NCBI GenBank assembly: GCA_022508785.1
Contig: JAFLUN010000001.1
Location: 12,971-74,762 of the forward strand
Source of the DNA: Oscillospiraceae bacterium
GTDB lineage: Bacteria; Bacillota; Clostridia; Oscillospirales; Acutalibacteraceae
DNA: 61,792 bases
Reading direction: 5' to 3'
How positions within the stretch are numbered: position 1 is the stretch's first letter; every line of letters starts with the position of its first letter. Below are positions 1 through 61,792 of the stretch, in pieces. The translations under genes and the position numbers were made by a program. The notes below the pieces were generated by a model. It worked only from the letters and a program-made list of their open reading frames with translations, had not been told where the DNA came from and did not search any database.

Positions 1-164
1 TATTATACAGTAATAAGACAAAATAAGCAAGTAAACTGATTACATTTATCCTTATAATTAAATAGTATTTTTTGTCACTTTTGTATAGATTGTTAAAATT
101 TTTAATAAGTTTTAGAAAATATTTAATTAATTAGAGGAATTTTTGTTAATGTTTTGTCAATCTA

Positions 165-194
165 TTGACTTTTAAGGTTTAACTTTGATACAAT
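165..194 (+). promoter_or_regulatory. Putative sigma-A promoter for serC-serA
   Basis: TTGACT (165-170), 18-nt spacer, then TGaTACAAT extended -10 (186-194), about 75 nt upstream of the serC ATG. Confidence 0.35.
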
Positions 195-267
195 ACACGC
201 AATGCGTAAAAAGGTTTTTCTTTTTTCACATATATTATTTTAGAAAATTTATTTGGAGGTTACTATT

Positions 268-1350
268 ATGGCAAGAGTTTATAATTTTTCAGCAGGTCCT
301 TCAATGCTTCCAGAAGAAGTATTGAAAAAAGCAGCAGCAGAAATGCTTGATTACCAAGGAAGCGGTCAATCCGTTATGGAAATGAGCCACCGCTCAAAAG
401 TTTATGATGAAATCATTAAGGGCGCAGAGGCTCTTCTTCGTGAGCTTATGAACATTCCTGACAATTACAAGGTTCTTTTTCTTCAGGGCGGCGCTTCAAC
501 TCAGTTTGCGGCAATTCCTATGAACTTTATGAACGGCAGTGGAAAGGCCGACTATGTAGTTTCAGGTCAGTGGTCAAATAAGGCTTACAAAGAGGCCACT
601 AAATACGGCGATGTAAAGATTGTTGCAACTTCAAAGGAACAGAACTTCTCATGTGTTCCCGAAATGGATAAGAACGAATTCCGAGCAGATGCCGACTATT
701 TCTACATCTGCATGAACGAGACGGTTCACGGAAATATTATCCGTGATTTGCCCGACACCGGCGACGTTCCGCTTATTGCAGATATTTCATCCTGCTTCCT
801 TTCAGAGCCCATTGACGTTTCAAAGTTCGGTATGCTTTACGGCGGCGCTCAGAAAAACGTTGCTCCTGCAGGTCTTACAATTTGCATTATCCGTGAGGAT
901 TTACTCGGTAACGCAAGAGATTACACGCCCTCAATGCTTGATTACAAGCTTATGGCTGATAACGATTCTCTTTACAATACACCCCCCTGCTACACAATTT
1001 ACATTTGCAAGCTTGTTCTTGAGTGGCTGAAAGACAACGGCGGACTTGAAAAGATGAAAGAGAAAAACATTAAAAAGGCACAGCTTCTTTACGATTTCCT
1101 TGACAATTCAAAAATGTTTAAGGGCACTGTTGTTCCGAAAGACCGCTCTCTTATGAATGTTCCTTTTGTTACTGACAGCGAAGAGCTTAACGCTAAATTC
1201 GTTAAAGAGGCAACTGCGGCAGGTCTTGTTAACATTAAGGGTCACCGTTCGGTTGGCGGTATGAGAGCTTCAATTTACAACGCTATGCCCTATGAAGGCG
1301 TTGAAGCACTCGTTAAATTTATGGCTGAATTTGAAGCAGCTAATTCATAA
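268..1350 (+). CDS. serC: Phosphoserine aminotransferase
   Basis: N-terminus MARVYNFSAGPSMLPEEVL...SVMEMSHRSK is typical of SerC. GGAGG at 256-260 precedes the ATG at 268, so the track's TTG start at 253 lies inside the RBS. Confidence 0.9.
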   Translation: MARVYNFSAGPSMLPEEVLKKAAAEMLDYQGSGQSVMEMSHRSKVYDEIIKGAEALLRELMNIPDNYKVLFLQGGASTQFAAIPMNFMNGSGKADYVVSGQWSNKAYKEATKYGDVKIVATSKEQNFSCVPEMDKNEFRADADYFYICMNETVHGNIIRDLPDTGDVPLIADISSCFLSEPIDVSKFGMLYGGAQKNVAPAGLTICIIREDLLGNARDYTPSMLDYKLMADNDSLYNTPPCYTIYICKLVLEWLKDNGGLEKMKEKNIKKAQLLYDFLDNSKMFKGTVVPKDRSLMNVPFVTDSEELNAKFVKEATAAGLVNIKGHRSVGGMRASIYNAMPYEGVEALVKFMAEFEAANS

Positions 1351-1364
1351 AGAGGTAAATTCGT

Positions 1365-2528
1365 ATGTATAATATTTTAACTTTAAACAAGATTTCCGCA
1401 ACGGGAATCAAAAACTTCACATCCAATTATAAGTGCTCGGATGATATTAAAAATCCTGATGCTGTTCTTGTCCGTTCCGCATCAATGCACGAAATGGAAT
1501 TAGCGCCCGAAACACTCGCTATTGCAAGAGCGGGAGCCGGTGTTAATAATATTCCCGTTCAAAAATGCGCTGAAGACGGCGTTGTTGTTTTCAACACTCC
1601 CGGCGCTAATGCAAATGCAGTGAAAGAGTTAGTGCTTTGCGGACTTTTCCTTGCATCAAGAAAAATCGTTCCTGCTATTGATTGGGTTAAAGCTACGCTT
1701 CGGGGCGATGAGAATTTCTCAAAGTCTGTTGAAAAAGGCAAATCAGCTTTTGCAGGTCCTGAAATCAAAGGCAAAAAGTTAGGCGTTATCGGTCTTGGCG
1801 CTATCGGTGTGCTTGTAGCTAATGCGGCAAATTCACTTGGTATGGAGGTTTACGGCTATGACCCGTACCTTTCGGTTGACGCCGCCTGGAACCTTTCAAG
1901 GAATGTTCGGCATGTTACAAGCCTTGACGAGATTTTTGCCAACTGCGATTACATCACTCTTCATGTTCCCCTTACTGATTCAACAAAAGGACTTGTTAAT
2001 ACGGTAAGCATTGCAAAAATGAAGGACAGCGTGAGAATCCTTAACTTTGCACGCGGTGAGCTTGTTGATACAAACGATATTATTGCCGCTCTGTCCGAAG
2101 GAAAAGTAGCCGCTTACGTTACAGATTTCGGCAACGATGCATTGCTCGATGCAAACGGCGCTATCGTTATCCCCCACCTCGGTGCATCAACTCCCGAATC
2201 CGAGGACAACTGCGCAGTTATGGCTGTAAACGAAATAATTGATTTCCTTGAAAACGGAAATATCGTGAACTCCGTTAATTTCCCGAATGTAAATGTTCCG
2301 AGAACGGGAAGAACAAGAATTACAATCATTCACAGAAACGTTGCAAATGTTATCAGTCAGATTTCAACGGCTGTTGCCAGCGAAAACGTTAACATTGACA
2401 ATATGGTTAATAAATCAAAGGGCGAATACGCTTACACAATGCTTGATACAGACGCTGACGTTTCAGATGCGGCTCTTGAATCAATTAAAGCTATTGAAAA
2501 CGTTATCAGAGTAAGAGTTATAAAATAA
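1365..2528 (+). CDS. serA: D-3-phosphoglycerate dehydrogenase with C-terminal ACT domain
   Basis: 2-hydroxyacid dehydrogenase NAD-binding motif GVIGLGAIG and an ACT-like C-terminus. It directly follows serC. Confidence 0.85.
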   Translation: MYNILTLNKISATGIKNFTSNYKCSDDIKNPDAVLVRSASMHEMELAPETLAIARAGAGVNNIPVQKCAEDGVVVFNTPGANANAVKELVLCGLFLASRKIVPAIDWVKATLRGDENFSKSVEKGKSAFAGPEIKGKKLGVIGLGAIGVLVANAANSLGMEVYGYDPYLSVDAAWNLSRNVRHVTSLDEIFANCDYITLHVPLTDSTKGLVNTVSIAKMKDSVRILNFARGELVDTNDIIAALSEGKVAAYVTDFGNDALLDANGAIVIPHLGASTPESEDNCAVMAVNEIIDFLENGNIVNSVNFPNVNVPRTGRTRITIIHRNVANVISQISTAVASENVNIDNMVNKSKGEYAYTMLDTDADVSDAALESIKAIENVIRVRVIK

Positions 2529-2543
2529 TTTAAACTTACAAAC

Positions 2544-2577
2544 AAAAAATGCAGTTCGTTTTGAACTGCATTTTTTA
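2544..2577. terminator. Bidirectional rho-independent terminator
   Basis: Stem GCAGTTC/GAACTGC is flanked by an A-run and a T-run, between the convergent serA and exonuclease genes. Confidence 0.6.
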
Positions 2578-3432
2578 TTCTGCTTCCTTGCTCGCTTTAA
2601 CAATCTCGACTGTATTTCGTTTAACGTCTACTCTGTCGTAAAGTTTCTTTATGCGAACGTTTACTCTGAACTGCCTGTCGCAATGCTCGCAATAGAACAC
2701 CGCTCTGAATGAATGGTTAGTATATTTCCAATTTTTCAATTTTTGAACGCTTCCGCCGCAAATATCGCAAAACTCGTTAAACACACTTTGGTCAACCAAA
2801 GGATCGTTTCGGTTGCCAATGTAATAAGGCTTAAATGAAAGCTTTTCAAAAAACTCCCCATTGCAAACTTTAATATGTTTGCTGATTTTCTCTGCGTCAA
2901 AGGTTTTTATTAAACATTCGCTGCTAAGCAAGCTGTCGTCAAGTGCTCTGTGGTGTGGAAAATCGTCCGAATTTATTTCAAGACATTCGGCGGCATAAGA
3001 AAGCCCCGCCTGCTGAACATTTTCCATATTGATAAATTCCTGGCAGTATTTTTGAATATCAGCATACCGTTCAATAAAAAATACGTCGTGCAATTTTCCG
3101 AAATATTTGTAATTTGAAACGAGTGTTCGAATGTCCGAATCACCCCAAGTGAGTATTGCAAAATCCTCACCGCACCAATTTGCAAAATCTGCCATTACCG
3201 TCTTAAATGGATTTGCATTTACTAAATCGTCATTTTCAATGTGAGTGAGTTCTTTTATTCTTGCCCTTATTTTTTTTGAGGCTACGGGGCATATAAACTG
3301 AGAAAACGTGTCAATCATTTCAAGCTTTTCATTAAGCTTTACAGCTCCCACCTCAATAATCTCATTCACAAAACTGTGAGCAGATTTAAGATACGCGTTA
3401 TTCCATTCAAGATCCATTACTATGTAATTCAT
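2575..3432 (-). CDS. DEDD-family 3'-5' exonuclease with C-terminal Cys4 zinc-ribbon-like tail
   Basis: MDLEWN...EIIEVGAVKL (Exo I motif), HRALDDS (Exo III H-x4-D), and C-terminal CDICGG...CEHCD. Confidence 0.7.
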   Translation of the reverse strand: MNYIVMDLEWNNAYLKSAHSFVNEIIEVGAVKLNEKLEMIDTFSQFICPVASKKIRARIKELTHIENDDLVNANPFKTVMADFANWCGEDFAILTWGDSDIRTLVSNYKYFGKLHDVFFIERYADIQKYCQEFINMENVQQAGLSYAAECLEINSDDFPHHRALDDSLLSSECLIKTFDAEKISKHIKVCNGEFFEKLSFKPYYIGNRNDPLVDQSVFNEFCDICGGSVQKLKNWKYTNHSFRAVFYCEHCDRQFRVNVRIKKLYDRVDVKRNTVEIVKASKEAE

Positions 3433-3463
3433 AAATTCTCCGTTTTATGTTGTAATTTACAAC

Positions 3464-3943
3464 TTAAATTATTTTTCCGTCAAAAGCCCTTGCTTTTCCG
3501 CTTTCAATTTTATTCAGTGCTGAGGCAATTTCTTCATTATTCTGCATAGATTTTAAATCGTGTAGAGGTTTTAATACAAATTCACGTTCAAACATTCGTG
3601 GGTGAGGAAGAACGAGAACATCGTTATTCACTGTTTCGTTTTCAAAAAGGAGTAAATCCAAATCAATAATTCTCGGCCCGTTTTTAAACAGTCGAACCCT
3701 GCCAAGCGCCGCTTCTATCCCCAACAGAGCACCCAGCAACGATTCGGGTGTAAGCTCGGTTTCAAGCTCTACGGCAATATTAAGGAAATTTTCCTGATCT
3801 TCAAATCCCCACGGGTCAGTTTCATAAACAGGCGAAACCTCTGTAACAGCCGTTTTCGGAAGTAGCTTTAACGAATCAACCGCATTTTGCAAGTTTCTGA
3901 GCCTATCCCCCATATTTGTGCCTATGCTTAAATATGCTCTCAT
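3464..3943 (-). CDS. folK: 2-amino-4-hydroxy-6-hydroxymethyldihydropteridine diphosphokinase
   Basis: YLSIGTNMGDR...PRIIDLDLLLF...LPHPRM motifs. It is the last gene of the fol operon. Confidence 0.88.
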   Translation of the reverse strand: MRAYLSIGTNMGDRLRNLQNAVDSLKLLPKTAVTEVSPVYETDPWGFEDQENFLNIAVELETELTPESLLGALLGIEAALGRVRLFKNGPRIIDLDLLLFENETVNNDVLVLPHPRMFEREFVLKPLHDLKSMQNNEEIASALNKIESGKARAFDGKII

Positions 3944-4302
3944 TGTCTTTCCCTTTCAATCTTAACGGCTACATAATCAAAATCGGCATTTATGGGAGCT
4001 TCAGGCTTTTTTAAAGTGATTTTAAGCTTTTGGATTTTGGGAAAATCTTCAAAAAGACCGTTTGCAACCCGTTCGGCAACTCTTTCTAACAAATCGTTCT
4101 TTTCGCTCGTCGCTATGCGTGTTACGGATTTAATAATTTTTGCGTAGCTTACCGTGTCGTTTACATCGTCGGAGTTGCAAGGCTTATTCAAATCCAAAAA
4201 AGCGGTTATATCAAAAACAAAATTCTGACCGTTCTCTTTTTCCTCGGGATTTACGCCGTGAAAGGCAAAAATTTTAAGGCTTTTAACTATAATTTTATCC
4301 AT
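3940..4302 (-). CDS. folB: Dihydroneopterin aldolase
   Basis: 120 aa with IFAFHGVNPEEKENGQNF... typical of FolB. It overlaps the folK start by 4 nt. Confidence 0.85.
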   Translation of the reverse strand: MDKIIVKSLKIFAFHGVNPEEKENGQNFVFDITAFLDLNKPCNSDDVNDTVSYAKIIKSVTRIATSEKNDLLERVAERVANGLFEDFPKIQKLKITLKKPEAPINADFDYVAVKIERERQ

Positions 4303-4308
4303 ACTGTT

Positions 4309-5136
4309 TTATATTCCTCTTATTATTTTATCCGCAGTGTTAAGAGCAAGTCTGTTTTCTTTAACGTTATGCACACGCACAAAGTCAGCACCGCCTGCAA
4401 CCGCTAAAACATTAGCGGCAACAGTGCCGTACAGTCTGTCTTCCCCCTCGGCGCCTGAGCTGTTTTTAATTACTCTTTTATTGGAAAGCGCCGTCAAAAG
4501 TGCGCAGTTTTTGTTTTTTATTAGGGAAGTGTTTTTTATAAGCTCAATATCGTCGTTATAACTCTCGGTAAATCCAATTCCTGCATCAAACATTATGTAT
4601 TCAGACGGGATACCGAAATCTTCGCACTTTTTTAATGTTTCGGCAAAAAAGTCAGTAACATTTTCAGTAATCGAGCGATTATCTTCTAAATTTTTTATAT
4701 AATTTCTGCCGTTGTACATAATAACCCAACCGCATTTGTGTTTTTTTACGGTTTCAGCCATTTTAGGATTAAACACGCCGCTTATGTCATTGATTATTGA
4801 AACGCCGTTATTAAGGGCAAATTCCGCAACCTCAGGATAAAAGGTATCAACAGAAAATACTGAATTAACATTTGCAGTCAAATAGGGAATATATTCTTTG
4901 ATTATACTCAATTCTTCCTCGGCAGACAGAATATCTGCGCCGGGTCTTGTGGAATTTGCGCCTATATCAATAATGTCGGCGCCGTCCTGTACCATTTTCA
5001 GTGCTTGTTGGAGTGCTTTTTCTGGAGAATTATAAAGTCCGCCGTCATAAAATGAATCCGGCGTAACATTAAGTATTCCCATTATAAAAGTTTTACTGCC
5101 TAACTCAAAACTACCGTTTTTATGTATAAATTTCAA
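4309..5136 (-). CDS. folP: Dihydropteroate synthase
   Basis: GILNVTPDSFYDGG, DIIDIGANSTRPGA and FDAGIGF motifs. Confidence 0.9.
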   Translation of the reverse strand: MKFIHKNGSFELGSKTFIMGILNVTPDSFYDGGLYNSPEKALQQALKMVQDGADIIDIGANSTRPGADILSAEEELSIIKEYIPYLTANVNSVFSVDTFYPEVAEFALNNGVSIINDISGVFNPKMAETVKKHKCGWVIMYNGRNYIKNLEDNRSITENVTDFFAETLKKCEDFGIPSEYIMFDAGIGFTESYNDDIELIKNTSLIKNKNCALLTALSNKRVIKNSSGAEGEDRLYGTVAANVLAVAGGADFVRVHNVKENRLALNTADKIIRGI

Positions 5137-5138
5137 AA

Positions 5139-5702
5139 TTATTTATCGCCCAGCAGTGAGAGTACCTCTGCTCGCGTCTTAGCGTCCTTTCTTATTCCCC
5201 CACGCAGTGCAGAGGTTCTTGTTTGCGAGCCAGCGGCACGGATTCCGCGCATTGTCATACATAGATGCTCCGCCTCAATAATAACCGCAACGCCTTTCGG
5301 GTTCATTGATCCATCAATAAAATCGGCAATCTGCGCAGTCAGCCTTTCCTGCAGCTGCGGGCGGCGTGCAAAGGAATTTACAATTCTTGCAAGCTTTGAA
5401 AGACCGATAACCTCGCCTTTATCGTTAGGAATATACGCAATGTGAGCCTTGCCGACAAAGGGAAGAAAATGATGCTCGCACATGGAATACATCGGAATAT
5501 CGCGAACGATTACTATTTCATCGCTGTTGCCCTCATGGAAGATTTTAAGATGCTTTTCCGGGTCTTCCGTAAGCCCAGAAAAAATCTCCTCATACATATT
5601 GGCAACTCTTTTGGGAGTTTCTTTCAAGCCCTCTCTGTCAGGGTCTTCGCCGATAGCAATAAGTATTTCACGGAAAGCCTTTTCAATTCTTTCTTTATCC
5701 AT
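5139..5702 (-). CDS. folE: GTP cyclohydrolase I
   Basis: [20 protein letters not shown] and RPQLQERLT motifs. Confidence 0.92.
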
Positions 5703-5705
5703 ATT

Positions 5706-6872
5706 TCAGCCCTTCTCAAACACTATACACAAATAATTAAAGTCGTCGTTATAAATATAACTTTTGCTCGTTATGTTTTTGCCCGATGCTAAAGCGACAT
5801 CAACAGTAAAATCAAAAAACGCTCTGTCGGTTTCGTTATTCAGCGCTTTTGTTTTAATCGCTTCGTAATCGGCATCATTTGAAAATCTTATTTCAAGTAT
5901 TAAATCTTCATTTAAACCGTTGGCGCAAACATTTGCCATACCGTTAAAATTATTAAAGCTGTTGAACATTAAGCCGTTTACATTAAAATAATTAAACTTT
6001 TGGGATTTGCAGTTATTGTCGTAAGGTACGATATCGAAATGGTCTTTTCGTATATCTTCATCAGTCATATTAAAGTAAAGATAACTAATTTCACCTAATT
6101 CGCCGTCGTAATCGTCCCAAGTTAAATCAACATGGTAAAGCTCTCCGTCAACGGAGACAACATTCCACATATGCCCTTCAATTTGCCCTGCTTCGTTTTC
6201 AGTTTCCCCAACAACCAAGTAACTGTAAATTCCCACTTCGTCAAGAAGCATTTTCATAGCTCTTGCATAGCCTTCGCAAATGGCTTTGCCGTCAAAGAAA
6301 ACGCTGTAAGCCGTATCGCCGAAGCCGTCATAGGTTGACAAATCGTAAACAGTATTTTTGCATATATAATCGTGAAAGAATTTTTCTTGATTATAGTCGG
6401 AATTTCCCGAACCGGAAAGAGCTATCACACGGCTGACAGCGGCTTTAAGCTCCGCTGTTTTTGTCTTTATTTCTTCAAGACTGCACCTGTAATCAGGCTC
6501 AACAAAAAGCCCTCGGGGACTTTTAGAAAAAGAATAGGTGGAATCAACCCAAAAAATCTCAGGATTGTCATAGAGAACGCAGTTGAACATATAATCCAGC
6601 TCGTCACGGGTTAAATCAACGGTAAAATCCTTTAAATTCATATAACCGTTATATATTTTTGAATATTCTTTTTTGCCCTTTTCATCAAGAGAAGAATAGT
6701 AGTAATTATCTTTGCCGTTATAATTTTCCTCTAAAACGGGAATATCCGTTGACGAGTCGGATATGTTTGAAACAATTTTATCAATCGTTTCAGGATTAAG
6801 AGTAACGGAACACCCTGAAAGCAACACTGCAATGCAAAGTATTACCGATATTACTCCTATGACTTTTTTCAT
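5706..6872 (-). CDS. Transglutaminase-like (papain-fold) lipoprotein
   Basis: Lipobox LLSGC. CEGYARAMK...GHMWN...HVDLTWDD matches the Cys-His-Asp transglutaminase core. AGGAG precedes the ATG at 6872. Confidence 0.7.
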   Translation of the reverse strand: MKKVIGVISVILCIAVLLSGCSVTLNPETIDKIVSNISDSSTDIPVLEENYNGKDNYYYSSLDEKGKKEYSKIYNGYMNLKDFTVDLTRDELDYMFNCVLYDNPEIFWVDSTYSFSKSPRGLFVEPDYRCSLEEIKTKTAELKAAVSRVIALSGSGNSDYNQEKFFHDYICKNTVYDLSTYDGFGDTAYSVFFDGKAICEGYARAMKMLLDEVGIYSYLVVGETENEAGQIEGHMWNVVSVDGELYHVDLTWDDYDGELGEISYLYFNMTDEDIRKDHFDIVPYDNNCKSQKFNYFNVNGLMFNSFNNFNGMANVCANGLNEDLILEIRFSNDADYEAIKTKALNNETDRAFFDFTVDVALASGKNITSKSYIYNDDFNYLCIVFEKG

Positions 6873-6884
6873 AAGCACTCCTTA

Positions 6885-7724
6885 TTAACCTTTTACGGAC
6901 GGATAAAACTTGTCTTCTGCGTTTGAATAAATCTTGAGCTTTTCTAAAGAATTTGAGTAGTCAATAACCGAAATATCCGTTTTACAGTTATTGACGAAAA
7001 TCTTGAATAGGTCGTCAGATTTTTCGCTGTTTTCAGGCGTCAAAGCACTTGCGAGAATATCGCACATAATGCGTGATTTTTCTTGTATTTCAGCGATAGC
7101 TAAATATTTATATGCATATTCGTCTGAGAGCTTTTGCGTGCCTTTATCAAGACTTACGTTAAATTCAGACGATTTATAGTTAACGTCTTCCGCAACGTTT
7201 ACCGTTACTCCGCCCAGTGATGCAATAATCCGCTTAAACTGTGATGCAGTACAAATTACATACTTATCAACGGAAAGGTCAAAATCAGCATTTAAGCGTG
7301 ATTTAAGACCGCTTATAAACTCGGTATCGTAAATATCCCTATAAGTTTTTCCGTCTGAAAGCTTTTGATTTGCATCAAAAGAGGCAACCGTCATACTTTT
7401 TGAATCAAAATCTGCAGTTATTATAAATCCGAAATCGGCGTTGGAAGAATCGTCTGTCAGCATTAAAAGATAGACCGATTTCCCCGAAAGCTCTGAGACT
7501 GAGTAAGTCTGCTCATCATTTGTCGGAGCATCGGACGGCGCTTCTGTATTCGTTCTGTCAATAATATTTCCCAAATCAAAATCAAGGGAACGCATAAAAA
7601 GAAAAGCCGAAAATGCAGATAAAATTACAATAAACAAAGAAAAAGAAAGTACAATATATTTAAAATTCGGATTTTTGTTTTTCACTTTTTTAGGCTTAGA
7701 AAACAAATCGTTATTCTTTTTCAT
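6885..7724 (-). CDS. Membrane-anchored protein with a divergent LytR-CpsA-Psr (LCP)-like domain
   Basis: N-terminal TM helix. The ectodomain layout YLLMLTDD...FIITADFDSKSMTVASF...VDKYV...FKRIIASLGGVTVNV parallels LCP domains but lacks the usual Arg residues. Confidence 0.4.
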   Translation of the reverse strand: MKKNNDLFSKPKKVKNKNPNFKYIVLSFSLFIVILSAFSAFLFMRSLDFDLGNIIDRTNTEAPSDAPTNDEQTYSVSELSGKSVYLLMLTDDSSNADFGFIITADFDSKSMTVASFDANQKLSDGKTYRDIYDTEFISGLKSRLNADFDLSVDKYVICTASQFKRIIASLGGVTVNVAEDVNYKSSEFNVSLDKGTQKLSDEYAYKYLAIAEIQEKSRIMCDILASALTPENSEKSDDLFKIFVNNCKTDISVIDYSNSLEKLKIYSNAEDKFYPSVKG

Positions 7725-7835
7725 AACAACCGCCGTGCAATACAGAATGTAAAGAAAAATAAATGTTTATTCTGTTACGGTACCTTCCCTTTCTTAATAT
7801 TTTTCACACTAACTCAATAGAAACACACAATCTGT
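7725..7835 (-). promoter_or_regulatory. Conserved 5' leader, copy A (unclassified cis-regulatory RNA candidate)
   Basis: The minus strand reads UUAGUGUGAAAAAUAUUAAGAAAGGGAAGGUACCGU (core 7777-7810), then CUGUAUUGCACGGCGGUUGUUAUG. It is paralogous to 9307-9440 and 41857-41970. Confidence 0.55.
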
Positions 7836-7839
7836 ATTT

Positions 7840-7868
7840 ATTATAACACAAATGCGAGGTATAAACAA
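7840..7868 (-). promoter_or_regulatory. Putative sigma-A promoter (TTGTTT-17-TGtTATAAT)
   Basis: Extended -10 TGTTATAAT on the minus strand (7840-7848), with a weak -35 at 7863-7868. It lies just downstream of the preceding gene's terminator. Confidence 0.45.
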
Positions 7869-7877
7869 TACAAACCT

Positions 7878-7909
7878 AAAAAATATACCGCATACATACA
7901 GTATGCGGA
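7878..7909 (-). terminator. Rho-independent terminator after the sugar transferase gene
   Basis: On the minus strand, the CCGCATA/TATGCGG stem is followed by UAUAUUUUUU. Confidence 0.6.
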
Positions 7910-7923
7910 TAAATTTTATAGGT

Positions 7924-9306
7924 TTACTCCATAGGCTCCGTAAAGTGGTACTTTAACTTTTCGCCTTTTCCGTCAAAAGCCTCCGTACTGTCAGAAGCCT
8001 TCAGCAGAACCGTTACGGTTTGAAGTATCAGCTTAAAATCCAGCCATAAGCTGTAATGCTCAATGTAAAGCAAATCGAGAACCAGCTTGTCCTTAGGAGA
8101 GGTATTGTATTTACCCGCTATCTGACCGTAACCTGTAAGACCGCCTTTTACGCGCAGCCTGTAAGAAAACTCCGGAATTTCAGCCGTGTATTTATCAACA
8201 TTTTCAACCATTTCAGGACGAGGGCCTACAACGCTCATTTCACCTTTTAAAATGTTGATAAACTGAGGAAGCTCGTCAATACGGAATTTACGCAAATACT
8301 TGCCTACTTTTGTAATACGGTCATCGTCAGAGGTAACAGACTTATTGTAGCTCCCCTCTTCCTTCATTGTTCTGAACTTATAAACCATAAAGAGCTTTTC
8401 GCCCTTAGTTGCCCTCGCCTGACGGAAAAATACATGACCGCCGTCCTCAAGCTTAATAAGCAAAGCACAAACCAGCATTAACGGACCGAACACAATAAGC
8501 GCTACAAGAGAAATGAGGATATCCATAAAACGCTTAATGAATTTTTGCTCTAACGTTAAATCACGGACAACGGCGGAAACCACCGGCTTGTCATCAAGAA
8601 GAGTAGTTCTGGCACCTAATGCCACAACATCATTCATTTCAAAATTATAATAAATGTTTTTCTTGCTCGCGTAGCAATATTCATTTAAGACTATCTTTTC
8701 ATTCTGCGGAACATCGTAAAGAAAAATTGTGTCATTTCTGTTGATGACATCAAACACATTCGGAGACGTATAATGAATCATATCCGTTATTTTATATTGC
8801 TTGCGGTACTTTTCAATTTTTAAAGCAATATTGTTAAGTGATTTTTCCGAAGAGGTTATAATACAGCAATTCTCAGGGGGATTTATTGTAAAATAAACAT
8901 AATTTCCTAGATAAGCAAACAAAACAATTGCTGTAATTTGAATTGCCATAACAATAATAAGTCTACCCGGCGATTCAAGAACAAAATGGTCATTATTGTG
9001 AGCGTTAACGCTCATTATGCAAAATTCAACATAAGTTACAAGGTCCGTAACAAGCGTTGCCAATGACATAGAAATAATGATAGGTTTGGATTTTAGTCTT
9101 CCGATAAGATAACCGCCGTAAACTGAAATGGTTGCGGTAAGAACAACGCAAAACGTAACAAGCGAAACGCCCGATGTTCTTGAAAGACCGAGAACCCATT
9201 CATATTTTAACCCGAAAACGATAAAAAATGCCGCAACTATAACGATATATAAAGTAGCTTTCAAAAGAAAAAAAATACTGTTTTGGAATTTATATAGAAC
9301 TTTCAT
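7924..9306 (-). CDS. Polyprenyl-phosphate hexose-1-phosphate transferase (WbaP/EpsL-type bacterial sugar transferase)
   Basis: Multi-TM N-terminus, with C-terminal KRFMDILISLVALIVFGPLML...FRQ...YKFRTM...DDRITKVGKYLRKFRIDELPQFINILKGEMSVVGPRPE. Start set at ATG 9306 by leader homology with copy A. In-frame alternatives are 9315 and GTG 9333. Confidence 0.85.
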   Translation of the reverse strand: MKVLYKFQNSIFFLLKATLYIVIVAAFFIVFGLKYEWVLGLSRTSGVSLVTFCVVLTATISVYGGYLIGRLKSKPIIISMSLATLVTDLVTYVEFCIMSVNAHNNDHFVLESPGRLIIVMAIQITAIVLFAYLGNYVYFTINPPENCCIITSSEKSLNNIALKIEKYRKQYKITDMIHYTSPNVFDVINRNDTIFLYDVPQNEKIVLNEYCYASKKNIYYNFEMNDVVALGARTTLLDDKPVVSAVVRDLTLEQKFIKRFMDILISLVALIVFGPLMLVCALLIKLEDGGHVFFRQARATKGEKLFMVYKFRTMKEEGSYNKSVTSDDDRITKVGKYLRKFRIDELPQFINILKGEMSVVGPRPEMVENVDKYTAEIPEFSYRLRVKGGLTGYGQIAGKYNTSPKDKLVLDLLYIEHYSLWLDFKLILQTVTVLLKASDSTEAFDGKGEKLKYHFTEPME

Positions 9307-9440
9307 AATCGCCATGCGATACAGTCTTCGCACAAAAAGTCATAAAAAGGCCTTCCGTGCACGGTACCGTTCCTTTCTTCGTGTTTTTCACACTAATAAT
9401 CCACAGCAAAATGATTCAGTCTGCATTATTGCTTTATTTT
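9307..9440 (-). promoter_or_regulatory. Conserved 5' leader, copy B (unclassified cis-regulatory RNA candidate)
   Basis: The minus strand reads UUAGUGUGAAAAACACGAAGAAAGGAACGGUACCGU (core 9361-9395), then a U-rich tract and CUGUAUCGCAUGGCGAUUAUG. It lies downstream of a near-consensus promoter. Confidence 0.6.
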
Positions 9441-9445
9441 GAAAT

Positions 9446-9474
9446 ATTGTACTTTATATATACTAATTTGTCAA
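9446..9474 (-). promoter_or_regulatory. Sigma-A promoter TTGACA-17-TACAAT
   Basis: On the minus strand, TTGACA (9469-9474), a 17-nt spacer and TACAAT (9446-9451). Confidence 0.6.
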
Positions 9475-9587
9475 CAATTTGCCATATTCTGTAATAAATG
9501 TGTCATTTTTACAAAAGCACTTTTAAATAAAAAAATAAAATGCCGTAGCTTTCTACAGCATTTTATTTGTATAGGGTTTATTATTAT

Positions 9588-10889
9588 TTATATAGCTCTT
9601 TTATTTGAACTTTTCGCTGATTTAGTAGTAAGAGTAACAGGCTTTCTATCACTGTCACGAATAATCTCCGGCTCCGCGCCGTTTTCAACGCAGTCACGGG
9701 TGATTATGATTTTTGAAACGGTACAGTCAGACGGGGCGCCGTACATTATAGGCATAAGGACATTTTCCAAAATACCCCTAAGACCTCTTGCCCCTGTTTT
9801 TTGCGCCAAGGTTTTGTCTGCAACGGAAACGAGAGCGTCGTTTGAAAATTCAAGCTCAATATTATCCATCTTGAAAAGCTCTGTAAACTGCTTGATTAAA
9901 GCATTTTTAGGCTCGGAAAGAATCTTGATAAGGTCCTCACGGCGAAGCTGCTGAAGCCCTGTAATTACAGGAAGTCTCCCTACAAGCTCCGGAATAAGAC
10001 CGAATTTCACCAAATCCTGAGCAATAATTTTTGAATAAACATCTTCGTCTGCAAATTCCTGCTTATTCTTAATCTCAGCGCCGAAGCCAAGACCCGAATT
10101 GCCCATTCTTTTCTCGACTATCTTTTCAATTCCGTCAAATGCGCCGCCGCATATAAACAGAATTTTCGAGGTGTCAATTTGAATGAACTCCTGCTGAGGG
10201 TGCTTTCTTCCGCCCTGTGGCGGAACATTTGAAACGGTGCCCTCTAAAATTTTCAAAAGCGCCTGCTGAACACCCTCACCGCTTACATCTCTGGTAATTG
10301 ACGGATTTTCGGATTTACGTGCAATTTTGTCAATTTCATCTACATAAATTATGCCGTGCTCTGCCTTTTCAATATCATAATCCGCCGCTTGTATGAGGCG
10401 CAAAAGGATATTTTCAACGTCTTCGCCAACATAGCCTGCTTCTGTAAGAGTTGTTGCGTCTGCAATGGCAAAGGGTACGTCAATTATTCTTGCCAAGGTT
10501 TGCGCAAGCATGGTTTTGCCTACGCCCGTAGGACCTAAAAGCACAATATTGCTTTTTTGAATGTCAACATCAGAGTTTCCGCCGTAATACACCCTTTTAT
10601 AATGGTTGTAAACGGCAACGCTGAGAGCTTTCTTAGCCTCATCCTGACCTATAACATATTCGTCAAGCTTCTCTTTTATTTCCTGGGGCTTAGGAATAAC
10701 CTTTTCTTCGATTTTAACCTTTTTGCCGCGGGGTCTTGAATTGTCTTCTTCACCACAGATTATACCGGCGCACAAATCGACACATTCATCGCAAATGTAA
10801 ACGCCGGGGCCTGCAATAAGTTTTTCAACCTGCTCCTGCGGCTTACCGCAAAAGGAGCATCTTACAGACTTTTCGTTATCTCTTGCCAT
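9588..10889 (-). CDS. clpX: ATP-dependent Clp protease ATP-binding subunit ClpX
   Basis: N-terminal zinc finger CSFCGK...CDEC, Walker A GPTGVGKT, and a position directly after clpP. Confidence 0.95.
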
Positions 10890-10906
10890 ATTATTTCTCC
10901 AAAAAA

Positions 10907-11488
10907 TTATCTTTTATCGAACACTTTGTCAATAAGACCGTATTCAAGCGCCTCATGAGCAGACATAAAGTTATCTCTTTCAGTGTCAATAGCTATCTGT
11001 TCAATAGGCTTGCCTGTGTTCTCAGCAAGTATTTTATTAAGTTTATCTCTTGTTCTTAAAATATGGTCTGCGGTAATTTTAATATCACTTGCCTGACCCT
11101 GTGCGCCGCCTGAAGGCTGGTGTATCATAATTTCGCTGTTGGGAAGAGCATATCTTTTGCCCTTAGCGCCTGAGGAAAGCAAGAATGCGCCCATAGATGC
11201 CGCCATACCCATGCAGATGGTTGAAACATCGCATTTAATATACTGCATTGTGTCGTAAATCGCAAGACCTGCAGTAACTGAACCGCCGGGGCTGTTAATG
11301 TAGAGGCTTATGTCCTTTTCACTGTCCTGACCCTCAAGATACAAAAGCTGAGCTACAACAAGGGAAGCGGTAGCATCGTTAACCTCATCGGAAAGAACGA
11401 TTATACGGTCATTTAAAAGGCGAGAGAAGATGTCGTATGAGCGCTCTCCTCTTCCTGTCTGTTCTACAACATACGGTACAAGTGCCAT
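10907..11488 (-). CDS. clpP: ATP-dependent Clp protease proteolytic subunit
   Basis: [14 protein letters not shown]...[11 protein letters not shown]...MIHQP motifs. Confidence 0.95.
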
Positions 11489-11525
11489 AAAAATTCCTCC
11501 TTATTGGCATTTAGTTTAAAGTATT

Positions 11526-11579
11526 AAAGAATTGTCCTGTAAGTAAACGCCGATTTACTTAATTATTGGACAATTCTTT
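11526..11579 (-). terminator. Long imperfect stem-loop between tig and clpP (possible partial terminator)
   Basis: 12-bp outer arms AAAGAATTGTCC/GGACAATTCTTT enclose an inner TAAGTAAA/TTTACTTA stem. The downstream U-tract is weak. Confidence 0.35.
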
Positions 11580-11615
11580 AACGTCTAAACATTATTTACT
11601 TAAATTACCGAAAAA

Positions 11616-13043
11616 TTATTCTTCGGTCTTTTTAGCTGTCTTCTTTGCTGCGGGTTTCTTAGCAGGCTTTTCTGCGCTGTCTTTCTTTGCGGCAGTTTTC
11701 TTTGCAGGCTTTTCTTCACCGTCAGCCTTTTCTGCTGCTTTCTTGGAAGGAGCTTTCTTTGCTGCCTTTTCTTCTGCTACTGCATTGTCTTTAATAAGAC
11801 CTATAGCTTTCTGTGACTTAATATCCCCTGCAAGATTTTCTGCAGGCACTGCCTTCTTAATTGCATCAACATCCATGTTGTATGCCTTTGAAAGCTTCTC
11901 ATACTCAGCGTCTAAGTCAGCATCGGTTGCCTCAATATTTTCTGCCTTAACGATAGCTTCAAGAGCGAGTTTAAGCTTAACCTGATTTTCGGCAGGTGTT
12001 TTATAATTTTCCAAAAGCTTATCTTTATCCATGCCAGTGTACATAAGGTATGTATTAAGATCCATGCCCTGCATTTGAAGTCTGTAGGCAAACTCTTCAA
12101 CCATTTCCTCTGCTTCTTTTTCAATCATAACAGCAGGGATTTCTGCTTCTATGCCGTTTGCTACCTTCTCAAGGAGCTCGTTTGTGAAAGCTGTATCGGC
12201 ATCTGCCTTTTTCTTCTCCTCAAGGTCTGACTTTATGTGCTTTTTAAGCTCGTCAAGTGTGTCAAATTCGCTTACATCCTTAACAAATTCATCGTCAAGA
12301 GCAGGAAGCTCTTTTACTTTAATTTCGTGAAGCTTAATTTTGAAAACAGCGTCTTTAGAAGCAAGCTCTGCGTGATAATCCTCAGGGAAAGTAACATTTA
12401 CGTCAAATTCTTCACCTGTTTTGTGACCGATAATCTGATCTTCAAAGCCGGGGATGAATGAACCTGAACCGATTACAAGCTCATAATTTTCAGCCTTACC
12501 GCCGTCAAATGCCACGCCGTCCACAAAGCCTTCAAAGTCGATAACTGCTGTGTCGTCCTTCTTAACTGCTCTGTCGTCAACGCTGACCATGCGGCTGTTC
12601 TGATCCTGCATTCTGGCAAGCTCTATCTTAACTTCGTCAGCAGTAACCTTTACAGCAGGCTTTGATGCCTTTACGCCTTTATACTCACCTAATTTTACCT
12701 CAGGCTTAACTGTTACTTTAAATTTCATTTCTACGCCGTTTTTGCCGATTTCGGTTACATCAAGATCAAAGGGCGTGTCAACAATGTCAAGCTCAGCCTC
12801 TTTAATAGCCTCGCTTACGGCATCGGGATAAACGATTTCAAGAGCGTCTTCATAAAATACGCCTTCGCCGTACATCTTCTCAATAAATGTTCTGGGGGCC
12901 TTACCTTTTCTGAAACCCTTTACGGTGATATTCTTTCTCTGCTTTAAGTATGCCTTTTGAATTGCTGCTTCAAAGGTCTCAGCGTCGATTGAAATTTCAA
13001 CCTCGTAAACATTGGTTTCAACTTTGTTTGATGATTTTAACAT
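11616..13043 (-). CDS. tig: Trigger factor (peptidyl-prolyl isomerase) with Lys/Ala-rich C-terminal extension
   Basis: The N-terminal ribosome-binding motif GFRKGKAP, an FKBP-like middle domain and the tig-clpP-clpX synteny support the call. The last ~50 aa are AKK/PAKK-rich. Confidence 0.92.
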   Translation of the reverse strand: MLKSSNKVETNVYEVEISIDAETFEAAIQKAYLKQRKNITVKGFRKGKAPRTFIEKMYGEGVFYEDALEIVYPDAVSEAIKEAELDIVDTPFDLDVTEIGKNGVEMKFKVTVKPEVKLGEYKGVKASKPAVKVTADEVKIELARMQDQNSRMVSVDDRAVKKDDTAVIDFEGFVDGVAFDGGKAENYELVIGSGSFIPGFEDQIIGHKTGEEFDVNVTFPEDYHAELASKDAVFKIKLHEIKVKELPALDDEFVKDVSEFDTLDELKKHIKSDLEEKKKADADTAFTNELLEKVANGIEAEIPAVMIEKEAEEMVEEFAYRLQMQGMDLNTYLMYTGMDKDKLLENYKTPAENQVKLKLALEAIVKAENIEATDADLDAEYEKLSKAYNMDVDAIKKAVPAENLAGDIKSQKAIGLIKDNAVAEEKAAKKAPSKKAAEKADGEEKPAKKTAAKKDSAEKPAKKPAAKKTAKKTEE

Positions 13044-13087
13044 TAACTTATTCCTCCTGAATACATTTGTATTCCATAATCCTTGAT

Positions 13088-13116
13088 ATTATAGCACAAG
13101 TAAAATTAAAATACAA
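13088..13116 (-). promoter_or_regulatory. Putative sigma-A promoter for tig (TTGTAT-17-TGcTATAAT)
   Basis: On the minus strand, -35 is at 13111-13116 and -10 at 13088-13093 with an upstream TG. Confidence 0.45.
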
Positions 13117-13152
13117 TATTTTCCTTAAATTTCAGTGCTTTGCACATCGAAA

Positions 13153-13839
13153 TCACGGAACATAAACACATTTTGGACAAAATCCCAAATAATCTGCCGA
13201 AATTAGTCTGAAATCTATTCCGTATTTTTCACCGTTAAAGGCATATTTGGAAGCCGCACCGTGCAAATGACCGTAGTAACAGCGTTTAATACTGTAACGG
13301 CTCAGCACTTCAACTATCTGCTCGCAGTCTTTCGTTGCCGACACGGGCGGATAATGAAGAAACACCACCGTTTCTCCTCCCAGCTCTTTTGCATCAAGAA
13401 TTGAGCGTTCTATTCTTGCACATTCCCTTGCCATAACCTTTCCGTCCGATTCAGCATCATAAAACCAGCCACGGCTGCCTGCCACGGCAAATTCACCCAC
13501 ACGGTAGGCGTTATTATGCAAAATTTTTAAAGAATCAAATCCGTTTTCTTTAAAAAACGCATCAATTTTCGTCTTTGTACTCCACCAAAAATCGTGATTT
13601 CCCTTGACGATAATCTTAGTTCCGTTAAGCGAATTTAAAAATTTGAAATCCTCATACGATTCATCAAGGCTCATTCCCCAAGAAATATCACCGTCAATTA
13701 CGACTGTGTCATCGGGACTTACAAGCTTTTGCCAATTATTTTTAAGACGGTCGGTATAGTCACACCAACCGTCGAAAACATCCATAGGTTTATCGGTCGC
13801 CAACGATAAATGCGTATCTCCGATAACAAATAAAGACAT
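13153..13839 (-). CDS. Metallophosphoesterase (calcineurin-like)
   Basis: Motifs GDTHL, GDISWG, GNHD and GHLH occur in the canonical order. Confidence 0.75.
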   Translation of the reverse strand: MSLFVIGDTHLSLATDKPMDVFDGWCDYTDRLKNNWQKLVSPDDTVVIDGDISWGMSLDESYEDFKFLNSLNGTKIIVKGNHDFWWSTKTKIDAFFKENGFDSLKILHNNAYRVGEFAVAGSRGWFYDAESDGKVMARECARIERSILDAKELGGETVVFLHYPPVSATKDCEQIVEVLSRYSIKRCYYGHLHGAASKYAFNGEKYGIDFRLISADYLGFCPKCVYVP

Positions 13840-13904
13840 ATCAAAACTCCAATGAATAAATTTTAAAAAAGTGCAAAAAATATTGCTGAAGGGAGGTTAA
13901 TAAA

Positions 13905-14075
13905 ATGGATAACCACAACAGAATTACTTGCGACGCACAAAACTGCCATTACAATGACGGCAATGACCACTGCACCGCCGCCGCTATTAAAGTAGGTACT
14001 CATCAGGCTTGCTGCTGCGACGACACAAGATGCGCAACATTTACACTTGAATCAGAGTGCAAAGACTGCAAATAA
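13905..14075 (+). CDS. DUF1540-like small Cys-rich protein (56 aa, below the ORF-track cutoff)
   Basis: GGGAGG lies 7 nt upstream of the ATG. The translation is MDNHNRITCDAQNCHYNDGNDHCTAAAIKVGTHQACCCDDTRCATFTLESECKDCK, with the C-x-x-x-C-x-x-N...C...I-x-V...T-x-C-x-T-F pattern. A terminator follows. Confidence 0.6.
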   Translation: MDNHNRITCDAQNCHYNDGNDHCTAAAIKVGTHQACCCDDTRCATFTLESECKDCK

Positions 14076-14092
14076 AACCTTAAATAAATTTA

Positions 14093-14127
14093 ATGCGGGA
14101 GCCAAATGCACGGCTTCCGCATTTTTT
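14093..14127 (+). terminator. Rho-independent terminator
   Basis: The GCGGGAGCC/GGCTTCCGC stem is followed by T7. Confidence 0.65.
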
Positions 14128-14171
14128 TAGGTAGCCACTGATTGATTAACGGCTGACACCGGAGTTTACAC

Positions 14172-15665
14172 CTATATTCCGAGCATATCAAAAACGACCT
14201 GCTTCATATCGTTTTTGTTGCAAACTTGCTTAAATCTCGGTGACTTACCTTTCAGTGAAGCGAGCTGAGCGGGAACAGGTTCGCCTGATTTTGCAAAAAG
14301 CTCGTCAACCATATCAAATTCATTATCTGCCTTGATTTCTTTTGAAACGGCAGAAAGAACGCTTGCCGAGAATTTATACGGATTAGCGGTTGATGCGATT
14401 ACGGCAGGAGTGCTGTCCCCTGTTTGCGCTTTATAGCTTTTATAAACATTTAAAGCCACTGCCGTGTGAGTGTCGCAAAGATAATTCTTTGAATTAAATA
14501 TTTCAGTTATTGTACCCTTTGTGGCAAAATCATCGCAGCAGCCTGCATCAAATAAAGCCTTAATCTGTGCAAACACTTCGTCTGTAACGGTGTATTTACC
14601 GCACTCCGAAAGGCTTTGCATCCATTCGCGAACTTGACTGTCATCCTCACCGCTGAGATGGAAAAGAAGACGTTCAAGGTTACTTGAAATCAAAATATCC
14701 ATTGACGGTGATGTTGTGCAGTAAAAATCGCGGTTTTTGTCATAAGTACCGCTCTTAAGAAAATCGGTCAGTACATTATTTGCATTTGAGGCACAAATAA
14801 GCGTTTTAACGGGGATTCCCATTTTTTTCGCATAGTACGCAGCTAAAATGTTGCCGAAATTGCCTGTGGGAACTACTATATTTATTTCTTCGCCCAAAGC
14901 TACTGCACCCTTTTCTACCATATCGCAGTAAGCTGATACATAGTAAACGATTTGCGGAACAAGTCTGCCCCAGTTAATTGAATTTGCAGAAGAAAATGCA
15001 AGATTATTTTCTTTAAATTTCTTTTCAATGTCTTTGTCTGTAAAAATTGCTTTTACACCGCTTTGAGCATCGTCAAAATTACCCTCAATGGCGCAAACGC
15101 TGACATTTTCGCCCTCCTGAGTTGTCATTTGAAGCTTTTGCATGGGGCTTACACCGTCAACGGGATAGAAAACCAATATCTTCGTATTCGGAACATCCTT
15201 AAAGCCTTCGAGAGCGGCTTTGCCCGTATCGCCCGAGGTTGCTACAAGAATAACTATTTCAGTATCTTTAAGCGTTTTTTCCGAGGCTGTTGTAAGAAGG
15301 TAAGGCAAAAGCTGAAGAGCCATATCCTTAAATGCGCAGGTAGGTCCTCTCCAAAGCTCAAGAACATACTCTCCGTCAGCTAATTCATAAAGCGGCGCAA
15401 CCTTATTCGAACTGAATTTGCCCTGTTTATATGCGCCCTCAACGCAGTACGAAATCTCTTCATCGGTAAAATCAGTAAGATAAAGGCTTAACACTCTTTT
15501 TGCTCTTTCGATGTATGAAAGAGGAATAAGCTCTTTAATAAAATCCTCGTTTATTTTCGGAATTTCTGTGGGAACAAAAAGTCCGCCGTCGGAAGATATA
15601 CCTTTTGTTATAGCCTCCGAAGCAGTAACACGAACCGACTTGTCTCTTGTACTTGTGTAATACAT
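14172..15665 (-). CDS. thrC: Threonine synthase (long form)
   Basis: MYYTSTRDK...GGLFVP N-terminus and the PLP-lysine region CAFKDMALQ. AAGGAG precedes the ATG at 15665, so the track start at 15695 is probably too far upstream. Confidence 0.88.
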   Translation of the reverse strand: MYYTSTRDKSVRVTASEAITKGISSDGGLFVPTEIPKINEDFIKELIPLSYIERAKRVLSLYLTDFTDEEISYCVEGAYKQGKFSSNKVAPLYELADGEYVLELWRGPTCAFKDMALQLLPYLLTTASEKTLKDTEIVILVATSGDTGKAALEGFKDVPNTKILVFYPVDGVSPMQKLQMTTQEGENVSVCAIEGNFDDAQSGVKAIFTDKDIEKKFKENNLAFSSANSINWGRLVPQIVYYVSAYCDMVEKGAVALGEEINIVVPTGNFGNILAAYYAKKMGIPVKTLICASNANNVLTDFLKSGTYDKNRDFYCTTSPSMDILISSNLERLLFHLSGEDDSQVREWMQSLSECGKYTVTDEVFAQIKALFDAGCCDDFATKGTITEIFNSKNYLCDTHTAVALNVYKSYKAQTGDSTPAVIASTANPYKFSASVLSAVSKEIKADNEFDMVDELFAKSGEPVPAQLASLKGKSPRFKQVCNKNDMKQVVFDMLGI

Positions 15666-15697
15666 AATCTCAACGCTCCTTGCGAAAAAATACAAAT

Positions 15698-16075
15698 TTA
15701 TTGACCGTTACCGTCAAAAGCCGCTTCAATATGATGAAGGTCTGACGGCTCATCATCTTTAAAATAAACCTCAATAATATCAAACCGAGGCTGACGCTTT
15801 AAATCATAGCTTTTAAGAAAAAGATTTGCCGATGAAATAATTTTACTGCGTTTACTGAAATCTACTGCATCGGCAGGTGAAAAATAACTGCTTTCACCTC
15901 TCGTTTTAACCTCAATAAAACATATATATTTTCTGTCTTCGGCTATAATATCAATTTCGCCGAATTTACAGCGGTAATTTACCGTAATTATTTTGTAACC
16001 GTGAAATCGGAGATAACGCAGAGCCGTAAGCTCACCGTAATCACCTGTCATTTTATTATCCATTGGATTCATCAC
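15698..16075 (-). CDS. yraN: YraN-family (UPF0102) endonuclease
   Basis: GELTALRYL...GEIDIIA...FIEVKTR motifs, in the conserved position after rnhB. Confidence 0.8.
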   Translation of the reverse strand: MMNPMDNKMTGDYGELTALRYLRFHGYKIITVNYRCKFGEIDIIAEDRKYICFIEVKTRGESSYFSPADAVDFSKRSKIISSANLFLKSYDLKRQPRFDIIEVYFKDDEPSDLHHIEAAFDGNGQ

Positions 16076-16667
16076 CTAAAATCTTTTTAAGGAAAGACCT
16101 GCGATGAATGGGCGAAACGCCGTATTTTTCAATCATTTCATAGTGAAGACGGGTTCCGTAGCCCTTGTGCTTTTCAAATTGATATTCGGGGTATTCTTCT
16201 GCCTTCTTTAGCATAAATCTGTCACGGGAAACCTTGGCGATAATTGACGCCGCCGCAACGGACATAACCTTGCCGTCACCTTTTACGACCGTTTCCTCGG
16301 AAATACCTGAGTTCGGCGCACGGTTTCCGTCAATATAAGCAAAATCAGGGCGTATTTCAAGACCGTTTATTGCTCTTTTCATTGCAAGAAATGTGGCATT
16401 CAAAATGTTTATTTCGTCAATTTCCTTTTCGTCTGCAATGCCCACGGAATAACAGACAGCCTCTTTTGTTATTATATCAAAAAGCTCTTCCCTTTTCTTC
16501 TCGGTTAACTTTTTTGAATCGTTAAGGCCCGCTATTTCCAACCCTGTGGGAAGAATTACCGCGGCGGCATAAACAGGGCCTGCCAAAGGGCCACGGCCTG
16601 CTTCGTCAACACCGCAAACCGTTTTAAAGCCTTTATTCATCGCCGCAATTTCAAACTCATAATCCAT
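16056..16667 (-). CDS. rnhB: Ribonuclease HII
   Basis: GVDEAGRGPLAGPV and DSKKL motifs. Confidence 0.92.
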   Translation of the reverse strand: MDYEFEIAAMNKGFKTVCGVDEAGRGPLAGPVYAAAVILPTGLEIAGLNDSKKLTEKKREELFDIITKEAVCYSVGIADEKEIDEINILNATFLAMKRAINGLEIRPDFAYIDGNRAPNSGISEETVVKGDGKVMSVAAASIIAKVSRDRFMLKKAEEYPEYQFEKHKGYGTRLHYEMIEKYGVSPIHRRSFLKKILGDESNG

Positions 16668-17539
16668 TACATATCCTCCGGAGCTTCAAGGGAAATAACT
16701 CCCAGCTTACCGCCTCGGTACTCGTCAAGAAGCATTACAGACGTGCGTTCTGTATCAATCTCACCGCCACGCATAATATTGCCCCGTTTTTTACCTATTA
16801 ACTCCAGCACTTCCCAAGCCTGCAAATCAGAAAAATCGGATATTTTATAACGCTCGCAAAGCCTTTCGGAATAATGCTCCTTCATAACCTCTAAAAGCCT
16901 TACCGCTAAAAGCTCGCTGTCAAGAATTTCGTCTTTAACGGAGCCTATGAATGCAAGCCTGTCCCCTACCTTCGGGTCGTCAAATTTCGGCCAAAGAACG
17001 CCGGGGGTGTCAAGAAGCTCAATACCGTTTCCTATAGCAAACCATTGATTGTGCCTTGTAACACCTGCTTTGTCTGCAACCTTTGCACGGGCAGCACCTG
17101 CCATTCGGTTGATAAAGGAAGATTTTCCCGTGTTGGGAATCCCCACAACCATAAGCCGAAGCGCCTTTCCTGCCATACCCTTTTCTTCATTGCTCTTGAT
17201 TTTATCCGCAAGAACAGTTTTTACGGCATTTGGAAAAGCATTCAGTCCCTTACCGCTTCGGCAGTCAACGGGAATTGCGGTAACACCTGATTTTTTATAA
17301 TAATCTATCCAGTTTTTCGTTACGGTTTTGTCCGCAAGGTCGCATTTGTTTAATAAAACTATTCTCGGTTTACCCGAAATTAACTCCGCAAGCTCAGGGT
17401 TTGAACTGCTGTACGGGATTCTTGCGTCAATAACCTCCAGAACACCGTCAACCAAATGCAGACTTTCTTTTATGAGCCTGCGTGTTTTTGCCATGTGCCC
17501 CGGAAACCATTGAACGACTTGTTTTTGACTGTCTGCCAT
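16667..17539 (-). CDS. rbgA: Ribosome biogenesis GTPase A (YlqF)
   Basis: Circularly permuted GTPase: QWFPGHM, NKCDL, then GIPNTGKSS and DTPG. Confidence 0.9.
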   Translation of the reverse strand: MADSQKQVVQWFPGHMAKTRRLIKESLHLVDGVLEVIDARIPYSSSNPELAELISGKPRIVLLNKCDLADKTVTKNWIDYYKKSGVTAIPVDCRSGKGLNAFPNAVKTVLADKIKSNEEKGMAGKALRLMVVGIPNTGKSSFINRMAGAARAKVADKAGVTRHNQWFAIGNGIELLDTPGVLWPKFDDPKVGDRLAFIGSVKDEILDSELLAVRLLEVMKEHYSERLCERYKISDFSDLQAWEVLELIGKKRGNIMRGGEIDTERTSVMLLDEYRGGKLGVISLEAPEDM

Positions 17540-17551
17540 ATTTATATCCTT

Positions 17552-18103
17552 CTATAACTCTTCCTTTTTTATTGAATAAATAACTGAGTCGTTTCTTTCT
17601 CCTGTATATTTATTTATTCTTCTGTTCCGTAAGACTGCATCTTTGTGCATACCTGCTTTTTCCATTACTCTGCCGCTTGCAGGATTACCGCTGATATGTC
17701 TTGCCTCTATCAGATAAAAATTACATTCTTTTAAAAGATATTCGATTACCGTTCTTAATGCTTCCGTTGCATAACCGTTGCCCCAAAATTTAGAGCCGTA
17801 ACAATAACCTAATTCAGCAGTAAAATGTTTTTTACTGACTGAAACTGCACTTATGCTACCAATTACTTCGTTAGTATCTTTAAGCTCAACAATCCAATTA
17901 TAACTTCCGCTATCATATCCGTTAATCCAAGATTGAATTACGGATTTAGTTTCATCAATATTTTTATGTACATCCCAACTCAAAAATTTACAGCATTCTG
18001 AATCAGTTGCCCAGTTATTGTACATACCTTCAGCATCTTCAAGTAGAAATCTTCTAAGAATCAGTCTGTTACTTTCTAATGTTTTAGTATTTAATTCTTT
18101 CAT
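17552..18103 (-). CDS. GNAT-family N-acetyltransferase (RimJ/RimL-like)
   Basis: The LILRRF..EDAEGMY N-terminus and WGNGYATEA acetyl-CoA loop are typical. Confidence 0.75.
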   Translation of the reverse strand: MKELNTKTLESNRLILRRFLLEDAEGMYNNWATDSECCKFLSWDVHKNIDETKSVIQSWINGYDSGSYNWIVELKDTNEVIGSISAVSVSKKHFTAELGYCYGSKFWGNGYATEALRTVIEYLLKECNFYLIEARHISGNPASGRVMEKAGMHKDAVLRNRRINKYTGERNDSVIYSIKKEEL

Positions 18104-18118
18104 TTTTCACATTCTTTA

Positions 18119-18652
18119 CTATCTGTCATTTTCAAACAAATGAGTATCACCGACTACATAAAGAACCTTACCCACAACATAACGCTCGTCAATAAAGCCG
18201 ATTATGGGGTCACGGCTGTCGGTTGAATCGTTACGGTTGTCCCCCATAACGAAAAGCATTCCCTCGGGAACGGTAACGCTTCCCGTCATTGACGGCGAAA
18301 AAACCATTTTTTCCGGAAGATAAGGCTCGTTAAGCTCTACCCCGTCCACAAGGACCTTTTTATGTTCACTGTCAAAGGTCACGGTTTGCCCGCCCACTGC
18401 TATAACTCTTTTAATTAAAACCTTTTTGATAACATTCGGCTGAGAAATAACTACAACATCGCCGTAATCAACAGTTTTGTTTATTGACGATATTATTACC
18501 GTGTCGCCGTTATGAAGCGTGTCTTTCATTGAATCGCCGTTAACGACTGAGGTTTTAAAGAAAAAAGCAAACACAACCGTAACAGCAAAAACAGCCGTCA
18601 TCAATATTTCAGCAAAATCATAAATAATACCTAAAGTTTTTTTGTCGCTCAT
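18119..18652 (-). CDS. lepB: Signal peptidase I
   Basis: TM anchor, GDSM (catalytic Ser), KRVIA (Lys) and GDNRNDSTDSR boxes. Confidence 0.88.
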   Translation of the reverse strand: MSDKKTLGIIYDFAEILMTAVFAVTVVFAFFFKTSVVNGDSMKDTLHNGDTVIISSINKTVDYGDVVVISQPNVIKKVLIKRVIAVGGQTVTFDSEHKKVLVDGVELNEPYLPEKMVFSPSMTGSVTVPEGMLFVMGDNRNDSTDSRDPIIGFIDERYVVGKVLYVVGDTHLFENDR

Positions 18653-19239
18653 TTTACACCACCAAAGCTGCTTACCGGCAAAAGTCTGAATTTTGCCACG
18701 CCCAAAATATAATCCTCATCAATAAAGCCTATATATTTTTCACGGCTGTCGGAAGAATGATTTCTGTTATCTCCCATTACAAAAACCTTCCCTTCGGGAA
18801 CGGTTAAAGGATAAATCATATTGCCCATAAGTGCGGTAGGCTCGGCTATGTAGGGCTCGTCCAGCACCTCGCCGTTTACTATTACCTTATGGTCAAAGAA
18901 ATCAATATCCAAAGTGTCTCCGCCTTTGGCTATAACTCTTTTAACAAGGGGTTTACCCAATGAGTTGGGCTGAGTAATTATAACAATATCGCCTCGCTCA
19001 ATAGTGGTATTTATTGACTGAACCGCAAGCCAGTCACCGTCTTGAAGCGTTGGATTCATCGAATCCTGGTTAACGCCTACTAACCTTACAAAGAAAGTAA
19101 ATACCACTAAAATAATCATAATGGAAAACATCAATGAATCTACCCATTCGTAGACAAAGCCCCAGAAGCCTTTTTTTGACTGCTTTTTTTCTTCAGTAAA
19201 ATCAAATGAAAATTCTTCTCTTTTCCTCAAGTTAATCAC
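18649..19239 (-). CDS. lepB: Signal peptidase I (tandem paralogue)
   Basis: QDSM, KRVIA and GDNRNHSSDSR boxes. It overlaps the downstream paralogue by 4 nt. Confidence 0.88.
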   Translation of the reverse strand: MINLRKREEFSFDFTEEKKQSKKGFWGFVYEWVDSLMFSIMIILVVFTFFVRLVGVNQDSMNPTLQDGDWLAVQSINTTIERGDIVIITQPNSLGKPLVKRVIAKGGDTLDIDFFDHKVIVNGEVLDEPYIAEPTALMGNMIYPLTVPEGKVFVMGDNRNHSSDSREKYIGFIDEDYILGVAKFRLLPVSSFGGVK

Positions 19240-19262
19240 CTTTTTTCATTTAAATACAACTA

Positions 19263-20171
19263 TTATTTTATGGAATCTGCAATGTCGCAGATTTTTTTCA
19301 GTCTATGATTTACTCCCGAACGGGAAAGCGAAACCTTTAAATTTTCCGAAAGCTCACGCAGTGACATATCAGGGTTATCGTATCTTAATATTGCGATTTC
19401 ACGCAATTCTTCCGGAAGAAAAGACAGCCCGACGGTATTTTTAATTTTCCTGATTGCCTCTATCTGTTTTGAAGCGGCGCTTACCGTTTTATCAAGATTT
19501 GCGCTTTCAAAATTCAGCTTTCTGTTAACGTTGTTGCGCATATCCTTATACATTTTTACGCCCATTACGTTAAGACTTGAAGTGACGGCTCCCATTGCGG
19601 TAAGTATATCCTCAATAACCTCACTGCCCTTGAAATACATAACGTAATTTGAGTTTCTTTGAATTATTTTAGGTTCAAGTTCCTTCTCAAACTCTTCAAA
19701 TCCCGATATAAAATATGCTAAATCCTTAATAAGATTTTTGTAAGGCAAAACAAATTCAAGATGATAGCGTTTGTTAGGGTCGTTCACCGTTCCGCAGGAT
19801 AAAAACACACCTCTTAAAAATGCGGATTTACAGCAATCGTCTGCAATGTTTGCATAATTTATACGCATTGTTCGCAGTTTCGTATCATAACCGAATTTTG
19901 CCATAATTTTCGCTCTGTCTTCGGCGTTTTCAATTTCAACACGGTATTTTCCCGCATCGGATTTCACAATGCACGGCGACACGGAACAAACTTTATTTAT
20001 TGTGTCTGCATATTTTTCAGCTATTTGCCTGTGCTCTGTTAATATTGAAATTTCTCTGTAAGAAAAGCTTCTCGAACACAGCAAAAGCCCATAGCAAAAA
20101 GCGTGCAGGCAACAGTTTTTTTCAATTTCAACGGAAATCAGTTCATCTTTAACGTCTGCTGAAAATGACAT
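19263..20171 (-). CDS. whiA: DNA-binding sporulation/cell-division regulator WhiA
   Basis: Begins MSFSADVKDEL, has a LAGLIDADG-like middle region and a C-terminal HTH (LSRSGVNHRLKKI). Confidence 0.88.
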   Translation of the reverse strand: MSFSADVKDELISVEIEKNCCLHAFCYGLLLCSRSFSYREISILTEHRQIAEKYADTINKVCSVSPCIVKSDAGKYRVEIENAEDRAKIMAKFGYDTKLRTMRINYANIADDCCKSAFLRGVFLSCGTVNDPNKRYHLEFVLPYKNLIKDLAYFISGFEEFEKELEPKIIQRNSNYVMYFKGSEVIEDILTAMGAVTSSLNVMGVKMYKDMRNNVNRKLNFESANLDKTVSAASKQIEAIRKIKNTVGLSFLPEELREIAILRYDNPDMSLRELSENLKVSLSRSGVNHRLKKICDIADSIK

Positions 20172-20176
20172 AATGT

Positions 20177-21037
20177 TTACCTGTTTATGTCACGGTGGTA
20201 AACCGAGGCATTATATCCTTTTTCTTTGATTTTTTCGCCTAAAATCTCGGCAAAAACAACGGAGCGGTGCTTTCCGCCCGTGCACCCTACCGACACCGTA
20301 AGCTGACTTTTGCCCTCTGTTCTGTACAAAGGCAAGAGATAATACAGCAAGTCCTGAAGCTTCGGAACAAGCCCTCTTGACTGATCGAATTTCATAACAT
20401 AATCACGGACATCCTTTTCAAGTCCCGTATGATTTTTAAGTTCTGCAATGTAAAACGGATTAGGAAGGCATCTTACATCAAAAACAAGGTCGGAATCTGT
20501 GGGGATTCCGTATTTAAAGCCAAAGGACACAACGTTTATTTTTATTGAATCGGTAATATCGTCAAGAAAAAGCTCTGCAACACGCTCTTTGAAAAGCGAG
20601 TTTGTCATAAGCGACGTGTCAATTACGAAGTCCGCAATATTGCGTGCCTTTTTGAGCATTTCGCGCTCATTTTTTATGATTTCCGAAAGCTCTTTGGGAC
20701 TGTCTTCGCTTTGAAGAGGATGCTTTCTTCTCGTTTCCTGATAACGCCTGATAAGAACATCGTTATTAGCGTCAATAAAAAGTATTTTGTAATCTATTTT
20801 CATCATTCTGAGCTCTTCAAGGGCATTGAAAAGGCTTGAAAACGAATCGCCCAGACGAATGTCAGCGACAAAAGCTATTTTTTCTCTCACCTCAGTGGAA
20901 TCGGTGAGAATTTTTACAAAAGTGGGAATAAGCTGAGGTGTCATATTATCAACACAGAAGAAGCCGATATCCTCTAACGTGTCAATTGCCCGTGACTTAC
21001 CTGCACCCGACATACCTGTTACAATAACAAGCTGCAT
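20177..21037 (-). CDS. rapZ: RNase adapter protein RapZ (YvcJ)
   Basis: Walker A VTGMSGAGKS, with C-terminal GCTGGKHRSV. Confidence 0.9.
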   Translation of the reverse strand: MQLVIVTGMSGAGKSRAIDTLEDIGFFCVDNMTPQLIPTFVKILTDSTEVREKIAFVADIRLGDSFSSLFNALEELRMMKIDYKILFIDANNDVLIRRYQETRRKHPLQSEDSPKELSEIIKNEREMLKKARNIADFVIDTSLMTNSLFKERVAELFLDDITDSIKINVVSFGFKYGIPTDSDLVFDVRCLPNPFYIAELKNHTGLEKDVRDYVMKFDQSRGLVPKLQDLLYYLLPLYRTEGKSQLTVSVGCTGGKHRSVVFAEILGEKIKEKGYNASVYHRDINR

Positions 21038-21052
21038 AATCCTTTCCTTTCT

Positions 21053-21958
21053 TTATTTTCCGATAATTTTTACTTCCGTTTCAAGATGAACTCCGTGTTT
21101 TTTGAAAACCTCATCCTGAACAAATTCAATTAAATTTAAAATATCCGAAGCCGTAGCTTTATTTTTATTTATAATGAAGCCTGCGTGCTTTTCGCTCACC
21201 TGAGCTCCGCCTATTTCTTTGCCTTTAAGGTTACAGTCCTCAATAAGCGCGCCTGCAAAATAGCCCTCAGGTCTTTTAAAGGTACTGCCTGCGCTGGGGT
21301 ATTCAATAGGCTGTTTTTCTTTACGCTTAGATAAAAGCTCGTTCATTTTTGCTTTTATATCTTCATAGTTTCCTTTTTGAAGTTTTATAACTGCAGATGT
21401 AATTACAAATCCGTTTTCTGCATAAGCGCTGTGACGGTACGAAAGATTTAAATTTTCTTTTGAAAGCTCTCCTAATTCGCCGTTTTCGTCAATATGCGAT
21501 ACTGAACAGAGCACATCTTTCATCTCTCCGCCGTAAGCGCCTGCGTTCATATAAACCGCACCGCCCAGCGTTCCGGGGATACCGTAAGCAAACTCCAAAC
21601 CGCTAAGGGAATGCTCAAGGGCAAACTTACAAATTGATTTAAGGCCTGCTCCTGCTTCGGCAAATATAGTAGTTTCATCTAAAAGAGTGATTTTTGAAAG
21701 GTCAGAGCCTAAGCGGATAACCGCACCGTCAATTCCGCCGTCACGCACCAAAACATTTGACCCGTTGCCCAAAATAAAATATTCAATTTCGTTTTCTTTG
21801 CAGGCAATAACTATTTCCCGTAAAGACTGGATGCTGTTGGGCGTTATAAGCAAAGAGGCATTCCCCCCTGCTTTAAAGCTTGTGTATTTACACATAGGAG
21901 CGTTGTATTCAACGCCAGCACCAAGATTTCGAGCTATTGAGGCTAATGTTTCGTACAC
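21053..21958 (-). CDS. murB: UDP-N-acetylenolpyruvoylglucosamine reductase
   Basis: FAD-binding GNGSNVL, AGALIE..LKG..IGGAQVSEKHAGFI. Confidence 0.9.
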   Translation of the reverse strand: MYETLASIARNLGAGVEYNAPMCKYTSFKAGGNASLLITPNSIQSLREIVIACKENEIEYFILGNGSNVLVRDGGIDGAVIRLGSDLSKITLLDETTIFAEAGAGLKSICKFALEHSLSGLEFAYGIPGTLGGAVYMNAGAYGGEMKDVLCSVSHIDENGELGELSKENLNLSYRHSAYAENGFVITSAVIKLQKGNYEDIKAKMNELLSKRKEKQPIEYPSAGSTFKRPEGYFAGALIEDCNLKGKEIGGAQVSEKHAGFIINKNKATASDILNLIEFVQDEVFKKHGVHLETEVKIIGK

Positions 21959-21995
21959 TGAAAAATCCCCTTAATCGTAATTTCTTCAATATAAA

Positions 21996-22964
21996 TCAGT
22001 AATTTTGCCAAATGTCAATTTCCTGAGCGTTTGGTTGATAATCATCATCCATACCAAGATGATGAAGAAGCTCACGGGCGGCATTGTAGCCCATTTTCTT
22101 CTGCCTGTTGTTCATAGCGGCACATTCAATAATCACTGCAAGGTTTCTGCCCGGCTTTACGGGAACGACCGTCAACGGAACCTTAATATCCATAATGTCA
22201 ATATACTCGTTGTCAAGCCCCATTCTGTCGTAAACCTTTTCGGGATCCCACGGCTCAAGCTGAACAACCATATTGATTTTTTCGGTGAGCTTTACGGCGC
22301 CCATACCGAAAAGACGCCTTGCGTTAATAATTCCTATGCCTCGAAGCTCAATAAAATGACGGATATTATCCGGCGCGGAGCCTACAAGCGTTTTTGAAGA
22401 GGCTTTGCGGATTTCAACTGCGTCATCGGCAATAAGTCTGTGCCCACGCTTGATAAGCTCAATGGCCGTTTCGCTTTTACCAACGCCGCTGTCGCCTACA
22501 ATGAGAACGCCTTCACCGTAAACCTCAACCAAAACGCCGTGTCTTGTAATTCTTTCGGCAAGCTGTGTGCCGAGGAAATATATAAGAGTTGCCATACAGC
22601 TTGAGGTGGATTCAGCAGTTCTTAAAACGGGTACTTTGTATTTTTCCGCCAGCTCTAAAAATCCGTCGGGTAAATCAAAATTCCGTGTGATTATAATTAC
22701 GGGCGGTTTTTGACTTGTAAGAGTTTCAATCCGTTCAAGCATTTTTTCTTTCGGAAGGCTTTTAATAAATTCCATTTCCGAAAGTCCTATAAACTGAACG
22801 CGCGCAGGATCAAAATAAGCGTCGTGACCAGTAAGCAAAAGCCCCGGTCTGTTGACCTCTTGCGATTCTATAAAAATATCGGATGCGTCACAGGGTAAAT
22901 ACATAGTTTCATAACCGTGCTCGCTGATGATTTTTTGAAGTGAAACTGAATATTTTGAAGGCAA
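21996..22964 (-). CDS. hprK: HPr kinase/phosphorylase
   Basis: P-loop GDSGVGKSE and LIADD..EI motifs. TTG start lies 7 nt after GGGGAGG. Confidence 0.9.
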   Translation of the reverse strand: MPSKYSVSLQKIISEHGYETMYLPCDASDIFIESQEVNRPGLLLTGHDAYFDPARVQFIGLSEMEFIKSLPKEKMLERIETLTSQKPPVIIITRNFDLPDGFLELAEKYKVPVLRTAESTSSCMATLIYFLGTQLAERITRHGVLVEVYGEGVLIVGDSGVGKSETAIELIKRGHRLIADDAVEIRKASSKTLVGSAPDNIRHFIELRGIGIINARRLFGMGAVKLTEKINMVVQLEPWDPEKVYDRMGLDNEYIDIMDIKVPLTVVPVKPGRNLAVIIECAAMNNRQKKMGYNAARELLHHLGMDDDYQPNAQEIDIWQNY

Positions 22965-23052
22965 AACGCATACCTCCCCTTATATAAACATAGTTTTGGT
23001 TATTATACTACAAACCGCTTGAATTTCCAATACCTTTTTTAAAAAAATAGGC

Positions 23053-23090
23053 AAAAAAATGTGACCCGACGAGAGTATTCCCCCGTCGGG
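23053..23090 (-). terminator. Rho-independent terminator after the SASP gene
   Basis: On the minus strand, the CCCGACG/CGTCGGG stem is followed by UCACAUUUUUUU. Confidence 0.55.
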
Positions 23091-23163
23091 CCTTTTGCAG
23101 ACTTATGATTTTTACTGAATCACTGTTGATGCAATAAAAATCATAATTTACGAAATAAAATTC

Positions 23164-23358
23164 TTATTTCATGCTGTCTTCATAAGACTTGATCATCTTT
23201 TTGACCATCTGTCCGCCGACAGAACCAGCCTGCTTAGATGTGAGGTCACCGTTATAGCCGTTCTTAAGGTTAACGCCTACTTCAGAAGCAGCCTCCATCT
23301 TGAATCTATTGAGAGCTTCACGTGCTTCGGGCACCATGCTCTTTGAATTCTTAGCCAT
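23164..23358 (-). CDS. Alpha/beta-type small acid-soluble spore protein
   Basis: MAKNSKSMVPEAREALNRFKMEAASEVGVNL...GGQMVKKM matches the SASP signature. AGAGGGG precedes the ATG at 23358, so the track's upstream extension is unlikely. Confidence 0.85.
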   Translation of the reverse strand: MAKNSKSMVPEAREALNRFKMEAASEVGVNLKNGYNGDLTSKQAGSVGGQMVKKMIKSYEDSMK

Positions 23359-23443
23359 TGTAATTACACCCCTCTTACTAAAATATTCTTTGCGTTTGCA
23401 ATAATAGTTTGAACCGAAATTCAAAATATATTATTGGTAAATT

Positions 23444-24319
23444 TTACTTTCCGAAATCTCTGAGACTTCTAAATTCATACCCCTGTGCGCGTGCCTCGTC
23501 AATGATTTTTGCCATTGCTCCTGCATTGTCGGAAGAAACGCTGTGAAGAAGTATGACAGCGCCAGGGTGAAGCCTTGCAATTACTTTTTCGTAAGCGTAG
23601 TCAGCACCCTTTTGAGCGCTCGTATCCCAATCGGCGTATGACAGTGACCAGAAAACACTTGAATAGCCCATAGAACCTACAAGGTTTAGTGCTTCGTCTG
23701 TGTATTCACCCTTGGGAAATCTGAAATAAGGTTCGCAGTATCCGTTAAAATTCTCTTTTAAATAGTCTTCAAAGCCTTGAATTTCAGTTTTCATCTGCTC
23801 CCGCGAAATCTCTGCAAAGGACGGATGCGTTACGGAATGGTTGCCCACAATATGCCCTTCGGCTATCATTCTGTTAATAAGCTCAGGATTGTCTTTAACC
23901 TCGTTTAAGGTACAAAAGAACGCCGCAGGAACATTTTTTTCTTTTAACACGTCAAGAATTTTTGAAGTATAACCGTTTTCATATCCGCAGTCAAAGGTTA
24001 AATACAAAACTTTATCCGTTGACACGGTGTCAAGACAAAATGCATTAAATGAGTTATCTTCAAAATATTTTTGTGCCGTTACTGAAATTTCATGGGGCTT
24101 TCCGTCTTTTGCCACTCCGTAGCTGTGGGATTTTTTCTCTTTTGAAAACGTTGCCAAGGCTTCGATTTGTTCGCTTTCGGGTACGTTGCTCATTTCGGTC
24201 ACACTGTCAAGTGTACCTTTACTGTCAAGTGTGCCATTGTCCGCGTTCGTTGCCTTACCGCAGGAACAAAGCAGGGAAATTGCCAAGATAAGAGTTAAAA
24301 ACTTAAAATATCCTTTCAT
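23444..24319 (-). CDS. pdaA: Polysaccharide deacetylase lipoprotein, PdaA-like (spore-cortex delta-lactam de-N-acetylase family)
   Basis: Lipobox LLCSCG. LYLTFDCGYENGYTSKILDVLKEKNVPAAFF...GHIVGNHSVTHP closely parallels PdaA. Confidence 0.7.
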   Translation of the reverse strand: MKGYFKFLTLILAISLLCSCGKATNADNGTLDSKGTLDSVTEMSNVPESEQIEALATFSKEKKSHSYGVAKDGKPHEISVTAQKYFEDNSFNAFCLDTVSTDKVLYLTFDCGYENGYTSKILDVLKEKNVPAAFFCTLNEVKDNPELINRMIAEGHIVGNHSVTHPSFAEISREQMKTEIQGFEDYLKENFNGYCEPYFRFPKGEYTDEALNLVGSMGYSSVFWSLSYADWDTSAQKGADYAYEKVIARLHPGAVILLHSVSSDNAGAMAKIIDEARAQGYEFRSLRDFGK

Positions 24320-24326
24320 AAAATCC

Positions 24327-24503
24327 CTACTTCATCATATTTGACATTCCGTCCACAATATCGCTTATTGTGTTAACTGCCTTTTGCGCCGTTTTCTTCA
24401 TTTTGCGCTTTGAAGAGCCGCCTGAAACCGAATTTGTAATGACGGCCGCCGCAGTACCTGCCAAAAGGCTTGCTCCCATTACTTTGTACGCTTTGCTGTT
24501 CAT
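24327..24503 (-). CDS. Hypothetical 58-aa protein (below the ORF-track cutoff)
   Basis: AAGGGGG lies 8 nt upstream of the ATG. The translation is MNSKAYKVMGASLLAGTAAAVITNSVSGGSSKRKMKKTAQKAVNTISDIVDGMSNMMK, ending in TAG. I recognise no homology. Confidence 0.4.
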   Translation of the reverse strand: MNSKAYKVMGASLLAGTAAAVITNSVSGGSSKRKMKKTAQKAVNTISDIVDGMSNMMK

Positions 24504-24657
24504 TTATTTTACCCCCTTTGTGTTTTTAGTCAAAAAGAAATTTTTTGACCACATTTATTTTTTGATTTTTCTGCAAAAAAATTAAAAATATATGTTTATA
24601 ATTTTTTCAATAAATGTTATACTTTGTAAATGTATAAAAAAATTAAAGGTGATAAAA

Positions 24658-25170
24658 ATGGAACTTAATATTGTTATGGTAGAGCCTGAAATTCCGCAAA
24701 ACGCAGGCAACGTTGCGCGCACCTGTGCCGCAACGGGCGCAAGACTTCATTTAGTCGGTCCTATGGGATTTACTCCCGATGACAAAAAGTTAAAGCGCGC
24801 AGGGCTTGACTATTGGCATCTTCTTGATATTACATATTACAATTCCCTTGACGAATTTTTTGAAAAAAATTCTGACGGCAATTTTTTCTATTTTTCAACT
24901 AAGGCACAGAACAGGCATACTGACGTTGAATACCCCGAAAAAGTATATATTGTTTTCGGAAAAGAAACGGCAGGTCTACCTGAAAAGCTGTTATATGAAA
25001 ATGCCGAAAAGTGCGTTAGAATACCTATGATTGACGAAGCGCGAAGCCTTAATCTTTCAAACGCAATAGCTATTGGAGTTTACGAGGTGTTAAGGCAATG
25101 GGATTACCCCAAACTTTTGGAATCGGGAGAACTGAGAAACTATAATTGGAGCGACATAAATAAAGCTTAA
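24658..25170 (+). CDS. trmL: tRNA (cytidine/uridine(34)-2'-O)-methyltransferase TrmL (SpoU/YibK)
   Basis: LNIVMVEPEIPQNAGNVARTCAATG...SLNLSNA is typical of TrmL. AAAGGTGA precedes the ATG at 24658. Confidence 0.85.
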   Translation: MELNIVMVEPEIPQNAGNVARTCAATGARLHLVGPMGFTPDDKKLKRAGLDYWHLLDITYYNSLDEFFEKNSDGNFFYFSTKAQNRHTDVEYPEKVYIVFGKETAGLPEKLLYENAEKCVRIPMIDEARSLNLSNAIAIGVYEVLRQWDYPKLLESGELRNYNWSDINKA

Positions 25171-25177
25171 ATATGTC

Positions 25178-25227
25178 AAAAAAATTCAGCCGCATATTGT
25201 TTTTGCAATATGCGGCTTTGATATTTT
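25178..25227. terminator. Bidirectional rho-independent terminator
   Basis: A 12-bp stem AGCCGCATATTG/CAATATGCGGCT is flanked by an A-run and a T-rich run, between the convergent trmL and yhaM. Confidence 0.65.
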
Positions 25228-25243
25228 AGTTTAAATTATGTAT

Positions 25244-26206
25244 TTAAAAAAGATTAACCTCAAGGGAAGCGTCGTTATATTTGTAGAACTTTCGCTCGTC
25301 AAGCGCCCAAAGTCTGTTTGTAAACTCACCTTGTTTAATGCCTGCGGTTGCATCCATTATTTCATAAACGGTGGCATCCATCATGTCAAGCTGAGAGAGT
25401 AACTCTGCCTCAAGAAAAAGAGGTCTTACTGCGGCGCCGAATTCCGGCTCACCGTGATGTGAGATAATCATATGCTGTAAAAGGATTGATTTTTCTTTAT
25501 CGGTTCCGAGGCTCTCTGCGGCCTCGGCTACCATCATAGCGCCCTTTACAAGATGCCCTATAAGGTTGCCCTCTACCGTATATCCTGATGCCAGACCCGT
25601 TCCGCTGATTTCAAATTCCATAGTTTTGGCAATATCGTGCAACACCGCACCCGAAATTAAAAGCTCACGGTTAACAAAAGGATAAACCCTGCAAACACCC
25701 TCGCAAAGCTTAACAATTGAGAGAGTATGCATCATAAGCCCTCCGCGAATGGCGTGGTGGAGCTTAAATGCGGCAGGAAAACAAACGAGCTTTTCGCGGT
25801 TTTCGTTTAAAAGGTAAATCACGAGTTTTTTCAGTTCTTCGTCGTGAAATTCGGAAACAGTCTTGATAAGACTTTCAAACATATCCTCGCCTTTATAATC
25901 TGCCGACTTTACATAATCGTCTAAAGAAACGCCGTCTGCACTCGTAGCCTCTCTGATTCTGTCAATTATAAGCTGGTCATTATCACGGTATTTTTGCAAT
26001 TTACCTCTGACTTTAACAAGCATATCGGCAGAAAAATTGTTTGTAAGAGACGGGGTATAATCCCAAATCTTTGCAAAGATCTCCCCTTCCTTGTCGGAAA
26101 GTACAAGGTCAAGGAAGCTGGTGCCGTTTTTAGCCGCTTTAACCTCACACTGCTTGATTACGGCAAAGCATTCAACCTGCCCGTTGCCTATATCTGTAAA
26201 ATTCAT
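25244..26206 (-). CDS. yhaM: 3'-5' exoribonuclease YhaM (OB-fold plus HD domain)
   Basis: OB-fold N-terminus (KNGTSFLDLVLSDKEGEI.AKIWDY) and HD motifs HH...LHDIAK...HHG. GGGGAG precedes the ATG at 26206. Confidence 0.82.
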   Translation of the reverse strand: MNFTDIGNGQVECFAVIKQCEVKAAKNGTSFLDLVLSDKEGEIFAKIWDYTPSLTNNFSADMLVKVRGKLQKYRDNDQLIIDRIREATSADGVSLDDYVKSADYKGEDMFESLIKTVSEFHDEELKKLVIYLLNENREKLVCFPAAFKLHHAIRGGLMMHTLSIVKLCEGVCRVYPFVNRELLISGAVLHDIAKTMEFEISGTGLASGYTVEGNLIGHLVKGAMMVAEAAESLGTDKEKSILLQHMIISHHGEPEFGAAVRPLFLEAELLSQLDMMDATVYEIMDATAGIKQGEFTNRLWALDERKFYKYNDASLEVNLF

Positions 26207-26289
26207 AAAACTCCCCTGCATTTCATTATTTTTTGATAATTTATTGTAACATAAATTATGCGATAAATGCAAGGTGTTTGCAATTGCAA

Positions 26290-26415
26290 TTAACCGAATA
26301 GCATAAATTCACTGTTTGTTTTTGCAATAAAGAATCCGCACATTCCGGCAGTCAGTAAAACCGTAAGTATAGCGGTAATAAAATAATACTTTAAAATTCT
26401 GTATGTTTCCGTCAT
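26290..26415 (-). CDS. Hypothetical 41-aa membrane peptide translationally coupled to spoIIP
   Basis: ATGA start/stop overlap with spoIIP. MTETYRILKYYFITAILTVLLTAGMCGFFIAKTNSEFMLFG has a single TM helix. Confidence 0.4.
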   Translation of the reverse strand: MTETYRILKYYFITAILTVLLTAGMCGFFIAKTNSEFMLFG

Positions 26416-27518
26416 TGATTTTCACATTCCTTTATTATTTCAACTATTGATTTTCCGAGTATTTCCGCTGAATAGACAGCTTCACGGACTGTATTTGATT
26501 CAGTGCCTATATCAATGTTTACAGCGCAGGGAGTTAAATCCATATTATATTTTCTTGCACAGAACAAAAGAGGTCTTGCTATGTGCGGATAAGAATCGGA
26601 CAACGACTTTTGAAGATGAAGGGCAAAGGTAAGATTCTTTTCCCAATTTGGAAATTTTGTAACTGCGCCGTCCTCACAGCCTGTCGTTATTTGAATTTGC
26701 GCAACCTTTTTGCCGTCAATTTCAGTTACGGTTTTAACCTTACTGCCGTCTTTTCGGCTAATCCCGTCACGGTGAAGGTCAATTACAATTTGAATTGACG
26801 GATTAGCCCTTAAAATATCGGATATTTTTTCACGGGAGCGGTCAAATGCACCGTTGTAAGAAGAATCGTAAACTGTTTTGTCGTGAATTACTTTATAACC
26901 GTAAGATTCAATCGTACTGCAAAGTGCATCGCCTACTCTTATGATACCGAGAGTTTCGGAATCCGCCACAAGTGAATTTGAATAAAACTCATTTTCCGTA
27001 ATTTGATAGCTCTCGGTTGAATGGGTATGATAAACCAGCACAACCGGTTGAGTTTTATCTTTATTTATATTTGCAAAAATATCCTTTTTCAAATAGGCTT
27101 CAATGTTTATATCGGTATTTTTTGTTGTATTCCTAAGATACAGTGAGCCTATTGCAGAGGTTGCATTTTTTGAAGAATAGTCCTCTGAAATTATTGCTCC
27201 GTCGTTGGAAATATCCGACAATGTTTCTTTTGCTTTCGTTTCGGCATTTGTGATATCGCTGTAAACAGACGGGAAAATATTTGACACATTTTTAATTTCA
27301 GCTTTATTTTTTTCGGCATCGGTTTTTACGGTTTCGGTTTCAATCTCTTCGGAATTTACAGTTTGTACGGTTTGCTCTTCCGTTTTATTTAACGGTTTTT
27401 GCGGAGTTAAAAATACTCCGCATACAATAGCTATTGACAAAATCACGCAAAAAAATGCAATTTTATTTAAACTGAAGATTTTTCTTCTGTGCCGTCTTGT
27501 CCGTCTTCGTCTTCTCAT
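26412..27518 (-). CDS. spoIIP: Stage II sporulation protein P
   Basis: Arg-rich N-terminus plus a TM helix. VLVYHTHSTESY...DLHRD motifs and the gpr-spoIIP synteny seen in Bacillus. Confidence 0.88.
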   Translation of the reverse strand: MRRRRRTRRHRRKIFSLNKIAFFCVILSIAIVCGVFLTPQKPLNKTEEQTVQTVNSEEIETETVKTDAEKNKAEIKNVSNIFPSVYSDITNAETKAKETLSDISNDGAIISEDYSSKNATSAIGSLYLRNTTKNTDINIEAYLKKDIFANINKDKTQPVVLVYHTHSTESYQITENEFYSNSLVADSETLGIIRVGDALCSTIESYGYKVIHDKTVYDSSYNGAFDRSREKISDILRANPSIQIVIDLHRDGISRKDGSKVKTVTEIDGKKVAQIQITTGCEDGAVTKFPNWEKNLTFALHLQKSLSDSYPHIARPLLFCARKYNMDLTPCAVNIDIGTESNTVREAVYSAEILGKSIVEIIKECENQ

Positions 27519-27600
27519 ATATTCGCCCGCCTTAAATAATATTTCAGTTAAATATATGCTGAAAGATTGTGGATATTACTTAAGCAGTGGTTACTTAAAA

Positions 27601-28473
27601 TCAAAACAGAGAAAGAAAAACAGACGGCTCAATTTCTGTTTGCAATGCGCAGTTTATTGCCAGCGCCAAAAGATTTGCCGCCCGTTCGATTACCGTATCA
27701 ATATCCCCCGGCGTTACCATAGTTTCTTTTAAATCAGAGGGAATTTTTTCGGCGTCAATCCTTCTGTCAGTCAAATCGTTAATAAGAGTGATACCGTCAA
27801 CAACGGTAGGAACGCCGATTGACACCACGGGAACGGACATTGTGGATTCGTCAATTCTGGCTCTTGCGTTGCCTACACCAGACCCCGGGATTATACCCGT
27901 ATTTGAAATTTGAACGGTTTTTCCGAGCCTTGACAGGCGACGGGCCGCTAAAGCGTCAACAGTTATTATTGCAACGGGCTTTACAATATCGGCAACCGAT
28001 TTAATATACTCGGCAGTTTCAATTCCCGTCTGCCCTAATACGCCCGTTGAAACGGAAGCCACGGAACGAATACTGTCAATTTGGAGGTCTTTTTTCATTT
28101 CTTCTCTTATGTGTCTTGTAGCAAAAATTTTGCCAGCGCACATAGGTCCCAAAGCATCGGGAGTAATATTTTCATTGCCCAGACCTGCAACGAGGACAGA
28201 ACCGTTTTCCTTCGGCAGTAAATCTCGGATAATGGAAGAAAGCGCTGTAAGTCGGCCGTCAAGCAGCTCTGATTCGTGAGAAAACTCGGGTAAATCCACC
28301 GTTATATATTTTCCCTTGGGTTTTCCAACCGATTTTTCCCCTGTGCTGTTTAATATTTCAATTTCCGTTACAAAAGCATTCTCTTTTCTCCAATGGGTAA
28401 CCTTTATTCCCTCTTGCTCACTTTTTTCCAAAATTTCCTGTCTTTCAAGGGCTAAATCAGTTCTGTAATTCAC
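27601..28473 (-). CDS. gpr: Germination protease GPR
   Basis: N-terminus NYRTDLALE and GLGNENITPDALGP. AGGAGG lies 7 nt before the GTG at 28473. It is divergent from rpsT, as in Bacillus. Confidence 0.88.
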   Translation of the reverse strand: MNYRTDLALERQEILEKSEQEGIKVTHWRKENAFVTEIEILNSTGEKSVGKPKGKYITVDLPEFSHESELLDGRLTALSSIIRDLLPKENGSVLVAGLGNENITPDALGPMCAGKIFATRHIREEMKKDLQIDSIRSVASVSTGVLGQTGIETAEYIKSVADIVKPVAIITVDALAARRLSRLGKTVQISNTGIIPGSGVGNARARIDESTMSVPVVSIGVPTVVDGITLINDLTDRRIDAEKIPSDLKETMVTPGDIDTVIERAANLLALAINCALQTEIEPSVFLSLF

Positions 28474-28542
28474 TTTTCTGCCTCCTTTTTTCGTTTTATT
28501 ATGCCAAAAAGAAAAAATACTATCCAAATTATAAAAAAAAAC

Positions 28543-28571
28543 TTGATTTTTATTTGTATTCGTGATAATAT
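28543..28571 (+). promoter_or_regulatory. Sigma-A promoter for rpsT (TTGATT-17-TGaTAATAT)
   Basis: -35 at 28543-28548 and an extended -10 at 28563-28571, about 30 nt upstream of the rpsT RBS GGAGG. Confidence 0.5.
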
Positions 28572-28602
28572 ATACCCCGTAAATGCGAAGGAGGTGTGAC
28601 AA

Positions 28603-28860
28603 ATGCCCAATATTAAATCAGCTAAAAAGCGTGTTCTCGTAAACAAAACAAAGGCACAGCGTAATAAGTCTGCTAATTCAGCTCTTAAAACTGCTATTAA
28701 AAAGGCTAACGCTGCTATCGAAGCAAACGCTGCCGATAAGGAAGAGCTTGTAAAGCTTGCTGTCAAGAAAATTGACCAGGCTGCTGCTAAAAACCTTATC
28801 CACAAAAACAACGCTGCTCGTAAAAAGTCCGCCCTCGTGACGAAGCTTAACAAAGCATAA
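28603..28860 (+). CDS. rpsT: 30S ribosomal protein S20
   Basis: Begins MPNIKSAKKRV..NKTKAQRNK and is basic and Ala-rich throughout. Confidence 0.95.
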   Translation: MPNIKSAKKRVLVNKTKAQRNKSANSALKTAIKKANAAIEANAADKEELVKLAVKKIDQAAAKNLIHKNNAARKKSALVTKLNKA

Positions 28861-28881
28861 GTCATTGTTTCGGAAGTTTTG

Positions 28882-28916
28882 TGCCGCTGCAAAATGCAGC
28901 GGTATTTTTCTTTTTA
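28882..28916 (+). terminator. Rho-independent terminator
   Basis: The GCCGCTGCA/TGCAGCGGT stem is followed by a T-rich run. Confidence 0.65.
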
Positions 28917-28980
28917 TTTCATTGACTTTTTTAAAAAATTTGTTATAATAGTTGCATAATAAATTTTGGAGGAATTTTTT

Positions 28981-29160
28981 ATGAAAAAGGCTTTAAAAGT
29001 AATTGCTGTTCTCGCACTTATCGCAGGCGCCGCATTTGCCGCTTACGTTGTAATTAAAAAATATGTTGACAGTAAAAGAGTTGTTATCGGCAATGACGCT
29101 GAAAATTATGTTTCTTGCTCTTGCTGTGACGACAGCTTTATTTCCGAAACTGTTGCTTAA
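28981..29160 (+). CDS. Hypothetical small membrane protein (59 aa) with CSCC motif
   Basis: GGAGG precedes the ATG at 28981. It has one TM helix (VIAVLALIAGAAFAAYVVI) and is followed by a terminator. Confidence 0.5.
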   Translation: MKKALKVIAVLALIAGAAFAAYVVIKKYVDSKRVVIGNDAENYVSCSCCDDSFISETVA

Positions 29161-29180
29161 AAAACTTTTACCGAAAGTCA

Positions 29181-29210
29181 AAGGGGCTCAAACGAGCCCC
29201 TTAATTTTTT
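29181..29210. terminator. Rho-independent terminator (shared by convergent genes)
   Basis: The AGGGGCTC/GAGCCCCT stem is followed by TAATTTTTT on the plus strand. Confidence 0.6.
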
Positions 29211-29221
29211 GCTTTTATTTT

Positions 29222-29575
29222 TTACTTAGATTTAGGTTTTGTAACTAACGCCACAACAAGACCGCTCATCATGGCAACTGTTATGCCCACGGACGCTGAA
29301 GACAAAGGCCCTGTTAAAATGCCCAGCGCGCCCTTTTCCCGTATTGCTTTTTGCGTTCCCTGAACTAACATATTGCCGAACCCAGTGAGCGGCACGGTAG
29401 CGCCTGCCCCTGCAAACTCAACGATTGGCTGATAAAGCCCCAACGCACCGAGCAAAACTCCGAGAACAACAAAGGATACGAGTATTCTTGCAGGCGTAAG
29501 CTTTGTAAGGTCAATTAAAAGCTGACCTACAACACAAATTATTCCGCCGATAATAAATGCTTTTAAAAATATCAT
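29222..29575 (-). CDS. spoVAE: Stage V sporulation protein AE (SpoVAEB-type)
   Basis: FIIGGIICVVGQLLID..KLTPA...AGAGATVPLTGFG...KPK closely parallels SpoVAEB. GGGAG precedes the ATG at 29575. Confidence 0.8.
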   Translation of the reverse strand: MIFLKAFIIGGIICVVGQLLIDLTKLTPARILVSFVVLGVLLGALGLYQPIVEFAGAGATVPLTGFGNMLVQGTQKAIREKGALGILTGPLSSASVGITVAMMSGLVVALVTKPKSK

Positions 29576-29688
29576 AATTTTCACTCCCGACAATATTTTG
29601 TCAGAAAATGAAAAAAATATACAAAAGAAAAAGCACGGATAACCGCGCCTTTTCATTAAGATTATTACCTTTTAATTTTGCAAAGCGA

Positions 29689-29964
29689 TTATTCGCCTTT
29701 CATTTTTGCAAAGCAATCGCTGCAATAAACAGGTCTGTCATCTTTGGGTTCGAACGGAATTCTTGCTTCACCGCCGCATGATGCACATACTGCTGTATGA
29801 TACTCTCTTGCGCTGCGAGCTGCATTTTTGCGTGCTACACGGCACTCTTTGCATCTCTGAGGCTCATTCTCGAAACCTTTCTCAGCATAAAATTCTTGTT
29901 CGCCTGCTGTGAAAACAAATTCGTTTCCGCAATCTTTGCAGGTAAGGGTCTTGTCTTCGTACAT
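29689..29964 (-). CDS. Zinc-ribbon protein with CxxC-x25-CxxC and CxxC-x17-CxxC pairs
   Basis: Cys9/12/38/41 and Cys60/63/81/84 are read directly from the translation. This matches the widely conserved small 'CxxC-x17-CxxC domain' family. Confidence 0.65.
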   Translation of the reverse strand: MYEDKTLTCKDCGNEFVFTAGEQEFYAEKGFENEPQRCKECRVARKNAARSAREYHTAVCASCGGEARIPFEPKDDRPVYCSDCFAKMKGE

Positions 29965-30048
29965 TTTGCTACCTCGCTAAAAATATTTTTACCCCGAGCG
30001 GAATTGCACCGCCTGCACCCAAAAATGCTCCTCTAAGGCAAGGGCATA

Positions 30049-30609
30049 CTAATCCTTTTTAATTTTTTGACGAATGCGCTGAACCGCATTGTCAATTTGC
30101 TTTAATTCGCAGTTCAAATTTTCCGCTATTGCTTTTCTTGAAAAACCGAGAAGATAAGATTTTGCAACGGAAAGCTCAAACGGGGACAGCGAATCAAAAA
30201 ATGCATTCTGCTGTTCTTTTAAAATTATCATATCCTCAGGTGAAGGATTTTTCGATTCAACATCAGTTAAATCTTCAATTTGAACATAGTTTTTTAACGG
30301 TATATGCTTTTTGCGGTTTACGGAATTATAATACCGCTGCATAGCTTGTTCGGTGAGAACCATTGCGAACGAAGAAAAATTGTCGCTTTTTGAAGGGTCG
30401 AAGGAAAAAATTGCAGAATAAAAGCCGATAACGCCTTCCTGATAAAAATCGTCCGCTTCAACGCCCTGAGTAAAGGAAAAGCTTTTTGCCTTTTCTAAAA
30501 TTCGGTGAGAATAGCGCTTTAAAAGAACGGGAAAAGCCTCTGCATTGCCCCCAACGGCAAATTCTACAAGTTCATTATCGCTAAAATCGAAAATAGATTT
30601 ACCGTTCAT
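30049..30609 (-). CDS. Sigma-70 family RNA polymerase sigma factor, SigH (Spo0H)-like
   Basis: Region 2 is DDFYQEGVIGFYSAI. RKKHIPLKNYVQIED resembles SigH RQKHIPLNSY. Region 4 is LSPFELSVAKSYLLGFSRKAIAENLNCELKQIDNAVQRIRQKI. Confidence 0.7.
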   Translation of the reverse strand: MNGKSIFDFSDNELVEFAVGGNAEAFPVLLKRYSHRILEKAKSFSFTQGVEADDFYQEGVIGFYSAIFSFDPSKSDNFSSFAMVLTEQAMQRYYNSVNRKKHIPLKNYVQIEDLTDVESKNPSPEDMIILKEQQNAFFDSLSPFELSVAKSYLLGFSRKAIAENLNCELKQIDNAVQRIRQKIKKD

Positions 30610-30721
30610 AAATACACACCTACTAATACAAAAGATAATATCACAAAAAAATCATATTGTCAACTGATTTTTTTGTTAAAAACAGACAAATTCGCAAAAT
30701 ATCATAATTATCTGTTATTAT

Positions 30722-30753
30722 CGACAAAAATCGCCCGAGGAAAACTCGGGCGA
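30722..30753 (-). terminator. Rho-independent terminator
   Basis: On the minus strand, the TCGCCCGAG/CTCGGGCGA stem is followed by UUUUUGU. Confidence 0.65.
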
Positions 30754-30758
30754 AATGT

Positions 30759-30857
30759 TCATCCAAACAATACTTGGAGTATTATTGTTGCCGCGCTAAG
30801 CGCCATTATTATCGCAAGAAAAACAGCGGTAAATTTAACAAACTTATTTCTGTCCAT
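30759..30857 (-). CDS. Hypothetical 32-aa hydrophobic peptide directly downstream of the phosphoglucomutase gene
   Basis: The ATG lies 2 nt after the pgm TAG stop, with GGAG inside the pgm 3' end. The peptide is MDRNKFVKFTAVFLAIIMALSAATIILQVLFG, and a terminator follows immediately. Confidence 0.35.
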   Translation of the reverse strand: MDRNKFVKFTAVFLAIIMALSAATIILQVLFG

Positions 30858-30859
30858 TA

Positions 30860-32578
30860 CTATACTCCTAAAATTCTTGACATATCTTCAGCGATTTTTT
30901 CCGATTTTACGGTCGATTCCTCCCTTGAATTACCGCAAGCAGTAATATAAACCTTAATTTTAGGCTCTGTACCTGAAGGACGGACAATGACCTTGCTGTT
31001 ATCAGGCATAACAAAGGAAAGTACATTTGACTTCGGCAGTTTAATCTCCGTTTCCTCGCCTGATACAATATCTTTCGTCACGCTTAATTTGTAGTCAGAT
31101 GATTTCACAACGGGGGCTCCTGCAATTTCTTTCGGCGGATTTGCTCGCAAATCGTTCATCATATCTGCCATTTTCTGCATACCCGTTGCGCCCTCAAAGC
31201 TGAAATTGAGAACGGTATTTAAGTACATACCGTATTTCTCATAAATGCCGTCCATAAACTGTTTAAGAGAAATACCTTTAAGCTTGTAATATGAAGCCAT
31301 TTCGCAAATGAGAAGAGAGGCAACAACTGCATCCTTATCTCTTGCGTGAGCGCCGCGAAGGTAGCCGTATGATTCTTCCATACCTACGATAAAGCGGTCT
31401 GTTTCACCTTTCTTTTCAAGGTTTGTCACCAGCTCGCCTATGTACTTAAAGCCCGTAAGCAAATCGGCAGTCTGGGCACCGTATGCGGCGGCAATAGTTT
31501 CAACCAAAGGAGTTGTAACAATTGTTTTAACGACTATGGGATTTTCGGGGAGCTTACCCTGCTCGCGTAGCGTTGAAAGAAGATACTCGCTGAGCATTGC
31601 GCCTACCTCATTGCCCGTCATTAAAACGTACTCGTCACCGTCACGCACGGCAATGCCAACACGGTCGCAGTCAGGGTCGGTTGCCAAAAGCAAATCTGCA
31701 CCTGTTCCCTCCGCCGTTTTGATTGCACATTCAAACGCCTGACGGATTTCGGGATTTGGAAAAGGACAGGTCGGGAAATTGCCGTCCGGCTTTTCCTGTT
31801 CTTTTACAACGGTAACGTCTTTAACCCCTGCCATTTTAAGAACCTTGCGAACAGGCTTATTGCCCGTGCCGTTAAGGGGAGTATAAATAACTTTTAAGTC
31901 CGCTTTTTTAAGTACATCGGGATTAACGCTTGCAGAAAGAACGTTCTCATAAAATTCATCCATAAGCCAATCTTCAATGTAATCTATCAAATCCTCTGCC
32001 AAAGCGTCGTCAAAGTCCATTGTTTTTACGCCGCTGAACATATCAATTTTTTGAATATAATCATAGGTTTTGGCGGCGGCTTCATCGGTCATCTGGTAGC
32101 CGTTAGGGTCATAGCACTTGTAGCCGTTATACTTTGAAGGGTTGTGAGAGGCTGTGATTATGATACCCGATGAACAGCCGAGCCTTCTTACTGCAAAAGA
32201 GAGCATGGGTGTGGGAACAAGCTCAGGATAAATATAAACTTTAATTCCGTTTGCCGCAAGAACGCTGGCGGCTTCTCTTGCAAAAAAGTCTGACTTGATT
32301 CTTGAATCGAAAGCAATAGCCACTGACGGATTTTCAAAATTTTCGTTAAGATAATCCGCAAGACCCTGGGTTGCCTGGTTGACGGTATAGACATTCATTC
32401 TGTTTGTGCCCGCACCAATAACGCCGCGAAGCCCAGCGGTGCCAAATTCAAGGTTTTTGTAAAAGCGGTCAAGAATTGCCTCATCGTCCCCTGCTATGCT
32501 TTGGAGCTCAGGAATAAGGTCGGGGTCTGCAGTTGCCTTTTCACACCAAAGACTATATAATGATTTAATATCGTTCAT
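30860..32578 (-). CDS. Phosphoglucomutase/phosphomannomutase family protein (alpha-PGM, PgcA-like)
   Basis: Active-site loop TASHNPSKYNGYK, metal loop DPDCDR and the sugar-binding GMEESYG motif. Confidence 0.88.
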   Translation of the reverse strand: MNDIKSLYSLWCEKATADPDLIPELQSIAGDDEAILDRFYKNLEFGTAGLRGVIGAGTNRMNVYTVNQATQGLADYLNENFENPSVAIAFDSRIKSDFFAREAASVLAANGIKVYIYPELVPTPMLSFAVRRLGCSSGIIITASHNPSKYNGYKCYDPNGYQMTDEAAAKTYDYIQKIDMFSGVKTMDFDDALAEDLIDYIEDWLMDEFYENVLSASVNPDVLKKADLKVIYTPLNGTGNKPVRKVLKMAGVKDVTVVKEQEKPDGNFPTCPFPNPEIRQAFECAIKTAEGTGADLLLATDPDCDRVGIAVRDGDEYVLMTGNEVGAMLSEYLLSTLREQGKLPENPIVVKTIVTTPLVETIAAAYGAQTADLLTGFKYIGELVTNLEKKGETDRFIVGMEESYGYLRGAHARDKDAVVASLLICEMASYYKLKGISLKQFMDGIYEKYGMYLNTVLNFSFEGATGMQKMADMMNDLRANPPKEIAGAPVVKSSDYKLSVTKDIVSGEETEIKLPKSNVLSFVMPDNSKVIVRPSGTEPKIKVYITACGNSREESTVKSEKIAEDMSRILGV

Positions 32579-32663
32579 ATGATTACCTCCGCAAAAGCAT
32601 ATAATTTATTTTATTCCGTATAACATTTTACTCCATTTTATTCCAAATGTAAATAAAAAAAGT

Positions 32664-32692
32664 TTGAATTATATATTTCAATATAGTATAAT
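32664..32692 (+). promoter_or_regulatory. Sigma-A promoter TTGAAT-17-TATAAT upstream of comM
   Basis: -35 at 32664-32669, exact 17-nt spacer, consensus -10 at 32687-32692. Confidence 0.55.
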
Positions 32693-32715
32693 CAGTAAAA
32701 CAAGGGGTGAAAGTT

Positions 32716-34242
32716 ATGTTTGCAAAAATTTCGAGTATGGGACTTTTCGGAATTGATTCTTATAAGGTTGAGGTTGAGGCAGATATTTCAGGCGGTATGC
32801 CCAGATTTGACATTGTGGGGCTTCCTGATGCGTCTGTGTCCGAAAGCAGAGAAAGAGTTCGCTCTGCAATTAAAAATGCAAATCTTACATACCCCGTCAG
32901 CAGAATAACCGTAAACCTTGCCCCTGCGCACATTAAAAAAGAAGGTCCTATTTATGACCTGCCGATTTTTGTTGCATTGCTTGTGGCAAACGGTGAATTA
33001 AAGAGCATTTCGAATGATACGGCGTTTGTGGGAGAGCTTTCCCTTGACGGAAGTCTTCACAAAATCAACGGCGTACTGCCAATGGTTATAGGCGCGCAAA
33101 AAAGCGGTATTAAGGAAATTTTTATTCCTTTCGATAATGCGCACGAGGGCGCTGTTGTAAAAGGAATTACGGTTTACCCTACGAAAAATGTCACTGAGCT
33201 TATAAATCACCTTACGGGAATTAAGAAAATAGAGCCTGTTTCGGACAAGCTCTATGCGGAATATACTCTGCCTTTCAATATTCCTGATTTTGCAGATGTG
33301 AGAGGTTAGGAAGAGGTTAAAAGAGCGTTGGAAATTGCCGCCGCAGGCGGACACAATGTGCTTATGGTGGGCCCTCCCGGTTCGGGAAAAAGTATGCTTG
33401 CAAAGCGCCTTCCCGGTATTCTTCCCGATATGACCTTTGAAGAAGCAATTGAAACTACGAATATATATTCAATAGCAGGAGCGCTTCCAAAAGGGATTTC
33501 TCTTTTAAAGGCAAGACCTTTCCGCTCGCCGCACCACACGGTTTCCCCTGCCGGACTTTCAGGCGGCGGAGCAGTTCCGAAGCCTGGCGAAATTTCCCTT
33601 TCCCACAACGGCGTGTTATTCCTTGACGAGCTTCCCGAATTTCAGCGAACCTCCCTTGAAATACTGCGCCAGCCCATTGAAGACGGAGTTATCAGCATTT
33701 CCCGTGTTGCGGCTAAATTTCAATACCCCTGCTCTGTTATGGTGGTTTGCGCAATGAACCCCTGCCCCTGCGGATATTACGGGCACCCCACGCGCAAATG
33801 CACCTGCTCCGAAACTGCGGCAAAGCGATATTTTAACAGAGTAAGCGGTCCGCTTGTTGACCGACTTGACATTCACATTGACGTGCCCCCCGTTGATTAC
33901 GAAAGCCTTGCAGGCAAAGAAAAGTCCGAGCCGTCAAGTGAGATAAAAAAGCGCGTTAATGCGGCTCGAAAAATCCAGCAAGAACGATTTCAGGGCACTA
34001 ATATCTCCTGCAATGCAAAAATGGATTCTGCCGCAACAAGAAGATTTTGTAATCTTACACCTGCGGCTGATATAATTATGAAAACGGCATTTGAGCGTTT
34101 GGGACTGAGTGCAAGAGCATACGACAAGGTGCTGAGAATAGCAAGAACCGTTGCAGATATGGACAATTCCGATGAAATTGACACAAAGCATATTACTGAA
34201 GCTATTCAGTACCGAAGTTTTGACAGAAGGTTCGGAGAATAA
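32716..34242 (+). pseudogene. comM: Mg-chelatase-like AAA+ protein ComM/YifB, interrupted by one in-frame TAG (33307-33309)
   Basis: Track ORFs 32707-33309 and 33328-34242 share a frame. The junction reads DFADVRG*EEVKRALEIAAAGGHN, where the family has ...DVKGQE.AKRALEIAAAGGHN. Walker A is GPPGSGKS. Confidence 0.8.
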
Positions 34243-34258
34243 AAACAAGTAAATAAGA

Positions 34259-34300
34259 GAAAAAATCACTGTATTCCCATCGAATACAGTGATTTTTATT
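34259..34300. terminator. Bidirectional rho-independent terminator
   Basis: A 12-bp stem ATCACTGTATTC/GAATACAGTGAT is flanked by an A-run and a T-run, between the convergent comM and thiT. Confidence 0.65.
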
Positions 34301-34315
34301 TAAAGCGTAATATTT

Positions 34316-34915
34316 TTACTGTTCGGTCTTATTATTAAAAATAAGTTTTTTAACTGCTACAAATCTCATCAAAGCAACAACAACTGCTATTGTAATTACA
34401 AGCTCGGGAAGAATGTAGGTTGCATTATAACAAATTGAATAAAGCAACGGTGCGTTTTCAAAGGTGGATCCGAAAATCTCCCACTGGTCAAGATATGCAA
34501 AAATGAAATATCCTGAAATAACGTGAGAAACAAAGCGGAGTAAGAATGCTAAGCTCAGCCCTGCGTAAAGCCCTGCTTCGCCCTTCTTTTTGAATATACC
34601 TGCAATTCCTAAAACGGTAAATGCAACTATGTAGTCAAATAAAATGCAACCCACAAGCATAAGCGGAGTAAGACCCCAACCTAAAATTCCGTCCATAGCT
34701 ATTCCGAGAATTAGCTGGAAAATCGAGTAAATGAATGAGGAAAAAAAGCCCCATTTTACTCCGTAGCGGAATGAGAGAATGCAAATCGGGAGCATACTCA
34801 CAAGTGTTACCGAACCGCCCAGAGGCAGTTTGAAGATTTTGACCATGGATAATGCTACTGCCAATGCAATAAAGACAGCAGTTTCCGTAAGTCTCATAAC
34901 GTTTTTCTTTTTCAT
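34316..34915 (-). CDS. thiT: Thiamine transporter ThiT (ECF S-component, YuaJ family)
   Basis: Resembles YuaJ: GGSVTLVSMLPICILSFRYGVKWG...DYIVAFTVLGIAG...HVISG...YNATY. GGAGG precedes the ATG at 34915, and a TPP riboswitch lies directly upstream. Confidence 0.8.
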   Translation of the reverse strand: MKKKNVMRLTETAVFIALAVALSMVKIFKLPLGGSVTLVSMLPICILSFRYGVKWGFFSSFIYSIFQLILGIAMDGILGWGLTPLMLVGCILFDYIVAFTVLGIAGIFKKKGEAGLYAGLSLAFLLRFVSHVISGYFIFAYLDQWEIFGSTFENAPLLYSICYNATYILPELVITIAVVVALMRFVAVKKLIFNNKTEQ

Positions 34916-34931
34916 TTTTAGTTCCTCCAAA

Positions 34932-35072
34932 TAAAAAAATTCAGCCAAGGGAAATACACGCTTTGGCTGAAACATTTTGCTTCCTACGTCGGTATTATCC
35001 GCATCAGGTTCAATGGTTGAGGGAAGATTTATTCCCAATCTCAGCTGACTTTACGGTCAACACCCATGCACA
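34932..35072 (-). promoter_or_regulatory. TPP (THI-box) riboswitch with terminator expression platform
   Basis: The minus strand reads GGGUGUUGACC...CUGAGAUUGGGAAUAAAUCUUCCCUCAACCAUUGAACCUGAUGCGGAUAAUACCGACGUAGGAAGC. The hairpin UUCAGCCAAAG...CUUGGCUGAA plus U7 (34932-34971) follows. Confidence 0.88.
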
Positions 35073-35102
35073 TATTTACTTGGCTGAAGATATTGTAACA
35101 CA

Positions 35103-37307
35103 TTATTCGTAATTGTCAAGTAAAAAGTCTTTTAATGCCGAATAACGAAGCTTAGCTTTACCGTTATCAATCATTTTCATAATTGTTCCGTCTGTGCCCA
35201 CAAGTATCATAAGCTTTTTCGCTCTTGTGACAGCGGTGTAAAGAAGATTTCTGTAACAAAGCTTTTCCGTTACGGAAATTACGGGCATAATGACGGCGTC
35301 AAACTCACTGCCCTGACTTTTATGCACCGTTACGGCAAAGGCGTGCTCTAACTCGCCTAACTGTTCTTTTGCATAAGAGGCACGCCTGCCCCCGAAGTCA
35401 ATAATAACATAGCCGTTTCTGTTATCAATTCTTTCAATAAAACCGATGTCGCCGTTATAAACTCCGTCGCCCTCATTGTGCTTTGATTCCCAGCGAATGT
35501 CGTAGTTATTTTTTATCTGCATCACTTTATCGCCTTCACGGAAAATTCTGTATTCAGTTTTAATCTCTGCCTTATCGTCACTGGGCTGATTTATACTGTT
35601 TTGCAGAACTTTGTTAAGGTAATGTGTACCCGTGTCCCCTTTCTTTGAAGGGCACAGAACCTGAATCTGAGTTTGAGGGTCAAAGCCGTAGGATTCGGGA
35701 ATACGGCGAATATACAAATCGTTTATTGTGCGGACTGCGTCAAGAGGAAAATTTTTGTGAAGCACGAAAAAATCCCCGTCCTTATAATCGGTTTTAATAT
35801 GCTCGCCGTTGACAATCCTATGGGCATTCATTACGATATTGCTCTTCTGCGACTGCCTGAAAATTTCTTTAAGCTCAACAACGGGTAATTTTCCGCTTTT
35901 AATTAAATCGTGAAGAACGTTTCCTGCACTGACAGAGGGTAACTGGTCGCTGTCGCCAACCATAATAAGCCTGCACCCTAAAGGCAGAGCATCCATAAGA
36001 GAATTAAATAGAAAAATATCCACCATTGACATTTCGTCAACAATGACTGCCTGACATTCAAGGGGATTTCGCAAATTCCTTTCAAAATAAGGCTTTTCAT
36101 CTCTCCATTTGACCTCTAAAAGACGGTGAATTGTCATGGCGCTCCTGCCTGTTGCCTCGGTCATTCGCTGTGCCGCTCTGCCCGTCGGCGCACAAAGAGC
36201 AATTTCAAGATTTTTCTTTTCAAAAATTTTGATTATACCGTCAAGTGTAGTTGTTTTACCCGTTCCGGGACCGCCCGTTAAAATCAATACGCCTTTATTA
36301 ACAGCCGTTACAATGGCTTTTCTTTGAAGCTCCGCAAACTCAAAGCCCGTGTTGGCTTCATATTTGTCAATAAAAGCATTCACGTTTTCCGGGTCTTTCG
36401 GCGGGCAACTTAAAAGAACCTGAATTCTTCTTGCAATATTACTTTCAGCATAAAATGCTTCGGGAATAAACAAAAATTCTTTTCCCTTTATTTTTTTGAG
36501 AATAAGGCTTTTATTATCAACAAGGGAATAAATTATTTCTTCAATTTTGTCGTGAGATTCGGAAAGAAGACTTAAAGCAGGGGTAAATATTTTTTCCAAA
36601 GGAACGCAGGTGTGCCCGTTATTGAGATTATGGCGGATTATATGCATTATCCCTGCTTCAATGCGCCTTTCATTAGACGGCGGAACGGCCAACCCCCCTG
36701 CAATTTGCTCTGCTCTTTCAAAGGAGATTCCGTTTTCAACCTCACAAAGAGCATAAGGGTCGTACTCTATCATTTCTTTAGCCGCCATTCCGAAGGTTTC
36801 AAGGGCAAGATGGCTTTCACTGCTTGTAAGACCTAAGCCGGAAAGGGAAATAAGCAAAGAGCGAACCGTAAACTGACGGGCAAATTCCTCGCCGATTTTT
36901 TTAGCTTTACTCGCTGAAATTCCTTTGATTTCCGAAAGCCTTTCAGGGTGGTTTTCAAGAATATCAAAGGAAGCTTCCCCAAATCTTTCCACAATTGCAC
37001 GGGCAGTAGCCTCGCCCACTCCGCGAACAGCGCCGCTTGAAAGATAATGGTACAAATCGTCCACAGTTTTGGGCAAGGTGGCATAGCAGGATTCCGCTTT
37101 AAACTGCCGTCCGTACACGGAATGGTAGGTATAATCGCCGACTGCTTCAACTGTATCGTGCTCACGGATATCCGGCGCAGTGCCCACAACGGTTAGCTCC
37201 TCTTCGCCCATATCAAGAGTAAAAACAGTGTATCCGTTCACATCGTTACGGTATGTAATCTCGGTAACAGTTCCCCGAAGTTTAATTTTTGTTTCAAAGT
37301 CTTCCAT
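35103..37307 (-). CDS. recD2: ATP-dependent RecD-like DNA helicase (RecD2)
   Basis: N-terminal OB/HhH region, Walker A GGPGTGKTT, DEMSMVD, and a C-terminal TVHKSQGSEF...YTAVTRAK. Confidence 0.88.
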   Translation of the reverse strand: MEDFETKIKLRGTVTEITYRNDVNGYTVFTLDMGEEELTVVGTAPDIREHDTVEAVGDYTYHSVYGRQFKAESCYATLPKTVDDLYHYLSSGAVRGVGEATARAIVERFGEASFDILENHPERLSEIKGISASKAKKIGEEFARQFTVRSLLISLSGLGLTSSESHLALETFGMAAKEMIEYDPYALCEVENGISFERAEQIAGGLAVPPSNERRIEAGIMHIIRHNLNNGHTCVPLEKIFTPALSLLSESHDKIEEIIYSLVDNKSLILKKIKGKEFLFIPEAFYAESNIARRIQVLLSCPPKDPENVNAFIDKYEANTGFEFAELQRKAIVTAVNKGVLILTGGPGTGKTTTLDGIIKIFEKKNLEIALCAPTGRAAQRMTEATGRSAMTIHRLLEVKWRDEKPYFERNLRNPLECQAVIVDEMSMVDIFLFNSLMDALPLGCRLIMVGDSDQLPSVSAGNVLHDLIKSGKLPVVELKEIFRQSQKSNIVMNAHRIVNGEHIKTDYKDGDFFVLHKNFPLDAVRTINDLYIRRIPESYGFDPQTQIQVLCPSKKGDTGTHYLNKVLQNSINQPSDDKAEIKTEYRIFREGDKVMQIKNNYDIRWESKHNEGDGVYNGDIGFIERIDNRNGYVIIDFGGRRASYAKEQLGELEHAFAVTVHKSQGSEFDAVIMPVISVTEKLCYRNLLYTAVTRAKKLMILVGTDGTIMKMIDNGKAKLRYSALKDFLLDNYE

Positions 37308-37635
37308 TTATAAAATCCTTTAAATCTTCTTTTTTAACGACTGTTATGCCGTCTGTCTGACCGCAAACATTAAGGGTTTCTTCCAATTCCTTGTCGGAAA
37401 TTCCGTTATCAACTATAACCAATACGTTATTTTCACATTCGCCGCATAAATTAAGCTTTAGCCTTGCACAGTACGCCATACGGCTAACATTTTCTGTATT
37501 TGCATCACACGGAATGCAGATAAAATAATCGCATTTTTTCTTTGGCATCAGCAATTTAAACAGCAAAAACGTTGCCAAAATTACAATTGATACAAAAGAT
37601 ATGAAAATAAGCATTGAACATATAAATACTCTCAA
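37294..37635 (-). CDS. Hypothetical Cys-rich membrane-anchored protein
   Basis: One N-terminal TM helix followed by CDYFICIPC...YCARLKLNLCGEC. It overlaps the recD2 start by 14 nt. GGAGGTG lies upstream, and the start is ambiguous (TTG 37635 or GTG 37644). Confidence 0.45.
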   Translation of the reverse strand: MRVFICSMLIFISFVSIVILATFLLFKLLMPKKKCDYFICIPCDANTENVSRMAYCARLKLNLCGECENNVLVIVDNGISDKELEETLNVCGQTDGITVVKKEDLKDFINGRL

Positions 37636-37684
37636 AGAATACACCTCCGAAGCATTATATGTTAACGGCTTTCTTAATGTTAAA

Positions 37685-37704
37685 GCCCCCGCATAAGCAG
37701 GGGC
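37685..37704 (-). terminator. GC-rich stem-loop downstream of rnpB (probable terminator or processing hairpin)
   Basis: The GCCCC/GGGGC stem has a U-run immediately 5' and only UUUAAC on the 3' side, so the terminator call is tentative. Confidence 0.35.
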
Positions 37705-37708
37705 AAAA

Positions 37709-38046
37709 AATGAGTAAATCTGTAAGCCGGGTTCTGTCGTTTAAGGCAATTATCTATCTGCGATGTGCGTTGCCGCACACCTGAAGCCGTCTTTCGAAGT
37801 ATCTGCCCAGCTGACAACTTCTGCTGACGTTGCATCGGGTAGGGTTTGCTTGGCCGTTACATCTCTGCAACGCCGGTGAGCTCTTACCTCGCCTTTCCAC
37901 CCTTACCGAAAAAATCGGCGGTATTTCTCTATGCACTTTCCCTAAGGTCGCCCTCGGCGGCTGTTAGCCGTTACCCTGCTGTGTGATGCCCGGACTTTCC
38001 TCACTAAATCTTAGCGATATTAGCGCAACTGCCCAATCTACTCATT
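37709..38046 (-). ncRNA. rnpB: RNase P RNA, bacterial type A
   Basis: The minus strand contains the universal P4 strands GAGGAAAGUCCGGGC and ACAGAACCCGGCUUA, plus AGGGAAAGUGCAUAGAGAAAUACCGCC. P1 pairs GAGUAGAUU (38035-38043) with AGAUUUACUC (37712-37721). Confidence 0.9.
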
Positions 38047-38054
38047 TTAATAAC

Positions 38055-38654
38055 TTAAATCTTTTCGAGCATAATTCCGTCTTTTTTTATAATACGGATT
38101 TGATCTCCGCTTACCATATAAGCATTACGGGATATTTCAATCATCGGCAAATCGCTTACGGAATCGGTATAAAACTCGTCAATTTGAACATCACCGTATT
38201 TTTCTTTGAAAAGAGCTACTTTTTTGTCTTTATAACAAATCTGTTGAATATCTCCCGTTGAAAAATTGACCTTTGAGCAAATATAATTATTTATACCCAA
38301 GCGGTCACACATAATTTTTAAAAGGCTTTCGGGACAAGCTGAAACGATAATGTCGTCCGCCTTGTGAATGTCGCGGTAAAATTTCTTTATCTTATGCTCA
38401 TTCAAATCCCAAAAACGGACAAATTCCTTTTCCATATCATCTGCAAAACCGTCACAGTACTCTTTTAAGAAAGTGCCGTATTTATTGATAACCTCATCAA
38501 TGGTTATAACCCCGTTTTTATATTTTATAAAGCCTTTAAAAAATTTCGGAATATACTTAAATACCCCTTTAGTGTCTAATCGCAGAAAATGAAGGAATAA
38601 ATCCAAGCCGGATTCACCGTCGTAAATTGTATTGTCAAAATCAAATACTCTCAA
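38055..38654 (-). CDS. HAD-superfamily hydrolase (subfamily IB-like)
   Basis: N-terminal motif I FDFDNT(I)YDG and C-terminal YTDSVSDLPM (motif IV). Confidence 0.7.
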   Translation of the reverse strand: MRVFDFDNTIYDGESGLDLFLHFLRLDTKGVFKYIPKFFKGFIKYKNGVITIDEVINKYGTFLKEYCDGFADDMEKEFVRFWDLNEHKIKKFYRDIHKADDIIVSACPESLLKIMCDRLGINNYICSKVNFSTGDIQQICYKDKKVALFKEKYGDVQIDEFYTDSVSDLPMIEISRNAYMVSGDQIRIIKKDGIMLEKI

Positions 38655-38665
38655 TTAAATACCTC

Positions 38666-39679
38666 TTAATATCCGTTAGGGTTGTTAGACTGCCAGCGCC
38701 AGGAATCCTCGCACATTTCTTCAATTCCTCTTTTAGCTTCCCAGCCCAGTTCTTCTTTTGCCTTTGACGGGTCTGAATAGCAAACCGCTATGTCGCCTGC
38801 ACGGCGGGGAGCAATTTTATAAGGTAATTCCTTGCCGTAGGCTTTGTTAAATGCTTTTACAATATCAAGAACGCTGTAACCTACGCCTGTTCCAAGGTTA
38901 AATACTTGAACCCCTTTTTCGCCTTCAAGGATATTTTCAACGGCTTTAACATGACCTTCCGCCAAATCCACAACATGAATGTAATCTCTAACTCCCGTGC
39001 CGTCAGGTGTGTCATAATCGTCGCCGTAAACGCTCAAAAACAGACGTTTGCCAATTGCAACCTGAGTAATGTACGGCATAAGATTGTTGGGTATTCCGTT
39101 GGGATTTTCACCTATCTTGCCGCTTTTGTGAGCGCCGATAGGATTGAAATAGCGAAGAAGCGTAGCGTTCCACTCACTGTCTGCCTTGCAAATATCTTCA
39201 AGAATTATTTCTATCATATATTTTGTTGTGCCGTAAGGATTAGTTGTGCCGCCTGTTTTCATTGTTTCCTTTAAGGGCGAAACATTATTCATACCGTAAA
39301 CGGTGGCTGACGAGCTGAAAACGATATTTTTGCATCCGTTATTTCTCATAACATCGCAAAGCTTTAAAGTTCCACCGATATTATTGTCATAATATTCCAG
39401 CGGCTTTTCGCAGGATTCACCTACCGCTTTAAGACCGGCAAAATGAATTACGGCGTCAATTTTATTCTCTTTAAAAATTTTGTCCATTCCTTCAGTATCA
39501 CGAATGTCACATTCATAAAACTTAAAGTCTTTTCCCGTTAGTTCTTTAATTCTGTCGAGCACCTTGGGGCTTGAATTGTAATAATTGTCGACTATTACAA
39601 CTCCGAACCCTGCATTCAAAAGCTCAACGCAGGTGTGCGAACCGATATAACCTGCTCCGCCCGTTACTAAAATATTCAT
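38666..39679 (-). CDS. galE: UDP-glucose 4-epimerase
   Basis: GGAGYIGSH Rossmann motif and the YGTTK catalytic motif. ATG 39679 overlaps the upstream TGA by 1 nt, with GGAGG 8 nt upstream. Confidence 0.9.
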
Positions 39680-41856
39680 CAATTTGCCTCCTTAGCAAGC
39701 GTTGTATTCGCAAAATATGTTTTGAGGATTCTCTCATAATTGTAGCCTTTTCCTGCTAAAGCGTTTGCCCCAGCTTTACTCATACCTACACCGCAGCCGA
39801 CACCGTATGAGGTAAATGTAAACGTTTCAGAAGAGCTGTCATAGCTGAGCTTAAAGCAGCTTGATTTAATTCCGAGATCTGAAAGCTTTGTAATAAATTC
39901 GTATCCTGTTAAATCCTGGCCGCCTACTCTGACGGATTTAACATAGCCTACCGATGAAGAAACGGCATTATTGCGCTCTCTTACGATTATCCATTTTGTG
40001 GGGTCGGAATCAACGTCAATTTCGAAATCTGCTTTAAGAAGGATTCCCTGAACCTCACCGCGCTTGAGCTGAACCGTATTTTCATATCCTTCAACAGAAG
40101 CTTCGGGGTTACCGTCAAGTCTTGAAACAGCTCGAAGATACGGATATCTTTCGCTGAATACCATTGATGCGTCGGCAGTACCGCCTGCTGCAATTTCAAA
40201 GAACGGTGTAAGAGCAACCTCTCCGTTGTAGGAAATGTATCTGCCGAACACATCGCTTACTGCAACCTCAACCTCTTGTGTAACAGCCTTTTCTATCTGT
40301 ACGCCGTCAATTTGGAAACCGTTGTCCTTGTATTTAAGATACGTGTAAATTACAATAGCCTGGGCTTTTATAGCTTCCATTTCGTAGCCTTCGCCCATTT
40401 CAGTCATAACAAGACCTGCAATAGCGTCTTTGGCAGGCAATTTTTCACCGTTAACGGTTATAAATTCGGGAGCGCCTTTGTCTTCCTCAACCTCGCCCTC
40501 GGAGGGTTTTTCTTCGCCCTCCGTGTTGTTCGTAGCAGGTTCGGATTCCGATGGCTTTTCCGCTTCTTCCCTGTGCTTTTTCTCAATTTCAAGTATATCC
40601 CCAATTATAAAGTCGGATATTTTAAGCTTATTCTCGTTAGTTTCTGGCGCCGGTTCTGTGGTAGGCGCCTGAGTTGTGGGCGGTTCGGTTGTTGATTCTG
40701 TTGTAGTTTCATAACCGAATAATTTACGAAGGGCAGTTGCAGCAGAGCCGTTTTCACCCTGCATTTTGAATACAACTGCAAGCACTGCGCAAAGAAGAAT
40801 TACAACGCCTAAAATAATTGCAAGTATGGTTACTGTTTTTTTGCTTGACTTTTTCTCCATTGGCTCTGCAGGTTCGGAAGGAGCATCAGACACCTCAATG
40901 CCGACGCTTCTGATTCCTGCGGCTCTTTCGCCGATAAGCTCATAAAGCTCTGCCGCAACACTTTCAATAAAAGCTTCTTCCGTTTCACCGTCGTCAAGGT
41001 AAAGCTTTCTTACGGTTGCATTTTCGTCATCAGCAACTGCAATGCAAATATATTTTGACTCCCCTGTTTCGTAAATATCGCTTATGGAAGCGCCAATGTT
41101 GGCGGCGGACAAATCAAGACTTACGCGGGCGAGCTGTGCGGCATATTCTGTGGCATTAACCTCGCCTTTATCCTCAACGTGAGGAGTAAACACCACTACG
41201 TCGTTGAAGTGCTCAACTGCTTCGCCTAAATTTTTCAACGCTTCGGAATTTGCCGTGCCGTTAACAGCAACAACAGAGCCTGTCTCCCAAAGCCGTGAAA
41301 TTGCAATTTCTACTTTTTCATTATCAAAGTGCTGTGTTTCCGAAAGAATGCTTGCAACTTCTCCGCCGAGACCTTCTGCCAAATAGGGAACAACACCGTT
41401 ACGAAGAATTATATTGATTCTGTCGTCGTCAATTGGAATTACAACAATATATTTTTCACCGTTGTCTATTCCGAAGCCCGAATACATTCCGTCTTTTGAA
41501 AGGAAAACCGTTGCAGGCTCGGGGAAGGATGCGAAATCCTTTCTCTGCTCGTCGGAAAGAGAGTCGTTATTTTCAAGCATATTAAGAACTGCCGGGCTTT
41601 GAACATTTTCAACCTCAAACGCCTGAGCTATAGCAGTTTTAAGCTTGAAATAACGCTTTTTGTCAACAGCAATTACGATTATATCGTCATTTTGAAGCGC
41701 ATTCTGAAAGCCTTCAAACAAATTGAGCATTTTTTCATAATGCACAAAGGTTTCATTACCCTCAGTATATTCTTTTAAGCTGCTGACTACCCTTGCCTGA
41801 AATTTTGCAAAGGGAATGCTCTTTTCAGTATTAAGCGATAAAAGTCTAACCTTCAT
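39679..41856 (-). CDS. SpoIID/LytB-domain protein with a large N-terminal cytoplasmic module and a single TM helix
   Basis: The C-terminus has [25 protein letters not shown]...[32 protein letters not shown]...[31 protein letters not shown], the SpoIID signature. TM helix is [22 protein letters not shown], followed by a Thr/Pro/Glu linker. AAAGGTGA precedes the ATG at 41856. Confidence 0.8.
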
Positions 41857-41970
41857 TTTAATCACCTTTCAGTACATTTTTCACACAAGCGTTATAAAAA
41901 TCGCCTTGCGAACAGTACCGTTCCTTTCTTCGTTTTTCACACACAACACACGTTTAATTTATAAAACTAT
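41857..41970 (-). promoter_or_regulatory. Conserved 5' leader, copy C (unclassified cis-regulatory RNA candidate)
   Basis: The minus strand reads GUGUGAAAAACGAAGAAAGGAACGGUACUGU (core 41912-41943). It is followed by UCGC-AAG-GCGA plus U5 and a second GUGUGAAAAAUGUACUGAAAGGUGAUU module that carries the SD. Confidence 0.55.
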
Positions 41971-43242
41971 TTACGGAGTCCAATTCGTATCATCTTTGTA
42001 TGCGTTTGCCATACCCTTTGCATCGTACCACGCCTGCGGATACCTGGGAGCAGGGTTTATTTCCACTCCGCTTGTATCTACGCTTGTATCCTCATTTTCA
42101 CGGCAAAGCCTTGCCATAATTACAAGCCTTGCGTCAGAAAATTCGTAGGAGCAGGTTGAAAGGGTAAGAATTTTATCATCAGGCAGTACGCTTACATTCG
42201 TATTGAAAATACTTCTCTTCTGTACTTCCTGAATAAAGCTCATAAATTGATCGTCCGATGAAAAATCCGTTATAGTGTAGTTAAACAAATAACCGTTGTC
42301 ATCTTTAGGATTGCCGTTTGACACAAAAGCCGCAAATATTTTGAAATAATATGTTTTGTAAATAGTATCATACTCAATGATGGGAGATTCTTTGTAGCCT
42401 TCTATCGTTTTATATTTATCAAGGTTTGAGAAAATAAGTCCGTCGCTCATATGATGACCGTAAATTACGTTATTATCGTTAAAATATTTGGCATCGTTTC
42501 TGTAATCGAGGAACGGGCACCCGTAACGGCTTTTTTTGCCGTAGAAATCCGTTTTTAAATATTTTGAATTATCGCCTGCCTGAACGACCTGAACGTCAAG
42601 GTTAGTACCGTCAATTTTAAGCCAGCCTACAAGCTCGGGGTTAACGGCATAAAGATAAGCATATTTAAGGTTCATGCCCTCGGGAAATTCAACGGAAGGA
42701 TATTTTGAAAAAAGCTCCTGCCACGCCTCGTCATACTGGTCCGAATTGAAATTATCCGTTTCGACTACTAAGTTGTGAATATTATTATTATCTTTTTTGT
42801 GAAGAAAATGCTGGGTGATAAGCACACCGAAAGCAATTACGCAGCCGATTATTGTGACTACGGAAATATCCATAACGATTTTACGGGCCTTCTCACGCTT
42901 TTTATCTTCTTTTTTAGGAAGAAATTTTCCGAAGAAATCAGCAAAAATCTCATTAAAGGTTCTTACCTTTTTTTCAGTCGTTTCAGCTTTTTCAGCCGTT
43001 TCAGTCTCTTTTTTCTCAGGCTCGCTCTTTTTTACATACTGGGCCGTAACGTCAACGAAGGTCATTCCGTTTTCGGTAAAGGTCTTTATCCCTAAATCAT
43101 CGGAAGCCGCTTCGTTTATATTTTTCTCAATTTCAGCAACAATATCGTTTGATTCAGGCGTTGGGTCGGAATTTGACATTCCGTCAAGCTCTTCTAAAAG
43201 ATCGTCAAATGAATTGTTGTCATTCGGTTTGTTTTCGCTCAT
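41971..43242 (-). CDS. srtB: Class B sortase with a long acidic N-terminal extension
   Basis: VGWLKIDGTNLDVQVVQAGDNSKYL...VIYGHHMSDGLIFSNL...LTLSTC...ARL are SrtB motifs, with a TM helix near residue 130. ATGA overlap with the upstream sortase stop, preceded by AGGAGG. Confidence 0.82.
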   Translation of the reverse strand: MSENKPNDNNSFDDLLEELDGMSNSDPTPESNDIVAEIEKNINEAASDDLGIKTFTENGMTFVDVTAQYVKKSEPEKKETETAEKAETTEKKVRTFNEIFADFFGKFLPKKEDKKREKARKIVMDISVVTIIGCVIAFGVLITQHFLHKKDNNNIHNLVVETDNFNSDQYDEAWQELFSKYPSVEFPEGMNLKYAYLYAVNPELVGWLKIDGTNLDVQVVQAGDNSKYLKTDFYGKKSRYGCPFLDYRNDAKYFNDNNVIYGHHMSDGLIFSNLDKYKTIEGYKESPIIEYDTIYKTYYFKIFAAFVSNGNPKDDNGYLFNYTITDFSSDDQFMSFIQEVQKRSIFNTNVSVLPDDKILTLSTCSYEFSDARLVIMARLCRENEDTSVDTSGVEINPAPRYPQAWYDAKGMANAYKDDTNWTP

Positions 43243-44249
43243 CTATTTACCTCCTGAGGATACCATTTTTCATCATCTTTATACGGATTGGGAATACCGT
43301 TTTTATCATACCAAAGCTGAGGATATTTGGGCGACGGATTTACCGTAACGTTTTCTGTGTTAACACTGTCACTTTCCCCCGCTCTGAGCTTTCTTGCAAG
43401 AACGACAAAACGCGTGTCTGCCCTGTAAGAGATTTTGCCTTTGCTGTAAAGGTCAAGCTTTCGGATACAGGTTGAAAGAATAAGCATATTATCGTCGTCA
43501 TTTATATCAACATCGGTAACATACAGTCTGCGTTTATTGACCTCGTTTATAAACCCGTCAAAATTTTCCCCATCCATATAGGGATAAATATAGTTGAAAA
43601 TGTATCCGTTATCTTCTTCTGCCTTTGCATTGGTTATAAAGACCGCATACACCTTCCATTTTTCTTTCCCGTTTACGGTTGAAAACTCAATAACGGGAGA
43701 CGATTTATAAAAATCAATATCCTGATATTTTTCAAGCTCTGAAAACATTGTGCCGTCATAACAGTTGTGACCGTAAAGAATGGTATTAGCATCAAAATTC
43801 TCGGGATCGTTTCTGTAATCCATAAAAACCGTTCCGCGGCGGTCATAGTTTTTATAAAAATCGTGAGTTAAATAATATGAATTATCCGAATATTTTACGA
43901 CAGGCAGGCTGATTGATGTGTTGGGAACTTTTATCCACCCCACAAAGCCGGGATTTATGGCTACCATTTCGTCAAAATTAAAATCCGCTTCCTCGCTGAC
44001 ATCCGGTTCAAAAACAGCTTCTAATTTGTTATTCATTTCAATGTTTTCTTGGCGTTTCATATGATTGCGGATAATCAACGCCGCAGCGCAAGAGAAAACA
44101 ATAATACTTATCAAGAGAATAATAATTGCGATTACAGATATTTTTCGGCGCGGCTTTTTTGCGCCTTTCGTTTCGTTTGCGCCCTCTGACAAAATATTTT
44201 TGTTTTCATTTTCGCTGAATTTTTCAATATTGTTCTTATTAAGTTCCAA
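43239..44249 (-). CDS. srtB: Class B sortase (tandem paralogue)
   Basis: VGWIKVPNTSISLPVVKYSDNSYYL...ILYGHNCYDGTMFSEL...LILSTC...ARK. TTG start lies 6 nt after AGGTGA. Confidence 0.82.
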   Translation of the reverse strand: MELNKNNIEKFSENENKNILSEGANETKGAKKPRRKISVIAIIILLISIIVFSCAAALIIRNHMKRQENIEMNNKLEAVFEPDVSEEADFNFDEMVAINPGFVGWIKVPNTSISLPVVKYSDNSYYLTHDFYKNYDRRGTVFMDYRNDPENFDANTILYGHNCYDGTMFSELEKYQDIDFYKSSPVIEFSTVNGKEKWKVYAVFITNAKAEEDNGYIFNYIYPYMDGENFDGFINEVNKRRLYVTDVDINDDDNMLILSTCIRKLDLYSKGKISYRADTRFVVLARKLRAGESDSVNTENVTVNPSPKYPQLWYDKNGIPNPYKDDEKWYPQEVNR

Positions 44250-44251
44250 TT

Positions 44252-44731
44252 CTATTCACCTGCGAGACTTATAAGAATTTTTAAAGCTTCGTCCGAAGCG
44301 CTTTCACGGTTATTTCGCCTAACGTCACCCGTGAATTTATTTTCAAGTTTTTTTACTACTGTTTTTTTGCCGTTTGACCCTGCAATAAAAATCAAACCTA
44401 CGGGCTTTTCGGTGTTATCGGAACCGGGCCCTGCAATTCCCGAAACGGCAACGGCTAAATCCGCCTTTGAGAGCTTTAAAACGCCTGATACCATTTCACG
44501 AACGGTTTGCTCGCTCACGGCGCCGTATTGGCGAAGAGTTTCTTCTGATACGCCTAAAACAGAATGCTTTATTTCATTACTGTAGCTGACTATTCCGCAA
44601 TTAAACACTGACGACGAGCCGCTGACATCCGTTATGCGCTTTGCAATAAGACCGCCCGTGCAGGATTCAGCAGTCGAAGCTACAAGCTGTTTTTCTTTGA
44701 GAAGCGATACTAATGTTTCCTCAAGGAGCAT
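44252..44731 (-). CDS. pncC: Nicotinamide-nucleotide amidohydrolase (CinA C-terminal domain, PncC)
   Basis: STAESCTGGLIAKRITDVSGSS...GIVSYSNEIK...VSGIAGPG...KPVGLIFI. Confidence 0.85.
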   Translation of the reverse strand: MLLEETLVSLLKEKQLVASTAESCTGGLIAKRITDVSGSSSVFNCGIVSYSNEIKHSVLGVSEETLRQYGAVSEQTVREMVSGVLKLSKADLAVAVSGIAGPGSDNTEKPVGLIFIAGSNGKKTVVKKLENKFTGDVRRNNRESASDEALKILISLAGE

Positions 44732-45903
44732 TAAAATCCAACCACCGTTACTTTAGTATTATCAAGCGCTCGCTGTACAAGCGCTTCGATATCAAGATTT
44801 TTCTCAACCTCTTCAAGCATTTGAACAGTAGGCTTTGTTTTGGGGTGCTTGGGCGTGAATACCGTACAGCAGTCCTCAAAGGGTTCTATTGAAATGTCAA
44901 AGGTGCCGATTTTTCTTGAAACCGTTATTATTTCGTCTTTATCGTTGCCGATAAGGGGACGGAAAACGGGCATTGCGGCAACTGCATCTGTGCAGGCAAT
45001 TGCAGGTAAAGTCTGGCTTGCAACCTGACCTAAGCTCTCTCCGGTTATGAGCGCCTTACTGTCTTCCTTTTCGGCGATTTCAGATGCAATTCGCATCATA
45101 AATCTTCGCATTACAAGAGTGAACATATCTTCAGGGCAGTTGTCGCGGATTTCTTCCTGAATTTCGGTAAATCCGACCGTAAAAAGAGTTATACTGCCGC
45201 TGTATGCTGCAACCTGCTTTAAAAGCCTGTGTACTTTGTCCTCAGACTGAGGGGAAGTGTACGGCGGAGAGGCAAAATGAACCGCATTGAGAACAAGACC
45301 TCTTTTTGCCATCATAAAGGCGGCCACGGGACTGTCAATTCCGCCTGAAATTAACACCGTTGACTTGCCTGCCGTTCCCGTGGGAAGACCCCCTGCGCCT
45401 TTAAGCTGATTTCCTCTTATAAAGGCGAATTTTTCACGAATTTCTATTGTAACGATTATTTCTGGATTTCTTACGTCTACTCTTAAATGGGGAAATTCGG
45501 AAAGGATTGCACCGCCGACCTCTGCCGAAATCTCTGGCGAGGTTAAGGGGAATTTTTTATCTGAACGCTTTGCCTCGACCTTAAAGGTCTTTGCAAATCT
45601 TAACTGGTCTTCGAGATATTTGGGAGCGTATTTGCAAATTTCCGCCATATCCTTTGGCACCTGCAACGCTCTTGAATACCTTGCAATTCCGAACACTCTG
45701 CCGATACGCCCTGCAACCTCGTCCATATCAATATCATCAGTTGCGGGAATAACGGAAACGGTTGACTGCTCCTTGCGGTATTCAAATTCGCCCAAAGGCT
45801 TAATCCGTTTGCGAATATTCTTTATGAGAATGTCCTCAAAAGTGGCTCTGTTAAGCCCCTTTAGGGCAAGCTCTCCGTTTTTAATAAGGATTATTTCTTT
45901 CAT
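44731..45903 (-). CDS. thiI: tRNA 4-thiouridine(8) synthase ThiI
   Basis: MKEIILIKNGELALKG (N-terminus), THUMP region and PP-loop LISGGIDSPVA. AGGAGA precedes the ATG at 45903, and the track's longer ORF overlaps the desulfurase. Confidence 0.88.
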   Translation of the reverse strand: MKEIILIKNGELALKGLNRATFEDILIKNIRKRIKPLGEFEYRKEQSTVSVIPATDDIDMDEVAGRIGRVFGIARYSRALQVPKDMAEICKYAPKYLEDQLRFAKTFKVEAKRSDKKFPLTSPEISAEVGGAILSEFPHLRVDVRNPEIIVTIEIREKFAFIRGNQLKGAGGLPTGTAGKSTVLISGGIDSPVAAFMMAKRGLVLNAVHFASPPYTSPQSEDKVHRLLKQVAAYSGSITLFTVGFTEIQEEIRDNCPEDMFTLVMRRFMMRIASEIAEKEDSKALITGESLGQVASQTLPAIACTDAVAAMPVFRPLIGNDKDEIITVSRKIGTFDISIEPFEDCCTVFTPKHPKTKPTVQMLEEVEKNLDIEALVQRALDNTKVTVVGF

Positions 45904-45910
45904 AACAATT

Positions 45911-47038
45911 TTATCTCCTGATGCGCTCTGCCGTTTTAACAATTTTATCAAACAGCAATTGCATCTCATCTTCATTAGTGTATTTTGAAAGGCTGATTCT
46001 AAGCGCGCTGTCAATTCTTGCAGGCTCAATATTCATTGACGATAAAACACCGCTCCTGTGCCCTTTTGAACAGGCAGATCCTGCCGAAACGCATATACCC
46101 TCACTTGACAGTGAATTGAGCATTACCTGCGACGGAACGCCCTTGACGGAAACGTTTAAAATATAGGGAAGCGCATCTTCGGGGGAATTTATATAAACAT
46201 AATCAAGGGTTGATAGTTTTTTAAGCAATCCGTCACGCAAATTTTTAACCTTATTAAAGTTTTCATCAACAGAGCCAATGTTATTTACTGCCTCGCCGAA
46301 TGCGCAAAGCGCAGGCATTGCCTCCGTCCCCGACACAAGACCGCTTTCCTGCCCGCCGCCTACAATTGCGGGCTTTATGCGAACATTTTTATTGACATAA
46401 AGCGCACCTGAGCCTTTAAGTCCGTGGATTTTGTGGGCGCTCATACTCATTAAATCAATTCCCGATTTTGCGGGATTTATTTTAATTTTGCCGAAACCTT
46501 GCACAGCATCACAATGGTAAAGAGCGTTTGAGCGCTTTGCCTTTATTATACTCTTAACCTTGTCAAAATCCTGAATTGAGCCAACCTCGTTATTGACCGC
46601 CATTAAGCTTACGAGAACGGTATTTTCATCAACGGCATTATACAAGCTGTCAAGACTTATTTTTCCGTTTTTGTCAGGCTCTAAAAACACGGGTGAAAAA
46701 CCCTGCTCACCCAAAAGTTCAAAATTTTTAATAACGCTGGGGTGCTCAATGCGTGAGGTAATAATTTTTTTGCCGTTACGCTTTTGAGCAGATGCCGTTC
46801 CGAGAATTGCCGTCATATTAGACGCCGTACCGCCTGAGGTAAAATAAATTTCACGGGGTTCAGCCCCGATAAAATCTGCAATAGACTTTCTTGCACTTTC
46901 AAGCTCTTTTTTGGCTTCAAAGCCTAAAAAATGAAGCGATGAGGGATTTCCGTAGCAAACGGAGGCTATGTGCATAGCTTTTTTTACAGCCTCTTCACAG
47001 GGCTTGGTTGTAGCGCTGTTGTCAAGATATGCGTTCAA
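45911..47038 (-). CDS. Cysteine desulfurase (NifS/IscS family), paired with thiI
   Basis: YLDNSATT, PLP-Lys SAHKIHGLKG and active-site Cys SAGSACS. Confidence 0.88.
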   Translation of the reverse strand: MNAYLDNSATTKPCEEAVKKAMHIASVCYGNPSSLHFLGFEAKKELESARKSIADFIGAEPREIYFTSGGTASNMTAILGTASAQKRNGKKIITSRIEHPSVIKNFELLGEQGFSPVFLEPDKNGKISLDSLYNAVDENTVLVSLMAVNNEVGSIQDFDKVKSIIKAKRSNALYHCDAVQGFGKIKINPAKSGIDLMSMSAHKIHGLKGSGALYVNKNVRIKPAIVGGGQESGLVSGTEAMPALCAFGEAVNNIGSVDENFNKVKNLRDGLLKKLSTLDYVYINSPEDALPYILNVSVKGVPSQVMLNSLSSEGICVSAGSACSKGHRSGVLSSMNIEPARIDSALRISLSKYTNEDEMQLLFDKIVKTAERIRR

Positions 47039-47192
47039 TTACAATCCCCCAAATTACAGATTTAATCATCATAAATTATACAACATAATTGTTTAATTTG
47101 CAATTAAAAAACTGTAAAAACAAGCGGATATTTTTAAATTTTCTGTTAACAATAGATTTAAGTTTAGAAAAATACTCCAAGGAGAGAAAAAT

Positions 47193-48536
47193 ATGACAGA
47201 AAAAGGCATTTCACATCGCGGAAAAATACGTTTGATAAGCTATATTACCTTTGCATTAGCGGCTCTGACGGTCTTTTCCGTTGTTCAATCGGTCAAAGTA
47301 GCAAGATATGAACGGGAAATTTTGCTGACCCGACAGCGCGCTCTCATTTCCCTTGACGAATATTTAAGCGATATAACATCAGACCTGCAAAAAGTGGTTT
47401 ATGTCAGCACACCGTCAATGGTTTCAAACCTTTCAACAAAGCTGTGGCGTGACTGTGCGGAAGCCAAAAACAGTCTTGCTCAGCTTCCGTCAAACGATTC
47501 TTCTATTTCAAACACATACGGTTTCCTGTCGCAAGTGGGCGAATATATTATGTCTATTCAGCGAAAAAGTATGAGAGGCGAAGAACTTACGGAAGATGAA
47601 AGAAAACAGTTACTTGAGCTCTGCGAATTTGCAAATTCCCTTTCGGAAAAGCTTAATTCAATGTGTTACAGCCTGCAAAACGGAACGTTTACTTTTGAGA
47701 AAAAATCCAATATGTTCCTGAGCACTAACGAAGTATCCGATACCGTTTTTGAAAAAATGGACGATGTTGAACAAACCCTTTCCGATGTTCCTTCCCTTGT
47801 TTTTGACGGGCCTTTCTCTAATCATATTGAAAATATGAAACCGAAATTGCTTGAAGGAGAAGAGGAAATCAACAAAAACCAGGCTCAGGAAATTGCAAAT
47901 AACGTTTGCGGTGACGGCAAAGAATTAACCTTTGCATTTGAAGAATCGGGCAATGTCCCCTGCTATGTTTTCAAAAATGACGACTGCACGGTTGCTGTTA
48001 CAAAGCAAGGTGGATATCCCCTTTATATGCTCAACTCCACCTTTGCAGGTGAAATAAATATTGAATACGAAGATGCGGTAAATAAGGCAAAAGAATACCT
48101 TAACTCAATCGGCTACAAGAATATGAAAGAGAGCTATTATTTTACCGACGACGGCATCTGCACAGTTAACTTTGCGTATGTTCAAGGCGATGCTATCTGT
48201 TACGCTGACCTTATTAAAGTAAGCGTTAATCTTCACAGCGGTGAAATTCATTCCTTTGATGCAACGGGGTATGTTTCCTGCCACACGAAGCGAACAGTTC
48301 CAGAAAATGCAATTACTGCGGAAGAAGGCAGAAAAAAGCTATACAGCGGTCTTGAAATTTCAAATGTTTCGGCCTGCTTTGCGCCGACTGAATGGAAAAG
48401 TGAAAACTACTGTTACGAATACCTTTGTACAACCGAAAACGGTCAGCAGTTACTTGTCTATCTTAATGCGGCAACGGGCGAAGAAGAAAACGTTTTAATT
48501 CTGCTTTACAGTGACGGCGGAGTTCTAACAAAATAG
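47193..48536 (+). CDS. ypeB: Germination protein YpeB (PepSY-domain)
   Basis: N-terminal TM helix, a long helical region (LWRDCAEAKNSLAQLP) and C-terminal PepSY-like repeats. Overall layout and length match YpeB. Confidence 0.7.
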   Translation: MTEKGISHRGKIRLISYITFALAALTVFSVVQSVKVARYEREILLTRQRALISLDEYLSDITSDLQKVVYVSTPSMVSNLSTKLWRDCAEAKNSLAQLPSNDSSISNTYGFLSQVGEYIMSIQRKSMRGEELTEDERKQLLELCEFANSLSEKLNSMCYSLQNGTFTFEKKSNMFLSTNEVSDTVFEKMDDVEQTLSDVPSLVFDGPFSNHIENMKPKLLEGEEEINKNQAQEIANNVCGDGKELTFAFEESGNVPCYVFKNDDCTVAVTKQGGYPLYMLNSTFAGEINIEYEDAVNKAKEYLNSIGYKNMKESYYFTDDGICTVNFAYVQGDAICYADLIKVSVNLHSGEIHSFDATGYVSCHTKRTVPENAITAEEGRKKLYSGLEISNVSACFAPTEWKSENYCYEYLCTTENGQQLLVYLNAATGEEENVLILLYSDGGVLTK

Positions 48537-48596
48537 AATAAAATTTTACAAACCGCCAATAATATAAACACAATAAAAACAAAGGAGGGTAAATCC

Positions 48597-48872
48597 GTGA
48601 AAAAAATAATATGTGTTATGATTATAGGAACGCTTCTCATTTGCACATTCTTTGCAGGCTGCGGTAAAACAGAGGACGGAAAGGTATCTGATACAAATAA
48701 TGCAAGCCAAAACTCAGAGACAAATTCAAGCTCTAACCCGAGCCAAACAAAAAACGGTCTTGACGATATGCTTACAGATGCAAGCGAAAACCTTTCAAGC
48801 GGCATAAGCGAAGTTTCATCAGATGTACAAAGTGCAGTTAATGAAGCCTCAACCGACATGACAAAAAAATAA
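48597..48872 (+). CDS. Hypothetical small lipoprotein, Ser/Asn/Asp-rich
   Basis: GGAGGG precedes the GTG. Signal peptide with lipobox FFAGC. Confidence 0.55.
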   Translation: MKKIICVMIIGTLLICTFFAGCGKTEDGKVSDTNNASQNSETNSSSNPSQTKNGLDDMLTDASENLSSGISEVSSDVQSAVNEASTDMTKK

Positions 48873-48885
48873 AAGCAAAAAGCAC

Positions 48886-48925
48886 AAAAAAATCCGCCGT
48901 ACTGTTGTACAGCGGATTTTTATTT
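48886..48925. terminator. Bidirectional rho-independent terminator
   Basis: The stem AATCCGCCGTAC/GTACAGCGGATT (one mismatch) is flanked by an A-run and a T-run. Confidence 0.6.
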
Positions 48926-48927
48926 TG

Positions 48928-51237
48928 TTAATTTACCGAAGCTACGATTTCGCCGTTTTGAACCGAAACCGTAATTTGATTTATGGGAAGCCCTGAATTG
49001 ATAATCATCATATTGGAAACTTTATCTTCAATATTTCTGCGGATAACATTGCGAAGGTCCCTGGCTCCTCTTGAATTTCCGTCCATTTTATTGACAAGCA
49101 CTTCGGGAATATCGTCACCGTAAACAAATTCAATGCCTTTATCGTGAAGAACGGTCACAATTTCAGATAGCATAAGCTTTGCAATGTCTTTATAATTTTC
49201 GTGGGAAAGAGGATTGAAAACAACGATTTCATCAACTCTGCCGATAAACTCAGGCCTTAAGAACTCTTTTAATGCTTTCATAACCTTTTCTCTTGAAATA
49301 TCACCCTCGGTTTTTCCGAAGCCTAAAGATGTTTCGCTGTTGTGACTGCCTGCGTTTGATGTCATTATAATTACCGTGTTGGCAAAGCTTACGGTTCTAC
49401 CGTGGGCGTCATTCGTCTTGCCCTCGTCAAGAATTTGCAAAAGGATATTCATAACGTCCGGATGAGCCTTTTCAATTTCATCTAAAAGGATAATTGAATA
49501 GGGCTTTCTGCGTACCTTTTCGGTAAGCTGACCTGCCTCGTCATAGCCTACGTACCCGGGGGGCGAACCGATAAGTCTTGAAACGCTGTGCTTTTCCATA
49601 AACTCAGACATATCAAGGCGGATAAGGGTTTCGGGAGTGTCAAAAAGCTCTTCGGAAAGCTTTTTAACAAGCTCTGTTTTACCTACGCCCGTGGGTCCAA
49701 CGAAAATGAAAGATGCAGGGCGTTTTTGAATAGTAAGCTGGATTCTGCTTCTCTTAATTGCGTTTGCAACAAGTTTAACCGCTTCGTCCTGACCGATTAT
49801 TTTTTCCATAAGCCTTGTTTCAAGGTCTTTAAGACGGTTAATATCACCCTCGACTACCTTGGAAACGGGTATTCCCGTCCAAAGATTTATAACCTTTGCA
49901 AGGTCTTCCTCAACAACTGCATTGTCCTTTGCCCTTTCGGTAAGCTCTGGAATAGTCTTTGAAAGAGCGTCAATTTCGCCCTTTGTGACCGACATTTGAG
50001 CGTAAATCGGCTCAAGGTCTGCCCCTTCGGGTGCCGTAGCAAGCTCGTCTTCAAGGTTTGCCATTTTCTTTTCAAGCTCTACGCTCTTTTTCTCAGCAAT
50101 TTCAAGCTCGCTTATAGCTTTGTTGCGAAGATTTGCGCAGGTGCAAGCCTCGTCAAGAAGGTCAATAGCTTTATCGGGCAAAAATCTGTCTGTAATATAC
50201 CTTTCGGAAAGAGTAACCGCCTTATAAACAAGGTTGTCGGAAATTCTTACACGGTGGAAATTCTCATAGTAATTCTTAATGCCCAAAAGCATTTTGTATG
50301 AATCGTCAATAGACGGCTCTTCCACTTTGACTGTCTGGAAACGGCGTTCAAGAGCGGCATCCTTTTCAATATGCTTTCTGTATTCGTTAAAGGTAGTTGC
50401 GCCGATAACCTGAATTTCACCGCGGGACAGAGCAGGCTTTAAAATGTTAGCGGCATTCATTGAACCTTCGGCATCTCCCGTGCCGATAAGATTGTGAACC
50501 TCGTCAATGAAAAGAATAATATTGCCTTCGCTCTTGACCTCTTCCACAAGTCCTTTTATTCTGCTTTCAAACTGACCTCTGAACTGTGTTCCTGCAACAA
50601 GAGCCGTAAGGTCAAGTAACTGAATTTCTTTATCAGCAAGCTTTGCAGGCACATTTCCTTCGGCAATTCTTTGTGCAAGCCCCTCTGCAATGGCTGTTTT
50701 ACCTACGCCCGGCGCACCTATAAGACAGGGGTTATTCTTTGTTCTTCTGCAAAGAATTTGGACTGTTCTTGCAATCTCCTGCTCCCTGCCGATTATTCGG
50801 TCAAGCTTATTTTCCCTTGCGCGCTGAGTTAAGTCTGTGCAGTAAAGGCTTAAGAATTTTCTTTTGTCGTTCTTAGTCCCCTGCTTTTTCTTTTTATTCT
50901 TTTTTTCGTCCGTGCCTTTTCCGTCGGCTACGGAATCATTATTGGGCTGAGCACCGCCGAACATACCCTGCATAAACGGAAATGTACCTGCGCCGCCAAA
51001 TTCAAAGCCGTCGTCGCCCATACTTTCCATCATCTGCTCCATCTGAGCGGAAACATCGTCCATATCTTCCTCAGTAATGCCCATATTTTCCATAATTTGC
51101 TTAACGGGACCGATATTCAGCTCCATAGCGCACTTTATGCACAAGCCTTCGTTAGTGGTTTTGTCACCTTCTAACTTTGAAATAAAGAATACAGCAGGAT
51201 TTTTTTTGCATCTGCTGCAAAGCATACCTTTGTTCAT
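48928..51237 (-). CDS. Class I Clp/Hsp100 AAA+ ATPase with N-terminal zinc ribbon (ClpE-like)
   Basis: CSRCKK...CIKC N-terminal Cys4, and two Walker A sites ([18 protein letters not shown]). No double Clp_N repeat is visible. Confidence 0.8.
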   Translation of the reverse strand: MNKGMLCSRCKKNPAVFFISKLEGDKTTNEGLCIKCAMELNIGPVKQIMENMGITEEDMDDVSAQMEQMMESMGDDGFEFGGAGTFPFMQGMFGGAQPNNDSVADGKGTDEKKNKKKKQGTKNDKRKFLSLYCTDLTQRARENKLDRIIGREQEIARTVQILCRRTKNNPCLIGAPGVGKTAIAEGLAQRIAEGNVPAKLADKEIQLLDLTALVAGTQFRGQFESRIKGLVEEVKSEGNIILFIDEVHNLIGTGDAEGSMNAANILKPALSRGEIQVIGATTFNEYRKHIEKDAALERRFQTVKVEEPSIDDSYKMLLGIKNYYENFHRVRISDNLVYKAVTLSERYITDRFLPDKAIDLLDEACTCANLRNKAISELEIAEKKSVELEKKMANLEDELATAPEGADLEPIYAQMSVTKGEIDALSKTIPELTERAKDNAVVEEDLAKVINLWTGIPVSKVVEGDINRLKDLETRLMEKIIGQDEAVKLVANAIKRSRIQLTIQKRPASFIFVGPTGVGKTELVKKLSEELFDTPETLIRLDMSEFMEKHSVSRLIGSPPGYVGYDEAGQLTEKVRRKPYSIILLDEIEKAHPDVMNILLQILDEGKTNDAHGRTVSFANTVIIMTSNAGSHNSETSLGFGKTEGDISREKVMKALKEFLRPEFIGRVDEIVVFNPLSHENYKDIAKLMLSEIVTVLHDKGIEFVYGDDIPEVLVNKMDGNSRGARDLRNVIRRNIEDKVSNMMIINSGLPINQITVSVQNGEIVASVN

Positions 51238-51902
51238 TATTTATCCTCTTTCTTTTTCTTTGCATTATCAAGAATTTGCTTTACAGAGCTGGGGAGATAG
51301 CTTATAAATGCAACGAAGGTAAGAATTACGGCTATAACCACAAGCACGAACATTACAGGCTCAGGCAAGGTCAAATTCGGGTAAGTTCTGCTGATAGCGC
51401 CTACCTCCGGTCCGAAGCCGATAATCAATATCATTACAACATAAAATACGAATGTTGCAACTTTGCCGTAAATCTCTGCTGCAACGGGGCGTGAACCCAA
51501 AGCTATGAGCAAAGCTCCGCCTAAAATCATAATTATATCTTTTGCAAGGAAAAGCAAAAATACCCATGCAAAAGCCTTCATTGATGCACTTTGAGCGTTT
51601 TTAAACTGAATGAATAAAACTATGGCGAGTGCAAAAATTGTCAGTTTGTCGGCAACCGGGTCAAGCATTTTTCCCAGAGCTGAAACCTGATTAAACTTTC
51701 GTGCAATTTTACCGTCAAGAAAATCAGAAATGCCTGAAACGGCAAGAACTGCCACAGACCACCAAATATAACCTTTAATATAAAGCACCGCAAAAACGGG
51801 AATAAGTATAATTCTTATTACTGACATAAGGTTCGGGATTGTAAGACAACCGTCAAAAATCCCCTTTAAATTGTCTTTTAAGTTTAAATTTTCTTCAGCC
51901 AT
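51237..51902 (-). CDS. pgsA: CDP-alcohol phosphatidyltransferase (PgsA-like)
   Basis: DFLDGKIARKFNQVSALGKMLDPVADK matches D-x2-DG-x2-AR-x8-G-x3-D-x3-D. Multiple TM helices. Confidence 0.65.
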   Translation of the reverse strand: MAEENLNLKDNLKGIFDGCLTIPNLMSVIRIILIPVFAVLYIKGYIWWSVAVLAVSGISDFLDGKIARKFNQVSALGKMLDPVADKLTIFALAIVLFIQFKNAQSASMKAFAWVFLLFLAKDIIMILGGALLIALGSRPVAAEIYGKVATFVFYVVMILIIGFGPEVGAISRTYPNLTLPEPVMFVLVVIAVILTFVAFISYLPSSVKQILDNAKKKKEDK

Positions 51903-51917
51903 TGTATTTTCTTCTCC

Positions 51918-52640
51918 TTACTTAAATGAATTTTGTAATTTATCTATAAACGGGTTAATGCTGTTCACAATTTCAATTACCTTTGATTCTCTTACTGCAA
52001 CGGCAAAATCACTGTCACCGCCCGAGAGCATCGTTACAAATACGGTTGAAACGATAATCAGCACCGCAAGCCCTCTCAGCGCTCCTAAAAGCGCTCCTAA
52101 AACCGTATCAACATTTTTAACTAACGGAAGCCTTATAACCTTTGAAACCGCCTTAGCCAGCAAGCGGAAAACAACCAGCAAAATTACAAACAGTATGAAG
52201 AATACTATAATGCGGATTGCCGGAACCGCTATGGGACGGACAAAATTTTCCTCAACCTTCTTGCCGATATCAGCCGTTTTTCCGTTTTTCACTGCGCCGG
52301 AAATTGTATTGCTTATATTTGCTTTAACATTATCCGTGTCAATTCCAGCACATTCAGCAAAATCAAAAACATACTCAGGAATAGAGTCTATAGCAACAAC
52401 GCCTAAATCCGCAGAGCCTGTTTTTTCGCTGATAGCGGAATCAATATTTTCAACTATATTCTCTTTAAGGAATGTGTCATAAGCGGTTTGGGATACGGGC
52501 TCGCTTATATAAGATGCGCAGAAAAGCGCCGCAATAATTGCAACAACCTCAAGCACGGTTAAAACAAAGCCTTTCTTTGCCGCGGCAATTACGAGAACAA
52601 TAAAAATACCTGCTAAAATAATATCTAATATAAGTGTCAC
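51918..52640 (-). CDS. CvpA-family membrane protein
   Basis: The N-terminus ILDIILAGIFIVLVIAAAKKGF and the multi-TM layout are typical of the colicin V production protein family. Confidence 0.6.
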   Translation of the reverse strand: MTLILDIILAGIFIVLVIAAAKKGFVLTVLEVVAIIAALFCASYISEPVSQTAYDTFLKENIVENIDSAISEKTGSADLGVVAIDSIPEYVFDFAECAGIDTDNVKANISNTISGAVKNGKTADIGKKVEENFVRPIAVPAIRIIVFFILFVILLVVFRLLAKAVSKVIRLPLVKNVDTVLGALLGALRGLAVLIIVSTVFVTMLSGGDSDFAVAVRESKVIEIVNSINPFIDKLQNSFK

Positions 52641-52660
52641 AAAATCACCTCTAAACGTAT

Positions 52661-53869
52661 TTATTCATCGGTTTTAACAGATGAATACTCAAAAATTCCT
52701 TCAGATGAAAAGACGTAAACTCTGCGTGAATAAACGCCCACGTCAATAGGATCTGAGGTTATTTCAGCCTTTCCGGTCATCTCCCCTTTCATATTGAAAA
52801 TGCAGACTTGACTGTCAGTCAAAACTGCGGTATATCTTCCGTCAGTTGAGACGGATTTTACAATTCCGGTAACCTCTGCCGTAAACATTTCTTTACCGGA
52901 TTTGTTATATACTTTTATTATTTTCTGCGTTGTGCTTGAATACTTTGAAAGCACAAGCACCGCAGTGTTATTGTCCGATACATAAAGTCTTGACGGAGTG
53001 TTTACGGAAACGTCAATTTTTTCGGAAACTTCTTCGCCGTCAATTATTTCGCAAACATTATTGCCGAATACAATAATTTTGTCGTTTGAGAGGAATTTAA
53101 CCTCTGTAAGTGCGCTGTCGTTATATTCAAAAGAAGCGTAAACCTCTGTTTTATTCTTTTCAAATACATATACTTTTGAATAAACAGAACCGTTATCTAC
53201 GCCCAAAACTGCAACGGCGTATTTTTTACCGTTATCGGAAATATCGCACGAAACGATATGCTCTTTAGCGCACGCCCATTTAAACGCTTCTTTATGATTT
53301 TTATCATAAACCGTGAGCATACTTTCGGCTCCGTCCGCTCTTGTGGCTACGGCAACCGAGCCGTCACGCCCTAAAGCTGCGGTCAAAATTATATAATCTG
53401 TTTGCTTTTCAAAAAGAACTCTTGTTTTTGACTGAGCTCTGAACTGTTTTGCGCCGATGTCATATAAAAGTATTCTTCCGGAAGACGTTTCAAGCATTGG
53501 GTGGTCAAAGCTGTGCTCTATGCTCGAAATCTCTTTTGCGGTTGAATCAATAACCTTAACACTTGCATCGTCCAGCAAAACTAAGTCGGAGTTTGCCAAT
53601 GAAACGTCAGTTGTGGAAATGCCCGAAGTTAAATACGGGAACCCGGGGCCTGCGCCGATTTTTGCAATCACGGTGCTCAGCCCGTCGGACACCATTGAAA
53701 CGGTAACGCCGCTTATTCTTGCGGCGGCAATGGAAACAAGAATTAAAATAACGAGAATTACGGAAATAACTCTTATTTTATTGGCGGTTTTTAAGCTTAT
53801 TGAAAGTCCGCCTTTTTTATTACTGTTTTTCTTTGGCTTTTTTCTGTTATTATTCTTTTTCTGTTCCAT
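52661..53869 (-). CDS. Hypothetical membrane-anchored protein with repetitive beta-strand (propeller-like) ectodomain
   Basis: Lys-rich N-terminus, one TM helix, then roughly 40-aa periodic strand-turn repeats (..DGS/DNG/DGR..). I can name no catalytic motif. Confidence 0.45.
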   Translation of the reverse strand: MEQKKNNNRKKPKKNSNKKGGLSISLKTANKIRVISVILVILILVSIAAARISGVTVSMVSDGLSTVIAKIGAGPGFPYLTSGISTTDVSLANSDLVLLDDASVKVIDSTAKEISSIEHSFDHPMLETSSGRILLYDIGAKQFRAQSKTRVLFEKQTDYIILTAALGRDGSVAVATRADGAESMLTVYDKNHKEAFKWACAKEHIVSCDISDNGKKYAVAVLGVDNGSVYSKVYVFEKNKTEVYASFEYNDSALTEVKFLSNDKIIVFGNNVCEIIDGEEVSEKIDVSVNTPSRLYVSDNNTAVLVLSKYSSTTQKIIKVYNKSGKEMFTAEVTGIVKSVSTDGRYTAVLTDSQVCIFNMKGEMTGKAEITSDPIDVGVYSRRVYVFSSEGIFEYSSVKTDE

Positions 53870-53885
53870 CTCTTGTCACCACATA

Positions 53886-54620
53886 TCAATAAAAAACTTT
53901 ATTTAAGTACAATCCCTCAGGCTTGGCGGTTACGCCTGCTCTGTTTCTGTCCTTGCTTTCGATAATTTGCGGAATTGTTCCGCTTTCAATTTTGCCGTTT
54001 TGAATATAGAGCAGCGTGCCGACCATTATTCTTACCATATTGTAAAGAAAGCCGTTGCCCCTTACGGTAATTTTTATTAAGTTCCCGTCCTTTTCCGCCT
54101 TACATTCGCTGATTTCACGAACTTTGTCCTGCACCTCGGAATCAGCACTGCAAAAGGCTGAAAAATCGAAAGTGCCGATAAAATCCTTTGCGTTTTTATT
54201 CATTTCGTTGACATCTAACGGATAAGGGTAAAACAAAGCTTTATTTTCATAAAAAGGATTTCTGTATTTGTCGTTATAAATTAAATAAACATATTCCTTG
54301 CCCTTGGCGTTAAACCTTGCGTGAAAGTCAAAATCAACTTCCCTGCAGTCGTAAACCGAAATACTTTCGGGCAAATAAAAGTTTAATGCGTTCGGGATTT
54401 TGTCGGCGGGAACGGTGCAATCCGTGCGTACGTTACAGCAAAACATATTGGCGTGAACGCCTGCGTCCGTTCTGCTGCAGCCGATTATATTTTCACTTTT
54501 TCCGCTGACGGAATTAAATGCGGCTTTTACACGGGCTTCAACAGTGTCTCCGTTATTTTGAATCTGCCAACCGTGAAAATGCGTTCCGTCATACCGCAAG
54601 GTTAAAAGTAAATTGCGCAT
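53886..54620 (-). CDS. truA: tRNA pseudouridine(38-40) synthase
   Basis: RYDGTHFHGWQ.Q and the catalytic GCSRTDAGVHA. ATG 54620 follows GGTGAG. It overlaps the ecfT 3' end. Confidence 0.9.
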   Translation of the reverse strand: MRNLLLTLRYDGTHFHGWQIQNNGDTVEARVKAAFNSVSGKSENIIGCSRTDAGVHANMFCCNVRTDCTVPADKIPNALNFYLPESISVYDCREVDFDFHARFNAKGKEYVYLIYNDKYRNPFYENKALFYPYPLDVNEMNKNAKDFIGTFDFSAFCSADSEVQDKVREISECKAEKDGNLIKITVRGNGFLYNMVRIMVGTLLYIQNGKIESGTIPQIIESKDRNRAGVTAKPEGLYLNKVFY

Positions 54621-55431
54621 TATACTCACCGAATTTAATATTTAAGAATATTACGCCTGCAACGAAAGCAACGGTCAAAAGTAACGCCGCCCAGTCGCCT
54701 TTTTTGAATTTAAGCGTATTCATCGTAGTTTTTCCCTTACCGCCGTTATAGCAGCGGCAGGTCATGGCGTATGCTAATTCATAGGCTCTTCTTGTTGCGT
54801 TGAAAAGCAACGGAACAAAAAGCGGTATGAGCATTTTTGCACGCTTAAAAATATTTCCGCTTTCAAAATTAGCGCCCCTTGATTTTTGCGCTGAAATAAT
54901 TTTATCCACCTCGTCAATAAGGGTGGGAATAAACCTTAAGGCGATTGTCATTATCATCGTTACGATATTAAAATCAATCCCTAACTTTGTAAGCGGCGCA
55001 AAGGTGCGGTCAAGCCCGTTTGTCATAGACGTGGGCGAGGTTGTGTAAGTAAGCATTGTGCTCATTACAATCAAAAATGAAATACGAAACGTGAGGAATA
55101 CTGCCTCTAAAAGTCCTCCGCTTGTAATTCTGATTTTCCAAAAGGATATTAACGGAACACCCGTTTTTACATAGATTATTTGCAAAAGAGACGTAATGAT
55201 AATTACAAAAAGAATAGGTTTAAGACCTTTTACAACCGTTTTAAGCGGCACTTTTGAAATGAATGTTACGGCAAGCGCCACGGCAATGCAAAGAGCGAGG
55301 GAAACAAAATTGTTTGTAAGTACTATCGTTATTATGAAAACGAAGGTATATAAAAGCTTTATGCGTGGGTCTAAGCGGTGAATTACGGAATTTAAGGGGA
55401 AATACTGCCCTATGGTTATGTCTTTAAGCAT
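54589..55431 (-). CDS. ecfT: Energy-coupling factor transporter transmembrane protein EcfT
   Basis: The LHRLDPR.K motif (VIHRLDPRIK), the AQKSRGA coupling helix, and its position after two ecfA genes. Confidence 0.88.
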   Translation of the reverse strand: MLKDITIGQYFPLNSVIHRLDPRIKLLYTFVFIITIVLTNNFVSLALCIAVALAVTFISKVPLKTVVKGLKPILFVIIITSLLQIIYVKTGVPLISFWKIRITSGGLLEAVFLTFRISFLIVMSTMLTYTTSPTSMTNGLDRTFAPLTKLGIDFNIVTMIMTIALRFIPTLIDEVDKIISAQKSRGANFESGNIFKRAKMLIPLFVPLLFNATRRAYELAYAMTCRCYNGGKGKTTMNTLKFKKGDWAALLLTVAFVAGVIFLNIKFGEYNAQFTFNLAV

Positions 55432-56290
55432 TTGCTTCCCCTCCCGTCAAAACTCGTTTGATTTCAAGGTAAGCCTGCTCGACAGTATACACCTTTTCGC
55501 TGACAGGATAACCTTTAGCGTGCAGTTTTGCGAAAACCTCCGTAATTTGCGGAACGGAAAGACCGATTTCAGTAAGCTTTTCGCTTTGCTCAAATACCTC
55601 GTCAACAGTACCCGTCATTAAAACCTTTGAGTTATACATAACAATAACCTTTGAGGCGATTTTTGCCACGTCATTCATACTGTGAGAAACGATTACAACG
55701 GTTTTGCCCGTGCGGTCACGGTAATTTTTAATAAGCGACAAAATCTGCTCCCTGCCTTTAGGGTCAAGCCCTGAGGTAGGCTCGTCAAGAATGAGAACTT
55801 CAGGCTCCATTGAAATAACGCCTGCTATAGCAACACGCCTTTTCTCACCGCCCGAAAGGTCAAAGGGGTGAGTTTTGAAAGCTACTTCGGGAATGCCCAC
55901 GTATTTTGCGGCATCACGGACACGCTTGTCAACCTCTGCTTCAGTTAGCCCCATATTTTTAGGGCCGAAGGCTATATCCTCATAAACCGTATTTTCAAAA
56001 AGCTGATACTCGGGATACTGAAAGCAAAGACCGACACGAAAGCGAGTTTCAAGGGTTTTAGCCTTTGAGGAACGAATATCCTCCCCGTCAATTAAAACTC
56101 TGCCCGAAGTTGGCTTTAAAAGGCCGTTGAGCTGTTGCATTAACGTGCTTTTTCCAGAACCTGTATGACCGATTACTGCAACAATCTCGCCTTTTTCAAT
56201 TTCTATATTAACTTTATCAAGGGCGGTCACGCAAAATGGCGTTCCTTCGCCGTAGATATAAGATAAATTTTCCGTTTGCAAAAGAGACAT
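55424..56290 (-). CDS. ecfA2: ECF transporter ATPase EcfA2
   Basis: Walker A GHTGSGKST, signature LSGGEKRR, Walker B ILILDEPT. GAGG precedes the ATG at 56290. Confidence 0.88.
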   Translation of the reverse strand: MSLLQTENLSYIYGEGTPFCVTALDKVNIEIEKGEIVAVIGHTGSGKSTLMQQLNGLLKPTSGRVLIDGEDIRSSKAKTLETRFRVGLCFQYPEYQLFENTVYEDIAFGPKNMGLTEAEVDKRVRDAAKYVGIPEVAFKTHPFDLSGGEKRRVAIAGVISMEPEVLILDEPTSGLDPKGREQILSLIKNYRDRTGKTVVIVSHSMNDVAKIASKVIVMYNSKVLMTGTVDEVFEQSEKLTEIGLSVPQITEVFAKLHAKGYPVSEKVYTVEQAYLEIKRVLTGGEANA

Positions 56291-56298
56291 ATTTAACC

Positions 56299-57144
56299 TC
56301 AATCAAGAATTTTTGCTAAAGAATTTACAAGCTCGTCAACGCTTAAATGATTGCCTGAAATTTCGATCCCGTCATTTTTAAGCATTTGAGCCAAAGCGCA
56401 GGTCTGCGGTACGTCAAGCCCCAAACCTCGAATAAAATCAACATCTGAAAAGATTTCCCGCGGAGTGCCGTCAAGAACTAAACGAGCATCGTCCATTACA
56501 ATAATTCTTTCAGCCTCGCAGGCCTCTTCCATATAATGAGTAATAAACACAACCGTTATGCCCAGCTCGCGGTTTAACCGCTTCATAGCGTTCATAACGT
56601 CTCGCCTGCCCTCAGGATCAAGCATTGCGGTCGGCTCGTCAAAAACGATGCACTGAGGCTGCATTGCGATTATCCCTGCAATTGCAACTCTCTGCTTTTG
56701 ACCGCCTGAGAGCTTGTGCGGCTCGTGCAGTCTGTATTTATACATTCCCACAACATTCAGTGCCTCGTCAACACGCCTGCGTATTTCGGCAGGCTCTACT
56801 CCTAAGTTTTCAGGGCCGAATGCAACATCCTCTTCAACTATTGTTGCGACTATTTGGTTGTCGGGATTTTGGAAAACGACACCTACCGTCTGTTTTATTT
56901 TCAGATCGTCATCTTCATTTTTTGTGTTCATTCCCAGAACGTAAACGTCTCCCGATTCAGGTATTACAAGCCCGTTAGAAAGCTTTGCCACGGTAGATTT
57001 TCCCGAGCCGTTGTGACCGAGAATTGCCACAAACTCGCCTTTTTTTATTTCGAGAGAAAGATTTTCGACTGCGGGTGGGAGCGGTTGCTCGTCTCCCTCA
57101 TACCGAAAAGTCACGTTTTCAAATTTTAAAATTGTTTCTGCCAT
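56299..57144 (-). CDS. ecfA1: ECF transporter ATPase EcfA1
   Basis: Walker A GHNGSGKST, signature LSGGQKQR, Walker B CIVFDEPT. Confidence 0.88.
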   Translation of the reverse strand: MAETILKFENVTFRYEGDEQPLPPAVENLSLEIKKGEFVAILGHNGSGKSTVAKLSNGLVIPESGDVYVLGMNTKNEDDDLKIKQTVGVVFQNPDNQIVATIVEEDVAFGPENLGVEPAEIRRRVDEALNVVGMYKYRLHEPHKLSGGQKQRVAIAGIIAMQPQCIVFDEPTAMLDPEGRRDVMNAMKRLNRELGITVVFITHYMEEACEAERIIVMDDARLVLDGTPREIFSDVDFIRGLGLDVPQTCALAQMLKNDGIEISGNHLSVDELVNSLAKILD

Positions 57145-57163
57145 AGTTTTTCCTTAAAGCATA

Positions 57164-58036
57164 TTAAATCGTATTTTTTGACCAAATTGCCGATGCTCCG
57201 CAGGGTAACACAAGCCCTTTTGAAGAGGTTTTAAGCCCTATTTCACTGCCCGTTACCTCTCCGCCGAATTTTTTCTTTACGACAGCGCCTAAAATATATT
57301 CCATAACGGACGGAGACAACCCCGTTGTATAGGAATTTATAAGCATCATAAGCGGATCGTCGGACAAAACCTCGGTGCAAAGCTCCACAAAGCCGTAAAC
57401 CTCGTTTTCAAGCTTCCAAACCTCACCGCCCGGTCCTCTGCCGTAAGAGGGCGGGTCCATAATGATTATGTCGTACCTGTTTCCTCTGCGAATTTCACGC
57501 TGAACAAATTTAATACAGTCGTCAACTATCCAGCGAACGGGTCTATCTGCAACGCCTGAGGATACGGCATTTTCCTTTGCCCAAAGTGTCATTCCCTTTG
57601 ACGCGTCAACGTGAACAACCGATGCCCCTGCCTTGAGAGCTGAAACCGTTGCGCCGCCCGTATATGCAAATAAATTGAGAACACGAACTGGTCTGCCTGC
57701 GTTTTTGATTATGTCTGCTGTTAAATCCCAATTTACCGCCTGCTCAGGAAAAAGACCCGTGTGCTTAAAGCCCATTGTTTTAATGTTAAAGGTTAAATCC
57801 CTGTAGTTTACAGTCCAAAAATCGGGAATTTTATGTATTATTTCCCAATTTCCTCCGCCCGAATTTGAGCGGTGATAAATTGCATCTGCCTTGTGCCATA
57901 AAGGATTTTCCTTTTCGGTTTTCCAAATAACCTGCGGGTCGGGGCGAATGAGGGTAACGTTACCCCAACGCTCAAGCCGTTCGCCGAAGGAGCTGTCTAT
58001 AAGCTCATAATCCTGCCATTTATCTGCAATGCGCAT
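57164..58036 (-). CDS. Class I SAM-dependent methyltransferase (RlmI/RlmK catalytic-domain-like, no PUA domain)
   Basis: VLNLFAYTGGATVSA (motif I) and IIMDPPSYGRG (motif IV, DPP). Confidence 0.7.
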   Translation of the reverse strand: MRIADKWQDYELIDSSFGERLERWGNVTLIRPDPQVIWKTEKENPLWHKADAIYHRSNSGGGNWEIIHKIPDFWTVNYRDLTFNIKTMGFKHTGLFPEQAVNWDLTADIIKNAGRPVRVLNLFAYTGGATVSALKAGASVVHVDASKGMTLWAKENAVSSGVADRPVRWIVDDCIKFVQREIRRGNRYDIIIMDPPSYGRGPGGEVWKLENEVYGFVELCTEVLSDDPLMMLINSYTTGLSPSVMEYILGAVVKKKFGGEVTGSEIGLKTSSKGLVLPCGASAIWSKNTI

Positions 58037-59385
58037 TATACTAACCTTTCTTCAATAACCTTTGCTATACACTCTGCCAAATACTTAATTTTATCGTAAT
58101 CCTTGCCCTCAAGCATTACACGGACTAAAGGCTCCGTTCCCGACACACGCACAAGAACACGCCCGTCGTCACCCAACTCTTCACTGGCTTCTCTGATTGC
58201 AAGCTGAACCTCTTCGTCCTTTTCAAGCCTTGTTTTGCCAAAATTCGATACACGGACGTTGATAAGAACCTGCGGAAATACCTGCATTTCATTTGCAAGC
58301 TCCGAAATCTTTTTGCCCGTTCTTTTTAAAACATTTAAAACCTGAATTGCCGACATTTGCCCGTCACCCGTTGTGGCGTGGTCAAGGAAAATAATGTGAC
58401 CTGACTGCTCACCGCCGATTGAATAGCCGTTTGCAACCATATTTTCAAGAACATATCTGTCCCCTACTTTTGTTTTTTCACAATGAATACCGTTATCCTC
58501 ACAGAACTTAAAGAAGCCCATATTACTCATTACGGTGACAACGGCAGTATCTTTCTTAAGATTTCCATGCTGTTTCATATATTTTGCGCAAAGGGCAATT
58601 ACCTTGTCGCCGTCAATAATTTCGCCGTCTTCATCTACGATAAGCATTCTGTCTGCATCGCCGTCAAAGGCAAAGCCTATGTCACACTTATTCTCAACTA
58701 CGAACTTTTGAAGACCCTTCATATGAGTGGAGCCGCAATTTTCGTTTATGTTTGTGCCGTTAGGCTCTGCATTGATTATATAACACTCGGCGCCCAAACG
58801 GGTAAACAACGCCTTTGCGGTAACGGAAGCCGAGCCGTTTGCACAGTCAAGAGCAATTTTCATACCCTTAAAATCGCCGTCTGAGGTCATAGCCAAATGG
58901 AAAATGTAATCGTCAACGGCGGAATTTGAAAAAGAAATACTGCCCACGTCTCCGCCCAGCATTACGGGGGGGATTTTCGTTTCATCAAGAATTATTTCTT
59001 CTATTTCATTTTCAAGCTCATCGGGAAGCTTGTATCCGTTATATTGGAAAATTTTAATTCCGTTATATTCACAAGGGTTATGCGATGCGGAAATCATCAC
59101 GCCTGCATCGTAATTATACTCCCTAACAAGAAATGCAACTGCCGGTGTGGGAACAACGTCTAAAATGAGCACGTCTGCGCCCACTGAGCAAAGCCCTGCG
59201 CTGATGGCAGAAGCGAGCATATGTGAGGATGCTCTTGTGTCCATACCGATTAAAACCTTCGGCTTATGAGAGCAGCTCTCCGTTAAAACCATTGCGGCGG
59301 CTCTGCCGATTTTCATTGCCAGCTCACATGAAAGCTCACTGTTTGCAACGCCGCGTGCGCCGTCTGTTCCGAATAATCTTCCCAT
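58036..59385 (-). CDS. glmM: Phosphoglucosamine mutase
   Basis: LFGTDGARG, SASHNP, DGDADR and GGEQSGH motifs. Confidence 0.93.
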   Translation of the reverse strand: MGRLFGTDGARGVANSELSCELAMKIGRAAAMVLTESCSHKPKVLIGMDTRASSHMLASAISAGLCSVGADVLILDVVPTPAVAFLVREYNYDAGVMISASHNPCEYNGIKIFQYNGYKLPDELENEIEEIILDETKIPPVMLGGDVGSISFSNSAVDDYIFHLAMTSDGDFKGMKIALDCANGSASVTAKALFTRLGAECYIINAEPNGTNINENCGSTHMKGLQKFVVENKCDIGFAFDGDADRMLIVDEDGEIIDGDKVIALCAKYMKQHGNLKKDTAVVTVMSNMGFFKFCEDNGIHCEKTKVGDRYVLENMVANGYSIGGEQSGHIIFLDHATTGDGQMSAIQVLNVLKRTGKKISELANEMQVFPQVLINVRVSNFGKTRLEKDEEVQLAIREASEELGDDGRVLVRVSGTEPLVRVMLEGKDYDKIKYLAECIAKVIEERLV

Positions 59386-59409
59386 ATATAATCTAATCCC
59401 CTTAAAATA

Positions 59410-60432
59410 TTATAGTAAAGATGTCTGGTGCTCTAATTTTAAATGCTTGTAAGCGAGGGGGGTAGCCACTCTGCCCCTGGGTGTTTTTGCCAAGAAGCCT
59501 ATCTGCATAAGATAAGGCTCATAAACGTCCTCAATGGTAACTGCCTCTTCGCCTATGGTGGCGGCGATAGTTTCAAGCCCTACGGGGCCGCCGTTAAAGT
59601 TTCTTATCATAGTTGTGAGCATTAAACGGTCAATATTGTCAAGACCTTTTTCGTCAATTTCCATTCTGCCGAGAGCAATTTTTGCATTGTCACGGTCGAT
59701 TACGCCGTTGCTCATAACCTGCGCAAAGTCCCTTGCGCGCTTTAAAAGTCTGTTTGCAATTCTGGGTGTTCCTCTTGAACGCGACGCTATTTCAAGGGCT
59801 CCGTCGTCCTCGGTGAAAATATCAAGTATTCCTGCGCTGCGCTTTACAATCTCGGCAAGCTCTTCGGGCGTGTAAAGCTCCAATCGGAGAATTACGCCGA
59901 ATCGGTCACGAAGAGGAGCTGTAAGCTGACCTGCCCTTGTTGTCGCGCCCACAAGCGTAAAATGAGGCAAGTCAAGCCTTATTGAACGGGCGGAAGGCCC
60001 TTTGCCAATAATAATATCAAGGGCATTATCCTCCATAGCAGGGTAAAGAACCTCTTCAACGGCACGGGACAGACGGTGAATTTCATCAATAAACAAAACG
60101 TCTCCGTCATTAAGATTTGTAAGAAGCGCCGCTAAATCACCCGGCTTTTCAATGGCAGGGCCGCTCGTTACTCTTATTTGTACTCCCATTTCATTGGCAA
60201 TTATGCCTGCAAGGGTTGTTTTGCCAAGACCGGGCGGGCCGTAAAGCAAAACGTGGTCAAGAGTTTCCCCTCGGTTTTTAGCCGCATCAATATAGATTTT
60301 TAAATTCTCCTTAACCTTCTCCTGACCGATGTATTCGTTAAGAGTTTTTGGGCGGAGAGAATTTTCAATATCTTTATCGGTTTCGGTAAAATCGGGAGTT
60401 ATTATACGGTTTTCATTATTTTCAAAATCCAT
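59410..60432 (-). CDS. ruvB: Holliday junction branch migration helicase RuvB
   Basis: [12 protein letters not shown], Walker [16 protein letters not shown]. Confidence 0.95.
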
Positions 60433-60441
60433 AATCTACTC

Positions 60442-61038
60442 CTATTTAGAAAGCAGTTTTAACGCCTGCTTAATAAGTTCTTCAACTGAAAGTGACGGGT
60501 CAAGATTGCTGACTGCAAGAGATGCTTCGGACTGGTTGTACCCGAGCATTACAAGGGCGGCAACCGCCTCTGCCGTAACGCTGTTCTTTGAAACGGACGA
60601 AACCGCAGCAACATCTTCCTGTGTGCCCACTGACAGTGCGCCGATTTTATCTTTAAGTTCCAAAGTAATTCTCTGCGCCAGCTTTGCGCCAATGCCTGCG
60701 GCTTTTGTAAGAGCTTTATAATCCCCTGCCGCAATGCTTAAAATGATTTTATCTGGCGTGTATTCGGAAAGCAGCGACAGCGCCATTTTTGCGCCCACTC
60801 CCGAAACATTTATCAGCATTTTAAAGCAGTCAAGCTCTTCCTTGTCGTAAAACCCGTAAAGCTCAATAGCGTCCTCACGGACATTAAGATGTGTAAAAAG
60901 AGTTACCTTTTCGCCAATAATTGAGCATTTACTTGCAGTTTGCATACTTGTGAAGCAGAGAAAAGCAACTCCGCCTGCCTCAACCGCTACAAAATTTGTG
61001 CTGTAATCAACAACGTTGCCTGAAACTGAATAGAACAT
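60442..61038 (-). CDS. ruvA: Holliday junction DNA-binding protein RuvA
   Basis: OB-fold N-terminus, the HhH region LINVSGVGAKMAL...IGAKLAQRI, and its position between ruvC and ruvB. Confidence 0.9.
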   Translation of the reverse strand: MFYSVSGNVVDYSTNFVAVEAGGVAFLCFTSMQTASKCSIIGEKVTLFTHLNVREDAIELYGFYDKEELDCFKMLINVSGVGAKMALSLLSEYTPDKIILSIAAGDYKALTKAAGIGAKLAQRITLELKDKIGALSVGTQEDVAAVSSVSKNSVTAEAVAALVMLGYNQSEASLAVSNLDPSLSVEELIKQALKLLSK

Positions 61039-61041
61039 AAA

Positions 61042-61539
61042 CTACCTCATTTGTAATCTTCCGAGCATTGAACCGCTGGCGTGAGCGTGGCAAATTGCCA
61101 TTGCAAGAGCGTCTGCCGTGTCATCTGGCTTCGGAATTTTTTCCAGCTTTAAAATAACCCTCGTCATTTCCTGAACCTGCTTTTTTTCCGCTCTGCCGTA
61201 GCCTACTACACTTTGCTTTACCTGCAAGGGAGTATATTCAAAAATCGGAATATTATTCTGCACTGCCGCAAGGTTGATAACTCCCCTCGCCTGAGCTACG
61301 TCAATAACAGTTTTTGCGTTGGTGTTATAGAAAAGCTTTTCAATTGCCAAAGCCTGCGGTGAATAGCGTTTCATTATGGCATCAATACCATCGTAAACTT
61401 GTTTTAGACGGTCGTTAAAAGGAGTTTTCGCCTCAGTCGTAACCGCGCCGTAATCTATAACACTAAACTTATTGGCGTTGTATTCAATTACTCCCCAGCC
61501 GACTATTGCATAGCCGGGGTCTATGCCTAAAATTATCAC
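61042..61539 (-). CDS. ruvC: Crossover junction endodeoxyribonuclease RuvC
   Basis: ILGIDPG...GWGVI, with C-terminal DDTADALAMAICH. Confidence 0.92.
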   Translation of the reverse strand: MIILGIDPGYAIVGWGVIEYNANKFSVIDYGAVTTEAKTPFNDRLKQVYDGIDAIMKRYSPQALAIEKLFYNTNAKTVIDVAQARGVINLAAVQNNIPIFEYTPLQVKQSVVGYGRAEKKQVQEMTRVILKLEKIPKPDDTADALAMAICHAHASGSMLGRLQMR

Positions 61540-61674
61540 GATACACTACCTCACATTAAATTCATAGTATTATAACATAATGTGTATTAAATATCAAGAA
61601 AAACATTGTCTGTTCAAAGCCAAAATGTTTATATTTATTACTTAGTGTAAACACCCTACAAACCGACAAAATTT

Positions 61675-61706
61675 TAGCCGTATACTTAAAGAAGCATACG
61701 GCTTAG
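61675..61706 (-). terminator. Possible terminator after the truncated upstream gene
   Basis: The AGCCGTAT/ATACGGCT stem on the minus strand is followed by AAAAUUUUG, a weak U-tract. Confidence 0.35.
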
Positions 61707-61712
61707 GAAAAG

Positions 61713-61792
61713 TTATTTTTTATTATTTTTATCCCTTTCACGGATTACAAATTTTGTGGGCGTGCCTTCAAGACCGAACACCTCACGGATTT
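61713..61792 (-). CDS. 3' end of a CDS running off the window, probably GTPase Der (EngA)
   Basis: The minus-strand frame reads ..IREVFGLEGTPTKFVIRERDKNNKK*, resembling the Der C-terminal ..LRE.F.F.GTPI.. motif. Only 26 codons are visible. Confidence 0.4.
   Translation of the reverse strand, partial: IREVFGLEGTPTKFVIRERDKNNKK

Follow-up and report, generated by a model that had tools for sequence, protein, structure and literature searches.

A dispersed, RNA-structured and probably mobile repeat at translation starts in Oscillospiraceae-type Clostridia

Background

Among the closest described systems are the MIRUs of mycobacteria, which "insert themselves at start codons" and carry a coupled internal ORF (PMC12548453, citing Supply 1997). 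The element described below resembles them in these respects: a MIRU is a short (40-100 bp) interspersed repeat, co-oriented with its flanking genes, intercistronic or in a start region, apparently mobile and inserted at start codons; its internal ORF may end on the downstream start (in the present element as AUGA, at L002 and L012); tandems occur occasionally; and insertion is tolerated since expression is preserved. MIRUs belong to Actinobacteria, whereas this element is clostridial, and no homology is expected given phylum and base composition; its internal ORF is not kept in all copies; besides a substitute SD of its own it carries an upstream SD-like octamer and a long hairpin that covaries; and near-identical copies of it are found in genera of widely differing GC content.

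BOX, RUP, SPRITE, Correia and ERIC elements (PMC3049150) are likewise shorter than 200 bp and AT-rich, form a stem-loop when transcribed, are patchily distributed among close relatives and are co-transcribed with their neighbours. They have their own terminal inverted repeats and/or target-site duplications, whereas this element lacks terminal inverted repeats, and they are enriched downstream of genes or in either orientation, whereas all cases of it seen so far are in sense and immediately 5' of a start codon. Two further systems concern the ribosome itself. STAB-SD, which stabilises the mRNA of Bacillus thuringiensis cry3A at its 5' end (Agaisse and Lereclus 1996, via PMC4113751), also places an SD-like sequence (GAAAGGAGG type) far upstream, where pairing with the 16S 3' end is possible but does not direct initiation; it consists of one short sequence close to a processed 5' end, unlike a repeated, probably mobile, structured cassette of 90 nt. 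In the split RBS of T4 genes 25 and 38 (PMC3014915) a hairpin could, as it might here, bring SD and start to a functional distance; those are single, vertically inherited sites, whereas here two SD-like halves flank the hairpin. Translational riboswitches, finally, would share with the element, on its predicted folds, a conserved structured leader ending at the RBS and mutually exclusive helices (P1/P3) that involve the SD. The element differs in having neither an Rfam family nor a coherent regulon, in a simple and variable hairpin, and in its rapid gain and loss before orthologous genes.

Three copies in one window

The window (the whole stretch of DNA analysed, 61,792 nucleotides) contains three minus-strand leaders for which an initial annotation had claimed a near-identical core and a second conserved module abutting the start codon. 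Both lie where it placed them: a 33-nt degenerate core pattern matches exactly at 7777-7809, 9361-9393 and 41912-41944 (minus strand; no match in 100 dinucleotide-preserving shuffles), a covariance model trained on 11 family members finds the same copies at E 1e-15 to 1e-19 (Table 1), and the second module, CUGUAUCGC-AUG-GCGAUU and variants, lies directly at each gene's ATG. With filters off, the runner-up in the window scores only 16.8 bits, so that the copy number is exactly three; this candidate fourth copy, at 58452-58488, lies within an ORF, lacks a hairpin and was rejected. In a strain with an identical RuvC protein, the 10 kb past the high-coordinate end of the window held no further copy.

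Table 1. Coordinates of the three copies, their parts and the adjoining host features
Feature	Position	Strand	Basis or remark
LytR_cpsA_psr (LCP) family gene, 3' of copy A	6885..7724	-	Pfam PF03816
Bac_transf (initiating sugar transferase) gene, 3' of copy B	7924..9306	-	Pfam PF02397, E 8e-63
SpoIID-domain protein gene, 725 aa, 3' of copy C	39679..41856	-	Pfam PF08486
Sigma-70-type promoter TTGACA-17-TACAAT, sugar-transferase gene	9446..9474	-	promoter scan; relatives' alignment
Copy A, whole element	7725..7809	-	covariance model (CM), 80.6 bits
Copy A GUGUGAAAAA	7809-7800	-	
Copy A AGAAAGGG	7794-7787	-	
Copy A P1: AGGUAC pairs GUAUUG	7785-7780; 7743-7738	-	
Copy A SD-like GGCGGUU	7734-7728	-	
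Copy A host ATG	7724-7722	-	
Copy B, whole element	9307..9393	-	5' GUGUGA to end of own SD-like GGCGAUU; CM match 9304-9398, 95.1 bits
Copy B module 1, GUGUGAAAAACACGAAGAAAGGAAC	9369..9393	-	predicted single-stranded; unpaired in MFE folds
Copy B GUG-UGA	9393-9388	-	sequence
Copy B GUG	9391-9389	-	position of ancestral ATG in empty alleles (alignment)
Copy B AGAAAGGA	9378-9371	-	complement of last 8 nt of Firmicute 16S rRNA
Copy B hairpin	9317..9369	-	P1 and enclosed P2
Copy B P1: CGGUAC pairs GUAUCG	9369-9364; 9322-9317	-	fold
Copy B P2	9360-9330	-	GCACGGAAGG...CUUUUUGUGC
Copy B 3' module	9307..9320	-	optional hairpin P3 overlapping substitute SD
Copy B P3: AUCGC, loop AUG, GCGAU	9320-9316; 9315-9313; 9312-9308	-	fold
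Copy B substitute SD GGCGAUU	9313-9307	-	predicted SD-like duplex, -4.2 kcal/mol
Copy B host ATG	9306-9304	-	directly 3' of element
Copy C, whole element	41860..41944	-	CM, 76.8 bits
Copy C AGAAAGGA	41929-41922	-	
Copy C P1: CGGUAC pairs GUACUG	41920-41915; 41875-41870	-	
Copy C SD GGUGAUU	41866-41860	-	
Copy C host ATG	41856-41854	-	

The downstream genes are, by Pfam, the LCP, sugar-transferase and SpoIID genes that the initial annotation had described (the last product is 100% identical to the 725-aa database protein P0122). They are non-homologous, which bears out its argument that the leaders do not owe their conservation to gene duplication. It had also supplied copy B with a TTGACA-17-TACAAT promoter; this is present (9474-9446), but it is the host gene's and not the element's, because relatives without the element conserve it too. 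A promoter scan found no sense-strand promoter within copies A or B. An internal promoter of ECF-sigma or other type was considered and rejected: GGAAC ... CGT are inconsistently spaced, and no part is better conserved than the "spacer".

Searching the whole window against Rfam at gathering thresholds returns only RNase P and a TPP riboswitch, both away from the copies, and at E<=10 the surroundings of copies A, B and C give only chance-level matches (9-17 bits; eukaryotic snoRNA/miRNA and CRISPR models). The initial annotation's verdict, reached by eye, that copy B matches none of the riboswitch consensus sequences it considered is in agreement with this search, which yields no credible family at any of the three leaders; together with the covarying hairpin described below it sustains the description of an unclassified, RNA-structured leader common to non-homologous genes.

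The general layout, 5' to 3', is: GUG; an A-rich tract with AGAAAGGA; a hairpin of 50-60 nt; the SD-like GGYGAUU; and the host AUG. The copy B hairpin has an MFE of -25 kcal/mol (z -2.0), and the 5' arm of its P3 overlaps the 3' arm of P1. Copy A has the weakest structure of the three (MFE z +1.25), and an alternative stem, ACAGAAU/AUUCUGU, is possible there. Copy C starts 27 nt past the stop codon (41973-41971) of the upstream sortase gene.

A family of copies found at start codons

Only about 20 copies were recovered, and the pattern used to scan genome and metagenome collections was a strict one; 18 copies score 38-112 bits, at 13 independent sites. They were found in several Oscillospiraceae-type Clostridia (the window's lineage, HAN081, Neglectibacter, Ca. 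Fimenecus and other MAGs), with three copies in the 62-kb window, five in 19 kb of Neglectibacter sp. X58 loci and two in the 14-kb L054. Every copy is in sense to a start codon and ends at it, the sole exception being the upstream unit of a tandem pair, and the distance from the 3' end of the element to the ATG is 0-7 nt (13 of 13 sites). The host flanks immediately 5' of the element are enriched for SD-like pairing: their pairing averages -6.1 vs -2.7 kcal/mol, and 7 of 15 are at <= -6 kcal/mol as against 9.5% of background. Across genomes of 41% and of 57-60% GC the copies are 80-93% identical; those in GC-rich hosts are AT-rich (~42% GC); and copy B (winB) is 84-85% identical to Neglectibacter copies as opposed to 70-71% to its window companions winA and winC (copies A and C). 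A phage origin was sought by a pattern scan of IMG/VR, and none of its 11 matches passed the covariance model; blastn against plasmid and phage collections was likewise negative.

The initial annotation had taken the three envelope targets to suggest a dedicated regulator of envelope or glycopolymer genes. That proposal falls with the wider family: the genes downstream of the 13 sites (LCP, Bac_transf, SpoIID, Rrf2, PRA-CH (hisI), PRA-PH (hisE), Mur ligase, AccD-type carboxyltransferase, ThiI, Eda-type aldolase, esterase, DUF7310 and an unknown protein, with a coiled-coil protein among the products) are functionally unrelated, and no coherence of function is found across them. Some copies precede internal cistrons, in his, mur, acc and iscS-thiI operons; the sortase-SpoIID and iscS-thiI gaps hold intercistronic copies.

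Filled and empty alleles

Filled and empty alleles with conserved flanks are found at four sites (A, B, C and iscS-thiI), and the alleles differ in intergenic length by the length of the element (282 nt filled vs 194 nt empty at site B). Site B is empty in a relative whose sugar transferase is 96% identical; copy B is absent from the same site in HAN081/L010, L042, L043 and L049, and L051 has a diverged copy at that position. Copy A is present in HAN081/L010, absent in L042 and L049, and possibly survives as a remnant in L051; syntenic orthologous loci with a 70-88% identical sugar transferase are empty at both A and B. Between iscS and thiI a fresh copy is present in one relative (L054). Site C is filled in the orthologous loci L053, L054 and L055; it is conserved at protein identities of 93, 84 and 76% and empty at 67%, the empty site of L057 having a spacer of 36 nt. 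Conservation upstream of orthologous genes, which the initial annotation would have expected of a regulatory leader, is consequently divided: it fails for copies A and B but holds for copy C down to the 76% orthologue.

Empty alleles have host promoter, SD and ATG intact, and filled alleles keep the host promoter and SD upstream of the element; in alignments of sites A and B, the element's GUG falls on the ancestral ATG. As read from these alignments, the pattern of gain and loss is that of an interspersed insertion element and not of an ancestral regulon signal, and it is from the insertion polymorphism, and from it alone, that mobility is deduced. No mobilising enzyme was found. The three copies with their flanks have no terminal inverted repeats, only internal ones (P1/P2, palindromes). 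Some copies are accompanied by short direct repeats (GATTGGT at L009a, GATTAT at winB, GATA at thiI), each of which overlaps the conserved 3' GGCGATT of the element and the SD-spacer likeness of the host flank; other sites have none, and no target-site duplication is unambiguous. (A 10-nt direct repeat around copy B, AGACUGAAUC/AGACUGUAUC, was left unused, about 0.3 being expected by chance on our own estimate.)

Might the element then be no more than a selfish or neutral MITE-like DNA repeat, devoid of any role as RNA? Its copies would be seen only at RBS-start junctions because the SD-like 3' end makes such insertions tolerated. A repeat of that kind would account for four polymorphic sites, for AT-rich copies within GC-rich hosts, for one tandem duplication and for the decay of old copies (diverged in L051, with P2 truncated in L053, the hairpin lost in L055 and the possible site A remnant of L051). 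We nevertheless hold it to be quite improbable. Terminal inverted repeats and a clear target-site duplication are absent, and tolerance alone would hardly yield strand and position specificity at 13 of 13 sites. Moreover, orthologous copies differ by structure-preserving substitutions (between winB and L051, G.U -> A-U and C-G -> U.G), and at site C neither module 1 nor GGUGAUUAAAAUG varies among orthologues as far as 76% protein identity, while flanks and P2 interior do, module 1 standing amid saturated neighbouring intergenic bases.

RNA structure

The P1+P2 fold is predicted in most copies. Over the 18 copies 90.9% of its cells are paired, and its covariation exceeds 500 of 500 shuffles as well as slid controls. 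P3 is paired in 85.6% of cells across copies, yet not above shuffles, and cannot be taken for a proven SD-sequestering helix; a P1/P3 switch lacks statistical support, and P3 is missing from the site C copies. In P2 neither a loop nor a bulge is conserved, and old copies have it shortened or replaced. A P0 hairpin (GUGU/AYAC) at the 5' end forms in some copies only, is not conserved and was rejected.

These helices could be taken for a riboswitch or a protein-binding leader: the A-rich tract and P1/P2 would be the sensor, P1 would compete with an SD-sequestering P3, and one global signal would reach many genes. (This is the idea of the initial annotation, widened past envelope genes.) The geometry is that of a classical expression platform, the P1 3' arm GUAUCG overlapping the P3 5' arm AUCGC and the other arm of P3 being the SD; a structured core conserved across genera, the covariation of P1+P2, purifying selection on module 1 at site C and the existence of a tandem pair, as in some riboswitches, are all in keeping with it. 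It is unlikely all the same. An Rfam match is absent, the downstream genes (his, mur, acc and iscS-thiI internal cistrons included) have no common theme, the element is missing before orthologues in very close relatives, and the features of P2 and P3 just listed count against it. Nevertheless, RBS function alone is an insufficient explanation for the strong conservation of module 1 beyond its SD-like octamer (GUGUGAAAAA, GGAAC); this segment could be where a protein or ligand binds.

Complementarity to 16S rRNA and the upstream ORF

For all duplexes the 16S 3' tail is our assumption, made from general knowledge of Firmicutes and not from this genome. With this tail, 13 of 15 copies have a predicted AGAAAGGA/GAUCACCUCCUUUCU duplex of -10 to -12 kcal/mol (-12.3 kcal/mol for copy B module 1). 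The distance from AGAAAGGA to the AUG downstream is 65-75 nt; in L051 the octamer is weakened to AAUAAAGG (-6.3 kcal/mol predicted). Cofolding with a 15-nt 16S tail gives contiguous pairing with AGAAAGGA and GGYGAU, the hairpin being extruded, in four of five copies tested. The codon that extrusion brings near is the P3-loop NUG, and only some half of the copies have a start codon there; once P1/P2 is closed, GGA and the P3-loop AUG are 4 nt apart, and the annotated AUG lies 9-15 nt further downstream than the P3-loop AUG.

One could argue from this pairing that positive selection has favoured the element as a stabiliser of mRNA 5' ends or an enhancer of translation, in which AGAAAGGA recruits a non-initiating 30S: this would protect the mRNA against 5'-3' decay (STAB-SD), or would work over the hairpin in standby or split-SD fashion, in the manner of T4 genes 25/38. 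Module 1 is the strongest anti-SD complement of the leader, single-stranded and at some distance from the AUG; the predicted cofold is a three-way junction with both SD halves; and precedents exist in STAB-SD (PMC4113751) and the split RBS (PMC3014915). On the other side, the most consensus-like copies have GGCGAU, mismatched to the 16S tail and a better partner within P3 than GGUGAU would be, and L051 has let its octamer weaken. A 5'-end stabiliser is also less obviously useful to the several intercistronic copies, and the argument is one of thermodynamic prediction on an assumed 16S 3' end. We judge it improbable.

At ~10 of 13 sites the ORF that begins at the 5' GUG meets no stop until -4 to +14 nt relative to the AUG, despite frame-shifting indels. 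Apart from the two AUGA endings already cited (L002, L012), it ends 1 nt before the AUG in L004 and L011, ends 5-14 nt past it in L009a, L052 and winB, and makes an in-frame fusion in L022; in winA, in winC and in the thiI copy of L054 it is cut short by an early stop. Neither peptide nor frame is conserved. A protein-coding element was rejected: the frame changes between copies through 1-2 nt indels, and several have early stops. A peptide search of 5.8 billion proteins returned a single miscalled ORF, P0121, which led to another copy of the element.

A replacement initiation region?

On balance, we favour the interpretation that the element is an undescribed interspersed repeat of ~85-95 nt, non-coding, RNA-structured and orientation-specific, which serves as a dispersed, probably mobile translation-start cassette, analogous to a MIRU, and supplies a replacement RBS. 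The element lies within the translation-initiation region of the host gene, with the host SD on one side and the start codon on the other, and is gained and lost on short evolutionary time scales. Its 5' GUG takes the former position of the start codon behind the host SD; the unstructured A-rich tract with AGAAAGGA offers an 8-nt complement to the 16S 3' end; the hairpin of 50-60 nt (P1 and the variable P2) follows; and the substitute SD, GGYGAUU, comes to lie ~4 nt before the host AUG. Action would be in cis, at the level of the mRNA, by rebuilding the RBS of the downstream gene, along one or a combination of three routes: 1) direct initiation via the substitute SD; 2) a start at the 5' GUG, read-through of the hairpin and termination at or near the AUG, i.e., coupling as in the MIRU proposal; 3) a split SD, whose two halves would both pair with the 16S tail as it bridges the hairpin base.

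A bolder version makes of the element a horizontally spreading RNA device that hijacks initiation regions, a mobile, self-contained and possibly switchable split SD module, in which the 16S tail is a splint: AGAAAGGA would pair with UCCUUUCU-3' and GGYGAUC with GAUCACC, across the extruded hairpin. Alternatively, the displaced host SD would pass ribosomes on to the original AUG by a start-stop or uORF hand-over. Either way we give this version little credence.

Implications

A conserved structured leader before envelope genes can be a mobile repeat instead of a riboswitch, and motif-discovery pipelines that rank intergenic conservation are affected by such repeats. If the behaviour proposed here is the true one, there is a MIRU-like family outside mycobacteria; we know of no other, and none appeared in the literature searched. 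Such a repeat would settle in the few nucleotides that separate RBS and start codon, and would survive by providing a replacement initiation region. Should the splint or hand-over reading be right, the element would constitute an initiation module of a kind not described in bacteria. It resembles synthetic bicistronic or insulator designs, and one can think of it as a natural experiment on the rewiring of initiation regions, with upstream SD, hairpin, substitute SD and coupling as its variables. Its presence/absence polymorphisms, finally, may serve as strain markers for uncultured gut Oscillospiraceae, as MIRU-VNTRs do in mycobacteria.

Three window copies and their surroundings

The three minus-strand sequences singled out in the initial annotation are present as described, and each runs up to the ATG of a gene. 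A degenerate pattern for their 33-nt core matches only these three places in the window and none of 100 dinucleotide-preserving shuffles. Pfam bears out the gene types proposed, copy B does have the TTGACA-17-TACAAT promoter ahead of it, and the absence of a known riboswitch holds: for the three copy regions, Rfam 15 yields no family at gathering thresholds and nothing credible at E<=10. With filters off, a covariance model of the element scores these three stretches of the window, and no others, as copies (77-95 bits); the best match below them (16.8 bits) is a module-1-like stretch without a hairpin, UUGUGAAAAAACAAAAGUAGGGGAC..AUAUG, which lies within a 449-aa ORF, has the same place in related strains, and is probably due to chance.

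Because a terminator-like hairpin and a conserved extended -10-like TGTGTTATAAT precede it, the LCP gene probably has its own promoter, which would put copy A ~20-25 nt into that transcript. (Some local observations: the likeness of copy A's 5' end to its gene's own start region could come from target duplication, microhomology, or merely the common gene start AUGAAAAA. Copies A and B also show, on their plus strand, a -35-like TTCACA accompanied by a weak -10 in the host flank, 9/12 matches each, which is chance level. The place of the ORF behind the TPP riboswitch is taken in L057, a syntenic relative, by a gene for a Thia_YuaJ thiamine transporter.)

Features of the window and of two related loci
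Feature	Position	Strand	Remarks
Copy A	7725-7809	-	core 7777-7809; P3-loop NUG 7734-7736
Copy B	9307-9393	-	core 9361-9393; P3-loop NUG 9313-9315
Copy C	41860-41944	-	core 41912-41944; P3-loop NUG 41863-41865
Gene after copy A	6885-7724	-	LytR_cpsA_psr (LCP)
Gene after copy B	7924-9306	-	Bac_transf (sugar transferase)
Gene after copy C	39679-41856	-	SpoIID; start ATG 41856-41854; 725 aa
Promoter upstream of copy B	9474-9446
Terminator-like hairpin	7888-7908	-	after sugar-transferase gene
Extended -10-like TGTGTTATAAT	about 7835-7870	-	past the hairpin; kept in relatives
5' end of copy A, GUUAGUGUGAAAAAUAUUAA	7794-7813		15/20 identical to next entry
Gene start region, GUUGUUAUGAAAAAGAAUAA	7711-7730		83 nt downstream
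-35-like TTCACA with weak -10, copies A; B	7803-7831; 9387-9415	+	TTCACA from reverse complement of GUGUGAA
Exact 11-nt repeat UGUGUGAAAAA, copy C	41877-41887; 41933-41943		56 nt apart
Module-1-like stretch	58452-58488	-	16.8 bits
TPP riboswitch RF00059	34964-35077	-	63.4 bits, E 4e-10; upstream of ORF ~34316-34960
RNase P RNA, bacterial class A, RF00010	37707-38044	-	255 bits, full length
Tandem units, Neglectibacter sp. X58 (L009)	2895-3096	+	period ~91 nt; upstream of esterase gene
Site A stretch, 91% relative (L051)	5965-6011	+	GGCAAAAAUUUAUGAAAAGGCGAUGCCGUACU-AUG

Anatomy and folding

Consensus-like copies begin with (R)UGUGAAAAA, 3-5 variable nt and AAGAAAGGAAC. The 5' arm of P1, CGGUAC, and a CG(G) lead into P2, a 20-45 nt hairpin with a base of GCAC(R)AAAGG...CUUUUUGUGC and a freely varying top; GAAUUC separates P2 from the 3' arm of P1, GUAUCG. 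The element ends in C-AUG-GCGAUU, followed after 0, 3 or 6 nt by the gene's AUG. When copies are folded singly, the MFE structure of most leaves the 5' tract unpaired ahead of the P1/P2 hairpin; copy A folds least well. In an 18-copy alignment P1 and P2 are 90.9% paired, with double-sided changes at four pairs and a covariation score above all 500 of 500 shuffles and every slid control: supportive rather than conclusive evidence, because the copies were aligned by fitting them to the model. The short 3' hairpin P3 (AUCGC/GCGAU), which shares its AUC with P1, would sequester the SD-like GGCGAU; its pairing (85.6%) is not above shuffles in the same alignment, and site C copies are without it.

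About half of the copies have AUG, GUG or UUG as the P3-loop NUG, and in every copy its distance to the AUG of the gene is 9, 12 or 15 nt, hence in frame; the GUG of GUGCGAA is likewise in frame in most copies. These could be alternative, N-terminally extended starts, the spacing reflecting two independent indels only (p ~0.1). In the consensus generally, as in the copy C repeat, the 5' module (GUGUGAAAAA...GGUAC) resembles the 3' module (GUGCGAAUUCUGUAUC), which may point to an old internal duplication or to two half-sites for a binding partner.

Distribution

Only ~20 copies have been recovered, by genome and metagenome scans with a strict pattern, GTGAAAAA-N0-9-GAAAGGNANGGTAC, and by covariance model. 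Scanning one genome per species gave seven matches with full architecture: two in Oscillospiraceae bacterium HAN081, one each in Candidatus Fimenecus and the Oscillospiraceae MAG ABMPRH_77_0, three in Neglectibacter sp. X58. (Five others, in unrelated phyla, were set aside as chance.) NCBI taxonomy places Neglectibacter in Oscillospiraceae and Ca. Fimenecus in Clostridia incertae sedis. From metagenomes came a single further true copy (L022), and no copy occurs in the phage, plasmid and IMG/VR collections. A covariance model built from 11 copies exposed a Neglectibacter tandem pair to which the strict pattern was blind, and it later found copies in loci L051, L052, L053, L054 (two) and L055; 18 copies in all score 38-112 bits. 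The tandem units have a variant 5' end, AUCAUAAAAAUUU in place of GUGUGAAAAAUAC, and a P1 of CGAUAC/GUAUCG; a third copy lies on the other strand of that locus, 3.9 kb away.

Copies from the window lineage (41% GC) and from Neglectibacter-type contigs (56-60% GC) are 80-93% identical, with an element GC of ~42% in both settings. Copy B is 84-85% identical to Neglectibacter copies, 75% to the same-site L051 copy and 70-71% to copies A and C. Such cross-host similarity reads as a sign of horizontal spread or of strong constraint.

Gain and loss at orthologous sites

The decisive result is insertion polymorphism: filled and empty alleles occur at orthologous sites, and the element therefore is gained and lost between close relatives.

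Occupancy of orthologous sites
Site	Filled	Empty
A (LCP)	window, HAN081 (L010)	orthologues with 70-88% identical transferase
B (sugar transferase)	window, L051 (91%, diverged copy)	HAN081 (95.9%), orthologues 70-88%
C (SpoIID-domain)	window, L053 (93%), L054 (84%), L055 (76%)	L057 (67%), 36-nt spacer
iscS-thiI	L054 only	window, L053, L055

Five sugar-transferase orthologues (88, 85, 75, 72 and 70% identity) share one gene order, clpX-(eamA)-transferase-LCP-transglutaminase-folE-folP-folB-folK, and the covariance model finds no copy in their 160 kb; the conservation upstream of orthologues on which the initial annotation had hung a regulatory role thus fails at sites A and B. Empty alleles lack ~87 nt, with promoter and 5' UTR conserved and the ancestral SD-spacer-ATG intact; in the alignments of sites A and B, the GUG of GUGAAAAA falls opposite that ATG, and HAN081 reads ...UUUGGAGUGCUAUU-AUG at site B. 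The element always lies between host SD and host ATG, and SD-like pairing just 5' of it averages -6.1 vs a background of -2.7 kcal/mol. Filled site C alleles keep module 1 and GGUGAUUAAAAUG invariant, with P2 shrunk or replaced. The iscS-thiI copy begins at the upstream gene's stop codon. (At site A of L051 the 5' UTR exceeds that of empty alleles by ~20-24 nt and resembles module 1 and P1 GUAC joined straight to ATG: a possible internally deleted remnant, to which the covariance model gives no score.)

Why should one leader precede such genes? The initial annotation proposed dedicated control of envelope or glycopolymer genes, a proposal that does not survive the 13 independent sites, which precede unrelated genes: LCP, Bac_transf, SpoIID-domain protein, Rrf2 regulator, PRA-CH (hisI), PRA-PH (hisE), Mur ligase, AccD-type carboxyltransferase, ThiI, Eda-type aldolase, esterase, DUF7310 coiled-coil protein and a 69-aa unknown. 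A number of these genes are cistrons within housekeeping operons. A riboswitch or protein-binding switch is a less likely reading. Competition between P1 and P3 would suit it, as would the selection acting on module 1; the incoherent gene set, the insertions into housekeeping operons, the turnover among near-identical genomes and the simple, variable hairpin argue against it. A purely selfish repeat, on the other hand, is disfavoured by structure-preserving substitutions, by conservation of module 1 in situ and by strict strand and position specificity. As for MITE hallmarks, no terminal inverted repeats, unambiguous target-site duplication or mobilising gene were seen. Microhomology between the host SD-spacer and the element's GGCGAUU end (e.g., GATTGGT in a Neglectibacter copy, L009a; GATTAT in copy B) is a possible means of spread.

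Possible mode of action

The module 1 octamer AGAAAGGA complements what we take, from general knowledge of Firmicutes rather than from this genome, to be the last eight bases of 16S rRNA. With this assumed tail, the octamer duplex is predicted at -10 to -12 kcal/mol and the weaker AUG-proximal GGYGAU duplex at -3.5 to -11 kcal/mol, the two pairing with adjacent, non-overlapping parts of a 15-nt tail; for 4/5 copies, cofolding predicts a three-way junction from which the hairpin is extruded. This predicted pairing recalls what is outlined for STAB-SD (PMC4113751) and for T4 genes 25 and 38 with their split RBS (PMC3014915).

The element's 5' GUG now stands behind the host SD. The ORF that it opens runs through the element at ~10/13 sites despite frame-shifting indels, ending at AUGA in L002 and L012, a single base short of the AUG in L004 and L011, and a few codons further on in others. 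In copy A, copy C and the thiI copy it closes early, and its peptide is not conserved. It resembles the arrangement outlined for mycobacterial interspersed repetitive units (MIRUs), which "insert themselves at start codons" and for which coupling has been proposed (PMC12548453). We infer that the element rebuilds the translation-initiation region of the downstream gene, and that insertion at such a sensitive place would therefore be tolerated. Three candidate routes, which may act alone or together, are initiation from the substitute SD (GGYGAUU), coupling to the GUG ORF, and a split SD.

The initial annotation was right that the finding is real and unclassified, and wrong in the specifics of its proposed function. 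The element is best classed, among the structured repeats of gut Oscillospiraceae, as a new MIRU-like one associated with start sites: its kind is already known in mycobacteria; its architecture and possible split SD are new. For riboswitch discovery, the family would be a useful warning of a trap.
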